Assembly (NCBI GenBank): GCA_963701985.1
Contig: OY969691.1
Location: forward strand, 1,672,260 to 1,736,259
Direction: 5' to 3'
Origin: an uncultured Coriobacteriia bacterium
GTDB lineage: Bacteria > Actinomycetota > Coriobacteriia > Anaerosomatales > PALSA-660
Length of the DNA stretch: 64,000 nt
In this document: positions 1 through 64,000 of the stretch, piece by piece
Layout: each line of letters begins with the position of its first letter
Numbering within the stretch: the stretch's first letter is position 1
The notes under the pieces: model-generated
What the model was told of the DNA's origin: nothing
The model's input: only the letters and a program-made list of their open reading frames with translations
Databases searched by the model: none
Translations under genes and position numbers: made by a program

Positions 1-2102
<2,102 letters not shown>

Positions 2103-2130
2103 GTTTCTCGGGCGAGGGCTCGACGAGAAC

Positions 2131-2174
2131 GGGGCGGGCGTCCCGGGTATGTTCCGGGCGCCCGCTCCTTTGTG
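2131..2174 (+). terminator. GC-rich hairpin with short T tract after rpoC
   Basis: GGGGCGGGCGTCCCGG...CCGGGCGCCCGCTCC followed by TTTGT. Confidence 0.55.
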
Positions 2175-2260
2175 CTCGGCCGGAGCGTTCCGGAACGCGT
2201 GACCGAGGCCCGTGGGGTGGGGCCGCGGCAGGGGTGGACACGCCCGGAGGCGTTGACTGA

Positions 2261-2289
2261 TTGACACGGCGTCCGGACCTTGCTAGAGT
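2261..2289 (+). promoter_or_regulatory. Sigma70-type promoter of the str operon
   Basis: TTGACA-N17-TAGAGT with TG extended -10. Confidence 0.75.
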
Positions 2290-2391
2290 CCGTCCTTGCG
2301 ACTTGAGCACGGCCGCCGCCTCGGCGCGCGTCCGTGAAGCAGCAGAGCCGCGATGGGCGGCTTCGAGTGGCGACGAAGGAGAGGCGTTTCA

Positions 2392-2763
2392 GTGCCGACG
2401 ATCAACCAGCTGGTCCGCAAGGGCCGCAAGAAGGCGGCGAGCAAGAGCAAGACGCCCGCTCTCAAGGGGAACCCGCAGAAGCGCGGCGTCTGCACGCGCG
2501 TCTACACGACGACGCCGAAGAAGCCGAACTCGGCGCTGCGCAAGGTGGCCCGCGTGCGGCTCACCAACCAGATGGAAGTCACCGCGTACATCCCGGGGAT
2601 CGGGCACAACCTGCAAGAGCACTCCATCGTGCTCGTGCGCGGCGGTCGCGTGAAGGACCTGCCGGGTGTGCGCTACAAGATCATCCGCGCGGCTCTCGAC
2701 TGCGCGGCGGTCAGCAACAGGATGCAGGCTCGCAGCCGGTACGGGGCGAAGAAGCCGAAATAA
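2392..2763 (+). CDS. rpsL: 30S ribosomal protein S12
   Basis: PTINQLVRK...[11 protein letters not shown]...[10 protein letters not shown]; GTG start after AAGGAGAGG. Confidence 0.98.
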
Positions 2764-2838
2764 CGCCGGATCCAGCGGTCGGCGCGCATCGTCGCCGCTC
2801 GACCGCCGACCGCTCGAGTCACGAAGAGGAGACCAGTC

Positions 2839-3309
2839 ATGCCGAGACGCGCAGCCGCTGCCCGTCGGGAGATAGCGCCGGACACCGTATACAACAACCG
2901 GTTGGTGACGCAGCTCATCAACAAGGTGCTGTTGGACGGCAAGAAGTCCGTCGCCGAACGCACCGTGTACGGAGCGTTCGGCATGATCGAGGCCAAGACC
3001 TCCAGCGACCCGCTCTCCGTCTTCAAGAAGGCCATGGACAACGTCCGGCCGGCCCTCGAGGTCAAGCCGAAGCGGGTCGGCGGTGCCACCTATCAGGTGC
3101 CGATCGAGGTCAGCTCGCGCCGCTCCACGACGCTCGCCATCCGCTGGATCGTCACCTTCTCACGCAAGCGTCGCGAGAAGACCATGGCGGAGCGGCTGGC
3201 GAACGAGATCATGGATGCCGCGAACAGCGTCGGCGCGTCCGTGAAGCGCCGCGAAGACCTGTTCAAGATGGCGGAATCGAACCGCGCGTTCTCCCACTAC
3301 CGCTGGTAG
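2839..3309 (+). CDS. rpsG: 30S ribosomal protein S7
   Basis: MPRR...[10 protein letters not shown]...NRAFSHYRW. Confidence 0.98.
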
Positions 3310-3351
3310 CGGACAGCCCCGACAGACCGACGAAGGACTGACACACCCAAG

Positions 3352-5442
3352 ATGGCGCAGCGTTATCCACTGTCCAAGACCCGCAACATCGGCATCATGG
3401 CCCACATCGATGCCGGTAAGACCACGACGACCGAGCGCATCCTCTTCTACACGGGGAAGACGCACAAGATCGGCGAGGTCCATGAAGGCGCGGCCACCAT
3501 GGACTGGATGGTCCAAGAGCAGGAGCGCGGTATCACGATCACGTCCGCCGCGACGACCTGCTACTGGAAGGACCATCGCATCCAGATCATCGACACGCCC
3601 GGTCACGTCGACTTCACCGTCGAGGTCGAGCGGTCGCTGCGCGTGCTCGACGGCGCATGCGCCGTCTTCTGCGCGGTCGGCGGCGTCGAGCCGCAGTCGG
3701 AGACGGTATGGCGCCAGGCCGACACGTATGGCGTGCCGCGCATCGCGTACGTCAACAAGATGGACCGCACCGGCGCCAACTTCATGAACGTGGTGTCGAT
3801 GATGCGCGACCGCCTCGACACGAAGCCGGCGCTCCTGCAGCTGCCGATCGGCGCGGAGGACCGGTTCACCGGTATCGTCGACCTCGTCGAGATGAGCGCG
3901 ATCTTCTTCAACGAGGACGACAAGGGCATCAACCCCACCGCCGGCGAGATCCCGGCCGAGCTGCGTGACGACGCGGAGCTCTACCGTGAGGAGCTGCTCC
4001 ACCTGGCCGCCGATTTCGACGACGACCTCATGGAGAAGGTGCTCATGGAGGAGGAGGTCGGCGCCGATCAGCTGCGCGCCGCGATCCGCCGTGGGTGCAT
4101 CGCCTGCGGCCTCACGCCCGTCACGTGCGGGGCGTCGTTCAAGAACAAGGGCGTGCAGCCGCTGCTCGACGCGATCCTCGAGTATCTGCCGTCCCCGCTG
4201 GACATCCCGCCGATCAAGGGTCACGACGCGCGCACCGGTGCCGAGGTCGAGCGGCCGCCCGACGAGAAGGCGCCGTTCGCCGCGCTCGCGTTCAAGGTGA
4301 TGACCGACCCGTACGTCGGCAAGCTGACCTACTTCCGCGTCTACTCCGGCACCATGACGGCCGGCTCTTACGTGCTGAACTCGACGCGCGATTCGAAGGA
4401 GCGCGTCGGGCGGCTTCTGCAGATGCACGCGAACCATCGCGAGGACGTCGACGAGGCCCGCGCGGGCGACATCCTCGCGGCCGTCGGGCTGAAGGGCACG
4501 TCGACCGGTGACACGCTGTGCGCGGAGAACGCGCCCGTCGTCCTCGAGTCGATGGTGTTCCCCGACCCCGTCATCGACATCGCCATCGAGCCCAAGACGA
4601 AGGCCGAGCAGGACAAGCTGGGCGTCGCGTTGCAGAAGCTGGCCGAAGAGGATCCGACGTTCCGCGTGCATACCGACACCGAGACCGGGCAGACCATCAT
4701 CGCCGGGATGGGTGAACTCCACCTGGAGATCATCGTCGATCGCCTGATGCGAGAGTTCAAGGTCGAGGCGAACGTGGGCAGGCCGCAGGTCGCCTACCGT
4801 GAGACCGCCGGCAAACCGGTGAACGACGTCGAGGGCAAGTTCATACGGCAGACCGGCGGTCACGGGCAGTACGGCCACGTCGTGTTCGATCTCGAGCCGC
4901 TGCAGCCGGGAAGCGGCTACGTGTTCGAGAACAAGACCGTCGGCGGATCGGTGCCGAAGGAGTACATCAACTCGGTGGACAGGGGCGTGCAGGACTCGCT
5001 CGAGACCGGCGTCCTCGCCGGCTATCCCGTGGTGGACGTCAAGATCACGCTCGTCGACGGTTCGTACCACGAGGTCGACTCGAACGAGATGGCGTTCAAG
5101 GTGGCCGCGTCGATGGGCTTCAAGGAGGCCATGCGCCGCTCCGCTCCGAAGATCCTCGAGCCGATGATGGCCGTGGAGGTCGTCACACCCGAGGATTTCG
5201 CGGGCGACGTCATGGGCAACCTGTCCAGCCGCCGCGGGCATATCGAAGGCATGGAGCCACGCGGCAACGCCCAAGTCATCCGCGCGAAGGTGCCGTTGTC
5301 CGAGATGTTCGGATACGCGACCGACCTGCGGTCCAGAACGCAGGGACGTGCGTTGTACACGATGCAGTTCAAGGCGTACGAAACGGTGCCGAAGAGCATC
5401 GCCGATGAGATCGTCTCGAAGGCCCAGAGCACGCCGGCCTGA
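3352..5442 (+). CDS. fusA: Elongation factor G
   Basis: [33 protein letters not shown]; intact 696 aa. Confidence 0.98.
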
Positions 5443-5489
5443 AGCGTCGAAGAAGGACTGACGTCCGGCTCCACGGAGGTTGAACCAAG

Positions 5490-5801
5490 TTGGCGAACCA
5501 GCAGAAGATCCGCATCAGGCTCAAGGCGTACGACCACGAGATCGTGGACCAGTCCACGAAGAAGATCGTGGAGACGGCGCAGCGGACGGGCGCGCGCGTG
5601 TCGGGGCCCATCCCGCTGCCGACGCAGCGCAGCCTGTACTGCGTCATCCGCTCGCCGCACGTGAACAAGGACAGCCGCGAGCATTTCGAGATGAAGACGC
5701 ACAAGCGGCTGATCGACATCCTCGATCCGACCGCGAAGACGGTGGATTCGCTCATGCGTCTCGAGCTCCCCGCCGGCGTCGACATCGAGATCAAGCTCTA
5801 G
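5490..5801 (+). CDS. rpsJ: 30S ribosomal protein S10
   Basis: [11 protein letters not shown]...[14 protein letters not shown]; TTG start. Confidence 0.98.
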
Positions 5802-5943
5802 AGCAGGCGGCAAGCGCCGGCCGCACGTCGGCAGGCGAATGAACGAGGAGCGGTCCTCTGGGGCCGTCCGCGGAGGCGCGGACGGCGAGGGATCCACCGG
5901 GACCCACGACCGCGCGAGAAGGAAAGAGAGTGGCGTGAAGAAG

Positions 5944-6566
5944 ATGGGCACGACGATACTCGGCAGGAAGCTGGGGATGAGCCAGGTGTGGAGCGAGGAC
6001 GACCGGCTGATCCCAGTGACCGTCATCGAGGCCGGCCCCTGCTTCGTCTCGCAGGTCAAGACGAAGAAGAAGGACGGCTACGACGCCGTCCAGCTCGCCT
6101 TCGGCGAGATGGACGCGCGCAAGGCGACGAAGCCGGTCGCCGGCCACTTCGCCAAGGCCAAGCTCGATCCCGATGCGCCACGTGCACGAGATGCGCGTGG
6201 GCGAGGGCGACTCCTTCCAGGCGCGGTCAGAAGATCACCGTCGACGTGTTCGACGTCGGCACCAAGGTCGATGTGACCGGCACGAGCAAGGGCAAGGGTT
6301 TCGCCGGCGTCATGAAGCGCCACAACTTCCACGGCGGCCCCGGCGGGCACGGCTCGCACTTCCATCGCGCGCCCGGTTCCGTCGGCATGTGCGCGACACC
6401 TTCGCGGGTGCTCAAGGGTCTGGGCATGCCAGGCCACATGGGCACCGAGACGGTGACGGTGAAGAAGCTGGAGATCGTCAAGGTCGACGCTGAGCAGAAC
6501 CTGCTGGTCGTCAAGGGCGCCGTCCCGGGCGGCAAGAACGGCCTGCTCGTCATCTGCGCGAGCTAG
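5944..6566 (+). CDS. rplC: 50S ribosomal protein L3 (frameshifted)
   Basis: [10 protein letters not shown]...DGYDAVQL, then [21 protein letters not shown] in another frame. Confidence 0.95.
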
Positions 6567-6599
6567 CCCGCACGGTCCGAACGAGGAGACGTAACTGAG

Positions 6600-7224
6600 A
6601 TGGCGACTGTCGAAGTCAAAGACATGAAGGGCGCGAAGGTGGGCACGGCGAAACTGTCCGACGCCGTCTTCGGTGTCGCAGCCCAACACCCACGCCGTGC
6701 ACCTGGTCGTCCGCAGCCAGATGGCGGGACGCCGCGCCGGCACGCACGACAGCAAGACCCGAGGGCAGGTGTCCGGCGGCGGCGCGAAGCCGTTCCGGCA
6801 GAAGGGCACCGGCCGCGCGCGTGCCGGATCCACACGTGCTCCGCAGTGGACGGGAGGCGGCGCGGTGTTCGGGCCGCATCCGCGCAGCTACGGCTTCCGC
6901 GTCCCGAACAAGGTCGTGAAGCTGGCGATGCGCAGCGTGCTCTCGGCGAAAGCCGCCGACGGTGTGCTCCACGTCGTCGACGGATTCTCCTTCGGAGAGC
7001 CGTCGACCAAGAGCGCGGCCGCGGCTCTCGAGGCGCTCGGCGTCAGCGGTCGCGTAACGGTCGTCGTCCCCAACGGCGATCTCAACGCGGTCAAGTCGTT
7101 CCGCAACATCGATCGCGTCCGTGTGATCACCGCGGGCGAGTCGAACACGTACGACCTGGTCGACAACGCCGCGCTCGTGCTCACGAAGCCGGCTCTCGAG
7201 TACCTCGAGGGGGTGCTGTCGTAA
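6600..7224 (+). CDS. rplD: 50S ribosomal protein L4 (frameshifted)
   Basis: KPFRQKGTGRARAGSTRAPQWTGGG; position in S10 operon. Confidence 0.95.
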
Positions 7225-7225
7225 A

Positions 7226-7514
7226 GTGGACGCCCGCAGCGTCATCATCCGGCCCGATCATCTCGGAGAAGAGCTACGCCGGGATCGAGCAGGGCCGCTA
7301 CACGTTCGAGGTGGACAAGAAGGCGACGAAGCCGCAGATCGCGGATGCCGTCGCCGAGGTGTTCAGCGTCACGGTCACCGGGGTGAACACGATGAACGTG
7401 CCCGGCAAGAAGCGCAGGGTCCGCGCCGCCTCAGGGATGACCCGCTCGTGGAAGAAGGCCGTCGTCACCCTCAAGCAGGGCGACAAGATCGAGTTCTTCG
7501 AGGGCGGCAGATAG
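7226..7514 (+). CDS. rplW: 50S ribosomal protein L23 (frameshifted)
   Basis: PIISEKS...[11 protein letters not shown]...WKKAVVTL. Confidence 0.95.
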
Positions 7515-7676
7515 GGCCGCTCCGCATGACGGCCGCCGATGCCGGGCGCGTGTCGCTCCGAATGGAGCCGCCCGGCACCGTGTGAGCCCGGCGTCAGGGT
7601 CCCGCCGCCATCCAGGCGACGGAGTGAGTGCCGAGGGACCCCGGCCATCGGGCTCGATGAGAGGAGAAGCAGGACG

Positions 7677-8511
7677 ATGGCACTCAAGAAGTACAAGCCG
7701 ACCTCCCCGGGTCGTCGCTTCCAGTCGGTCTCCGATTTCGCGGAGATCACGAAGAGCGAGCCCGAGAAGTCGCTGCTCGCGCCGCTGCACAAGACGGGTG
7801 GGCGCAACAACAACGGGCGGATCACGACGCGCCACCAGGGCGGCGGCCACAAGCGCCGGTACCGCGTCATCGACTTCAAGCGCAACAAGGACGGCGTGCC
7901 CGCGAAGGTCGCCGCCGATCGAGTACGACCCGAACCGCTCGGCCCGCATCGCGCTGCTGCATTACGCGGACGGCGAGAAGCGCTACATCCTGCGCCCCGC
8001 GCGTCTCTCGGTCGGCGACGTCGTCACCTCCGGGCCTGGGCTCCGACATCAAGCCGGGCAACGCCTTGCCGCTGGCGGACATCCCCACCGGCACGGTCAT
8101 CCACGCCATCGAGCTGCAGCCGGGCAAGGGCGCCGCGATGGCCCGGAGCGCCGGGACGTCGGCCCAGCTCGATGGCGCAAGGAAGGCGCCTACGCCATCC
8201 TGCGCATGCCGTCCTCGGAGATGCGCATGGTGCCGCTGGCGTGCCGCGCCACCGTCGGCGTCGTGGGCAACGCCGAGCACGAGGGCGTGACGGTCGGCAA
8301 GGCGGGCCGCAACCGCTGGGCGGGCAAGCGGCCGACGGTGCGCGGTACCGCGATGAACCCGGTGGACCATCCGCACGGCGGTGGCGAGGGCAAGAACAAG
8401 ACCGCCGGGCGGCACCCGGTCACCCCGTGGGGCGTCCCGACCAAGGGCCATCGGACGCGCAACAAGAAGAAGGCTTCGAGCAGCCTGATCATCCGGCGCC
8501 GCAAGAAGTAG
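7677..8511 (+). CDS. rplB: 50S ribosomal protein L2 (frameshifted)
   Basis: [49 protein letters not shown]. Confidence 0.96.
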
Positions 8512-8560
8512 CGCGGCCCGTCGTGGTGAAGTCGCTTCGAGTGAGGATGTGGAGTCGCAG

Positions 8561-8837
8561 ATGAGCAGAAGCCTGAAGAAGGGGCCGTTCGTCCAGCCCC
8601 AGGCTGCTGGACAAGGTCCGGCAGATGAACGAGGCGGGCGAGAAGAAGGTCATCAAGACCTGGTCTCGCGCCTCCACCATCTTCCCCGAGATGGTCGGGC
8701 ACACGATCGCCGTGCACGACGGCCGCAAGCACGTGCCGGTGTACGTGACCGAGTCGATGGTCGGGCACAAGCTCGGCGAGTTCTCGCCGACGCGCACGTT
8801 CAGAGGTCACGCAGAGTCGAAGAAGGCCCGCCGCTAG
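8561..8837 (+). CDS. rpsS: 30S ribosomal protein S19 (frameshifted)
   Basis: [11 protein letters not shown]; [23 protein letters not shown]. Confidence 0.96.
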
Positions 8838-8917
8838 GCGGTTCCCTTCCGGGTGGCAGCCGGTCTGATCGGCGCGATGCGACCGGACGCGATGAGCCGA
8901 AAGGTTTCGTGAAGGAC

Positions 8918-9261
8918 ATGGAAGCAAGAGCAGTCGCGAGGTACGTGCGGGTCAGCCCGCGCAAGGCGCGCCTCGTCGTGGACCTCATCCGCGGCAAGTC
9001 CGCGAGCGAAGCCGCGACCATCCTGCGTTTCACCGACAAGGGCGCAGCTGAGGTCGTCGGCAAGGTGCTCGCGAGCGCCGTCGCCAACGCTCGAGCACAA
9101 CCTGCAGGTCAAGCCGGAGACGCTCGTTCGTCTCCGAGGCGTTCGTCAACGAGGGGCCGACCCTCAAGCGCATCCGGCCGCGCGCCATGGGCCGCGCGTT
9201 CCGGATCCGCAAGCGTTCGAGCCACATCACCGTGGTCGTCAAGCAGCGAGAGGAGGCGTAG
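8918..9261 (+). CDS. rplV: 50S ribosomal protein L22 (frameshifted)
   Basis: [21 protein letters not shown]; [19 protein letters not shown]. Confidence 0.95.
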
Positions 9262-9269
9262 GAAGCCTC

Positions 9270-9995
9270 ATGGGTCAGAAAGTCTATCCGGTCGGACCCC
9301 GACTCGGCATCACCGAGGAGTGGCGGTCGCGCTGGTTCCAAGGCAAGGGCTACGACGCGACCCTGTACGAGGACATCCTCATGCGTCGCTTCCTCACGAA
9401 GCGTCTGCGCCGCGCCGCGCTGTCGCGCATCGACATCGAGCGCACGGGCGACAAGGTCGTCGTCACCTGTGCACCGCGCGTCCGGGCATCGTCATCGGCA
9501 AGAAGGGCGCCGAGGTCGACATCCTCCGCAAGCGAGCTCGAGAAGATGACGCGACCACCACGTGGCCGTGAACATCTCCGAGATCAAGCGGCCCGAGCTC
9601 GACGCGGCGCTCGTCGCGCAGGCGATGGCCGAGCAGCTCGAAGCTCGCGTCGGGCTTCCGTCGCGCCATGAAGAAGGCGGTCACCGCGGCGATGAAGGGC
9701 GGCGCCCTCGGCGTCCGCATCCAGTGCTCCGGCCGTCTCGGCGGCGCGGAGATGGGCCGTCGCGAGTGGTACCGCGAGGGACGCGTGCCGCTGCACACGC
9801 TGCGCGCGAAGATCGACTACGGCACCGCCGCCGCACGCACGACGTTCGGCGCATCGGCGTCAAGGTGTGGATCTACCGCGGCGACCTGCTGCCCGGTCAG
9901 ACGATCGCGTCGCTGACCGAGGCCGCGAACGAGCGCCCGTCTCGCCCGTCCGGTGAGCGCCGGCGGCGCCGCCGGCGAAGGGAGGTCGAGGCTAG
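9270..9995 (+). CDS. rpsC: 30S ribosomal protein S3 (frameshifted)
   Basis: MGQKV; [10 protein letters not shown]; SGRLGGAEM; [10 protein letters not shown]; GVKVWIYRG. Confidence 0.95.
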
Positions 9996-9997
9996 AG

Positions 9998-10425
9998 ATG
10001 CTGCTCCCGAAGAGGGTCAAGCACCGCAAGGTCCAGCGCGGCAGCAACTGGCACGGCAACGCCAAGGGCGGCACCGAGGTCGCTTCGGCGACTACGGGCT
10101 CAAGGCGCTCGAGGCGGCATGGATCACCAACCGTCAGATCGAGGCCGCCCGTGTCGCGATGACCCGTTACATGAAGCGCGGCGGCAAGGTCTGGATCACC
10201 ATCTTCCCCGACAAGCCGGTCACGCAGAAGCCGGCCGAGACCCGCATGGGCTCCGGCAAGGGCAACCCCGAGCAGTGGGTCGCGGTCGTCAAGCCCGGCC
10301 GCATCATGTTCGAGATCGCCGGCGTCTCGGACGATGTCGCCCGAGAGGCCATGCGACTGGCCGCCCAGAAGCTCCCGATCAAGTGCAAGTTCGTCTCCCG
10401 TGCCGAAACGGGCGGTGAGGCATAG
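9998..10425 (+). CDS. rplP: 50S ribosomal protein L16 (frameshifted)
   Basis: [11 protein letters not shown]; [10 protein letters not shown]; [12 protein letters not shown]. Confidence 0.96.
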
Positions 10426-10640
10426 ATGAAGGCCACAGAGATCAGGGACATGGCCGACGCGGACCTCGAGGCCGAAGCTCAAGGACGCTCGCGTCGAGCT
10501 GTTCAACCTGCGGTTCCAGCTGGCCACCGGGCAGCTCGACAACCCGGGCCGGATCCAGATCGTGAAGCGGGACATCGCGCGTCTGCACACCGAGATGCGC
10601 GCCCGCGAGATCGAGGCGGCCCGCAAGGCCGGCGTCGTAA
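10426..10640 (+). CDS. rpmC: 50S ribosomal protein L29 (frameshifted)
   Basis: MKATEIR...[16 protein letters not shown]. Confidence 0.93.
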
Positions 10641-10662
10641 GGCCAGGAAGGGATCGTTCCAG

Positions 10663-10923
10663 ATGACCGAAGAGCGCAACCGCCGCAAGGTGCGGCAGGG
10701 CATCGTGGTGTCGGCAGCCGGCGACAAGACCTGCGTCGTCAAGGTCGAGGAGCGCAAGCCGCATCCGCTGTACGGCAAGATGATGACCCGCAGCGCGAAG
10801 TACCACGCTCACGACGAGAACAACGAGTGCGGCGTCGGCGACGTCGTGACGATCATGGAGACCCGCCCGCTCTCGAAGCTGAAGCGCTGGCGTCTGGTCG
10901 AGATCGTGGAGAAGGCCAAGTGA
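10663..10923 (+). CDS. rpsQ: 30S ribosomal protein S17
   Basis: [10 protein letters not shown]...HPLYGK...[11 protein letters not shown]. Confidence 0.97.
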
Positions 10924-10990
10924 CGACGGCATCCGGCGACGCGGTCCGCACCGCCGCTGATGCGTCGAGGCACCAGGAGGAAGCAAGGTA

Positions 10991-11359
10991 ATGATCCAGG
11001 CAGAGACGCGACTGAAGGTCGCGGACAACTCGGGTGCCCGCCAGGTGCTGTGCATCAAGGTGCTCGGCGGCTCGAAGCGCCGCTATGCACGGGTGGGCGA
11101 CGTGATCGTCGCCACCGTCAAGGAAGCGATCCCGAACGGGACCGTGAAGAAGGGCGACGTCGTGCGGGCGGTCGTCGTGCGCACGAACAAGGAGGTCCGC
11201 CGGGCCGACGGCTCCTACATCAAGTTCGACGACAACGCCGCCGTCATCATCGACAACCAGGGCAACCCGCGCGGCACGCGCATCTTCGGCCCGGTGGCTC
11301 GCGAGCTGCGCGACCGGCGCTACATGAAGATCGTGTCGCTCGCGCCGGAAGTCCTGTGA
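10991..11359 (+). CDS. rplN: 50S ribosomal protein L14
   Basis: [17 protein letters not shown]...[13 protein letters not shown]. Confidence 0.98.
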
Positions 11360-11376
11360 GGGAGGCTTCGAGCACA

Positions 11377-11702
11377 ATGGCGAGTTCCATGCACGTGCGA
11401 CGCGGCGACAAGGTCCGCGTCATCGCCGGCAAGGAGAACGGCAAGGAGGGCAAGGTCCTGCGCGCCTTCCCGGAGAAGCAGCGCGTGACCGTCGAAGGCG
11501 TGAGCATGATCAAGCGGGCCACGCGCCCGAGCCAGAAGAACCCGCAGGGCGGGATCATGCAGCACGAGGGCACGATCCACGTGTCCAACGTGATGCTGAT
11601 CTGTCCGAGCTGTTCGCAGCCGACGCGGGTGGGCCGGCGGCGCGAAGGCGGCGCGCGTCGTCCGCGTCTGCAAGAAGTGCGGGCAAGGACATCGACAAGT
11701 AG
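11377..11702 (+). CDS. rplX: 50S ribosomal protein L24 (frameshift near 3' end)
   Basis: KOW motif [16 protein letters not shown]; IHVSNV. Confidence 0.95.
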
Positions 11703-11806
11703 GCACGATGACGCAGCCGCCGCGCGGGAGCGCGGCAGGTGGGCCAAGTGACGCCGGGTCGGAAATCCGGCGCCCGCGGACAGATGAAGGACCGGAGGAA
11801 ACGCAC

Positions 11807-12356
11807 GTGGCCCCGAGACTCAAAGAGAAGTACCGAGTCGGAGGTCGATAGCGCGAGCTCATGGAGGAGCTCGGCTTATGCGAACGTGCAACGAGGTGCC
11901 GCGCTTGGACAAGATCGTCGTGAACATGGGCGTCGGCGCGGCGTCCCAGGACTGCCAAGCTGCTCGACGCGCGCGGTCGAGGACCTGCGCATCATCACCG
12001 GGCAGCAGCCCGCGATCACGCGCGCCAAGAAGTCGATCGCCGGATTCAAGATCCGCAAGGGCATGCCCATCGGCGCCAAGGTGACGCTGCGCGGCGACCG
12101 CATGTGGGAGTTCCTCGATCGCCTGCTGGCGACCGCGCTCCCGCGCATCCGCGACTTCCGCGGCATCAACCCGCGCTCGTTCGACGGCCGCGGCAACTAC
12201 TCCATGGGCGTCGACGAGCAGCTCATCTTCCCGGAGATCGACTACGACAAGGTCGACCGGACTCGCGGGATGGACATCACGCTCGTCACGACCGCGAAGA
12301 CCGACGAGGAGTGCCGCTCCTTGCTCGACGCGTTCGGGTTCCCGTTCGCACGATAG
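11807..12356 (+). CDS. rplE: 50S ribosomal protein L5 (frameshifted)
   Basis: [14 protein letters not shown]; [10 protein letters not shown]; [10 protein letters not shown]. Confidence 0.96.
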
Positions 12357-12419
12357 ACCGGACTCGTCGAACCGATCCGCCGGCGCATGTCGTCCGGCAC
12401 CGCATCCAGGAGGTAGCCG

Positions 12420-12605
12420 ATGGCCAAGAAGTCGATGATCGCGAAGGCGAAGCGCAGCGCCAAGTTCAGCGTTCGCGGCGTCAACCGCTGCAACCGCTGC
12501 GGTCGCCCGCGGGCGTTCTACCGGCAGTTCGGCCTGTGCCGTGTGTGCCTGCGCGAGCTGGCCAACAAGGGCGAGATCCCGGGCGTGCGCAAGGCGAGCT
12601 GGTAG
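12420..12605 (+). CDS. rpsZ: 30S ribosomal protein S14, zinc-binding type Z
   Basis: 61 aa with CNRC...CRVC. Confidence 0.95.
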
Positions 12606-12730
12606 GGCCGCGCAGCCAGCGGCCCGGCGGCCGGACAGGCGCTCCCGCCACGGGTGGGCGCGAACCTTCCGGACCGGCGTGGCACGAAGTTCCACAAGAT
12701 GAAAAGCAACAACAGGAGGTATCGACAACG

Positions 12731-13131
12731 ATGAGCATGACCGATCCGATCGCCGACATGCTGACCCGGGTCGGAACGCGAACACCGCGTTCCAGAGCCG
12801 CGGTCTCCATGCCCTCGTCCAAGAAGCTCGTCGAGATCGCCCGCATCCTCAAGGAGGAGGGCTACATCTCCGAGTACCAGGTCGTCGCCGGCGAGCCGCA
12901 GGCGACGCTGACGATCGATGCTGAAGTACGGGCCCAAGCAAGGAGCGCGTGATCACCGGCATACGGCGCATCAGCAAGCCCGGCCTTCGCGTGTACGCGA
13001 AGAAGGACGAGATGCCGCGCGTCCTCGGGGGCCTCGGCATCGCCGTCATGTCCACCTCCAAGGGTGTCATGACCGACAGCCAAGCGAAGAAGGCCGGCGT
13101 CGGCGGCGAAGTCATCGCCTACGTCTGGTAG
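12731..13131 (+). CDS. rpsH: 30S ribosomal protein S8 (frameshifted)
   Basis: [11 protein letters not shown]; [10 protein letters not shown]; GGEVIAYVW. Confidence 0.96.
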
Positions 13132-13164
13132 GCGGACGAGAACCGGAAAGGAGCTGACACGCAC

Positions 13165-13701
13165 GTGTCACGAATCGGCAAGCAGCCCATCCCGGTCCCG
13201 TCCGGGGTCGAGGTGGCGATCGACGGGTCGACGGTCACAGTCAAGGGGCCCAAGGGCGACGCTCGCGCAGACGTTCAGCCCCGAGATGGCCATCGAGCTC
13301 GAGGACGCCGTGCTCACCGTCACGCGTCCCAGCGACGAGCGGCGCCATCGCTCGCTGCACGGTCTGACGCGGACCCTGCTCGCGAACATGGTCACCGGCG
13401 TGTCCGAGGGCTTCTCGAAGAACCTCGAGATCGTCGGCGTCGGCTACCGTGCCGAGATGAAGGGCCGCGACTGCAGATGGCGCTCGGCTTCAGCCATCCC
13501 GTGCTGGTCGAGGCGGAGGAGGGCATCACGTTCGAGGTGCCCGCGCCCACGCGCATCACGGTCCGCGGGATCGACAAGCAGCGCGTCGGTCAGGTGGCCG
13601 CCGAGATCCGCGGCTGGCGCCCGCCGGAGCCGTACAAGGGCAAGGGCGTGCGCTACGAGGGCGAGCATGTCCGCCGCAAGCTCGGCAAGACGGCGAAATA
13701 G
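13165..13701 (+). CDS. rplF: 50S ribosomal protein L6 (frameshifted)
   Basis: MSRIGKQPI; [12 protein letters not shown]. Confidence 0.96.
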
Positions 13702-13719
13702 GAAGGGCTGACAGACACG

Positions 13720-14089
13720 ATGGACAACCTGAAGGCCAAGGCGTTCAAGCTCGCCCGCCGTCAGCGCAGGGTCCGCGGCAAGGTCACCGGGACCGCGCAG
13801 CGTCCGCGGCTGCGCGTCACGCGCAGCAACGCGCAACATCTACGCGCAGCTGATCGACGACGTCGCGGGCGTGACGATCGTGTCCGCGTCGACGCTCGAC
13901 GCGGACGTCAAGGGCGCCGTCAAGATCGGGAGCAACGTCGAAGCGGCGAAGGCGGTCGGCGAGCTCGTCGGCACGCGCGCGCTGGAGAAGGGCGTCTCCG
14001 AGGTCGTCTTCGACCGCGGCGGCCGCCTGTATCACGGCCGTGTCCAGGCTCTGGCCGACGGCGCCCGCGATGCCGGGCTGAAGTTCTAA
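13720..14089 (+). CDS. rplR: 50S ribosomal protein L18 (frameshifted)
   Basis: [10 protein letters not shown]; [14 protein letters not shown]. Confidence 0.95.
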
Positions 14090-14102
14090 GGAAGGAACGA
14101 GG

Positions 14103-14613
14103 ATGGCGCGCAACGTCGCTCCGGTCTCGGAGCTGCAGGAGAAGGTCGTCTACATCAACCGCGTGTCGAAGGTCGTCAAGGGCGGCCGGCGCTTCTCGCT
14201 GACCGCGCTCGTGGTCGTGGGCGACGGCAACGGCAACGTGGGCGTCGGCATGGGCAAGTCCGCCGAGGTGCCGGTGGCGATCAAGAAGGGCGTCGAGGAC
14301 GCCAAGAAGAACATGTTCAAGGTCCCGCTCGTCGAACGGGACGATCCCGCACGCCGTGCTCGGCCGGTTCGGCGCCGGCCGGGTCCTGCTCAAGCCGGCC
14401 GCTCCCGGTACCGGGATCATCGCCGGCGGGCCGGTCCGCGCCCTGCTCGAGCTCGCGCGGCATCACGGACGTGCTCTCCAAGTCGCTCGGCTAGGACAAC
14501 GCGCTCAACATGGTCAAGGCCGCGGCCGAGGGCCTGAGACCCTCGCGAGCGCGGCGGAGATCGCACGCCGTCGCGGCAAGACGGTCGCCCAGGTCTACGG
14601 CTGGGAGGAGTAG
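14103..14613 (+). CDS. rpsE: 30S ribosomal protein S5 (frameshifts, one in-frame TAG)
   Basis: [15 protein letters not shown]; [12 protein letters not shown]. Confidence 0.95.
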
Positions 14614-14619
14614 GCCGCC

Positions 14620-14816
14620 ATGGCGAAGACGACGGCCAAGACGCTGAGGATCACCCAGGTGCGCAGTGGGATCGGTCTTGCCGCGCGACCAGCGCGCGAC
14701 CGTCCGCGCCCTGGGGATCAAGCGCATGCACGACACCGTGGAGCAGGCGGACACGCCGGCCATCCGTGGCATGATCGTCAAGGTCAGGCACCTCGTGAAG
14801 GTGGAAGAGGCTCTAG
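14620..14816 (+). CDS. rpmD: 50S ribosomal protein L30 (frameshifted)
   Basis: [11 protein letters not shown]; [19 protein letters not shown]. Confidence 0.93.
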
Positions 14817-14934
14817 AGCCGACGCACGGCCGCCGCGGACGCGGCGGCACGTATCGAGGAGTCAGCCGGCGGCGAGCGGCCGGCGACCGGGCGCGGACAG
14901 CGACCGGTGGCGTCCAAGAAGGAGATACGAACAG

Positions 14935-15378
14935 ATGCAGCTGAACGACCTCTCCCCGGCACCGGGGTCACGCAAGGACCGCAAGCGCGTCGGCCGCGGC
15001 CACGGCAGCGGCCACGGCGGCACGTCGGGCAGGGCGACAAGGGCCAGAACTCCCGCGCGGGTGGCGGCAAGGGCCCCGGGTTCGAGGGCGGCCAGAACGC
15101 CGCTCGCGATGCGTCTCCCGAAGCTTCCAGGCTTCACGAACCACTGGCGGCAGGAGTTCGATGTCGTCAACGTGCGGCGGCTCGACGCTCTGTTCGCTGA
15201 CGGTGACGTCGTCGACGCCGACTCGCTGAAGGCGAAGGGCGTCATCAAGTCCGCCGACGCGGCCGTCAAGGTCCTCGGCGACGGCGAGATCACCAAGAAA
15301 CTCACCGTTCAGCGTCGACAAGATATCGGCGAGCGGCTCGCGAGCAAGATCGAAGCTGCCGGAGGGACGGTCGAGTAG
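14935..15378 (+). CDS. rplO: 50S ribosomal protein L15 (frameshifted)
   Basis: [10 protein letters not shown]; FEGGQ; RLPKLPGF; KIEAAGG. Confidence 0.95.
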
Positions 15379-15380
15379 CC

Positions 15381-17399
<2,019 letters not shown>

Positions 17400-17412
17400 G
17401 GCGGTCGCGGAC

Positions 17413-18168
17413 ATGATCGTGAGGAAGTCCATCGCGGAGCTGGCCCTCATGCGCGAGGCCGGGCGGGTGACCGCGCGGGCCCTGCGGGCCGTCGGAGACG
17501 CCGTGCGCCCGGGCGTCACGACGGCCGAGCTCGACGACGTGGCGGCGGCGACGATCAGGCGAGGCCGGGGCGCGCGCCGGCGTTCATGGGCTACCACGGC
17601 TTCCCGGCGACGATCTGCGCGTCGCGTCAACGGCCAGATCGTGCACGGCATACCCGGCAGCAGACGCGCTTGTCGAAGGCGACATCATCTCCATCGACGT
17701 GGGCGCGATCGTGGACGGTTACTTCGGCGACTCCGCCCGCACGTTCGCCTGTCGGCGCGCATCTCCGGTGAGGCCCGGCGGCTGCTCGACGTGACCGAGC
17801 GCAGTCTCGAGGCCGGGATCGCCCGCTGCGTCCCCGGCAACCGGCTGTTCGACATCGGCGCCGCGGTGCAGGCCGTCGCCGAGGGCGCGGGGTTCTCGGT
17901 GGTGCGCGAGTACGTCGGTCACGGCATCGGGCGCGCAGATGCACGAGGAGCCGCAAGTCCCGAACTACGGAACCGCCGGCAAGGGGCCGACGCTCCTGGC
18001 CGGGCATGGTGCTCGCGATCGAGCCCATGGTGAACGCCGGTTCCGCCGCGGTCCGGCAACTCGAGGACGGATGGACGGTCGTGACGGCCGACGGATGCGC
18101 TGTCGGCGCACTTCGAGCACACAGTGGCGATCACCGATGAAGGGCCGAGGATCCTGACCCTGGAATAG
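17413..18168 (+). CDS. map: Methionine aminopeptidase type I (frameshifted)
   Basis: VHGIP; DSART; YVGHGIG; HEEPQV; SAHFEHT. Confidence 0.93.
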
Positions 18169-18225
18169 GGGATGGGAGGAGTTCCTCCGGCCCCCGCGGC
18201 GACACGGGATAGAACAACCGCTGGC

Positions 18226-18253
18226 TGGACGCACAACCGGGTGTTGATATACT
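18226..18253 (+). promoter_or_regulatory. Putative promoter of infA and the alpha operon
   Basis: TGGACG-N16-TATACT with TG extended -10, upstream of infA. Confidence 0.55.
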
Positions 18254-18299
18254 CCCCGTTTGCGGCTTGAGCGACCCGCGCGAGGAAGGGAGATCCTGT

Positions 18300-18521
18300 T
18301 TGGCAAAGCGCGACGACGCCATCGAGATGGAAGGCACCGTGGTCGAACCCCTCCCCAACGCGATGTTCCGGGTCGAGTTGGAGAACGGCCACCGGGTGCT
18401 CGCGCATATCTCGGGAAAGATGCGCATGCACTACATCCGCATCCTGCCGGGAGACAAGGTGGTCGTCGAGCTCTCTCCCTACGACCTGACGCGCGGCCGT
18501 ATCACGTATCGGTACAAGTAG
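18300..18521 (+). CDS. infA: Translation initiation factor IF-1
   Basis: [24 protein letters not shown]...GRITYRYK. Confidence 0.97.
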
Positions 18522-18644
18522 GCAGGCAAGTCCGCGCCGCCGGACAACGGGACACTCCCGGTGGCGTGTGTTCTGGTACGACAACTCACACCTGCGGCTG
18601 GGTGTGCACATAGAGCGGATGTCTGTCGAAGGGATCTCGGGCAC

Positions 18645-18758
18645 ATGAAGGTTCGGCCCTCTGTCAAGAGGATCTGTGAGAAGTGCAAGGTGATCCGCCG
18701 CCACGGGCGCGTTCTCGTCATCTGCGAGAACCCGCGTCACAAGCAGCGGCAGGGCTAG
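18645..18758 (+). CDS. rpmJ: 50S ribosomal protein L36 (zinc-binding form)
   Basis: [37 protein letters not shown]. Confidence 0.98.
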
Positions 18759-18780
18759 TCCGACTCGAAGGAGACGTACG

Positions 18781-19157
18781 TTGGCTCGTATAGCCGGAGT
18801 CGACCTTCCGCGTGAGAAGCGCGTGGAAGTCGGCCTCACCTACATCTTCGGCATCGGTCTGACGACCAGCCAGAAGGTGCTTCGCGAGACGGGCATCAAC
18901 CCGACACGCGTGTCCGCAACCTCACCGAGGAGGAGGTCGTCCGCCTCCGTGAGTACATCGACCGCCAGCTGAAGGTCGAAGGCGACCTTCGCCGCGAGGT
19001 GTCGCAGAACATCAAGCGGCTGATGGAGATCGGCTGCTACCGCGGGCTGCGCCATCGCAGGGGCCTGCCTGTTCGTGGCCAGCGCACCCACACGAACGCG
19101 CGTACGCGCAAGGGTCCGCGCAGGCAGATCGGCGCGAGGAAGAAGGCAGGTAAGTAG
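18781..19157 (+). CDS. rpsM: 30S ribosomal protein S13 (frameshifted)
   Basis: ARIAGVDLP; [17 protein letters not shown]. Confidence 0.96.
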
Positions 19158-19159
19158 CG

Positions 19160-19567
19160 ATGGCAGCCGCTCCCAAGAAGAAGACCGCGAAGACGCGCGT
19201 CAAGCGCAGCGAGCGCAAGAACATCGCTGTCGGCCAGGCGCACATCAAGTCGACGTTCAACAACACGATCATCTCGATCACCGATCCCGCGGGCAACGTC
19301 ATCGCATGGCGCAGCGCCGGCCAGGTCGGTTTCAAGGGCTCACGCAAGTCGACGCCGTTCGCGGCGCAGCTGGCGGCCGAGCAGTGCGCCAAGGACGCCA
19401 TGGAGCACGGCATGCGCAAGGTGTCCGTGTTCGTGAAGGGCCCCGGCTCGGGACGAGAGACGGCGATACGGTCGCTGCAGGCCACCGGCCTCGAGATCGC
19501 GAGCATCCAGGACTGCACACCCGTCCCGCACAACGGCTGCCGCCCGCGCAAGCGGCGTCGCGTGTAG
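19160..19567 (+). CDS. rpsK: 30S ribosomal protein S11
   Basis: STFNNTI; [11 protein letters not shown]; [10 protein letters not shown]. Confidence 0.98.
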
Positions 19568-19592
19568 CCGCGCGTACAGGAGGACGACACAC

Positions 19593-20220
19593 ATGGCACG
19601 TTACACAGGAGCGGACTGCCGCCTCTGCCGCCGCGAGGGCGTCAAGCTGTTCCTCAAGGGCGATCGCTGCTACAGCGACAAGTGCGGCGTCGAGCGCCGC
19701 CCGTTCCCCCCGGGCAGAAGCAGGCCGCAAGCGCCCGCGGGACAGCGAATACCGCGTGCAGCTGCGTGAGAAGCAGAAGGCGAAGCGCTCCTACGGCGTG
19801 CTCGAGAAGCAGTTCCGCACGTACTACCAGATCGCGAGCCGCCAGCAGGGCAAGTCGGGCGAGAACCTGCTCCGGCTGCTCGAGACACGTCTCGACAACG
19901 TGGTGTACCGTCTCGGTTTCGCCGCCTCTCGCGACGAGGCCCGGCAGACCGTGCGGCACAACCACATGCTCGTGAACGGCAAGCGCGTCAACATCCCGAG
20001 CTATCGCGTCCGTCCGGGCGACAACGTCGCCGTGGCGGACAAGGCCAAGGACCTCTCGGTCATCAAGGCCGCGATCATCTCATCGGCACGCATCGAAGTC
20101 CCGGCCTGGCTGCAGGTCGACGTCGAGAAGCTGCAGGGCAAGGTGCTGTCGCTGCCGACACGCGATCAGATCGACATGCCGGTCCGCGAGCAGCTCATCG
20201 TCGAGCTGTACTCGAAGTAG
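19593..20220 (+). CDS. rpsD: 30S ribosomal protein S4 (frameshifted)
   Basis: CRLCRRE; QLREKQK; [13 protein letters not shown]; IVELYSK. Confidence 0.96.
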
Positions 20221-20260
20221 TCCGACGCCACCATCGACCCCGCTTTAGGAGGCTAGGTAG

Positions 20261-21193
20261 ATGACAGAGTTCATGAGGCCGTCGGTCTCGGTCGAGCCGA
20301 TCGACGATCGCACCGCGCGATACGTCGTCGAGCCGCTCGAGCGCGGCTTCGGGTACACGCTCGGCAACTGCATGCGCAGGGTGTTGCTGTCCTCGCTGCA
20401 GGGAGCGGCGGCCACGTCGATCCGCATCGAGGGCGTGCAGCACGAGTTCACCGCGGTGGACGGCGTCCGTCAGGACGTGACCGACCTGGTGCTCAACGTG
20501 AAGCAGCTGGTGTTCCGCGAGACCGGCATCGGCGACGACGCCGTGGCCACGCTGTCCGTGACCGGCCCCATGACCGCCACCGCGGCCGATCTCAACGTGC
20601 CTTCCGAGTTCGAGCTGGTGAACCCCGAGTCCGTCATCGCGGACCTCGACAAGGGCGCGAAGCTGGAGATGTCGGTGCGCATCGGCGTCGGTCGGGGCTA
20701 CGTGTCGGCGGACCGCAACAAGCGTCCGGACGACCCTCTCGGCGTCATCACGGTCGACTCGCTGTTCAGCCCGGTCGTGCGCTGCACGTATCTGGTCGAG
20801 AACACCCGCGTCGGCCAGCGCACCGACTATGACAAGCTCACGCTCGAGCTCGAGACGAACGGCGCGATCGAGCCGGGAGAGGCCGTCGCGCGCGCCGCGC
20901 GCATCATCAACGATCACATGGCGCTGTTCGAGTCGCAGGCCGTCGGCGAGCTGGCCGGCGAGACCTTCGCCGACCTGCCGGAGGAGGGCGAGACCATCCT
21001 CGACACTCCGATCGAGGACCTCGACCTCTCGGTCCGCTCGTTCAACTGCCTCAAGCGGCAGGGCGTGAACACCATCGGCCAGCTCGTGGAGTGCACCGAG
21101 GCCGACCTGCTCAACATCCGGAACTTCGGCGCCAAGTCCATCGAAGAAGTGAAGGACAAGCTTCAAGGGATGGGCCTGGGGCTCAAGGGCTAG
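20261..21193 (+). CDS. rpoA: RNA polymerase alpha subunit
   Basis: EPLERGFGYTLGN; LSVRSFNCLKR; NFGAKS. Confidence 0.98.
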   Translation: MTEFMRPSVSVEPIDDRTARYVVEPLERGFGYTLGNCMRRVLLSSLQGAAATSIRIEGVQHEFTAVDGVRQDVTDLVLNVKQLVFRETGIGDDAVATLSVTGPMTATAADLNVPSEFELVNPESVIADLDKGAKLEMSVRIGVGRGYVSADRNKRPDDPLGVITVDSLFSPVVRCTYLVENTRVGQRTDYDKLTLELETNGAIEPGEAVARAARIINDHMALFESQAVGELAGETFADLPEEGETILDTPIEDLDLSVRSFNCLKRQGVNTIGQLVECTEADLLNIRNFGAKSIEEVKDKLQGMGLGLKG

Positions 21194-21212
21194 AGAGATT
21201 GGGAAGCAAACG

Positions 21213-21605
21213 ATGCGACACCTGAAGAAAGGTCGCGCGCTCGGCACCGACGCGAGCCACACGACCGCGATGCTGCGCTCTCTCGCCCTCGCGCTGCTCG
21301 TGAACGAGCGGATCAAGACGACCGAGGCGCGCGCCAAGGAGGTCCGCCCGCTCGTCGAGCGGATCATCACGCTCGGTAAGCGCGGCGACGTGCATGCTCG
21401 CCGCCTCATCATCGCCGCGCTCGGCGGTGAGAAGAAGGTCGTCAACCCGGCGACCGGCAAGCAGGACCTCGAGATGAGCTACCGCGTGATCCATGATCTC
21501 GCGCCGCGGTTCGCCGATCGTGAAGGCGGGTACACGCGCATCTTCAAGCTCGGCCCGCGCAAGGGCGACAACGCGACGATGGTCATCATGGAGCTCGTCG
21601 ACTGA
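21213..21605 (+). CDS. rplQ: 50S ribosomal protein L17
   Basis: MRH...IKTTEARAKE...GGYTRIFKLGPRKGDNA. Confidence 0.97.
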   Translation: MRHLKKGRALGTDASHTTAMLRSLALALLVNERIKTTEARAKEVRPLVERIITLGKRGDVHARRLIIAALGGEKKVVNPATGKQDLEMSYRVIHDLAPRFADREGGYTRIFKLGPRKGDNATMVIMELVD

Positions 21606-21745
21606 CGGCGCGCTCGCGACGACGGCCGCGCCCCGTCGGACGGCCGCCGGACCGCGGCCGCTGTGTGTAGTATCTCGGGAGGGCCCGCTCGTCGCGGACC
21701 CTCCCGATCCGTCTTCGGACGGGCCGCTCGCGAGGAGTGCTGTCC

Positions 21746-22561
21746 GTGATCGTTCTCGACTCCGTCTCGCACCGCTACCGTCCCGACGCGCCTCTCGCCC
21801 TGGACGGCGTTTCGTTGCGACTGCACGAGAGCCAGCTCACCGTCCTCGTCGGCGCCAACGGCTCCGGGAAGTCGACGCTGGCCCGGCTGTGCGACGGGCT
21901 GCTGCTGCCGTCGTCAGGGCGCGTCACGGTCGATGACCTGGACACCTCGGACCCCTCGACGCTATGGGACGTCCGTTCCCTGGTGGGGATGGTCTTCCAA
22001 GACCCCGACGACCAGATCGTCGGCACCGTCGTCGAGGAGGATTGCGCGTTCGGGCCGGAGAACGTCGGGCTGCCTCCCGCCGAGATCCGCGGGCGTGTGG
22101 ACGAGGCGCTCGCCGCGGTGGGGCTCGAGGGACTCGAGCGCAGGGAGCCGCACCTTCTCTCCGAGGGCCAGAAGCAACGACTCGCCGTCGCGGGCGCCCT
22201 CGCGATGCGCCCCCGGTATCTCGTGCTCGACGAGCCGACCGCCATGCTCGATCCTGACGGGCGCAGGGCGGTGCTCGCCATCTGCGAACGGCTCGCGCAC
22301 CGCGAAGGGCACGGGGTCGTGCTTGTCACGCACGACACGGCCGCGCTTTCGTGCGCCGACCGCGTCATCGGTCTCGCTGCGGGCCGCGTCGTCCACGACG
22401 GCGCGCCCGAAGACATCCTCGCGCAGCCGTCGCTGCTCGCCGGCCTCGGACTGGAACTGCCGCCCGCGGGCGTGCTCGCCGACCGGTTGCGCGCCGCCGG
22501 ACTGCCGGTCCCGCTGGCCGCTCTGGACGCGGGCGCGGTGGTGGCGTCGTTATGGCCCTGA
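21746..22561 (+). CDS. ecfA1: ECF transporter ATPase EcfA1
   Basis: GANGSGKS; VFQDPDDQ; LDEPTAMLDP; context after rplQ. Confidence 0.88.
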   Translation: MIVLDSVSHRYRPDAPLALDGVSLRLHESQLTVLVGANGSGKSTLARLCDGLLLPSSGRVTVDDLDTSDPSTLWDVRSLVGMVFQDPDDQIVGTVVEEDCAFGPENVGLPPAEIRGRVDEALAAVGLEGLERREPHLLSEGQKQRLAVAGALAMRPRYLVLDEPTAMLDPDGRRAVLAICERLAHREGHGVVLVTHDTAALSCADRVIGLAAGRVVHDGAPEDILAQPSLLAGLGLELPPAGVLADRLRAAGLPVPLAALDAGAVVASLWP

Positions 22562-23403
22562 CACTCGACCACGTGACGTGCACCTACGCGGCGGGTTCGG
22601 CCATGGAGTCCGTCGCGCTCGAGGATCTCACGCTCACGGTCGACGTCGGGGGGCTGACGGTCGTCGTGGGGCCGACCGGATCGGGCAAGACGACGCTGCT
22701 GCGCGCTGCGGCGGGCCTCCTCGCGACGTCGGCGGGCGAGGTGCGCGCCGATGGCGCGCCGGTCCGCGGGGCCGGTTCGGTGACCGGGCGCGTCGGGCTG
22801 TTGTTCCAGCGGCCCGAAGCGCAGTTCTTCGCGCTCTCGGTGGAAGAGGACTGCGCGTTCGGCCCGCGGAACCTCGGACGGACCCGCGACGAGGCCCGTG
22901 AAGACGCTCGCGACGCGCTGCGCGTCGTCGGTCTCGCACCGGACGAGTTCGGCGCGCGCGAGCCGTGGGGGCTGTCGGGAGGGGAGGCGCGCCGCGCGGC
23001 CCTCGCCGGCGTCCTGGCGATGCGCCCGCGCTACCTGCTCCTCGACGAGCCGACGGCGGGGCTCGACGAGGCGGGCCGCCGGGCGGTGCACCGTGCCGTG
23101 GCGGCCGCCCGAGCGGCGGCCGGTGTCGTCGTCGTGACGCACGACCCCGATGAGTTCCTGCGGTCGGCGGACGCGGCGGTCGTGCTCCACGAAGGGCGCG
23201 GCATGTACTCGGGGCCGATCGGCGGTCTGCTGGACGCCGTGCCCGACCTGTGGGCGCGCGGCGTCATGGAGCCCCCGGAGATCGCGCGGGCGCTCCTGCT
23301 CGCCCGCGCGGCGGGGGCTCGGCTGGACGACGGCCTCACACTCGACGCGGGCCGCGCGGCCGAGTCGCTCGCGCGTGCGGCCCGGGCGGGGGGCGCGTCG
23401 TGA
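22552..23403 (+). CDS. ecfA2: ECF transporter ATPase EcfA2
   Basis: GPTGSGKT; LFQRPEAQ; LSGGE; LDEPTAGLD. Confidence 0.88.
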   Translation: MALTLDHVTCTYAAGSAMESVALEDLTLTVDVGGLTVVVGPTGSGKTTLLRAAAGLLATSAGEVRADGAPVRGAGSVTGRVGLLFQRPEAQFFALSVEEDCAFGPRNLGRTRDEAREDARDALRVVGLAPDEFGAREPWGLSGGEARRAALAGVLAMRPRYLLLDEPTAGLDEAGRRAVHRAVAAARAAAGVVVVTHDPDEFLRSADAAVVLHEGRGMYSGPIGGLLDAVPDLWARGVMEPPEIARALLLARAAGARLDDGLTLDAGRAAESLARAARAGGAS

Positions 23404-24197
23404 GCGCGATGTCCGGCATCGGGCAGTACGTGCCGATCGACTCGCCGGTCCACCGGCTCGACGCTGCGGCGAAGATCGGTGTGGCGGCCGCCTTCACCGT
23501 CGCGCTCTTCCTGGTCGGTACCTTCCAGGGGCTGGCGGCGATGGCCGCCGCCGTGGCGGTGGCGGTGGCGATCTCGCGAGTGCCGCCGCGAGCGCTCCTG
23601 CGGGGTCTCTCCGCGGTGGGCCTGCTCATGGTCTTGACGCTCGTGGTCAACGCCTTCTTGCCGGTGCCACCCGTGGTGCCGCTCGCACGGTTCGGCGGTA
23701 TCGTTCTGAACGGCACCGGACTTCTCACGGGCACGTTCTTCGCCGTGCGGATCATGCTCCTCGTGACGGGCACGTCCCTGCTGACCCTCACCACGAGCCC
23801 GGTGGAGCTGGCGGGCGGGATCGAGCGGGTCTTGGCGCCCCTGACGTTCTTCCGCGTGCCGGTGGGGGACATCGCGATGACGCTGACCATCGCGCTCAGG
23901 TTCATCCCCACCACCGCGGCCGAGGCGGAGAACATCGTGACGGCACAACAGGCGCGAGGGGCCGTGTTCGATCGCGGTGGGCCGATGAAGCGCGCGAGAG
24001 CCTACGCGCCGGTGCTCATCCCGCTCTTCTACCAGCTGTTCCGTCGGGCCGACGCCCTCGCGACCGCGATGGAGGCCCGCTGTTATCGCGGGAGCGAGGG
24101 CCGCACGCGGCTGCACGAGGTACGCATGAGAGGGCGCGACTGGTCGGTCCTGCTCGTGGCCGGCATCCTCCTCCTGACGGCGGGGTGGTTCCTGTGA
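23400..24197 (+). CDS. ecfT: ECF transporter transmembrane T component
   Basis: GQYVPIDSPVHRLD; IALRFIP; ARG and EARCY motifs. Confidence 0.9.
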   Translation: MSAMSGIGQYVPIDSPVHRLDAAAKIGVAAAFTVALFLVGTFQGLAAMAAAVAVAVAISRVPPRALLRGLSAVGLLMVLTLVVNAFLPVPPVVPLARFGGIVLNGTGLLTGTFFAVRIMLLVTGTSLLTLTTSPVELAGGIERVLAPLTFFRVPVGDIAMTLTIALRFIPTTAAEAENIVTAQQARGAVFDRGGPMKRARAYAPVLIPLFYQLFRRADALATAMEARCYRGSEGRTRLHEVRMRGRDWSVLLVAGILLLTAGWFL

Positions 24198-24970
24198 ACG
24201 CTCGGACGACCGTGCTCACGATCGCGTACGACGGCGCGCCGTTCCACGGCTTCGCCCGTCAGCCCGGCCTGCCCACCGTGCAGGGGATACTCGAGGACGC
24301 CCTCGCCGTCGTGCTGCGGCGTGACGTCGCGACCGTGGGCGCCGGACGGACGGACGCGGGCGTCCACGCGCTCGGCCAGGTCGTGAGCTTCGAGGCGGCG
24401 GAGGGAGATCCCGACTCCGCGTCCCTGCGCCGCTCGGTCAGCGCGCTGGCCGGGCCGCACATCGTGGTGACCGGTGTGCGCGAGGCGCGGCCCGACTTCT
24501 CCGCGCGCCGTTCGGCGGCGTCGCGCGAGTACCGCTATCGCATCGTGCCGGGCCCGGTCGCGCCCATGTTCCTGGGGGGAGTCGCGTGGTGGGTGAAGCC
24601 CGCGCTCGATGTTCCCGCCATGCGGAGAGCCGGCGCGGCGCTGGTCGGCGAGCATGACTTCCGGTCGTTCTGCGCGAGCGAGAGCGCCGAGGGCCGCCGC
24701 ACGGTGCGCGACGTGGAGCTCGTGGAGATCGATCCGGCGTGCGAGCTCGGCGAGCACTGTCTGGTCGTGCGCGTGGTCGGGAGCGGGTTCCTGCACTCGA
24801 TGGTGCGCATCATCGTCGGATCGCTCGTCGAGGTGGGTGAGGGCGACCGCGACGCCTCGTGGCTCGCGCGCGCGCTGGAGGCCCGGGACCGGACCGCGGC
24901 CGGCCCCACGGCGCCGGCCCACGGGCTCACCCTGTGGCACGTGTCGTATCCGGAGGAGTGGTGGCTGTAG
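24194..24970 (+). CDS. truA: tRNA pseudouridine(38-40) synthase
   Basis: IAYDG; AGRTDAGVHALGQ; FLHSMVR; TAPAHGLTL. Confidence 0.95.
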   Translation: MNARTTVLTIAYDGAPFHGFARQPGLPTVQGILEDALAVVLRRDVATVGAGRTDAGVHALGQVVSFEAAEGDPDSASLRRSVSALAGPHIVVTGVREARPDFSARRSAASREYRYRIVPGPVAPMFLGGVAWWVKPALDVPAMRRAGAALVGEHDFRSFCASESAEGRRTVRDVELVEIDPACELGEHCLVVRVVGSGFLHSMVRIIVGSLVEVGEGDRDASWLARALEARDRTAAGPTAPAHGLTLWHVSYPEEWWL

Positions 24971-25048
24971 CCGCTCGGGCGGCCCGAGGTGGGTACGAAG
25001 GGGACGCGGGATCGAGATCGGGTAGACACGCCCGGGAGCGTTTGTTCG

Positions 25049-25077
25049 TTGACGGGCATCAGGCACCGTGGCACACT
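25049..25077 (+). promoter_or_regulatory. Putative promoter of rplM-rpsI
   Basis: TTGACG-N17-CACACT with TG extension. Confidence 0.5.
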
Positions 25078-25165
25078 ACGAGGGTTCGTCGTGGCGAACC
25101 GCCCGTGGACGCGGGCCGGTCCGCCGCGACGCCGTTTCGACAGGCATGTGTGCGAGGAGATCCTC

Positions 25166-25609
25166 TTGAAGACGTATCACGCGAAACCCGGCGAAGTCGA
25201 GCGCGAGTGGCTGCTCGTCGACGCTGACGGCTTGACCCTCGGCAGGCTCGCGAGCGAGGTGGCTCAGATCCTGAAGGGCAAGCGCAAGCCGCAGTACACG
25301 CCGCACGTGGACACCGGCGACTTCGTCATCATCGTCAACGCGTCGAAGGTGAAGGTCACCGGCAACAAGCTGGCCGGGAAGAGCTACTTCCACCATTCGG
25401 GACACCCCGGCGGTCTCAAGGAGGTCACGCTCCAGGACCAGCTCGCGAAGCATCCCACGCGCGTGATCGAGCACGCAGTCAAAGGCATGTTGCCGAAGAA
25501 CACGCTCGGGAGGGCCATGGGCATGAAGCTCAAGGTCTACGCGGGTCCGGAGCACCGGCACCAGGCGCAGAAGCCCCGTCAGATCACGCTGGAGGATCAG
25601 CAGTCATGA
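25166..25609 (+). CDS. rplM: 50S ribosomal protein L13
   Basis: LGRLASEVA; [11 protein letters not shown]; KGMLPK; TTG start. Confidence 0.97.
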
Positions 25610-26001
25610 CCGACAAGGCCATCTATCAGGGCACGGGCCGCCGCAAGTCCTCCGTCGCACGGGTGCGGCTGATGCCGGGGACCGGCACCGTCACGGTGAA
25701 CGGCCGCGACGGTGCCGCGTACTTCGGGCGCGCCGTCCTCATGACGCTCGTGGAGACCCCGTTCAAGGTGACCGAGACGCAGGGACGCTTCGACGTCATC
25801 GCCTCGATCCACGGCGGCGGGCTCTCAGGGCAGGCAGGCGCGCTCCGGCACGGCATCGCGCGCGCCATGCTCGAGGCTGGCGAGGACTATCGCACCGAGC
25901 TCAAGCGCGCCGGCCTTCTCCGCCGGGACCCGCGCATGGTGGAGCGCAAGAAGTACGGGCTGAAGAAGGCCCGCAAGCGTCCGCAGTTCAGCAAGCGCTA
26001 G
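25606..26001 (+). CDS. rpsI: 30S ribosomal protein S9
   Basis: [12 protein letters not shown]; [10 protein letters not shown]; QFSKR. Confidence 0.98.
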
Positions 26002-26013
26002 CACGCGCGCGCT

Positions 26014-26064
26014 CGACCGGAGACCCGCCCGCCGCACGTTTCGGCGAGGGCGGGTCTCCGGTCG
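26014..26064 (+). terminator. Long hairpin after rpsI
   Basis: 17-bp perfect inverted repeat CGACCGGAGACCCGCCC / GGGCGGGTCTCCGGTCG. Confidence 0.65.
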
Positions 26065-26152
26065 TCTGGGGTATCATGCGTCTCGCCGACGCGGCCCGCG
26101 GGATCGCGCGAGCGCCCGGCCAGACTCCCTTCGAACGAAGGAACGATACGAC

Positions 26153-27493
26153 GTGGCGCACGATCGCCTGTTCGGCACGGACGGCGTCCGGGGTGTCGCC
26201 AACTCGGAGCTGACGCCTGAGCTGGCGTTCCGGCTCGGCGAGGCCGCCGGCGCCGTGCTGGCGCACGGCGAGGCCGGGTCGTTCGTCATCGGAAAGGACA
26301 CGCGCCGCAGCGGCGACATGCTGGAAGCCGCGCTCGTCGCGGGCATCTGCGCCTCCGGCTCGGACGCGCTTCTCGCGGGCATCGTCCCGACGCCGGCCGT
26401 GGCGTTCCTCACGCGCGACGTCGGCGCGGACGGAGGGGTCGTGATATCGGCCTCGCACAATCCCTCCGAGTACAACGGCATCAAGTTCTTCAGCGGTGAC
26501 GGCTTCAAGCTTCCTGACGAGGTCGAGGACGGGATCGCCGCGTTCGTCGCCTCGGAGACGCGCCCCATGCGCCCGACCGGCGCGCGCGTGGGCGTCTCGC
26601 TCCGCCTCGGCGACGCCGTCGACCGCTACGTGGCGCATGCGATCGCCACGGTGCCGGAGCGGCTCGACGGCTTCACCGTCGCGCTGGACTGCGCCCACGG
26701 AGCGTCCTCGACCACCAGCCTCCGCGCTCTGTCCGCGCTCGGTGCGGACGTCGTCACGCTCAATTGCGACTGGAACGGCAGCGACATCAACGCCGGGTGC
26801 GGCTCGATGCACCTCGCCCCGCTCGAGCAGCTCGTCCGGTCCTCGGGCGCTGCGATCGGGATCGCGCACGACGGCGACGCGGACCGGGTGCTGGCGGTGG
26901 ACGAGAACGGCGCGGACGTCGACGGCGACGAGATCATGGCGATCTGCGCGGCTCGTCTCCGCGAAGAAGGGCGTCTGGCCGGCGACACCGTCGTCGGCAC
27001 CGTCATGACGAACCTCGGGTTCCACAAGGCCATGGAAGCGCGGGGGGTCCACGTCCTGACGGCGAACGTCGGCGACCGGTACGTGCTCGATCGGATGCGC
27101 GCGACGGGCGCGGTGCTCGGCGGAGAGCAGTCGGGTCACATCATCTTCCTGGAACACACCACCACGGGGGACGGTCTCATCACGGCGCTGCAGCTGATGC
27201 GCGTGATGCGTCTCACCGGACGGCCGCTGTCCCAGCTGGCGCGGATCATGACGCGGTTCCCGCAGGTGCTCGCGAACGTGCCGGTCGCCGCCAAGGGCCG
27301 CCTGGCGGCGAACGCGGCGGTCGCCGATGCCGTTTCCTCGGAGGAGGAGGCGCTCGGGGCTTCGGGCCGCGTCCTCGTCCGGGAGAGCGGCACGGAGCCG
27401 CTGGTGCGGGTGATGGTGGAGGCGAGCACCGAGGAGTCGGCGCGGGCGGCCGCGGACCGCCTCGCAGCGGTCGTGCGGGGGGAGCTCGGCTGA
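26153..27493 (+). CDS. glmM: Phosphoglucosamine mutase
   Basis: LFGTDGVRG; ISASHNP; DGDADR; GGEQSGH. Confidence 0.96.
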   Translation: MAHDRLFGTDGVRGVANSELTPELAFRLGEAAGAVLAHGEAGSFVIGKDTRRSGDMLEAALVAGICASGSDALLAGIVPTPAVAFLTRDVGADGGVVISASHNPSEYNGIKFFSGDGFKLPDEVEDGIAAFVASETRPMRPTGARVGVSLRLGDAVDRYVAHAIATVPERLDGFTVALDCAHGASSTTSLRALSALGADVVTLNCDWNGSDINAGCGSMHLAPLEQLVRSSGAAIGIAHDGDADRVLAVDENGADVDGDEIMAICAARLREEGRLAGDTVVGTVMTNLGFHKAMEARGVHVLTANVGDRYVLDRMRATGAVLGGEQSGHIIFLEHTTTGDGLITALQLMRVMRLTGRPLSQLARIMTRFPQVLANVPVAAKGRLAANAAVADAVSSEEEALGASGRVLVRESGTEPLVRVMVEASTEESARAAADRLAAVVRGELG

Positions 27494-27644
27494 TGCGCCG
27501 GACGCGCGAGCCGGCGATCGCCGCGCGGGAGACGTCACCGTACCGTGACCGTGGGTGTCCCGGCGCCGGTGGTACGATTATCGCGAACGGTCGGCCGGCC
27601 CGGAGGAGATGGTGACCGGAACACGAGACGCAGGACGCGAGTAA

Positions 27645-27810
27645 CGGGAAGCGCCGGGACTGCCCGGGCGAGCGAGCCAGGGCAGTCGACGAGGCGGGAG
27701 CTCATCGAAAGATTCGGCGGATGGCTCCCCGGCATCGCCCCCATGTCGTTACCGCACCGACAAAGCCCGCGGGTGACCGCGGAGACAAAACGGTGCGGGT
27801 TGGCGGGGTC
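27645..27810 (+). ncRNA. glmS ribozyme (GlcN6P-activated self-cleaving riboswitch)
   Basis: A^GCGCC cleavage motif at 27650; P1 GACTGCCC/GGGCAGTC; GACGAGG; ATCGAAAGATTCGGCGGATG; P4 CCGCACCG/CGGTGCGG with ACAAA loops and a GTGA tetraloop; directly upstream of glmS. Confidence 0.93.
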
Positions 27811-27924
27811 ACAGCGCACATCTGCGCACATCACCGACGACGGGCGTCTCGTCGCGTCCACGCCCACGACTGTCGGCACGTCCTGACATGAGGATCGGAC
27901 ACCCTCGAGCTGGAGGTCGGACAC

Positions 27925-29753
<1,829 letters not shown>

Positions 29754-30212
29754 ATGATCACCGGCCTGGGCGTCGACATCGTCGAGATCGACCGCATGGC
29801 GGAGGCGTTGCGGCGTCATCCGCGCATGCGAGAGCGGATCTTCTCCGAGGCCGAGCGCGAGTACGCCGATGGCCGCAACAGGCCGGAGGTGCACTACGCG
29901 CTGCGTTTCGCGGCCAAGGAGGCGGTGCTCAAGGCGCTCGGGACGGGCTTTTCGGGGATGAAGTTCACCGACGTCGAGGTGGTGCGCGACGCCAGGGGAC
30001 GTCCGGTGCCACGCCTCTCCGGGCGGGCGGCGCAGGTCGCCGAGGCCCAAGGGGTGGTCGAGCTGCACCTGTCGCTCTCGTACACGCACACGACGGCGGT
30101 CGCGTCGGCGGTGGCCATGAAGGCGGGTGGGCCGGCCGCCGCGGACGATCCGTCGAGCAGGCGGGCGGCGGCGTTCAAAGAGGCCAGGAGCCTGCTCGAC
30201 GACCTGGGGTAG
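29754..30212 (+). CDS. acpS: Holo-ACP synthase
   Basis: GLGVDIVEI; RFAAKEAVLKALGTG. Confidence 0.93.
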   Translation: MITGLGVDIVEIDRMAEALRRHPRMRERIFSEAEREYADGRNRPEVHYALRFAAKEAVLKALGTGFSGMKFTDVEVVRDARGRPVPRLSGRAAQVAEAQGVVELHLSLSYTHTTAVASAVAMKAGGPAAADDPSSRRAAAFKEARSLLDDLG

Positions 30213-30269
30213 CGGGCGGAAGCCGTCCGCGCCGGGACGGGGCGGCGGTCCGGGAGGCGAGGGGAGCCC

Positions 30270-31791
30270 GTGCGACACGCATTGACCGCGGCGCAGACGC
30301 GCGCCGCCGAGCAGGCCGCGGTGGAACGCGGCACGACGTTGCGCGAGCTCATGGAACGCGCCGGATCGGCGGTCGCCGACGCCGTGCAGCGGCGCGTGCC
30401 GAGCGGGCGCGTGACGGTGGTGGCGGGCGGCGGCAACAACGGCGGCGACGGCTGGGTGTGTGCGCGCCGGCTGGTGGAGCGCGGGCGGGACGTCATCGTG
30501 TTGAGCGCCGCCGACCCGACGCGTTCGGCTCCGCCCGCCGCCGAGGCCGCCCGCGACGCGGTCGCCGCGGGTGTTCCGTCCGTCATCCTCACCTCCCCGG
30601 CGGAGGCCGTCCTGGCGTTCGGCGACTCGGCCTGCGTGGTCGACGCGATGCTGGGCATCGGCATCCGCGGGGGACCGCGCGAGCCGTACGCGTCGCTCAT
30701 CGCGGCCGTCGACGACAGCGACGCGACGGTCATCGCCGTCGACCTGCCCTCCGGCGTCGACGGCGACACGGGCACCGTCGCGGGAGCCGTCGTCGGTGCC
30801 GACGCGACGGTGACGTTCTCGGCACCGAAGGCGGGCTGCGTGCTCCAGCCCGGTGCGGCGCTGTGCGGGGAGCTCGAGGTGGCGGACATCGGTATCCCGC
30901 CGGAGCTTCTCTCCCCGGACGGGGCCATCGAGGTGTGGGAAGCCAGACGACCTCGCCGACGCGATGCCGCGCGCGGAGCTCATGGCGAGCAAACGCACGC
31001 GGGGCCACGTGCTGATCGTCGGGGGCGCGCCGGGGATGACCGGAGCGGTCTGCCTGGCGGCGAACGCCGCCCTGCGTTCGGGCGCGGGCTACGTGACCGT
31101 CGCCACGCCGGAGCCCTCGCTCCAGGTGGTCGAGATCAAGCTCACGGCGCCCGTGAAGCGCGCGATCCCCGCGGACGCCTCGGGCGTGCTGTGCTCCTCC
31201 GCGGTCCAGGCCGTGCTCGAGGCCGCGGAACACGCGGACGCGGTGGTCCTGGGTCCCGGAGCGGGGCGGGCGCCGGAGACCGTCGCCGCGCTGCGAGCGC
31301 TGGTGGAGCGCCTGACCACCCCGCTGGTGATCGACGCGGACGCGCTCTTCGCGCTCGGCGGCGACCTCGCGCTCGTGGCCGGACGCGCCGCTCCGACCGT
31401 GCTGACCCCGCACCACGGCGAAGCCGCACGCCTCCTCGGCATCGAGCCGGACGCGATCGAGGCGGACCGGCCGGCCGCGGCACGCGCGCTCCAGCGCGGG
31501 TCGGCCGTCGCGGTCCTCAAGGGGCCCGCCACCCTCGTCGCGGGGGACGGCCGGCTGTCCGTCAACACGACCGGCGGGCCGGCGCTCGCGACGCTCGGGA
31601 CCGGCGACGTGCTCGCGGGCATGATCGGCGCGCTCCTCGCGCGGCGCGTCGACCCGTTCTCCGCAGCCGTGCTGGCGACGCACCTCCACGGCGCGGCGGC
31701 CGACGCCGCCTCCCGAGCGCTCACCCCGGTTTGTTGCACCGCCGAGGATGTGATTGGATATCTTCCCGAGGCTTTCGCGCCGCTCCTGTAG
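30270..31791 (+). CDS. nnr: Bifunctional NAD(P)H-hydrate epimerase/dehydratase (frameshift near 30940)
   Basis: LMERAG; GNNGGDG; DLPSG; VIDADAL; LTPHHGEA; GTGDVLAG. Confidence 0.92.
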
Positions 31792-31829
31792 CGCGGGGCT
31801 CCGCTTCGAGCACACGAAGGGAAGCCGAC

Positions 31830-32297
31830 ATGGCCGAGCTCACCGCACGAGACATCATGACGCCGAACCCGGTGACCGTATCGATGGACGTGCCCGTGAC
31901 CGAGGCGGCGCACACGATGTCGTCCCGGAAGATCGGGGCGCTGCCCGTCGTGGACGAGCACGACGACTTCGTCGGGCTCGTCACGGAGGGCGACCTCATC
32001 ATGCAGGACGTGAAGGTGCACTTCCCGACCTACCTGAGCCTGCTCGGCGGCTACGTGTTCGCTCCGGGATCCACCGAGCGGTACGAGACCGCGCTGCGCA
32101 AGGCCGTCGGCGCCCGTGTGAGCGACGTCATGACGCGCGAGCCGATCGTCGTGGCGCCGTCGGCGCTCGTGACCGACGTCGCCACCCTGCTCGTGGAGAA
32201 GGACATCGCGAGAGTGCCCGTCGTCGAGGGCCGGAAGGTCGTCGGCATCGTCAGCAAGTCCGACATCGTGCGCTCGCTCGCAGCGGGCCAGTCGTGA
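31830..32297 (+). CDS. CBS-pair domain protein
   Basis: ARDIMTPNP...VGLVTEGDL; VSDVMTRE...VGIVSKSDIV. Confidence 0.88.
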   Translation: MAELTARDIMTPNPVTVSMDVPVTEAAHTMSSRKIGALPVVDEHDDFVGLVTEGDLIMQDVKVHFPTYLSLLGGYVFAPGSTERYETALRKAVGARVSDVMTREPIVVAPSALVTDVATLLVEKDIARVPVVEGRKVVGIVSKSDIVRSLAAGQS

Positions 32298-33418
32298 CGG
32301 AGCGGCGCTGGGCGTGGGCCGAGATCGATCTCGGCGCCATCGCGCGCAACGTCCGACGGCTGAAGGCGGGGCTCGACCGGGGCGTCCTGTTCATGGCCGT
32401 CGTGAAGGCGGACGGCTACGGGCACGGCGCCGTGCAGGCCGCTCGCGCGGCCGTTCGCGCGGGAGCCGACCGGCTCGGCGTGGCCACCATCGACGAGGCG
32501 ATCGAGCTTCGGGAGGCGGGCATCGGGGCGCCGATCCAGCTGCTGTCCGAGCCGCCGGCGACCGGAGCCCGATACCTGATCGAGCACAGCGTCGTCGCGA
32601 CGGTGTTCAGCCGGCCCTTCGCCGAGGCCTTGTCGCATGCCGCGACGGCCGCGGGCGTGGTGGCGCCGTTCCACCTCAAGATCGACACCGGCATGAACCG
32701 CATCGGGGTGCGCGCTGAGGAGGCCGCGGACTTCGTCGAGAGCCTCACCGGCCTTCCGGGCATCGCGCTCGAGGGCACCTTCACGCACTTCGCGACGGCG
32801 GACGTGCCGGGCGACTGGGAGTTCGAGCGACAGCTCGACCGTTTCCGCTCGGCGGTCTCGCAGATGCGCGAGCGCGGTATGGACCCCGGCACCGTGCACG
32901 CGGCGAACAGCGCGGCCACGATCCTGCATCCCGAGACGCACTTCGACATGGTGCGCTGCGGCATCGCGGTATACGGGCTGCACCCGGCCTCGTCGACGCA
33001 CGGCCGGATCGATCTCGCGCCCGCGATGAGCGTGAAGGCGCGCGCCACGCGCGTGGCCCGGCTGGGGATGGGGGAGGGCGTCAGCTACGGCTTCACATGG
33101 CACGCTCCGGCCCCGACCACGGTGGTGACGCTTCCCATCGGCTACGCGGACGGCGTCGGCCGCTGCCTGTCGAACTGCATGCGCGTGCTGATCGGTGGCG
33201 TCGAGTGCCGCCAGGTCGGCCGTGTGTGCATGGACCAGCTGATGGTGGAGCTCCCGCGAGGCGTTCGTGCGGACGTCGGCGATAAGGCGGTCCTCGTCGG
33301 CCGTCAGGGAGAGCTCGAGATCGGCATCGACGACCAAGCGGCGGTGCTCGACACCATCAACTACGAGATCGCGTGCGGGTACGGGGCGCGTCTGGAACGG
33401 GTGTACCGCGACGAGTGA
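32294..33418 (+). CDS. alr: Alanine racemase
   Basis: AVVKADGYGHG; HLKIDTGMNRIG; GRVCMDQ; TINYE. Confidence 0.96.
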   Translation: MTERRWAWAEIDLGAIARNVRRLKAGLDRGVLFMAVVKADGYGHGAVQAARAAVRAGADRLGVATIDEAIELREAGIGAPIQLLSEPPATGARYLIEHSVVATVFSRPFAEALSHAATAAGVVAPFHLKIDTGMNRIGVRAEEAADFVESLTGLPGIALEGTFTHFATADVPGDWEFERQLDRFRSAVSQMRERGMDPGTVHAANSAATILHPETHFDMVRCGIAVYGLHPASSTHGRIDLAPAMSVKARATRVARLGMGEGVSYGFTWHAPAPTTVVTLPIGYADGVGRCLSNCMRVLIGGVECRQVGRVCMDQLMVELPRGVRADVGDKAVLVGRQGELEIGIDDQAAVLDTINYEIACGYGARLERVYRDE

Positions 33419-33676
33419 CGCCGGCCGCGGGTGAGAGGCGCGCCGTACGGGGCATTCGAGCTGCCCACGAGAGCCCGCTTGCGCTACTCTTCCAAGTGGA
33501 TGTTCCGCGTCCCACGGTCGTGACGTTCAGCCGTGCGTCCGAACTCGTGTGCAGGAATGGCGCACGACGTGTGGAAGACTGTATCGGCGCGATAAGACGA
33601 GCGCCTCGTATCGGGGTGCCCCGGGGTTTCCGAGGTGTGGGTCCAGCCTTCGGAGAGGGATCGAGAGGAGATCTGC

Positions 33677-34048
33677 GTGGTCGACGACAAGGTGCTGGAG
33701 GAGATCAGCTTCCACCAGGACGTCGTGGAGCACGGCGGCGACTCACCGCTGTACCGCATCCGTGAGAAGGAGATGGAGATCTCCGGCAAGGTGCTCGCCG
33801 CGAAGCGGCAGGCGGATGAGATCGTGGCCGACGCTCGGCGGAAGGCCAGCGACGTCGTCGCGAAGGGCGAGGCGGCCGCGACCGAAGCGGCTCGCGCCAC
33901 CGAGGACGCCGAGCTCAAAAAGGCGGAGAAGGAAGCCGTCAAGATCCGTGAGAAAGCGGTCGTCGAGGCGGCCGAGCTGGAGAAGGAGCTGGCCTCCCGC
34001 CGCGCCAAGGCGGCCGAGGTCATCGTGCGGGTCGTCACCAGGGTCTGA
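33677..34048 (+). CDS. V/A-type ATPase stator subunit G(H)
   Basis: Ala/Glu/Lys-rich coiled coil; first gene of the ATPase operon. Confidence 0.75.
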   Translation: MVDDKVLEEISFHQDVVEHGGDSPLYRIREKEMEISGKVLAAKRQADEIVADARRKASDVVAKGEAAATEAARATEDAELKKAEKEAVKIREKAVVEAAELEKELASRRAKAAEVIVRVVTRV

Positions 34049-34087
34049 CCGCCGCACAACGACGGTCCTTCGGAGGGGGTGGGGCAC

Positions 34088-36076
34088 GTGCTCGTCCCGA
34101 TGGCACGGGTTGAGATAATCGGGCCGAAGAATCGGTTCTTCGAAGTCGTGAGCCTACTGCACGACCATGGCACGCTGCACATCGAGGACCTGACGAAGAA
34201 GATCGGCACCGGCGAGATGCCGGTCGAGCCGATGGCGGTCGCGGCCGGCCAGGCGGGCGAGCGCGAGCGGATGGAGGACCTCCTCATCCGCGTGCGCGCG
34301 ATCATCAAGGCGCTGCACCTGCCGGGCTCGAAGGTCGACGAGGTGTCCCGTCAGAAGGAGTACCTGGACCTCTGGAAGCTGTCCTCCTCCGAACTGTCTT
34401 CCGAGATCGCGTCCGTGATCGACGAGGTCGAGGAACGCACGAGCAACCTGGCCCAGTCGAAGTCGGACCTCGAGAACGAGCTCTCCCTCCTCGCACGGTA
34501 CGAGCCGATCCTCAACAAGATCCAGCCGCTCGCGAAGCAGATCGTGACGACGGGGGCGTTCGACTCCGTCGCGCTGCTGATCGAGCGCAAGTACAAGGGA
34601 CTGCTCGACCAGCTGAAGTCCGAGCTCGACACGATCACGCACAAGCAGTGCGAGATCGTCTCCACGGACGTCGACGAGGACACCACGGCGGCCATCGTGG
34701 TGTTCAGCAAGACGTATTCGGAGCCGGTCCACAAGTTCCTCGCGATGGAGAACGTGAACCAGATCCGGCTCCCATCCGAGATGCAGGACCTGCCGTTCGA
34801 CCAGGCCTACGACTCGATCCGCGAGCGCCAGAAGAAGATCCCCGAGCAGCTCGAGGAGATCACCAAAGAGTTGGAGGCATGTCCGCGAAGTGGTACCTCC
34901 GCCTGACGACCGTCAGGGACGTGCTCACCGACAAGATCGATGAGATATCCGCCATCCCCAAGTTCGGGCAGACGGAGTACGCCTTCGTCATCACCGGCTG
35001 GGTGCCCGTGGAGGACCTGCCGAAGCTGCGCGGCGAGATCTCGGCGTCGTTCGGCGACGACGTCATCGTCAACCAGAAGGAGATCACCGAGAAGGACATG
35101 GCGGAGACGCCGGTCGCTCTCGACAACCCGTCCTACATGAAGCCGTTCGAGTTCGTGCTCAACGCGCGCGGCACCCGCAATACGGCACCATGGATCCGAC
35201 GTGGACGCTCTTCGTCTTCTATCCGCTGTTCTTCGGCATGATCGTCGGCGACATCGGCTACGGGCTCGTGATGCTGGCCATCGTGCTGTGGCTGCGCATG
35301 CGGTTCAAGGAGAACAGTGGCATCCAGCTCGCCACGGCGATCCTCGGACCAGCGGCCACGATGTGTATCGCCTTCGGGTTCATCTACGGAGAGTTCTTCG
35401 GCGACCTGCTCGGCAAGGCCGGCCTGAACCTCATCCACCCGATCTCGATCGGATTCGGGGTGACCCTGCCGTTCGAACGGACCGAGCTCATCATGCCGTT
35501 CATGCTGTTGGCGATCGGCGTGGGGGTCGTGCAGGTGCTGTTCGGCCTCGTGCTCGGCGTCGTGAACGCGGCATCCGGACCAAGAACCGCCATCACCTGT
35601 TCGAGCGCGCGGGCATCCTGACGCTGCTCGTCTCGATCGGCATCGCAGTGGCGGCAGGGTTCATGACGATCCTCGGCCCGGGCAGGGTCTGGGTGGAGAT
35701 GCTGTTCGCAGTGATCGCGGCCGGCGGCTTCGTCTTCGCCGTCCGAGGCGGAGGAGTCATGGGCGTCGTCGAGACGGTCGAGTCCGTGTCGCACATGGCG
35801 AGCTATATCCGTATCATGGCCGTCGGCCTTGCGGGCGCGATCTTCGCGAACGCGATCAACGGCATCGTCGTCGCATGGCAGACGGGCTCATCGGTCGGTC
35901 ATCTGGATCATCTGGAGTCCTGCTCCACTCGCTGAACTTCTTGATCGCGGCATTCAGTCCGTCGATCCATGCGATGCGTCTCAACTTCCTGGAGTTCTTC
36001 GGGAAGTTCTTTGAGGCAGGCACCAACGCAGTACAGTCCGTTCCACAAGACCACCGGAGGAGAAAGGCAGGCATGA
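34088..36076 (+). CDS. V/A-type ATPase membrane subunit I (a), frameshifted
   Basis: ITGWVP; DPT...YPLFFGMIVGDIGYG; SYIRIMAVGLA; HAMRLNFLEFFGKF. Confidence 0.93.
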
Positions 36077-36413
36077 TGGACAAGCGGCTCGCGAAGGTTC
36101 TGTCCGTTGCAGGCGTGTTCGTGGGAGCATTGGTGCTCCCGGCAGATAGCGTTTGCGCAGCAGACGACCGCCGCAGCGTCGTCGACCAGCGCATGGCAGT
36201 TCGGTGCGGCCAAGGCTCTGTCGGCTGGACTCGCGATGAGCGTCTCTGCTCTGAGCGCCGCCTACGCGCAGGCGAAGATCGGTTCCGCAGGCGCCGGCAC
36301 CCTCGCCGAGCGTCCCGAGCTCGGCCATCTGGGTCATCACCCTCCAGGCTCTGCCGGAGATCATCGTCCTTCTGGGGTTCGTCTCGGCCATCATGATCAG
36401 CACGGTCAAGTAG
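36076..36413 (+). CDS. V/A-type ATPase proteolipid K/c with N-terminal signal-like segment (frameshifted)
   Basis: Reconstructed AGLAMSVSALSAAYAQAKIGSAGAGTLAERPE...LQALPEIIVLLGFVSAIMI. Confidence 0.85.
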
Positions 36414-36446
36414 GTCCCTCACACTCGTACATAGGGGGACTTACCC

Positions 36447-37025
36447 ATGGCAATCGAAGACATCTTCATAGCCCTGGAAGAGCAGGGTGACCAGGAGAGC
36501 CAAGAGGCGATCGAGGCCGCTCGCGAACAGGCCAAGGGCATCATGGACGACGCCGAGGCGCAGGCCGTGCACACTCGCGACGCGAAGCTCGAAGCCGCGA
36601 AGGAACACGCCGACCTGAAGCTCACCCGCGTGCTGAACTCGGCACGGCTCGACGCGCGTCGCACGGTGGCGGCGGTCAAGGAGCAGGCGATCGTGAAGTC
36701 GTTCGACGACGCGCTCGCGCTCATGGACTCGCTGCGGTCGCGCTCCGGCTACGCGGAGATGTTCGCCGCGCTCGCCGCGGAGGCGCTCGAGGGACTCACC
36801 GGCGACGTCACGCTCATCGTGGCGCCGCAGGACGAGGCGCTCGCACGCAAGGCGCTGGCCGCGAGCGGGCTTTCGGGCGACGTCGACGCCACCGCCACGA
36901 CGCGGGGCGGTCTCACCGTCTCGGCGCACGGCGGCGCCATGCTCCGGCGCAACACCGTCGAGGATCGCCTCGCGAAGTTCAGCAAGACCGGGCAGTCGGA
37001 AGTCTCCGAGGTCCTGTCGGCATGA
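36447..37025 (+). CDS. V/A-type ATPase subunit E
   Basis: Coiled-coil N-terminus; C-terminal GGLTV...RNTVEDRL; operon position. Confidence 0.85.
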   Translation: MAIEDIFIALEEQGDQESQEAIEAAREQAKGIMDDAEAQAVHTRDAKLEAAKEHADLKLTRVLNSARLDARRTVAAVKEQAIVKSFDDALALMDSLRSRSGYAEMFAALAAEALEGLTGDVTLIVAPQDEALARKALAASGLSGDVDATATTRGGLTVSAHGGAMLRRNTVEDRLAKFSKTGQSEVSEVLSA

Positions 37026-38115
37026 GTGTGGCGATGCAGACCAAGGCTCCAGCGAAGGGCCGCGACTACGGCTACTGCAACGCGCGCGTGCGGGGCATGC
37101 GCTCGCGTCTCCTCGGCACGCCGTTCTTCGAAGAGCTGATGGATGCGCCCGATCTCGGGCGCGATCATCCAGCTGCTCGCGGACACGGAGTACGGTCCCG
37201 ACATCGAAACGGCGGTCATCAAGGGTCGGACGCCGGCGGCCATCGACGAGGCCTTCAGGGCCAACATGGTGCGCACGTTCCAGAAGGTCATGGGCTTCCT
37301 CAACAAGGAAGGCCACGACCTCGTCTCCACGTTGCTCGGGCGCTGGGATCTGTTCAACATCAAGTCGATCGTCCGCGGCAAGCACATGCACCTCAAGGCG
37401 GAGGAGGTCGAGGACGGCCTCTACGCCGTCGGCACGCTCAGCACCGTCGACCTCCACTTTCTCGCCGGGCTCGAGGACATGCGAGCCGTCGTGGACACGC
37501 TGGTCACGTGGGAGTCGCCGTACGCGGTCCCGCTGCGGGATAAGATGGCCTGCGTACGAGACCACCGGCAACCTGGCGGTGCTCGAACTCGCTCTGGACC
37601 GGTATTACACCAGCTGGGCGGACGAAGCGGCTGTCGGGACGTCGTGTGAACGCCGAGCTCGCGCGCAGGATATTGGGGCTGCAGGTCGACTCGATCAACC
37701 TGCTCACCACCTTCCGCCTGCTCAAGAGCGACATCGGCGAGATCGAGCCGGACGACGTTCTTCCTGTCCGGTGGCGCGTATGTGACCGAAGAACTGTTCC
37801 TCAAGATGGCGGCTATGTCGGACGTGGACGAGGTGATCGCCGCACTCGCGACGACCCCGTACTCGAAGCAGCTCGAGAAGGTCGTGGGCCTGTACGAGGA
37901 CGAGGGCTCGCTGGCGGTGTTCGAGCGCGCCCTCGAGGACTACGTCATGCGCAAGGCGCTCGATGCCGGGCATGGCGACCCTCTCGGCGTCGGGCATCAT
38001 GATCGGCTATCTGTGGGCGAAGCAGAACGAGATCACGAACCTGCGGATCATCGTGAAGGGCAAGTCCGTCGGGATGCCCGCCGACCGCATGAGGAAGGAA
38101 CTCATCCTTGTATAG
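37022..38115 (+). CDS. V/A-type ATPase subunit C (d), frameshifted
   Basis: YGYCNARVRGMRSRLL; RWDLFNIKSIVRGK; EITNLRIIVKGK. Confidence 0.9.
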
Positions 38116-38440
38116 GCTCGTCGTCCTCACGGACCCCGAGAACGCTGACGGATTCCGCTTGGCGGGATGTGACGTCGTGGTCGCCGACAGCCCGGACGAG
38201 GCGCGGCGCACCCTCGCCACACTCGTCGATGACGACACGAGCGGCATCATCGCGGTGAACGAGGCCCTGATGGCGGGCATCGACGAACGGTTGCAGCACA
38301 AGATCGACTCGATCTACCGGCCTATCGTGGTCTCTCTCCCCATCAAGGAGACCCTGGCCGTCGGGGAGGACCACAGGGCGTACCTGTCACGCCTGATCCG
38401 GAGGGCGATCGGATTCGACATCACACTGAGGCGAGGATAG
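38108..38440 (+). CDS. V/A-type ATPase subunit F
   Basis: DPENADGFRLAG; LIRRAIGFDI. Confidence 0.92.
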   Translation: MYRLVVLTDPENADGFRLAGCDVVVADSPDEARRTLATLVDDDTSGIIAVNEALMAGIDERLQHKIDSIYRPIVVSLPIKETLAVGEDHRAYLSRLIRRAIGFDITLRRG

Positions 38441-40191
38441 ATGATCGCAGGAAGCATCTCGAAGATCACCGGCCCGGTCGTCGTCGCGTCCGGCATGACC
38501 GGGGCGAAGATGTACGACGTCGTGCGCGTCGGGAGCCAGGGCCTCATGGGCGAGGTCATCCGGCTCGAAGAAGACCAGGCGACGGTCCAGGTATACGAGG
38601 ACACCTCCGGCCTCATGGTCGGAGACCCCGTCGAGTCGACGGAAGCACCGCTCACGGTCGAGCTCGGCCCCGGCCTGCTGTCGTCTATCTACGACGGCGT
38701 GCAGCGGCCGCTGCCGGTCATCGCCGAGCAGAGCGGTGACTTCATCCAGCGCGGCACGGTCGCGTCGGCGCTCGACCGCAGAAGAAGTGGCCCTTCGTGG
38801 CGGTCGCCGCGGCGGGCGCGGATGTCGCGGGCGGAGACGTTCTCGGCACGGTGCAGGAGGGGCAGACCATCGTCCACCGGGTGATGGTCCCGCCGCGCCT
38901 CTTGGGCAAGCTGGCCTGGGTGGCGCCGTCCGGCGACTACACGATCGATGACGCGATCGCGAAGTTCGAGGACGGGACCGAGCTCAAGATGGCGCAGCGC
39001 TGGCCGGTCCGCGAGGGCCGCCCGTACACGCGCAAGCTCGACCCGACGACGCCGTTCACGACGGGGATGCGGATCCTCGACACGTTCTTCCCGATCGCCT
39101 TGGGCGGCAACGCCATCATCCCTGGCGGATTCGGCACCGGGAAGACGGTCACGCAGCAGTCGCTCGCCAAGTGGGCCGACGTCGACATCATCGTCTACGT
39201 GGGCTGCGGCGAGCGCGGCAACGAGATGACCGAGGTGCTCGCGGAGTTCCCGAAGCTCGAGGACCCGCGCACCGGCGCTCCGCTCATGGACCGGACGGTG
39301 CTCGTCGCCAACACCTCGAACATGCCGGTCGCCGCGCGCGAGGCATCCATCTACGTCGGCGCCACGCTTGCGGAGTACTACCGCGACATGGGCTACAACG
39401 TCGCCATGATGTCCGACTCCACGTCCCGCTGGGGCGAGGCGCTGCGCGAGGTCTCGGGCCGGCTCGAGGAGATGCCGGGCGAGGAAGGCTACCCGGCATA
39501 CCTGGCCACGCGGCTCGCCGCGTTCTACGAGCGCAGCGGCCGGTGTGAGTCGACCGGCGCCGAGAAGCGCGTCGGATCCGTGACGATGGTCGGCGCGGTC
39601 TCTCCGGCCGGCGGCGACATGTCGGAGCCGATGACGCAGAACTCCCTTCGCGTCACCGGAGCCTTCTGGGCCTTGGACACGTCGCTCGCGCATCGCCGTC
39701 ACTTCCCGGCGATCTCGTGGACGAAGAGCTACACGCTCTTCCTGGGTCAGGTCCGCTCCTGGTACGAGACCAACGTGGCGCCGGACTGGGTGTCGTTCCG
39801 CGACCGGGCCATGTTCATCCTGCAGAAGGAGACCGAGCTGCAAGAGATCGTGCAGCTGGTCGGCCCGGACGCCCTGCCGGAGTCGGAGAAGATCATCCTG
39901 GAGGTCGCGCGGATGTTGCGCGAGGACTTCCTGCAGCAGTTCGCGTTCGACGAGGTGGACGCCTACTGCCCGCCGCTGAAGGCGTATTGGATCCTTCGCA
40001 CGATCCTCGCGTTCTCGGACGCGGCCGTCGCGGCGCTGAACCGCGGCGTCTCGTTGCGCCAGATCCTCGAGCTTCCGATCCGCGACACGATCGCCGGGAT
40101 CAAGACGACGCCCCACGACGAGGCCATCACGTTCATGCAGACCTATGTCGGCACACTCGCCGAGGACATCGCTGGAATCGAGGTGCTCTGA
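38441..40191 (+). CDS. V/A-type ATPase catalytic subunit A (frameshift near 38780)
   Basis: PGGFGTGKT; GCGERGNEM; [14 protein letters not shown]; [13 protein letters not shown]. Confidence 0.96.
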
Positions 40192-40192
40192 C

Positions 40193-41629
40193 ATGACGCC
40201 GACCGCCGAGACAGCGGCTCCGCGCCGCTCGCTCCTGTCGACCGACTACCGGACGCTCGAGTACGTGACGGGCCCGCTGATCTTCGTGCACAACGTGCAC
40301 GGCGTCGCCTACAACGAGATGGTGTCGATCGAGCTACCCGACCGGAGCATCCGCACCGGGCAGGTGCTCGAGATCAGCGAGGACATCGCCGTCATCCAGG
40401 TCTTCGAGGGGACCCGCGGCATCGACGCGCACGTGACGTCGGTCCGCTTCCTCGAGGAAGTGGCGAAGGTCGAGGTCGCGCCGGAGCTGCTCGGACGCAT
40501 CCTCAACGGTACCGGCAAGCCGATCGACGGCGGCGCTCCGGTCATCCCGGAGAAGCGCCTCGACGTCACGGGCTCGCCGATCAATCCGTACCGGCGCGAC
40601 CAGCCGGCGGACTTCATCGAGACCGGTGTGTCGACCATCGACGGCCTGAACACGCTGGTCCGTGGTCAGAAGCTGCCGATCTTCTCCGGGTCGGGTCTTC
40701 CGGCCAACGAGCTGGCGGCGCAGATCATCCGCCAGTCGCGCGTCGCGTCGGGCGAGCAGTTCGCCATCGTGTTCGGCGCGATGGGCATCACCCATCGCGA
40801 GGCCGCGTACTTCACCCAGCAGTTCGAGGACACCGGCGCGCTCGAGCGAGTCGTCTTCTTCCTCAACCTGGCCGACGACCCGACGGTCGAGCGTCTGCTC
40901 ACGCCGAAGGTCGCGCTGACGGTGGCGGAGTATCTCGCGTTCGAGAAGGGCATGCAGGTCCTCGTCGTGCTCTCCGACATGACGAACTACTGCGAAGCGT
41001 TGCGCGAGGTCTCCACCGCGCGTGAAGAGGTGCCGGGCCGCCGCGGCTACCCCGGCTACATGTACACCGACCTTTCGACGATCTACGAGCGCGCGGGCCG
41101 CATCAAGGGCAACAAGGGCTCGGTCACGCAGCTCCCGATCCTGACGATGCCGGACGACGACATCACGCATCCGATCCCCGACCTCACCGGCTACATCACC
41201 GAGGGGCAGATCGTGCTCTCGCGCCAGCTGCACCGCCGCGGCGTCTACCCGCCGATCGACGTGCTGCCGTGCCTGAGCCGGTTGATGAACCTCGGTATCG
41301 GCGAGGGCAAGACGCGTGAGGACCACCGCGCGGTGGCGAACCAGCTCTACGCCGCCTACGCCCAGGGCCGCGATCTCCGCCGGCTGGTCGCCATCGTCGG
41401 TGAGGAAGCGCTCTCCGACACCGACCGCCGTTACCTGCGCTTCGCCGACGACTTCGAGAAGACGATCGTCGGGCAGGGCGAGGAGGGCCGTTCGATCATC
41501 GACACGCTCACCGTCTCGTGGGAGCTGCTCGCCGGTCTGCCGATGAGCGAGCTGAAGCGCGTGCGCGAGTTCATCCCGAAGTACCACCCCAACGCCGAGG
41601 CCGAGGCAGTGAAGGGCGGGGACCTGTAA
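40193..41629 (+). CDS. V/A-type ATPase subunit B
   Basis: [14 protein letters not shown]; [17 protein letters not shown]; [14 protein letters not shown]. Confidence 0.97.
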
Positions 41630-41632
41630 GCC

Positions 41633-42283
41633 GTGGAAGAGGTACGCCCCACCAGGTCCGAGCTTCTCGATCGGCGAGGCCAGATCCAGCTCGCCGAGCA
41701 GGGCATGGACCTGCTCAAGCAGAAGCGCGACGCGCTGCTGATCGAGTTCATGTCGGTCATGGACGAGACGCTCCGCCTCTCGAGCAACCTGCAGAAGGCG
41801 GTCTCCGAAGCGCAGTATTCGATCACGGTCGCGAAGTCGGTCGACGGCAACGTCTCGGTGCGTTCCGCGGCGATGGCCACCAAGGGCGAGGTCGCGGTGG
41901 ACATGACCGGTACCAAGATCATGGGCGTGTCCGTCCCGGTGGTCACCAAGGGCGAGAGTCCGGTCCGCAGTTCGTTCACGCGTGGGTACTCGATCACCGG
42001 CGTCTCGAGCCGCATCGATGAGACGGCCGACCGTTTCGAACGGATCCTCGATGTCATCATCGAATACGCCGACATCGAGACGCGGCTCAAGCGCCTCGGC
42101 GAGGAGATCCAGAAGACGAACCGGCGCGTCAACGCTTTGGAGCAGATCACCGTGCCGGCCCTGAGGGAACAGGTAGCCTACATCCGGATGACCCTCGATG
42201 AGCGCGCCCGCGAGGACCTCTTCCGGCTCAAGAAGGTCAAGAAGAAGCTCGAGCGCAAGAAGGCGGCGCAGGGAGTGGCCTGA
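41633..42283 (+). CDS. V/A-type ATPase subunit D
   Basis: PTRSEL; LLKQKRDAL; KTNRRVNALE; LDERAREDLFRLK. Confidence 0.95.
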   Translation: MEEVRPTRSELLDRRGQIQLAEQGMDLLKQKRDALLIEFMSVMDETLRLSSNLQKAVSEAQYSITVAKSVDGNVSVRSAAMATKGEVAVDMTGTKIMGVSVPVVTKGESPVRSSFTRGYSITGVSSRIDETADRFERILDVIIEYADIETRLKRLGEEIQKTNRRVNALEQITVPALREQVAYIRMTLDERAREDLFRLKKVKKKLERKKAAQGVA

Positions 42284-42448
42284 CGGCTCCTCCCGACGCG
42301 CGGAGCACACGCGCTCGGTACCTGTTGAGGCGGTTCACCATCCGGGGGTGGTGGGCCGCCTCATGCGTGTGCGGGAGAACAGAGCGGCACCCGCGCCGGA
42401 CATGGTCCGACGCGGGTGCAGGGCCGAGCGCGGCGGCAGGGTACCGCT

Positions 42449-42797
42449 TCAGCCCTTGGCAACGATGATCGCGTGGGCGTCCTGGAGTATGTCCACGCTG
42501 TTGCGCGAGTGGTGTGCGAACTCTCGCGCGAGGTTGAGGATGCGGCGGACGTCGGTCACGCCGAGCATGCTGAAGTGCAGCTCGTCCCACTCGGCGTGCG
42601 CGATGTAGGCCCACAGCTCGCCGAACATGAAGCCGACGGCCTCGATCTCGGCGTCGGTGAACTTCGCCCAGTCGCCTTTGATGCCCTGACGCACGCGCTC
42701 CATGGCGCGCTCGACCGCGCGCGCCTTGCGCATCTGGAACGTACGCATCCCGATCTCTTCGTCGCTCACGTCCGGGATGCTGGTTGTTCATGCCCAT
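42449..42797 (-). CDS. Hypothetical helical protein; start 42769, or 42797 if there is a frameshift
   Basis: 106-aa ORF with protein-like composition; AAGGAG/GAGG RBS-like motifs upstream of the ATG at 42797. Confidence 0.65.
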
Positions 42798-42959
42798 CGG
42801 CTACCTCACGCTCCTTCCCCTCGTCGCTTGTTCGACACGCGTTGTCCGATTCCTGCTGCTCGTGCGCTCGATCCATCGCCCACTCAACTAGAATGGAGCA
42901 CGCGCCCCGCGCACGGAAGGCCCGGTTCCCACGCCCGCACGATGGAGGTCCCGCACATC

Positions 42960-43478
42960 ATGGAGTTCGCAGAGGTCGCGGCAGCCCGCCGCAGCGTTCG
43001 CCACTTCAACACGAAGCGCACGGTCGCCGACGAGGACCTGCGCGCGCTGATCGCCGCGGCGACCTCGGCGCCGTCGCGCGGGCAACATCCAGCCGTGGAG
43101 GTTCGTGCGTCCTGCGCTCGAACGCCGCGCGCGAACGGCTCGGCGCGGCGATCGGGCAACGATGGGCGACCGCGGCGCCCGTGGTCATCGTGGCGTGCAT
43201 CGACCCGCGGCCGTGCGCGGCGCGATACGGCGACCGCGGCGAGCACCTCTACGCGATCCAGGACATCGGCCGCGGCCGTGCAGACGCTGCTGCTGGCTGC
43301 CGTCGACCGCGGGCTGGCGTCGTGCTGGGTGGGCGCGTTCGACGAGAACGCCGTTCGCGACGCCATCGGCGTGCCGCGTCCGATAACGCCCATCGCGGTC
43401 CTGCCGCTCGGCTACTCGGCGGAGGCGGCCGCGAAGCCTCTCAGACGGCCGATCGAGGAGGTCACCACGTGGCTGTAG
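42960..43478 (+). CDS. Nitroreductase family protein (frameshifted)
   Basis: RRSVRHF; APS-GNIQPW; LLAAVDRGLASCWVGAFD; LPLGY. Confidence 0.88.
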   Translation: MEFAEVAAARRSVRHFNTKRTVADEDLRALIAAATSAPSRGQHPAVEVRASCARTPRANGSARRSGNDGRPRRPWSSWRASTRGRARRDTATAASTSTRSRTSAAAVQTLLLAAVDRGLASCWVGAFDENAVRDAIGVPRPITPIAVLPLGYSAEAAAKPLRRPIEEVTTWL

Positions 43479-44141
43479 ACGGGCGAGAGTTCGAGTCGCT
43501 CGAGGAGTTGCGGCAGTACATCGACCGAGTGCCGCAGGTGCCTGCTCGGATCGTCGTGCACGCACCTCGTCTTCGGCGTCGGCGACCCTCACGCCGATCT
43601 GATGTTCATCGGTGAGGCCCCGGGGAAGCAGGAGGACCAGCTCGGCGAGCCGTTCGTCGGTGCTGCCGGCAGGCTTCTGGACGAGCTGTTGCGCACGATC
43701 GGCCTCGGCCGCGGCGAGGTCTACATCGCGAACGTGCTCAAGTGCCGGCCGCCCGGCAACCGCGACCCTCTGCCCGAGGAGATCGCGGAATGCGCGCCGT
43801 TCCTCACCGAGCAGATCCGCCTCATCGACCCGAAGGTCATCGCCACGCTGGGGAACTTCGCCACGCGGTTCATCTTGCACACGGACCGGGGGATCACGTC
43901 CCTGCGGGGAAAGCTCTACCGCGTGGACGGGCGCCGGGTCGTGCCGATCTTCCACCCGGCCGCGGCGCTGCGCACGCCGGCGAAGCGGCAGGTGCTCGAG
44001 GAGGACTTCCGCAGGCTGCGAGCGGTCATCGACCGGGTCGCCGCGGGCGAGGACGACGCGGCGAGCGTCGAGGACCTGGGGGCGGACGGCCGAGGCGAGG
44101 CCGCGGGCGGAGCTCCGGACCCGCAGCTCCCGCTCTTCTAG
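43469..44141 (+). CDS. Uracil-DNA glycosylase family 4 (Fe-S), frameshifted
   Basis: FIGEAPG; PFVGAAG; NVLKCRPPGNRDP; FHPAAALR. Confidence 0.92.
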
Positions 44142-44154
44142 CCGGAGGGAGCCC

Positions 44155-44635
44155 ATGAAGCCGGACACCATCGTGACCGACGGCGTCGAGGGCACTCGTG
44201 CCGTCGGCCGCCTGCTCGGCACGCTCGTCGGCCCCGGCGACGTGGTCGCCCTCTCGGGGGGCCTCGGCGCCGGCAAGACATCCCTGGTGCAGGGGCTGGC
44301 CGAGCAGCTCGGCGTGCGGGGCGTCGTCTCCAGCCCGACCTTCAACCTGCTGCTCGTGCACTCGGGGCCGCTCACCCTGTACCACTTCGACCTGTACCGG
44401 CTGGAGAGGCCCGAGCGAGCTCGAGGACATCGACTTCTACGCGACGCTCGAGGCCGGCGGGGTCTGCGCCATCGAATGGGCGGACCGCTTCCCGGCGGAA
44501 CTGCCACCCGACCGCCTCGACGTGTGCATCGAGGTGCTCGACGAGCGGCGGCGCGCTCTCCACGTGAGCGGAACGGGCGAGCGTTCACACCTCCTCGCGA
44601 GCGAGTGGCTCGCCGGCCGGCTGGAGGAGAGCTAG
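44155..44635 (+). CDS. tsaE: t6A biosynthesis ATPase TsaE (frameshifted)
   Basis: GGLGAGKT; SSPTF; HFDLYRL; IEWADR. Confidence 0.93.
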
Positions 44636-45419
44636 GTGCCTCTCATGCTGGCGCTCGACACGGCGACCGAAGAGGTCGCGGTCGGACTCGGCCTGGTGGA
44701 CGACGACGTCGCCGTGCTCGGCGAGATCGATCTCGACGTCCCGACGGGCGTCGCTGACGCACCTGATGCCGGCCGTCGTCCGGCTGCTCGAATCGGCGGG
44801 ACGCTCGATCGCCGACGTCGAAGCCGTCGTCGTCGGGCGCGGGCCAGGGTCGTTCACCGGCGTGCGCATCGGCGTCGCGGCGGCGAAGGGCATGGCTCAA
44901 GGACTCGGCGTGCCGCTGTATGGGGTCGGCACGCTCGACGCCGTCGCCGAGCGCTTCTCCGGCGGGAGGGCCTGCGTGGGCGTGGTCGGCGACGCGATGC
45001 GCCGCGAGGTCTATCCGGCACTGTTCCGCTGCGCCGCCGGCGGCATCGAGCGTCTGACGCCCGACGAGGTGTCGACCCCGGCCGCGACGCGCGGCCGCGT
45101 GGGCGCGACCATCGAGGAGCCGGTGCTGCTGCCGGCAACGGACTGCGAAAGTACGGCGCCTTCCTCTCGGAAGCGCTGGACGGCATGCGCGACGCTCGCG
45201 CCCGAGGCGCTGTGGACGCCCGACCGGCGGCTCGCTGCTGCTCGCCGCGTGGCGGGCGCGGACGGCCGGCAGGCTCGGGAACGGGGACGCCGGCGCGCTG
45301 CTGCCCGTCTACACGCGCCTGTCCGACGCCGAGGAAGCCGAGCGTCGACGGGCCGGCGGCACGGCCTCGGCCTCGGCAACGGCGTCGCCGGACCGTGCGC
45401 CGCGCCGGAGTCGCGATGA
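44636..45419 (+). CDS. tsaB: t6A biosynthesis protein TsaB (frameshifted)
   Basis: LALDTAT; GPGSFTGVRIG; DAMRREVY; PVYTRLSDAE. Confidence 0.9.
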
Positions 45420-46994
45420 GCGCGCGCATCCGGCCGATGGAGGAGGTCGACCTCGACCGCGTCGTCGGCGATCGAGCGCGCCAGCTTCGCGTTCGCCATG
45501 GAGCCACGGCATGTTCCTGGACGAGCTGCTGCAAGGAGCCAGCCGCGTACTGGGTCGTCGCCGACACCGCCGTGGGGGCTCGTCGGCTATGCGGGGCTCA
45601 TGGCAGACCGGCTCCGAGGGCCACGTGATGAATCTCGCCGTGCGGGCGGACGCGCGCGGCCGGGGCATCGGCTCCGCGCTGCTCGTCGGCGCTCGTGGCG
45701 CAGGCGGCGGCCGGCGTGGCATCAGGCGTCTGACGCTGGAGGTCCGGCCGCAGCAACGATGCCGCGCTCGCGCTGTACGCGAAGCCGGCTTCAGCGACGT
45801 GGGGCGACGGCCCGGCTACTACGCCGACACCGGCGAGGACGCGCGTGATCATGTGGACGGGCGACCTGCGCGTCCCGAGATGGAGCGGGCCGCGCGCCGT
45901 CTCGCGGAACGAGGCGACCGCGGCGCTGCGCGATTTCCGGATCGACGCGCGCCGGTTCGATGCCCGGTCCGCAGCCGCGACCTCATCCTGGCGATCGAGA
46001 CCTCGTGCGACGAGACCGCGGCGGCGGTCGCTGCGTGACGGGCAAGGACCTGCTCTCGAGCGTCGTCGCGAGCCAGGTGGACTTCCACGCGCGCTTCGGC
46101 GGCGTGGTGCCGGAGATCGCGTCGCGCAAGCACACCGAGGCGATCGTCGGCGTGGTCGAGGAGGCGCTCGAGCGCGCGGGCGTCGCGCTCGCGCGACCTC
46201 ACCGCGCTCGCGGTCACCCAGGGGCCCGGGCTCGTCGGCGCGCTCGTCGTCGGCGTGTCGCTACGCGAAGGGCCTGGCGCTGGCGACCGGCTGCCGCTCG
46301 TGGGCGTGAACCATCTCGAAGGGCACATGTTCGCGAACGTGCTCGCCGACCCGACGCGTCGGGCCGCCGCTCGTGGCGCTCGTCGTCTCCGGCGGCCACA
46401 CGTCGCTCGTGCACGTCCCGGCGTGGGGCGAGTACCACACGCTCGGCTCGACGCTCGACGACGCGGCGGGCGAGGCGTTCGACAAGGTGGCGAAGGCGCT
46501 CGGCCTCGGCTATCCCGGCGGCCCGGTGATCTCGCGGCTCGCCGCGGAAGGCGATCCGACGGCGATCCCGTTCCCGCGCGCGATGCTGCACACCGGCGGC
46601 TCGACTTCTCGCTCTCCGGGCTCAAGACGGCGGTCGTCACCTACATCGACGCGCGAGCGTCGCGCGGGCCGCGAGCGTGCTGGCCGCGACGTCGCCGCGT
46701 CGTTCCAGGCAGCCGTCATCGACGTGCAGGTCGCCAAGGCGGTGCGCGCGGTCGAGGAGTGCGGCGTGCGAACGTTCGTCATCGGCGGGGGCGTGGCGGC
46801 GAACCCGGTGCTGCGGCGGGCGCTGCGCCGCGGCGATGGAGGCGCGCGGCGTGTACGTCTCAGCGTGCCGCCGCTCGCACCTGTGCACCGACAACGCGGC
46901 GATGATCGCCGCCGCCGGCGCACTTCCGGCTCGTGGCGCGGCGAGACGCTCGGTGCCGAGCGCGGAGGCGGTCGCCGACCTGCGCCTCGACTGA
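45416..46994 (+). CDS. tsaD: RimI-like acetyltransferase apparently fused to TsaD (frameshifted)
   Basis: RimI: HVMNLAV...RGRGIG, TLEVR, RPGYY...EDA. TsaD: [53 protein letters not shown]. Confidence 0.88.
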
Positions 46995-47052
46995 GGCGCC
47001 GCGCCGCGGCTGCGTCCTCGCCGCGGCACTCGTCGAGGGCGGCGGACGAACA

Positions 47053-47073
47053 TCTGAGTGTCACGCACTCATA
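47053..47073. promoter_or_regulatory. HspR operator (HAIR)-like site
   Basis: TCTGAGT-N7-ACTCATA versus consensus CTTGAGT-N7-ACTCAAG, upstream of groES. Confidence 0.65.
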
Positions 47074-47088
47074 TCCGTGTCACGGGTC

Positions 47089-47118
47089 TTGCGCGGCGTC
47101 GAGCGGTACCGGTATCAT
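47089..47118 (+). promoter_or_regulatory. Putative groESL promoter
   Basis: TTGCGC-N18-TATCAT between the HAIR-like site and CIRCE. Confidence 0.55.
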
Positions 47119-47129
47119 CGCCACGGGCG

Positions 47130-47156
47130 CTGGCACTCGACGGCTGCGAGTGCTAG
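47130..47156. promoter_or_regulatory. CIRCE (HrcA operator)
   Basis: CTGGCACTC-N9-GAGTGCTAG, plus an overlapping half-site CTAGCACTC. Confidence 0.88.
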
Positions 47157-47262
47157 CACTCGTGGTCACGCGGGTACAAGCGGCATGACATCCGGAGACG
47201 GCGCTGCCGTCTCCGTGTGCGTCCGACAGGTGACGGCAGCGACGAGTGATGGAGGGTAGAGC

Positions 47263-47550
47263 ATGAATCTGAAGCCACTGGGCGAGAGCGTCGTCGTCAA
47301 GCAGGCCGAGGCCGAGGAGCAGACGAAGTCGGGTCTGATCATCCCCGACACCGCGCAGGAGAAGCCGCAGAGGGCACCGTCATCGCCGTCGGCGAGGGCA
47401 AGTTCGAGGACGACGGGACGCGCGTGCCGGTCGACGTCAAGGTCGGCGACACCGTCATCTACAGCAAGTACGGCGGGACCGACGTCAAGATCGACGAGGT
47501 CGAGTACAAGATCCTGCGCGCCGAGCGACATCTACGCGGTCGTCGAGTAG
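47263..47550 (+). CDS. groES: Co-chaperonin GroES (frameshifted)
   Basis: MNLKPLG; [16 protein letters not shown]; SKYGGT. Confidence 0.96.
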
Positions 47551-47554
47551 CTAG

Positions 47555-49254
<1,700 letters not shown>

Positions 49255-49279
49255 CCGCTCTCTCCGAGCGCGGACTTCG

Positions 49280-49313
49280 GCACGGGCCCCGGAGGAGACT
49301 CCGGGGCCCGTGC
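49280..49313 (+). terminator. Hairpin after groEL
   Basis: GCACGGGCCCCGGAG-GAGA-CTCCGGGGCCCGTGC perfect 15-bp stem. Confidence 0.7.
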
Positions 49314-49389
49314 ACGTGTAGACTGGCGTGTCGAGGAAGGCCCGGTCCGGCCGAGCCGCCGGCCGGATGTCTCCGCGAGGAGAGGGCGT

Positions 49390-50598
49390 TTGCGCATCCT
49401 CATGGTCACGAACACGTACGCTCCAGCCCGCAACGGCGTCGCGGGCTGGGTGTCGATGTCCGTGCGTGAGCTGCGCGAGGCCGGACACGAGGTCGACGTG
49501 CTCACTTACGCGCACGAGCGGCGCGAACCCGGCCTCGCCGGCGTGATCGAGGTGCCGGCCTGGGCGGGCCTGGACCGAGACTTCCGGGTCGCGCCCGTGC
49601 TGTCTGGGCTGCCGCGCGCGGCGACCGAGCGGGCGTACGACGTCGTTCACGTCCACCACCCGATCCTGCTCGGGAAGGCAGGCGCAGAGCTGGGCGAGCG
49701 GACGGGCGCCGCGGTCGCGTTCACGTGCCACAGTGTCTACACGGACTACCTCGAGGAGTACTACTGGGGTGTCGGCCGCGTGCTCGAGCCGCGCGTCCGC
49801 CGGATGTGCGCCGCCTTCGCCGACGGATGCGACGTCGTCTTCGCCCCGTCGGCGCGGGCCGCCTCATGGGTGCGCGACTGCGGCGCGACGTGCCGGATCG
49901 AGCGCGTGGACCCGCCCGCGGACACCGTTCGGATACGGTCCATGCCGCGCGACCGCGCGCGATCCGCGCTCGGTCTGGCCGTCGATCGCCCGTTGGCGTT
50001 CTACGTGGGCCGCGTGGCGGACGAGAAGCGGGTGGGCGACCTGGTCCGCGAGTTCGAGCGCACCCTTGTCGAGGTGCCGGACGCGCTGCTCGCCATCGGC
50101 GGCACGGGTCGGCGCGTGCCCGCGATCGCGCGCTACATCCGCAGGCGAGGTCTCGGCGATAGCGTCCGGCTGCTGGGCCCGCTCGACGGCGACCAGCTCG
50201 GCGCCTGGTACTCCGCCGCCGACACCGCCGTGAGCGCGTCACGCCGGGAGGCGGGGCCTCTCGTCGTCGTCGAGGCGATGGCGTGCGCGTGCCCCGTCGT
50301 CGCTCTGCGCGCGCCGGGGTTCGTCGACCGCCTCGTGGACGAGGTGAACGGGTTGCTGGTGGACGACGTCGAGGGCGCGATCGGTGACGGCATCGCCCGC
50401 ATACTGCTCGACCCGGAGCTGCGGCAGCGACTCGCGGACGGCGCACGCGAGCGTGCTCCGCTCTACACTCCGCGCGCGGTGACCGACCGGCAGACGCGGG
50501 TCTACGAAGAGATCCGCGCCCTCGCCGATGCTCGGCGCCTGAGGCCGGCGTCCGCGCCGACGCACCGCGCGGCCGCGCATCTCGGGGAGGAAGCCTGA
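49390..50598 (+). CDS. Glycosyltransferase family 4
   Basis: MRILMVTNTY..NGV; VHVHHP; YVGRVADEK; EAGPLVVVEAMACACPVV. Confidence 0.88.
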   Translation: MRILMVTNTYAPARNGVAGWVSMSVRELREAGHEVDVLTYAHERREPGLAGVIEVPAWAGLDRDFRVAPVLSGLPRAATERAYDVVHVHHPILLGKAGAELGERTGAAVAFTCHSVYTDYLEEYYWGVGRVLEPRVRRMCAAFADGCDVVFAPSARAASWVRDCGATCRIERVDPPADTVRIRSMPRDRARSALGLAVDRPLAFYVGRVADEKRVGDLVREFERTLVEVPDALLAIGGTGRRVPAIARYIRRRGLGDSVRLLGPLDGDQLGAWYSAADTAVSASRREAGPLVVVEAMACACPVVALRAPGFVDRLVDEVNGLLVDDVEGAIGDGIARILLDPELRQRLADGARERAPLYTPRAVTDRQTRVYEEIRALADARRLRPASAPTHRAAAHLGEEA

Positions 50599-50599
50599 C

Positions 50600-51665
<1,066 letters not shown>

Positions 51666-51771
51666 CGCCGGGGGAACAGTCCATCGGCGACGGACGGGCC
51701 CCGCGCGCCCGCCGGAGCGCCCCGGCGTATGCGTCGGGCGGGTCGCGAACGGTACGGTCTTCCGCGGCTCG

Positions 51772-51801
51772 TTGACCCCTCACGTAGCGGCGCGATACCC
51801 T
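51772..51801 (+). promoter_or_regulatory. Putative promoter of the IMPDH-guaA operon
   Basis: TTGACC-N18-TACCCT about 215 nt upstream of the ATG. Confidence 0.5.
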
Positions 51802-51860
51802 GTACGCACACCGCAGGCATCCTCGGCGGTTCACGTCCACAGCATTCATCGCAGCATTGA

Positions 51861-51981
51861 GAGACCAGGCGCACGACCGGCCCCGCGGTAACGCGCGAAG
51901 CACGGGAACGCACCTGGTCTTGCCGTATATCCGAGGTGGCCGGAGTGGTCGTGGACGCAGACGCGGGCGGTTCGGCCGCCC
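51861..51981 (+). ncRNA. Candidate pseudoknotted cis-regulatory leader RNA
   Basis: AGACCAGG/CCTGGTCT stem; loop CACGACC complementary to downstream GGTCGTG; CGCG-GTAA-CGCG hairpin; GGGCGG/CCGCCC hairpin. Confidence 0.45.
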
Positions 51982-52015
51982 TAACGGAGACGAGTGTCGA
52001 GGAGGACGCGTCTTC

Positions 52016-53198
52016 ATGGAGATCGAGATCGGACGCGGCAAGACCGCCCGGCAGGGCATACGGATTCGACGACCTCGCGATCGTGCCGTCGCGGCGCACG
52101 CGCGACCCGCGCGACGTCGACATCACGTGGGAGTTCGGCTTCCGCGGCCGGACGTACACCTTCCCGCTGCCGATCCTCGCGTCGGCGATGGACGGCGTCG
52201 TCGACCCGGCGTTCGCGGTCGCGCATGGGCAAGCTCGGCGGCCTCGCGGTGCTGAACCTCGAGGGCATCCAGACCCGCTACGAGGACGCGAACGAGCAGC
52301 TCGACCTCATCGCCTCCTTCGACAAGGACGAGGCGACCGCGCAGCATGCAGGAGATCTACCGCGAGCCCGTCAAGGAAGAGCTCATCACGCGAGCGCGTC
52401 AAGCGAGATCAAGGACGGCGGCGTGCTGGCGGCCGCGTCGCTCACCCCGCAGAACGTGCGAGCGCTACATCGACGCCGCGATGGCCGGCGGGCTCGACAT
52501 CCTCGTCATCCAAGGGCACGGTCGTCTCGGCCGAGCACGTGTCCAGCTACGACAAGCCGCTCGACCTCAACGCGTTCATCAACGAGCCTCGACATCCCCG
52601 TCATCGTCGGCGGCTGCTGCAGCTACTCGGGCGCCCTGCACCTCATGCGCACCGGCGCCGTCGGCGTGCTCGTGGGCGTCGGACCGGGCCACGCGTGCAC
52701 GTCGCGCCGCGTGCTCGGCATCGGCGTGCCGCAGGGCACCGCCATCGCGGACGCCGCGGCGGCGCGGATGCGCCACCTCGACGAGACCGGCACGCTACTG
52801 CCACGTCATCGCCGACGGCGGCATGCGCACCGGCGGCGACCTCGCCAAGGCGATCGCCGTGCGGCGCCGACGCGGTCATGATCGGCTCGCCGCTCGCGAG
52901 CGCCGCCGAGGCGCCCGGCCGCGGCTACCACTGGGGCATGGCGACCTTCCACCCCGACCTGCCGCGCGGCACGCGCGTCCGCGGCGGCATCAAGGGCACG
53001 CTCGAGGAGATCCTGCTCGGCCCGGCGCACCAGAACGACGGCACGCTCAACCTCGTCGGCGGCCTGCGCACCTCGATGGCGACCTGCGGCTACGAGAACC
53101 TCAAGGCGTTCCAGAAGGCGGAGGTCATGGTCGCGCCGTCGCTCCAGACCGAGGGCAAGGTGCTGCAGAACGCCCAGGGCGTCGGGATGGGCCGCTAG
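52016..53198 (+). CDS. GuaB3-type IMP dehydrogenase family protein (frameshifted)
   Basis: AYGFDDLAIVPSRRTRDP; SAMDGVV; GVGPGHACTSR; IADGGM; GYHWGMAT. Confidence 0.88.
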
Positions 53199-53199
53199 C

Positions 53200-54773
53200 G
53201 TGCCGCATCGCAGCACGACGAGCAGCCGACCGTCTTCGTCGCTCGACTTCGGCGCGCAGTACGCGCAGCTGATCGCGCGGCGGGTCCGCGAGTGCCGCGT
53301 GTACTCGCGAGATCGTGCCGTACGACATCACGCGCGGAGGAGGTCGAGCGCCGCGCACCCGCGGCGCTCATCCTCTCGGGCGGGCCGGCGTCGGTCTACG
53401 CCGAGGGCGCGCCGCAGATGGACCCGCGCATCTTCGAGCTCGGGCATCCCGGTGCTCGGGCTTCTGCTACGGCATGCAGCTGATGGCGCTCGACCTCGGC
53501 GGCGAGGTGCCGAAGACCGACGTCGGCGAGTACGGCTTCGCGCGAGCTCACCGTCACCGATCCGTCGTGCGCGCTGTTCGAGGGCCTGCCGCGCGACGCA
53601 GCAGGTCTGGATGAGCCACCGCGACAGCGTCGGCACGGCGCCGCGCGGGGTTCGCCGTCGACGGCCTCGCACGCCACCACCGGCGGTGGCCGCGATGGCG
53701 GACGCGGCGCGCAGGCTGTACGCGACGCAGTTCCACCCCGAGGTCGCGCACACGCCGGCGCGGGCTAGCACATCATCAAGCACTTCCTCTACGACGTCGC
53801 CGGGCATCCCGCCGACGTGGACGATGGTCAACATCATCGACGAGGCGGTCGAGCAGCATCCGCGCGCAGGTGGGCGACGCGCGCGTGATCTGCGGGCTGT
53901 CGGGCGGCGTGGACTCAGTCGGTCGTGGCCGCGCTCGCTGCACCGCGCCATCGGCGACCAGCTGACGTGCGTGTTCGTCGACCACGGCATGCTGCGGCTC
54001 GACGAGGCCGACCAGGTCGTGCACGTGTTCCGCGACCAGTTCCGCGTCCACCTCGTGCACGTGGACGCGCGAGGACCGCTACCTCGCGCTGCTGGCCGGC
54101 GTGACCGACCCCGAGCAGAAGCGCCGCATCATCGGCGAGGAGTTCTGGAAGGTCTTCTTCGAGGAGGCGACGAGCGCTCGAGGGCGTGCGCGTTCCTCGC
54201 CCAGGGCACGCTGTATCCCGACGTCATCGAGTCGGGGCCAGGACGGCGGCCAAGATCAAGAGCCACCACAACCTCATCCCGTTCCCCGAGGGCGTGCACT
54301 TCGACCTCATCGAGCCGCTCGCGGCGCTGTTCAAGGACGAGGTGCGCGCGGTCGGCGCCGAGCTCGGCCTGCCCGGACGAGATCGTGCACCGGCAGCCGT
54401 TCCCGGGCCCGGGTCTCGCGGTGCGCATCATCGGCGAGATCACGCGCGAGAAGCTCGACATGCTGCGGCGCGCGGACGCGATCGTGCGCGAGGAGATCGG
54501 CGCGTGGGACGAGGAGCGCGAGGTGTGGCAGTACTTCGCCGTGCTGCCCGACATCCGCAGCGTCGGCGTCATGGGCGACGAGCGCACCTACGGGCGCCCC
54601 ATCATCATCCGCGCGGTCGCCTCGGCCGACGCCATGACGGCCGACTGGGCGCGCCTGCCGCACGAGCTGCTCGCGCAGCATGAGCAACCGCATCATCAAC
54701 GAGGTCGACGGGCGTCAACCGGGTCGCCTACGACATCACGAGCAAGCCGCCCGGTACCATCGAGTGGGAGTAG
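53200..54773 (+). CDS. guaA: GMP synthase (multiple frameshifts)
   Basis: [17 protein letters not shown]; GFCYGMQ; QFHPEV; LSGGVDS; QPFPGPGL; [10 protein letters not shown]. Confidence 0.94.
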
Positions 54774-54821
54774 GAAGCCGACGCGGCGCCCGCGCGACGC
54801 GATCGAGTCGAGGAGGACGCG

Positions 54822-55089
54822 ATGAGTGACGAAGCGCGCGACCAGATCGCGGGTCTGCGTGCGCAGTCGACGAGATCGACTGCCGCATCGTGGACGCTGC
54901 TGAACGAGCGCGCCAAGCTCGCGCTGCGCGATCCGCGAGCTCAAGCCGAAGCTGCAGCTCGGGCTGTACGACCCGAAGCGCGAGGAGGAGATCTTCGCGC
55001 GCCTCGCCGCCTGCAACGAGGGTCCGCTGTACGCGGACAACCTGCGGGAGATCTACGAGGCCATCCTGCACGTCATGAAGGAGCTGTAG
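54822..55089 (+). CDS. Chorismate mutase, AroQ type (frameshifted)
   Basis: LRAQ-DEID...LLNERAKLA; YDPKREEEI; upstream of DAHP synthase. Confidence 0.82.
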
Positions 55090-55094
55090 CCGTC

Positions 55095-55890
55095 ATGCCG
55101 CAGCAGCCGAAGGCGGCGTCGGCCGTCACGAACGGACGGCCCGATCACGGTCATCGCGGGCCCGTGCTCGGTCGAGAGCCGCGAGCAGATCATGGAGGTC
55201 GCGGCCGTCTGCGCGGAGCTGGGCATCCGCGTGTTGCGCGGCGGCGCGTACAAGCCGCGGACCAGCCCGTACTCGTTCCAGGGGCTGGAGGAGAAGGGGC
55301 TCGAGCTGCTCCGGGAGGCCGGCGAGCGGTACGGCTTGCTCACGTGCACCGAGGTCGTCGACTCCGCGCACGCGGAGATCGTGGACGCCTACGTCGACAT
55401 CCTGCAGGTCGGCACGCGCAACATGGCGAACTTCTCCTTGCTGAAGAAGCTCGGGATCGTGACCGAGAAGAGCGGCAAGCCCGTGCTCTTCAAGCGCGGC
55501 ATGGCGGCCACCATCGAGGAGTGGCTGGCCGCGTCCGAGTACATCACGATGCGCAACCCCAACGTCATCCTGTGCGAGCGGGGCATCCGGACGTTCGAGA
55601 CCGCGACGCGCTTCACGCTCGACATCACCGCCGTCCCGGTCGTGCACAAGCTCTCGATGCTCCCGATCATCGTCGACGCGTCGCATCCGACCGGGCAACG
55701 CGATCTGGTCGCGCCGGTGTGCAGGGCCGCTGTCGCGATCGGCGCGGACGGGATCATGGTCGAGGCGCACCCGGACCCGCGCAGCGCGCTCTCCGACGGC
55801 CCGCAGTCACTCGACCTTGCAGGACTTCGCAGTCTCATGGGCGAACTTGAACCGGTAGCGAACGCCATCGGCAGGTCTCTTGCTCCATAG
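55095..55890 (+). CDS. aroF: DAHP synthase type I-beta, catalytic domain only (5' frameshift)
   Basis: IAGPCSVES; [16 protein letters not shown]; [10 protein letters not shown]; IVDASH; SDGPQSL. Confidence 0.9.
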
Positions 55891-55963
55891 CCGTTCGGGC
55901 CACGGCACGCCCGCTCGTTCACGCGCTGGAGGTTGCGGGAACACGAGCGGATGACGGGAGGCG

Positions 55964-56179
55964 ATGGTGCCCGGACTCTACCAAGGATTCGACCGCGCCA
56001 TGTGCCGCCACTGCGGCGCCCTCGACAAGCACAAGCTGGGGACGTGCAGCGTGTGCGGGCTGAACGTGTGCGAGAACTGCGGCAACGTGCAGCTCGTCCA
56101 CGGCGAGAAGCGCGTGACGCACGACGCGTGCCTGTCGCGGGACGAGGACGGCTTCACGATGATCAAGTTCGTGAAGTAG
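55964..56179 (+). CDS. Small Cys-rich, probable double zinc-finger protein
   Basis: 71 aa, CxxC-x10-CxxC-x4-CxxC-x13-HxxC; GGGAGG RBS. Confidence 0.78.
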   Translation: MVPGLYQGFDRAMCRHCGALDKHKLGTCSVCGLNVCENCGNVQLVHGEKRVTHDACLSRDEDGFTMIKFVK

Positions 56180-56227
56180 AGACGAAGCTCCCTGCGCGGA
56201 CCCGCGCTGCGGTACAATGAAACTTCC

Positions 56228-58475
56228 ATGACAATCGACCTCAGCGTCCTCAACCCTGCCCAGCGCGACGCCGTCGACCACGATCGAGGGCCCGCTCCTC
56301 GTCCTGGCCGGCGCCGGCTCCGGCAAGACCCGCGTGCTCACGTACCGCATCGCCCACCTCGTGGGCGACCTCGGCGTGCCGCCGCATCGCATCCTGGCGA
56401 TCACCTTCACGAACAAGGCGGCGGGCGAGATGCGCGAGCGGCTCGGCGGCGCTCGTCGGGCCGGCCTCGCGCGGCATGTGGGTCATGACCTTCCACGCGA
56501 TGTGCGTGCCGCATGCTGCGCCGGGAGGCCGAGCTGCTCGGCTACACGCCGTCAGTTCACGATCTACGACGACGACGACGGCAAGCGCATGCTGAGCGCC
56601 GTGCTGGCGGGCCTCGACATCGACGCGAAGCGCTTCCCGGCCGACGGCGATGCTCGCGACGCATCTCCGCCGCGAAGAACGAGCTGATCGCGCCGAAGGC
56701 ACTACGCGGACAGCGCCGTCACGCTCGCCGCGAGAAGGTCGCCGCGCAGGTCTACGCCGACTACCAGCGGCGCCTGCTCGCGGCCAACGCGATGGACTTC
56801 GACGACCTGCTCGTGAACGCCGTGCGTCTGCTCGGCGAGCATCCGGACGTGCTGCGCGCGCTGGCAGCGAGCGGTTCCGCTACATCCTGCGTCGACGAGT
56901 ACCAGGACACCAACCACGCCCAGTACGCGACTGGTGAACATGCTGGCTGCGAGCCGCACCGCAACCTGATGGTCGTCGGCGACGACGACCAGTCGATCTA
57001 CTCGTGGCGCGGCGCCGACATCCGCAACATCCTCGAGTTCGAGAAGGACTACCCGGAGGCCGCCGTCGTCGGCTCGAGCAGAACTACCGCTCGACGAAGA
57101 CGATCCTCGCGGCCGCGAACTCCGTCGTCGCGCAACAACGCGAGCCGCAAGCCCAAGACGCTGTGGACCGCCAACGCCGAAGGCGAGGCGATCACGCGCT
57201 ACCTCGCCGCGCGACGAGCGCGACGAGGCGCGCTTCGTGGTCGACGAGATCGAGCGGCTGCTCTCGCGACGAGCACCGTCAGCTACTGCGACTTCGCCGT
57301 CTTCTACCGGACCAACGCGCAGAGCCGCGTGCTCGAGGACCAGTTCCTGCGCACGGGCGTGCCCTACCAGCATCGTCGGCGGCACGCGATTCTTCGAGCG
57401 CGCGGAGATCCGCGACGTGATGGCGTACCTGCGCGCGGTGGCGAACCCGGCCGACCCGGGGTCGCTCAAGCGCATCATCAACCGCCCGCGGCGCGGCATC
57501 GGCGACGCCACGCATCGCCACGCTCGAGGACGCCGCGCGCGCGCGAGGGCATCTCGCTGCAGGAGACCGTCGCGCGTGCCGCGCAGGAGGACTGGCTCGG
57601 CTCCGGCCCGCGCGCGCAAGGTCGCGGCGTTCGCCGACGCTCCTTGCGCGAGATGCACGCGGCCGACGGCGGCCTTCGGGAACGCGTCGAGCAGATCGTG
57701 GCGCTCTCCGGTCATCGAGGGCGCGTTGCGCCAGGAGAGCACCGACGAGGCGCGGGCCCGCATCGAGAACATCCGCGAGTTCTTCGGCGTCGTGCAGGAG
57801 TTCGACGAGACGCACGAGGACGCCGGCTTCGACGACTTCCTCGAGTGGGTGGCGCTGCGCACCGACCTCGACGCTGATCGAGGGCGAGCGAGCACGCGGT
57901 CACGCTCATGACGCATGCACACCGCCAAGGGACTCGAGTTCCCGGTCGTGTTCATCGTGGGCATGGAGGACGGCATCTTCCCGCACGCGAACTCGATGTT
58001 CGAGCCGGCCGGGCTCGAGGAGGAGCGCCGGCTGGCGTACGTCGGCATCACCCGGGCGCGAGAGCGGCTGTACCTCACCCACGCCTATCAGCGCATGCTC
58101 TACGGGGCCACGCAGCACAACCCTGTCTCGATGTTCGTGCGCGAGATCCCCGAGGACAAGATACACGCGGAGGGCATCGGCAGCGCAGAATGGGAGCGGG
58201 CGGCGGCGGCTCGGGGCGACCGCTACGGGCGGTCCGGCTGGCGGGAGCCGCAGCGTGAGACGGGCGGCCGCGTCTACGGAGCGGGAGCGCCGCGCCGGGA
58301 GGCGACGCAGCCCGCGGCTTCGACGTACACGGCCGGCGACGCCGTCGAACACAAGACGTTCGGGCCCGGCCGCGTGGTCGAGGTCAAGGGCGACAAGCTC
58401 GTGGTCGACTTCGGCGGTGCGGCGGGCACAAAGACGTTGCTGGCGGGCTTCGCGCCGCTCCGCAAGCTGACCTGA
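56228..58475 (+). CDS. pcrA: UvrD/PcrA DNA helicase (many frameshifts)
   Basis: AGAGSGKT; ITFTNKAA; VDEYQDTN; [14 protein letters not shown]; HTAKGLEF; [14 protein letters not shown]; C-terminal Tudor-like VEHKTFGPG. Confidence 0.94.
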
Positions 58476-58505
58476 CCCGTGCACTCATCGGGAGTGGATG
58501 AAGAG

Positions 58506-60128
58506 ATGGGACCCGTTCTCGTCCTCGGACACCGCAATCCGGACAACGACTCGGTCTGCTCCGCCGTGGCATACGCCCATCTGAAGAACCTCACGGACCC
58601 GTCGCGCGTGTACACGGCCGCTCGTCTCGGGCCCCTGCCCGCGGAGTCGCTATGGGTCTTGGACCGCTTCGGCGTCGAGCAGCCGCCGCTCGTCGACGAC
58701 GTCTTCACGCGCGTCGGCGACGTGATGACCACGGACGTCGTCACCGTGGGCCCGGACGAATCGCTGCGAGCCGTGGGCGCGCTCCTCGCGGAGCGCGGGG
58801 TGCGTGCGCTCCCGGTCGTGGAGGACGGGCGGGTCCTGGGCCTCGTGACGGTGGAAGCGCTCGCGGCCCGCTACGTGGAGAACCTCATCGTGTCCGGTTT
58901 CTCCGAACGGCCGGTCAGTGTCGGGATGGTCGTCGACACCCTTCTCGGCGAGCTCGTCACCGGCCAGCGCGACACGCTGCTGTCCGGGAACGTCGTCATC
59001 GGCGCCATGGAGCCCGAGACGATGGAGAAGCTCGTCCGGCCGGGCGACACGCTCATCGTCGGCGACCGGCGCCGAACGCAGCCGCTCGCTGTGGAGGCCG
59101 GCATCGCGTGTCTGATCGTCACGGGCGGGCAGGGGCTCACCGACGGCGTCCTCGACCTCGCGCGACGACGCGGCGCGGCCATCGTGACCACGCGCGAGGA
59201 CACCTACGGCGCGGCGCGGCTCCTCGACCTGGCCCATTCGGCGTCCGAGGTCATGGATCGCGACGTCCTCACCGTGGAGCCGGAGACCTTGCTCTCTGAG
59301 GCGGCCGAGGACCTGTTCTCGTCGCCTCAGCGCGAAGCGCCGGTCGTGGACGGCGGACGGATCCTTGGGGTGCTGACGCGCACCGACATCGCGCGCGCCG
59401 GACGGCGCGAGGTCATCCTCGTGGATCACAACGAGGTCTCCCAGTCGGCCGAAGGGATCCGCGAGGCCTCGGTCCTCGAGATACTCGACCATCATCGGAT
59501 CGGCGACGTGGAGACCGCGTCGCCGATCGCGTTCCGGGGGCTGCCGGTCGGCGCCACGGCGACCATCGTCGCCGACCGCTACCGCGAGCTCGATGTCGAG
59601 CCGCCGGCGCCGATGGCCGGGCTGATGCTCTCCGCTATCATGACCGACACCGTGCTGCTGAGATCTCCCACGACGACCGACATGGACCGCGACATCGTCG
59701 ATTGGCTCTCCGGAGTGCTCGGGCTGGACGCCACCGCCTTCGGGATGGAGACGTTCCGCGCCCGCAGCGCCGGGGAGGCGTTCTCGGCCGACAAGGCCGT
59801 CACGCGCGACCTCAAGGAGTTCCGCGTCGGCGAACGCACGATCGCAGTCGCGCAGGTGGAGACGGTCGATCTCGGCGACGTGCTCGACCACCGCGACGAG
59901 CTTCTCGCCTGCATGGAGGGCCTCGTCGCCGCGCGCGGCTACGAGACGGTCGTCCTGATGGTCACGGACATCGTGCGCGAGGGCAGCGAGCTCCTGGTCG
60001 CCGGCAGGCGCAGGCTCGTCGAGAAGGCGTTCGGGGTGACGCTCGACCACGCGTCGGCGTGGTTCGACGGCATGCTGTCGCGCAAGAAGCAGGTCGTCCC
60101 GCGCCTCGTGGGCGCGCCGAACGCGTGA
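58506..60128 (+). CDS. ppaC: Mn-dependent family II inorganic pyrophosphatase with CBS-DRTGG insert
   Basis: GHRNPDNDS; CBS repeats around DRTGG-like LIVTGG; LVDHNE; LDHH; SRKKQVVP. Confidence 0.92.
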   Translation: MGPVLVLGHRNPDNDSVCSAVAYAHLKNLTDPSRVYTAARLGPLPAESLWVLDRFGVEQPPLVDDVFTRVGDVMTTDVVTVGPDESLRAVGALLAERGVRALPVVEDGRVLGLVTVEALAARYVENLIVSGFSERPVSVGMVVDTLLGELVTGQRDTLLSGNVVIGAMEPETMEKLVRPGDTLIVGDRRRTQPLAVEAGIACLIVTGGQGLTDGVLDLARRRGAAIVTTREDTYGAARLLDLAHSASEVMDRDVLTVEPETLLSEAAEDLFSSPQREAPVVDGGRILGVLTRTDIARAGRREVILVDHNEVSQSAEGIREASVLEILDHHRIGDVETASPIAFRGLPVGATATIVADRYRELDVEPPAPMAGLMLSAIMTDTVLLRSPTTTDMDRDIVDWLSGVLGLDATAFGMETFRARSAGEAFSADKAVTRDLKEFRVGERTIAVAQVETVDLGDVLDHRDELLACMEGLVAARGYETVVLMVTDIVREGSELLVAGRRRLVEKAFGVTLDHASAWFDGMLSRKKQVVPRLVGAPNA

Positions 60129-60158
60129 GGCGCGGCCCCGTCGCTGGCGGCGGCCGCC

Positions 60159-61538
60159 CTATCTCGCGCGCGGCAGCCGCAACGTGACGGTCGTACCCTC
60201 GCCGGGGCTGGAGGCGACGTCCACCGAGCCGCCGGACCGCTCGACCGCGTTGCGGACGAGCGAGAGCCCGAGGCCCGTGCCGCCGCCGCGCGTGCGCGCC
60301 GCGTCCACTCGGTAGAACCGCTCGAAGACGCGGGGGAGGTGCTCGGGGCCGATCCCGATCCCGGTATCGCTCACCGTCACCGTCACCGTCGCCTCGTCCC
60401 CCGCCAGCCCGACGGTCACGCCGCCGTGCTCGGTGTAGGCGATGGCGTTCGCCAGCAGGTTGTCGAGCGCGATCGCCACGTCGGTCGGCTCCGCCGCCGC
60501 GTAGAGATCGGCGCCCTCCGCGGCCGAGTCGTCGACCGCGAGATCGAGCCCCGCGGCGCTGGCCGACGCGCGGTGCGCCGCGAGCGCGTTGGTCGCGGAG
60601 AGCCGGACGTCGGTGATCGTACCCGGGGCCGGCACCATCTCGAGGCGCGACAGGTCGAGGAGGTCGAGGACGAGGCGCCGGAGCCGGTCCGCCTCGCTCT
60701 CGATCTGCGCGACGAACTCGAGCGCCTGGCGCTCGTCGCCGTCCTCGGCCGCCGCTGCCGCCGAGCCGGCGAGCAGCTGGATGGCGGCGACGGGCGTCTT
60801 CAGCTCGTGGGAGGCGTTGGCGACGAAGTCGCGCCGCACCTGGTCGAGGCGCCGGCGCGCGGTGATGTCGGCGATCACGACGAGCGTGCGCGGTTCCGGG
60901 CCGGGAGCGGTCAACGGCATCGCCGTGACGCGGAAGTAGCGTGCCTCGGGATCCGGGCCGACCTCGCCCGAGTACGGAGCGTCACAGCCGAGCCGGGCAC
61001 GCACGGCGGCGGCCAGCGACGTCGGCATCTCGACGTCCGCGAGCGGCGTGCCGCGCCAGCCGCGCAACGGGGCCCGGAAGAGCGCGCCGGCGGCTCTGTT
61101 CGCGATCGTCACCATCTCGCCCTCGAAGACGAAGACGGCGTCGAGCAGCCCGTCGAGCACGGCGCGCAGCGTCGCCTGGCCGCCTTCGAGCTCGGTGATC
61201 GTCTCGCGCATGGTGTCGCGCAACGTCGCCAAGGACGCCGCGAGCTCGCCGATCTCGCCGTCCGCCTGCGGCAGCCGCGCCCTCAGGTCGCCGGACGCCA
61301 TCGCCTCCGCCGCGTCGCGCAGCTGCGACACCGGACGCGCGATGGAGGCGGAGAGCCGGTAGGCGATCACGGCGGCGGCGACGACCGCGACCCCGAGCAG
61401 CGCGAGGGCGGTGCGGCGCGCGCCCGCGGGCCCGTACAGGCCGAGCAGCGACGCGAACGCGAGCACGGCCACCACCGCCGCGTAGCCGAGGGCGACGCGC
61501 GTGCGCAACGATCTCGTGGACGCGCGTCGAGGCGCCAT
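60159..61538 (-). CDS. phoR: PhoR-like sensor histidine kinase
   Basis: Transmembrane segments and HAMP; RRDFVANASHELKTP; NLLANA; DTGIGI; FERFYRVD; GGTGLGLS; divergent from pstS. Confidence 0.85.
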   Translation of the reverse strand: MAPRRASTRSLRTRVALGYAAVVAVLAFASLLGLYGPAGARRTALALLGVAVVAAAVIAYRLSASIARPVSQLRDAAEAMASGDLRARLPQADGEIGELAASLATLRDTMRETITELEGGQATLRAVLDGLLDAVFVFEGEMVTIANRAAGALFRAPLRGWRGTPLADVEMPTSLAAAVRARLGCDAPYSGEVGPDPEARYFRVTAMPLTAPGPEPRTLVVIADITARRRLDQVRRDFVANASHELKTPVAAIQLLAGSAAAAAEDGDERQALEFVAQIESEADRLRRLVLDLLDLSRLEMVPAPGTITDVRLSATNALAAHRASASAAGLDLAVDDSAAEGADLYAAAEPTDVAIALDNLLANAIAYTEHGGVTVGLAGDEATVTVTVSDTGIGIGPEHLPRVFERFYRVDAARTRGGGTGLGLSLVRNAVERSGGSVDVASSPGEGTTVTLRLPRAR

Positions 61539-62248
61539 CAGGCGGTGGCCACGCCCCCCTTCGCCTTCGCGTCGAAGCGGTACCCGACGCCGTGCACCGT
61601 GTGGATGTACGTGTATCCCGACGGGTCCTCGATCGCCTGACGGAGACGCCGGATGTGGACGTCGATCGTGCGCGACGACGTGAGGTGGTCGTAGCCCCAC
61701 ACCGTCTGGGCGAGCTTCTGCCGCGTCATCAGCCGGCCCGGCTCCCTGGCCAAGGCGACGAGCAGCTGGAACTCCTTGAGCCGGAGGCGTGCCGGCTTGC
61801 CGTCGACGGTCGCGCGCAGTTGGGAGGGCTCGATCACGAGGTCGCCGACCGTGATGACCTCTTCCGTCTCGAGGACGGCGCGTTCTCGGACTCGGCGCAG
61901 GTTGGCGCGCACGCGCGCGAGCAGCTCCTCGATGGAGAACGGCTTCGTGATGTAGTCGTCCGCGCCGGCGTCCAGCCCGCGCACCTTGTCGCGCTCCTCG
62001 GAGAGCGCGGTCACCATGACGATGGCCACGTCGGGGTCGAGCTGCCGCATCCGCTCGGCGAACTCGAAGCCGTCGATCCCCGGCAGCATGAGGTCGAGCA
62101 GGATGAGGTCGGGGGGCTCCGAGCGCGCCATCTGCAGGGCCTCGTTGCCGTTGTCGCTGGCCCTCGTCGTGAAGCCCGCTCTCCTCAGGGCGTAGTCGAC
62201 CGTCTGCCGGATGATGGGATCGTCTTCCACGACCAGGATGTTCGACAT
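61538..62248 (-). CDS. phoP: OmpR/PhoB-family response regulator
   Basis: ILVVEDD; LLDLMLP; GADDYITKPF; RTIDVHIRRLR; TVHGVGY. Confidence 0.88.
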   Translation of the reverse strand: MSNILVVEDDPIIRQTVDYALRRAGFTTRASDNGNEALQMARSEPPDLILLDLMLPGIDGFEFAERMRQLDPDVAIVMVTALSEERDKVRGLDAGADDYITKPFSIEELLARVRANLRRVRERAVLETEEVITVGDLVIEPSQLRATVDGKPARLRLKEFQLLVALAREPGRLMTRQKLAQTVWGYDHLTSSRTIDVHIRRLRQAIEDPSGYTYIHTVHGVGYRFDAKAKGGVATA

Positions 62249-62405
62249 CGGACGTCTTCCGCTCCCTCGACGCGCGGCTCTCGACGCGCGGCCGTTCCCG
62301 GATGCCGCATGGTACGGACTCGCAGGGCCGTTCCCGTGCGCGCGAACGTCCCGTTCCCGCGCCCGCGTACATCATGCACGGCAACCGCCCCGGTGCGAAG
62401 CGGAT

Positions 62406-62454
62406 TTCACAGACATGTAACCGAGAGAGACGCGGTTCTTACACCCGTGTAACC
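62406..62454 (+). promoter_or_regulatory. Pho-box-like phased direct repeats
   Basis: TTCACA (62406), GTAACC (62417), CTTACA (62438), GTAACC (62449), roughly 11-bp phasing, between phoP and pstS. Confidence 0.6.
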
Positions 62455-62569
62455 ACACGTTTGCGAAGAACAGGGAACATCGCGTCAGGGACAGGAGAAG
62501 CATCGACGGCCGAGGTGCGTCCCGAGGCAGCCCTGCGCGAGGCAGGGGACCCGTGAGGATGGAGAGATC

Positions 62570-63671
62570 GTGAGAATGAAACGATACGTGCTGGTGGGGC
62601 TCGCAGCCGTGCTCGCGGTCGCGGTCGTGGGGCTGGCCGGATGCGGCGGCACCCCGACGAGCGGCAACGGGACGACGTCGACCTCGACGTTCACGGGCAC
62701 CGCGCTCAACGGCGCGGGCGCGACGTTCCCCCAGCCCGTGTACGCGGAGTGGGCGCAGAGCTTCATCAAGGTCGAGTCCGGCGCGAAGGTCAACTACCAG
62801 GCGATCGGCTCCGGCGGCGGCGTGCAGCAGTTCACCGCCAAGACGGTCGACTTCGGTGCGACCGACGTCTCCGCTGACTCGCGTCGGAGGCGGCGAAGAT
62901 CACGGCGCCGTACATCGAGTTCCCGACGTGCCTCGGCGCCGTGGTCGTCTCGTACAACCTCCCGGCCGTGACCACGCCGCTGAAGCTCGACGGCCGACGC
63001 GTCGCGAGCATCTTCCTCGGCAAGATCAAGAAGTGGAACGATCCGGCGATCGCCGCTCTCGAACTCCGGGCGTGACGCTTGCCGTCGACCGCCGATCCAG
63101 GTCGTGCACCGCGCCGACGGTTCGGGCACGACGTCGCATCTTCACCGACGTGGCTGCGAGTGCAGAGCGCCGAGTGGAAGACGAAGGTGGGCGCGGGCAA
63201 GTCGGTCCAGTGGCCGACCGGCCAGGGCGGCAACGGCAACGCGGGCGTGGCGCAGGCCATGAAGCAGACCGCCGGTTCCATCGGCTACCTCGAGCTGCAG
63301 TACGCGGCTCACGCACCGGCCTGCGGCATCGCCTCGATCAAGGCGCCCGACGGCACGTTCGTGGCGCCGTCCGCCGACAGCGTCGCCAAGGCGGGCCAGC
63401 GGGCTGTCCTTCCCGATCACCGAGACGACCAACATCCTGGACTCGAAGGTCGTCCGGCGCGTACCCGATCTCGAGCACGACCTACATCCTGATCTACACG
63501 GACCAGACCGACCAGACCAAGGCGCAGACGCTCGTCGACTTCTGGACCTGGGCGCTGACCAAGGGCCAGTCCGGACTCGCGAAGCTGCAACTACGTGGCG
63601 CTCCCGGACAGCGTCGCGAAGGACTCGCTCGCCGAGCTGGCCAAGATCACGGTGAACGGCACGGCACGTGA
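62570..63671 (+). CDS. pstS: Phosphate ABC transporter substrate-binding lipoprotein (frameshifted)
   Basis: LAGC lipobox; NGAGATFP; YQAIGSGGG; DFGATD; RADGSGT; [10 protein letters not shown]. Confidence 0.92.
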
Positions 63672-63699
63672 CTCCGTCCGCATCCGTGCAAGTAGTCGC

Positions 63700-64000
63700 A
63701 TGAAGGAGAGCGTTGCCCGAAGCTCCACCGCCATCAGAGCGCCGGGCATCGAGCGGAGGCGCCGGTTCGCCGGCGCCTCCGCATCGGTGACACGGCGTCT
63801 TCAGCGGCACGACCGTGCTGGTCTCGGCTCGGCTTGGTCGTGCTGCTCGCTGCGCTGCTGTGCGTCCTGGCCCAGGACGCCGCCCCGGCACTCGCCAAGT
63901 TCGGGCTCGGGCTTCTTCACCGGCACGCAGTGGGACCCGGTCAACAACCAGTTCGGCGCGCTGCCGTACATCTACGGGACGCTCGTCACCTCCATCGATC
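63700..64000 (+). CDS. pstC: Phosphate ABC permease, truncated at the window end
   Basis: FFTGTQWDPVNNQFGALPYIYGTLVTS following pstS. Confidence 0.85.
   Translation, partial: MKESVARSSTAIRAPGIERRRRFAGASASVTRRLQRHDRAGLGSAWSCCSLRCCASWPRTPPRHSPSSGSGFFTGTQWDPVNNQFGALPYIYGTLVTSID

Follow-up and report, generated by a model that had tools for sequence, protein, structure and literature searches.

The guaB3-guaA locus and its leader

The locus studied here raises the question of how a bacterium that appears to depend on a GuaB3-type IMP dehydrogenase adjusts the expression of its GMP synthesis genes, and what part the long leader upstream of these genes plays in it. In the window, that is, the whole 64-kb stretch of DNA that was analysed, guaB3, encoding an IMP dehydrogenase of the GuaB3 family, occupies 52016..53198 and guaA, encoding GMP synthase, 53200..54774, both on the plus strand and both frameshifted in the assembly, with guaB3 split over frames and the guaA fragment matching below the cut-off. 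The GuaB3 assignment was scored on the intact relative L002 (TIGR01304, 524 bits against a cut-off of 342), the catalytic-loop pattern is present in 36 of 37 relatives, and guaB3 is followed by guaA in 39 of the 40 loci of sufficient length. GuaB3 was the top IMPDH match in 41/41 genomes and, since no canonical GuaB passed the cut-off in any of these 41, where GuaB3 was the sole IMPDH-like gene found, it is probably their working IMPDH. This would liken them to cyanobacteria, whose own GuaB3 is described in PMC13273366 as essential and devoid of the nucleotide-sensing CBS pair.

Most genes between 44000 and 58000 of the window (tsaD, groEL, ychF, guaB3, guaA, pcrA-like) are interrupted by frameshifts of one base, for which sequencing errors in the single-contig assembly are the most likely cause, and several letters of the window are missing from contigs of other organisms. 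Because the assembly holds many single-base errors, features unique to the leader of this genome may be errors as well. A glmS ribozyme (27639-27808, 95.7 bits) is the sole Rfam match in the window, and a 6S RNA was located elsewhere in the genome (G000:C1:608077-608262, minus strand, 65.3 bits, above the cut-off).

The leader runs on the plus strand from 51808 to the guaB3 start codon, ATG, at 52016. It is preceded by a predicted sigma-70-type promoter (51772..51801), read in the sequence as a -35 box TTGACC (51772-77) and a -10 box TACCCT (51796-801), a pair that was not among the matches of a strict consensus promoter scan. The promoter proposed in the preliminary description gains support from relatives, with a -10 box and an AC-start in 85 of the 86 core-bearing leaders; 68 of 85 also have a -35-like box. 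The predicted +1 (51808..51813) lies seven bases past the -10 box and reads ACA in this genome, and among representatives ACC is found at +1 in 93% and G at +6 in 90%. The search pattern was AC[CTA] just past the -10 box, thus A and C at +1 and +2 are there by construction, which does not hold for the 85/86 recovery.

Downstream of the start lie the 5' arm of an enclosing stem, P1 (51821..51826, CCTCGG, of differing sequence among genomes), a conserved box UCGCAGCA (51849..51856), placed 5-11 nt and mostly 7-8 nt ahead of the main stem, and the main hairpin (51862..51920), which consists of the stem P2 (AGACCAGG, 51862-69, paired with CCUGGUCU, 51913-20) and a variable cap, P3, of 17-47 nt. 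A U-rich tail (51918..51928) follows CCUGG and ends in a conserved YAU; the geometry predicts a stop of transcription near 51926, the next base being A (51927). The 3' arm of P1 (51931..51936, CCGAGG) can pair only once the RNA extends past the tail. It is followed by a small hairpin before the ribosome site (51965..51981), common in relatives by eye and variable in sequence, and by a Shine-Dalgarno (SD) sequence, GAGGAGG, read at 51999..52005. All strings quoted in the preliminary description were located at the positions given there, including AGACCAGG, its partner CCTGGTCT at 51913-20, the small hairpin and GAGGAGG.

The leader as a whole folds no better than its shuffles (z -1.39), whereas the hairpin alone, 51862-51929, does (z -2.65, -32.1 kcal/mol). 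In relatives the tail lies 30-89 nt from the SD, U makes up 15% of the spacer against 3-6 U per 9 nt in the tail (all 86 leaders), and an A is kept at the base after the predicted stop in 95% of leaders.

A conserved core in the leaders of the order

Leaders were collected from the order, which we take to be Anaerosomatales. Of its 61 genomes, 56 matched the gene start and 55 leaders were fetched; the core is present in 48 of these 55 gene-picked leaders and in 22 of 25 families. Loci picked by the motif itself brought the total to 93 distinct leaders, of which 86 have the core, a larger fraction that is biased upward. The core shared across the order consists of the UCGCAGCA box, P2 (RGACCAGG/CCUGGUYY), the variable cap and a tail like UYGYCGUAU.

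Across 74 aligned sequences, 98.6% of the 592 cells of P2 are paired and 9 have double changes, and slid controls paired in 24-67%; the double changes fall at two of the eight pairs and none of 500 shuffles scored as high. This alignment had been fitted to the model, and an unfitted alignment gave 98.8% with 4 double-change cells. The middle pairs of P2 are nearly invariant and thus uninformative on pairing. For P1, pairing with its own partner gave a z of -4.1 in 74 representatives and of -5.3 to -5.7 in 85 leaders, and two other segment pairs used as controls were not significant. The main stem and the CCTCGG/CCGAGG pairing of the preliminary description are therefore both supported by the relatives, the latter as an enclosing stem with partner-specific pairing.

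Other structures proposed for this leader did not extend to its relatives. The pseudoknot between CACGACC (51872-78) and GGTCGTG (51947-53) is not partner-specific, with -20.5 kcal/mol for own partners and -21.2 for shuffled ones (86 leaders; p 0.90 and 0.96). Of the alternative pair CGTCCAC (51834-40) and GTGGACG (51951-57), CGTCCAC occurs only in this genome among 86 leaders, and the CGCG-GTAA-CGCG GNRA hairpin is likewise confined to this genome. The leader contains four perfect helices of at least 7 bp, compared with 1.6 per shuffled leader, and since 7.8% of 500 shuffles reach four, the complementary 7-mers need nothing beyond chance.

No Rfam family matched. The leader region of the window gave a best E of 3.1 with no family at threshold, the element in 20 relatives gave no match at E up to 10, and for the families of Rfam 15, among them purine, ZTP, ykkC, IMPDH, PyrR, T-box and 6S, the element was at or near no gathering threshold. 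The purine and ZTP models had no match in 5/5 genomes, four of them at least 90% complete. The suggestion that the leader is neither a guanine, a ZTP nor a ykkC riboswitch agrees with these results. Full-text literature searches, with limited coverage of subscription journals, listed no description of the element, and nothing on it was found by term searches in the main texts of PMC5737381, PMC8632094, PMC11109978, PMC7266159 and bioRxiv 10.64898/2026.10.21.760802; the supplements to PMC5737381, PMC11109978 and the preprint could hold the motif. An order-wide, uncatalogued cis RNA element before guaB3-guaA is real, and to this extent the preliminary description was borne out.

Range and losses of the element

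A covariance model of the element, R1, was tried on 70 further genomes of the order, and 50 of them have exactly one match. It had none in 80 genomes from other orders within the class; in a separate sample, the three large families represented there likewise yielded no guaB3 match. Every fetched R1 match lies upstream of guaB3. In 150 genomes of the phylum (a sample that includes G183, counted as a non-match) six matches of 24-29 bits were taken as chance, and R1 had no match in distant guaB3 loci (73 + 89). A pattern scan of all species genomes returned at least 119 loci, of which 80 were scored; at least 22 were strong matches, all upstream of guaB3, and the weaker loci among the matches listed score at most 29 bits.

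In 7 of the 55 gene-picked leaders the whole block is missing and the promoter and ACC start abut the ribosome site. A tree of 88 gene starts (five of the 93, either frameshifted or too short, were omitted) requires six changes to explain the losses, at least four of them on firm branches. The ACC start is kept in the seven element-less leaders, and the 12 most frequent trimers at the corresponding position of 40 promoter-like sites from this genome do not include ACC. Dependence on the starting nucleotide is a mechanism from B. subtilis, and an ACC start may in the same way tie initiation to ATP over GTP.

Resemblance to terminators

In this genome tRNA genes are followed by terminators made of a GC hairpin and a broken U tail, a kind to which P2 and its tail also belong. 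A terminator rule was composed, after the sequences had been seen, of a -10 box, then a GC hairpin, then at least 4 U in 9. It was passed by 71 of the 93 leaders of the order, the hairpin being P2 in 68; thus 68 of 86 P2 stems reach the standard of this genome's tRNA-gene terminators, which is a weak one and whose U count is bounded by the rule itself. Controls from this genome passed in 7 of 312 cases for SD-ATG upstream regions and in 6 of 1000 for random windows (131 of 1000 without the -10 requirement), and purA and pyrG leaders in 1 of 29 each. The tail mostly has 4-5 U per leader, with 3 U in 13 of 86, and a strict 5-of-8 U terminator scan found nothing in the leader region of the window.

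Outside the order 36 of 162 guaB3 upstream regions, from nine named families, passed the rule, 18 of the 36 belonging to one family. The distant stems likewise end in GGUC in 24 of 36; plain U runs occur in L234, L242, L310, L314 and L335 and near-identical tails in L364, L394, L382 and L383. Common descent of the order's element and these terminators is not supported, as R1 finds none of them. A YA follows the tail in 67 of 71 leaders of the order and in 23 of 36 outside it, against 3/7, 3/6, 31/131 and 6/16 in controls, a signal that is clear only within the order.

A terminator-shaped hairpin lies between the predicted promoter and the first gene with no second promoter, which is the arrangement of an attenuator. 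A -10-like box downstream of P2 was found in only 4 of 86 leaders, so that guaB3-guaA would depend on read-through. In RNA runs (n=3), 5-6% of words were found, none spanning the leader.

A conditional terminator as the preferred reading

We propose that the hairpin and tail act as a conditional transcription terminator, an attenuator, of guaB3-guaA, and give this reading a probability of about 0.5. Termination at the tail is likely, judging from the terminators of this genome and the U-tailed hairpins of other guaB3 leaders. In the default state transcription would be released near 51926, giving a predicted RNA of 119 nt; with guanine nucleotides in short supply the terminator would be read through and guaB3-guaA expressed. 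The logic of the pathway makes this direction, read-through at low guanylates, the likely one. An ordinary terminator needs no stem sequence kept over 22 families, and for this reason the opener may recognise the UCGCAG box together with the GACCAGG arm at a time when the second arm has yet to be transcribed, which is a weaker step of the model. Formation of P1 would have to wait for read-through, and the stem may then shield the 5' end. What is directly supported is where the element lies, its stem and tail, the conservation of its sequence, its repeated clean loss and the lack of a leader peptide; the element is probably an attenuator without a leader peptide.

Within the terminator model a small purine ligand that binds the RNA (IMP, XMP or an adenine nucleotide, making an ON switch) is the most likely opener, with a chance that we put a little short of even. 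An RNA-binding protein is the less likely alternative; somewhat less likely again is a response of the paused RNA polymerase itself to NTP levels, with the conserved A as the escape base.

The preliminary description had regarded the leader as switchable, and the relatives provide no conserved switch helix and no anti-SD pairing. No conserved antiterminator helix was found in the leaders of the order: pairing of the 5' region with the first arm gave a z of -0.02 against shuffles and a partner-shuffle p of 0.34-0.62, and pairing of the box with P3 was not significant. The 5' end of the leader mirrors the first P2 arm: in 54 of 73 leaders 5-6 of its 6 bases could pair with the second arm, compared with 3-5 in five element-less leaders. 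This pairing is too short to be a competitor and may be no more than a reflection of P1. As an anti-SD sequence the tail gave -4.87 with its own partner and -5.00 with shuffled ones, the P3 loop a p of 0.55 and the P1 arm no partner-specific pairing, and the 3' arm paired with the SD-to-start region no better than in shuffles or element-less leaders. In a scan of 143 segment pairs P1-type pairs rank top and no SD pair goes beyond a z of -2.8. Of the features by which riboswitches are recognised, a conserved covarying structure 5' of metabolically related genes is present, in one gene context only, and so are conserved nucleotides in unpaired or junction regions; two mutually exclusive folds were not found in the order's leaders.

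Other readings of the leader

The strongest rival, a doubtful one in our judgement, keeps the idea of the preliminary description without its pseudoknot: P1, the loop and P2 form a rod that is a conventional purine aptamer and governs the translation or decay of the full-length mRNA. P1 is partner-specific and closes past the predicted stop, and the most conserved unpaired bases, the CAG box and the YAU tail, then face each other in one loop between P1 and P2, a geometry that fits an aptamer better than a terminator and counts against the preferred reading. The box and tail also pair weakly (z -3.6 against shuffled tails), a signal that depends on two nearly invariant strings, and apart from it no conserved Watson-Crick partner of the UCGCAGCA box was found. 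With the box-tail loop held unpaired, predicted access to the SD is 0.49 compared with 0.43, rising in 19 of 85 leaders and falling in 2 of 85, but this effect is small and the leaders are kin and not independent. The SD sits 30-89 nt past the tail and the tail, box, P3 and P1 arm have no partner-specific pairing with it, no expression platform is visible, and the main stem resembles a terminator more than an aptamer core.

It is improbable that the element is a fixed leaky terminator or stabilising structure which sets the level of guaB3-guaA and senses nothing. In its favour, no switch helix was found and 7 of 55 gene-picked leaders manage without the element; but pairing would suffice for it, and the invariant CCAG/CUGG core and upstream box kept over 22 families would not be needed. 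By eye, the pyrG upstream regions of the same genomes have no such conservation.

A site for a regulatory protein on the full-length mRNA, with termination not involved, is slightly more improbable still. It would account for an invariant stem sequence without an alternative fold and for the repetition of CGCAG in the 5' region (22 of 73 leaders against 9.0 expected, twice in several), but it leaves the U-rich tail unaccounted for, and the Rfam PyrR model had no match.

Very little speaks, in the order, for an attenuator that works as in pyrBI, through a leader peptide and a coupled ribosome. In a distant family, f38, 19 of the 22 leaders have an AUG at the predicted +1, in a shared frame in 17 and open to guaB3 in 18, but in the order a start codon is found at +1 in 0 of 73 leaders, start codons before P2 occur at chance (AUG 20 against 22.8), and all four spacings are scattered over the frames. 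A translated leader ORF with a conserved start and frame is thus rejected for the order.

Equally remote is the notion that P2 terminates ychF, the gene before it, or closes a separate small RNA, of which 6S would be an example: ychF ends just upstream here and in 19 of 93 leaders, but 68 element-bearing leaders have no ychF end within 400 nt, the promoter precedes P2 and acts directly on guaB3 in leaders that have lost the element, and 6S RNA maps elsewhere in 5/5 genomes.

Leaders of purA and of distant guaB3 genes

A second conserved RNA, distinct from the guaB3 element, lies directly before the SD in purA leaders of the order. An outer stem with compensatory changes surrounds an invariant GGGAGCGGC...UCCGCGG core; it is present in 23 of 30 loci (L397-L426) and in this genome outside the window (G000:C1, about 1251915-1251951, minus strand). 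It has no Rfam match and no description in the literature searched, and is a strong candidate for a riboswitch of the AMP branch, cleaner than the guaB3 element.

Distant guaB3 genes have leaders of other designs. In family f38 (L310, L314-L316, L324, L329, L331, L338-L365) a reading frame from an AUG at the predicted +1 stays open through a GGGUCC-ended terminator hairpin to the guaB3 start, which is likely a leaderless-ORF attenuator. By eye, short leaders have a -10 box TAGACT or TAGGCT, then about 6 nt, then a TTTCC-like pyrimidine run (L238, L257, L261, L269, L270, L272, L276-L278, L280, L290, L294, L296); their transcription possibly begins on U or moves to a purine further on, a form of NTP-dependent start selection. 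In 14 loci (L236, L243, L254, L258, L285, L287, L297, L301, L302, L309, L312, L322, L337, L353), in some of them downstream of a leader terminator, a GTCCG...CCTAGGAT string is conserved about 7 nt before the guaB3 start and looks like a second, leaderless promoter.

The boldest version of the terminator model is a new riboswitch class, in which an aptamer built into the terminator responds to IMP, XMP or an adenine nucleotide by switching on guaB3-guaA, has replaced the leader peptide on an older, Actinomycetota-wide guaB3 terminator, and is paired with the undescribed purA RNA so that both balance the AMP and GMP branches at IMP. Taken as a whole we consider this combination unlikely. We know of no validated riboswitch for IMP, XMP, GMP or GTP. 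In bacteria that have GuaB3 only, without the allosteric CBS pair of canonical IMPDH, the leader offers a concrete point at which GTP balance could be controlled, and the material assembled here comprises about 90 aligned examples, alleles with natural deletions, distant versions with a terminator alone or with a leader peptide, and the purA partner motif.

Comparison with known systems

The guanine, ZTP and PRPP/ppGpp (ykkC) riboswitches also control purine genes from a 5' leader, with no match to the guaB3 element. The Rfam IMPDH motif, which is known from Faecalibacterium, is likewise an orphan leader of an IMPDH gene and has no Rfam match to the element. The pyrBI and pyrE attenuators of E. 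coli are NTP-sensing conditional terminators, and with pyrG of B. subtilis they share conditional leader terminators of nucleotide-synthesis operons and, as here, conserved first bases of the transcript; the guaB3 element differs from them in that it lacks a leader ORF, begins with ACC and then usually G in place of a conserved homopolymer, and has no corresponding tract in the first arm. The NTP-sensing pyrG attenuator is treated in PMC12709180.

TBR-lmo11 of Listeria (PMC8632094) is an orphan motif with a plausible terminator that is always upstream of IMP dehydrogenase, as here, and it differs in comprising 18 sequences, from Listeria only and without covariation; the comparison is one of descriptions. 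In the HMP-PP (thiS) riboswitch (PMC6478431) there are at least 6 U, the loop is conserved and a second fold, containing a pseudoknot, is supported, whereas in the guaB3 element the loop is variable, the stem conserved and the tail of 3-6 U, with no second fold found. The thiS leader is likewise a terminator-shaped hairpin of unusually conserved sequence devoted to one pathway, and the guaB3 element would be its counterpart as an ON switch.
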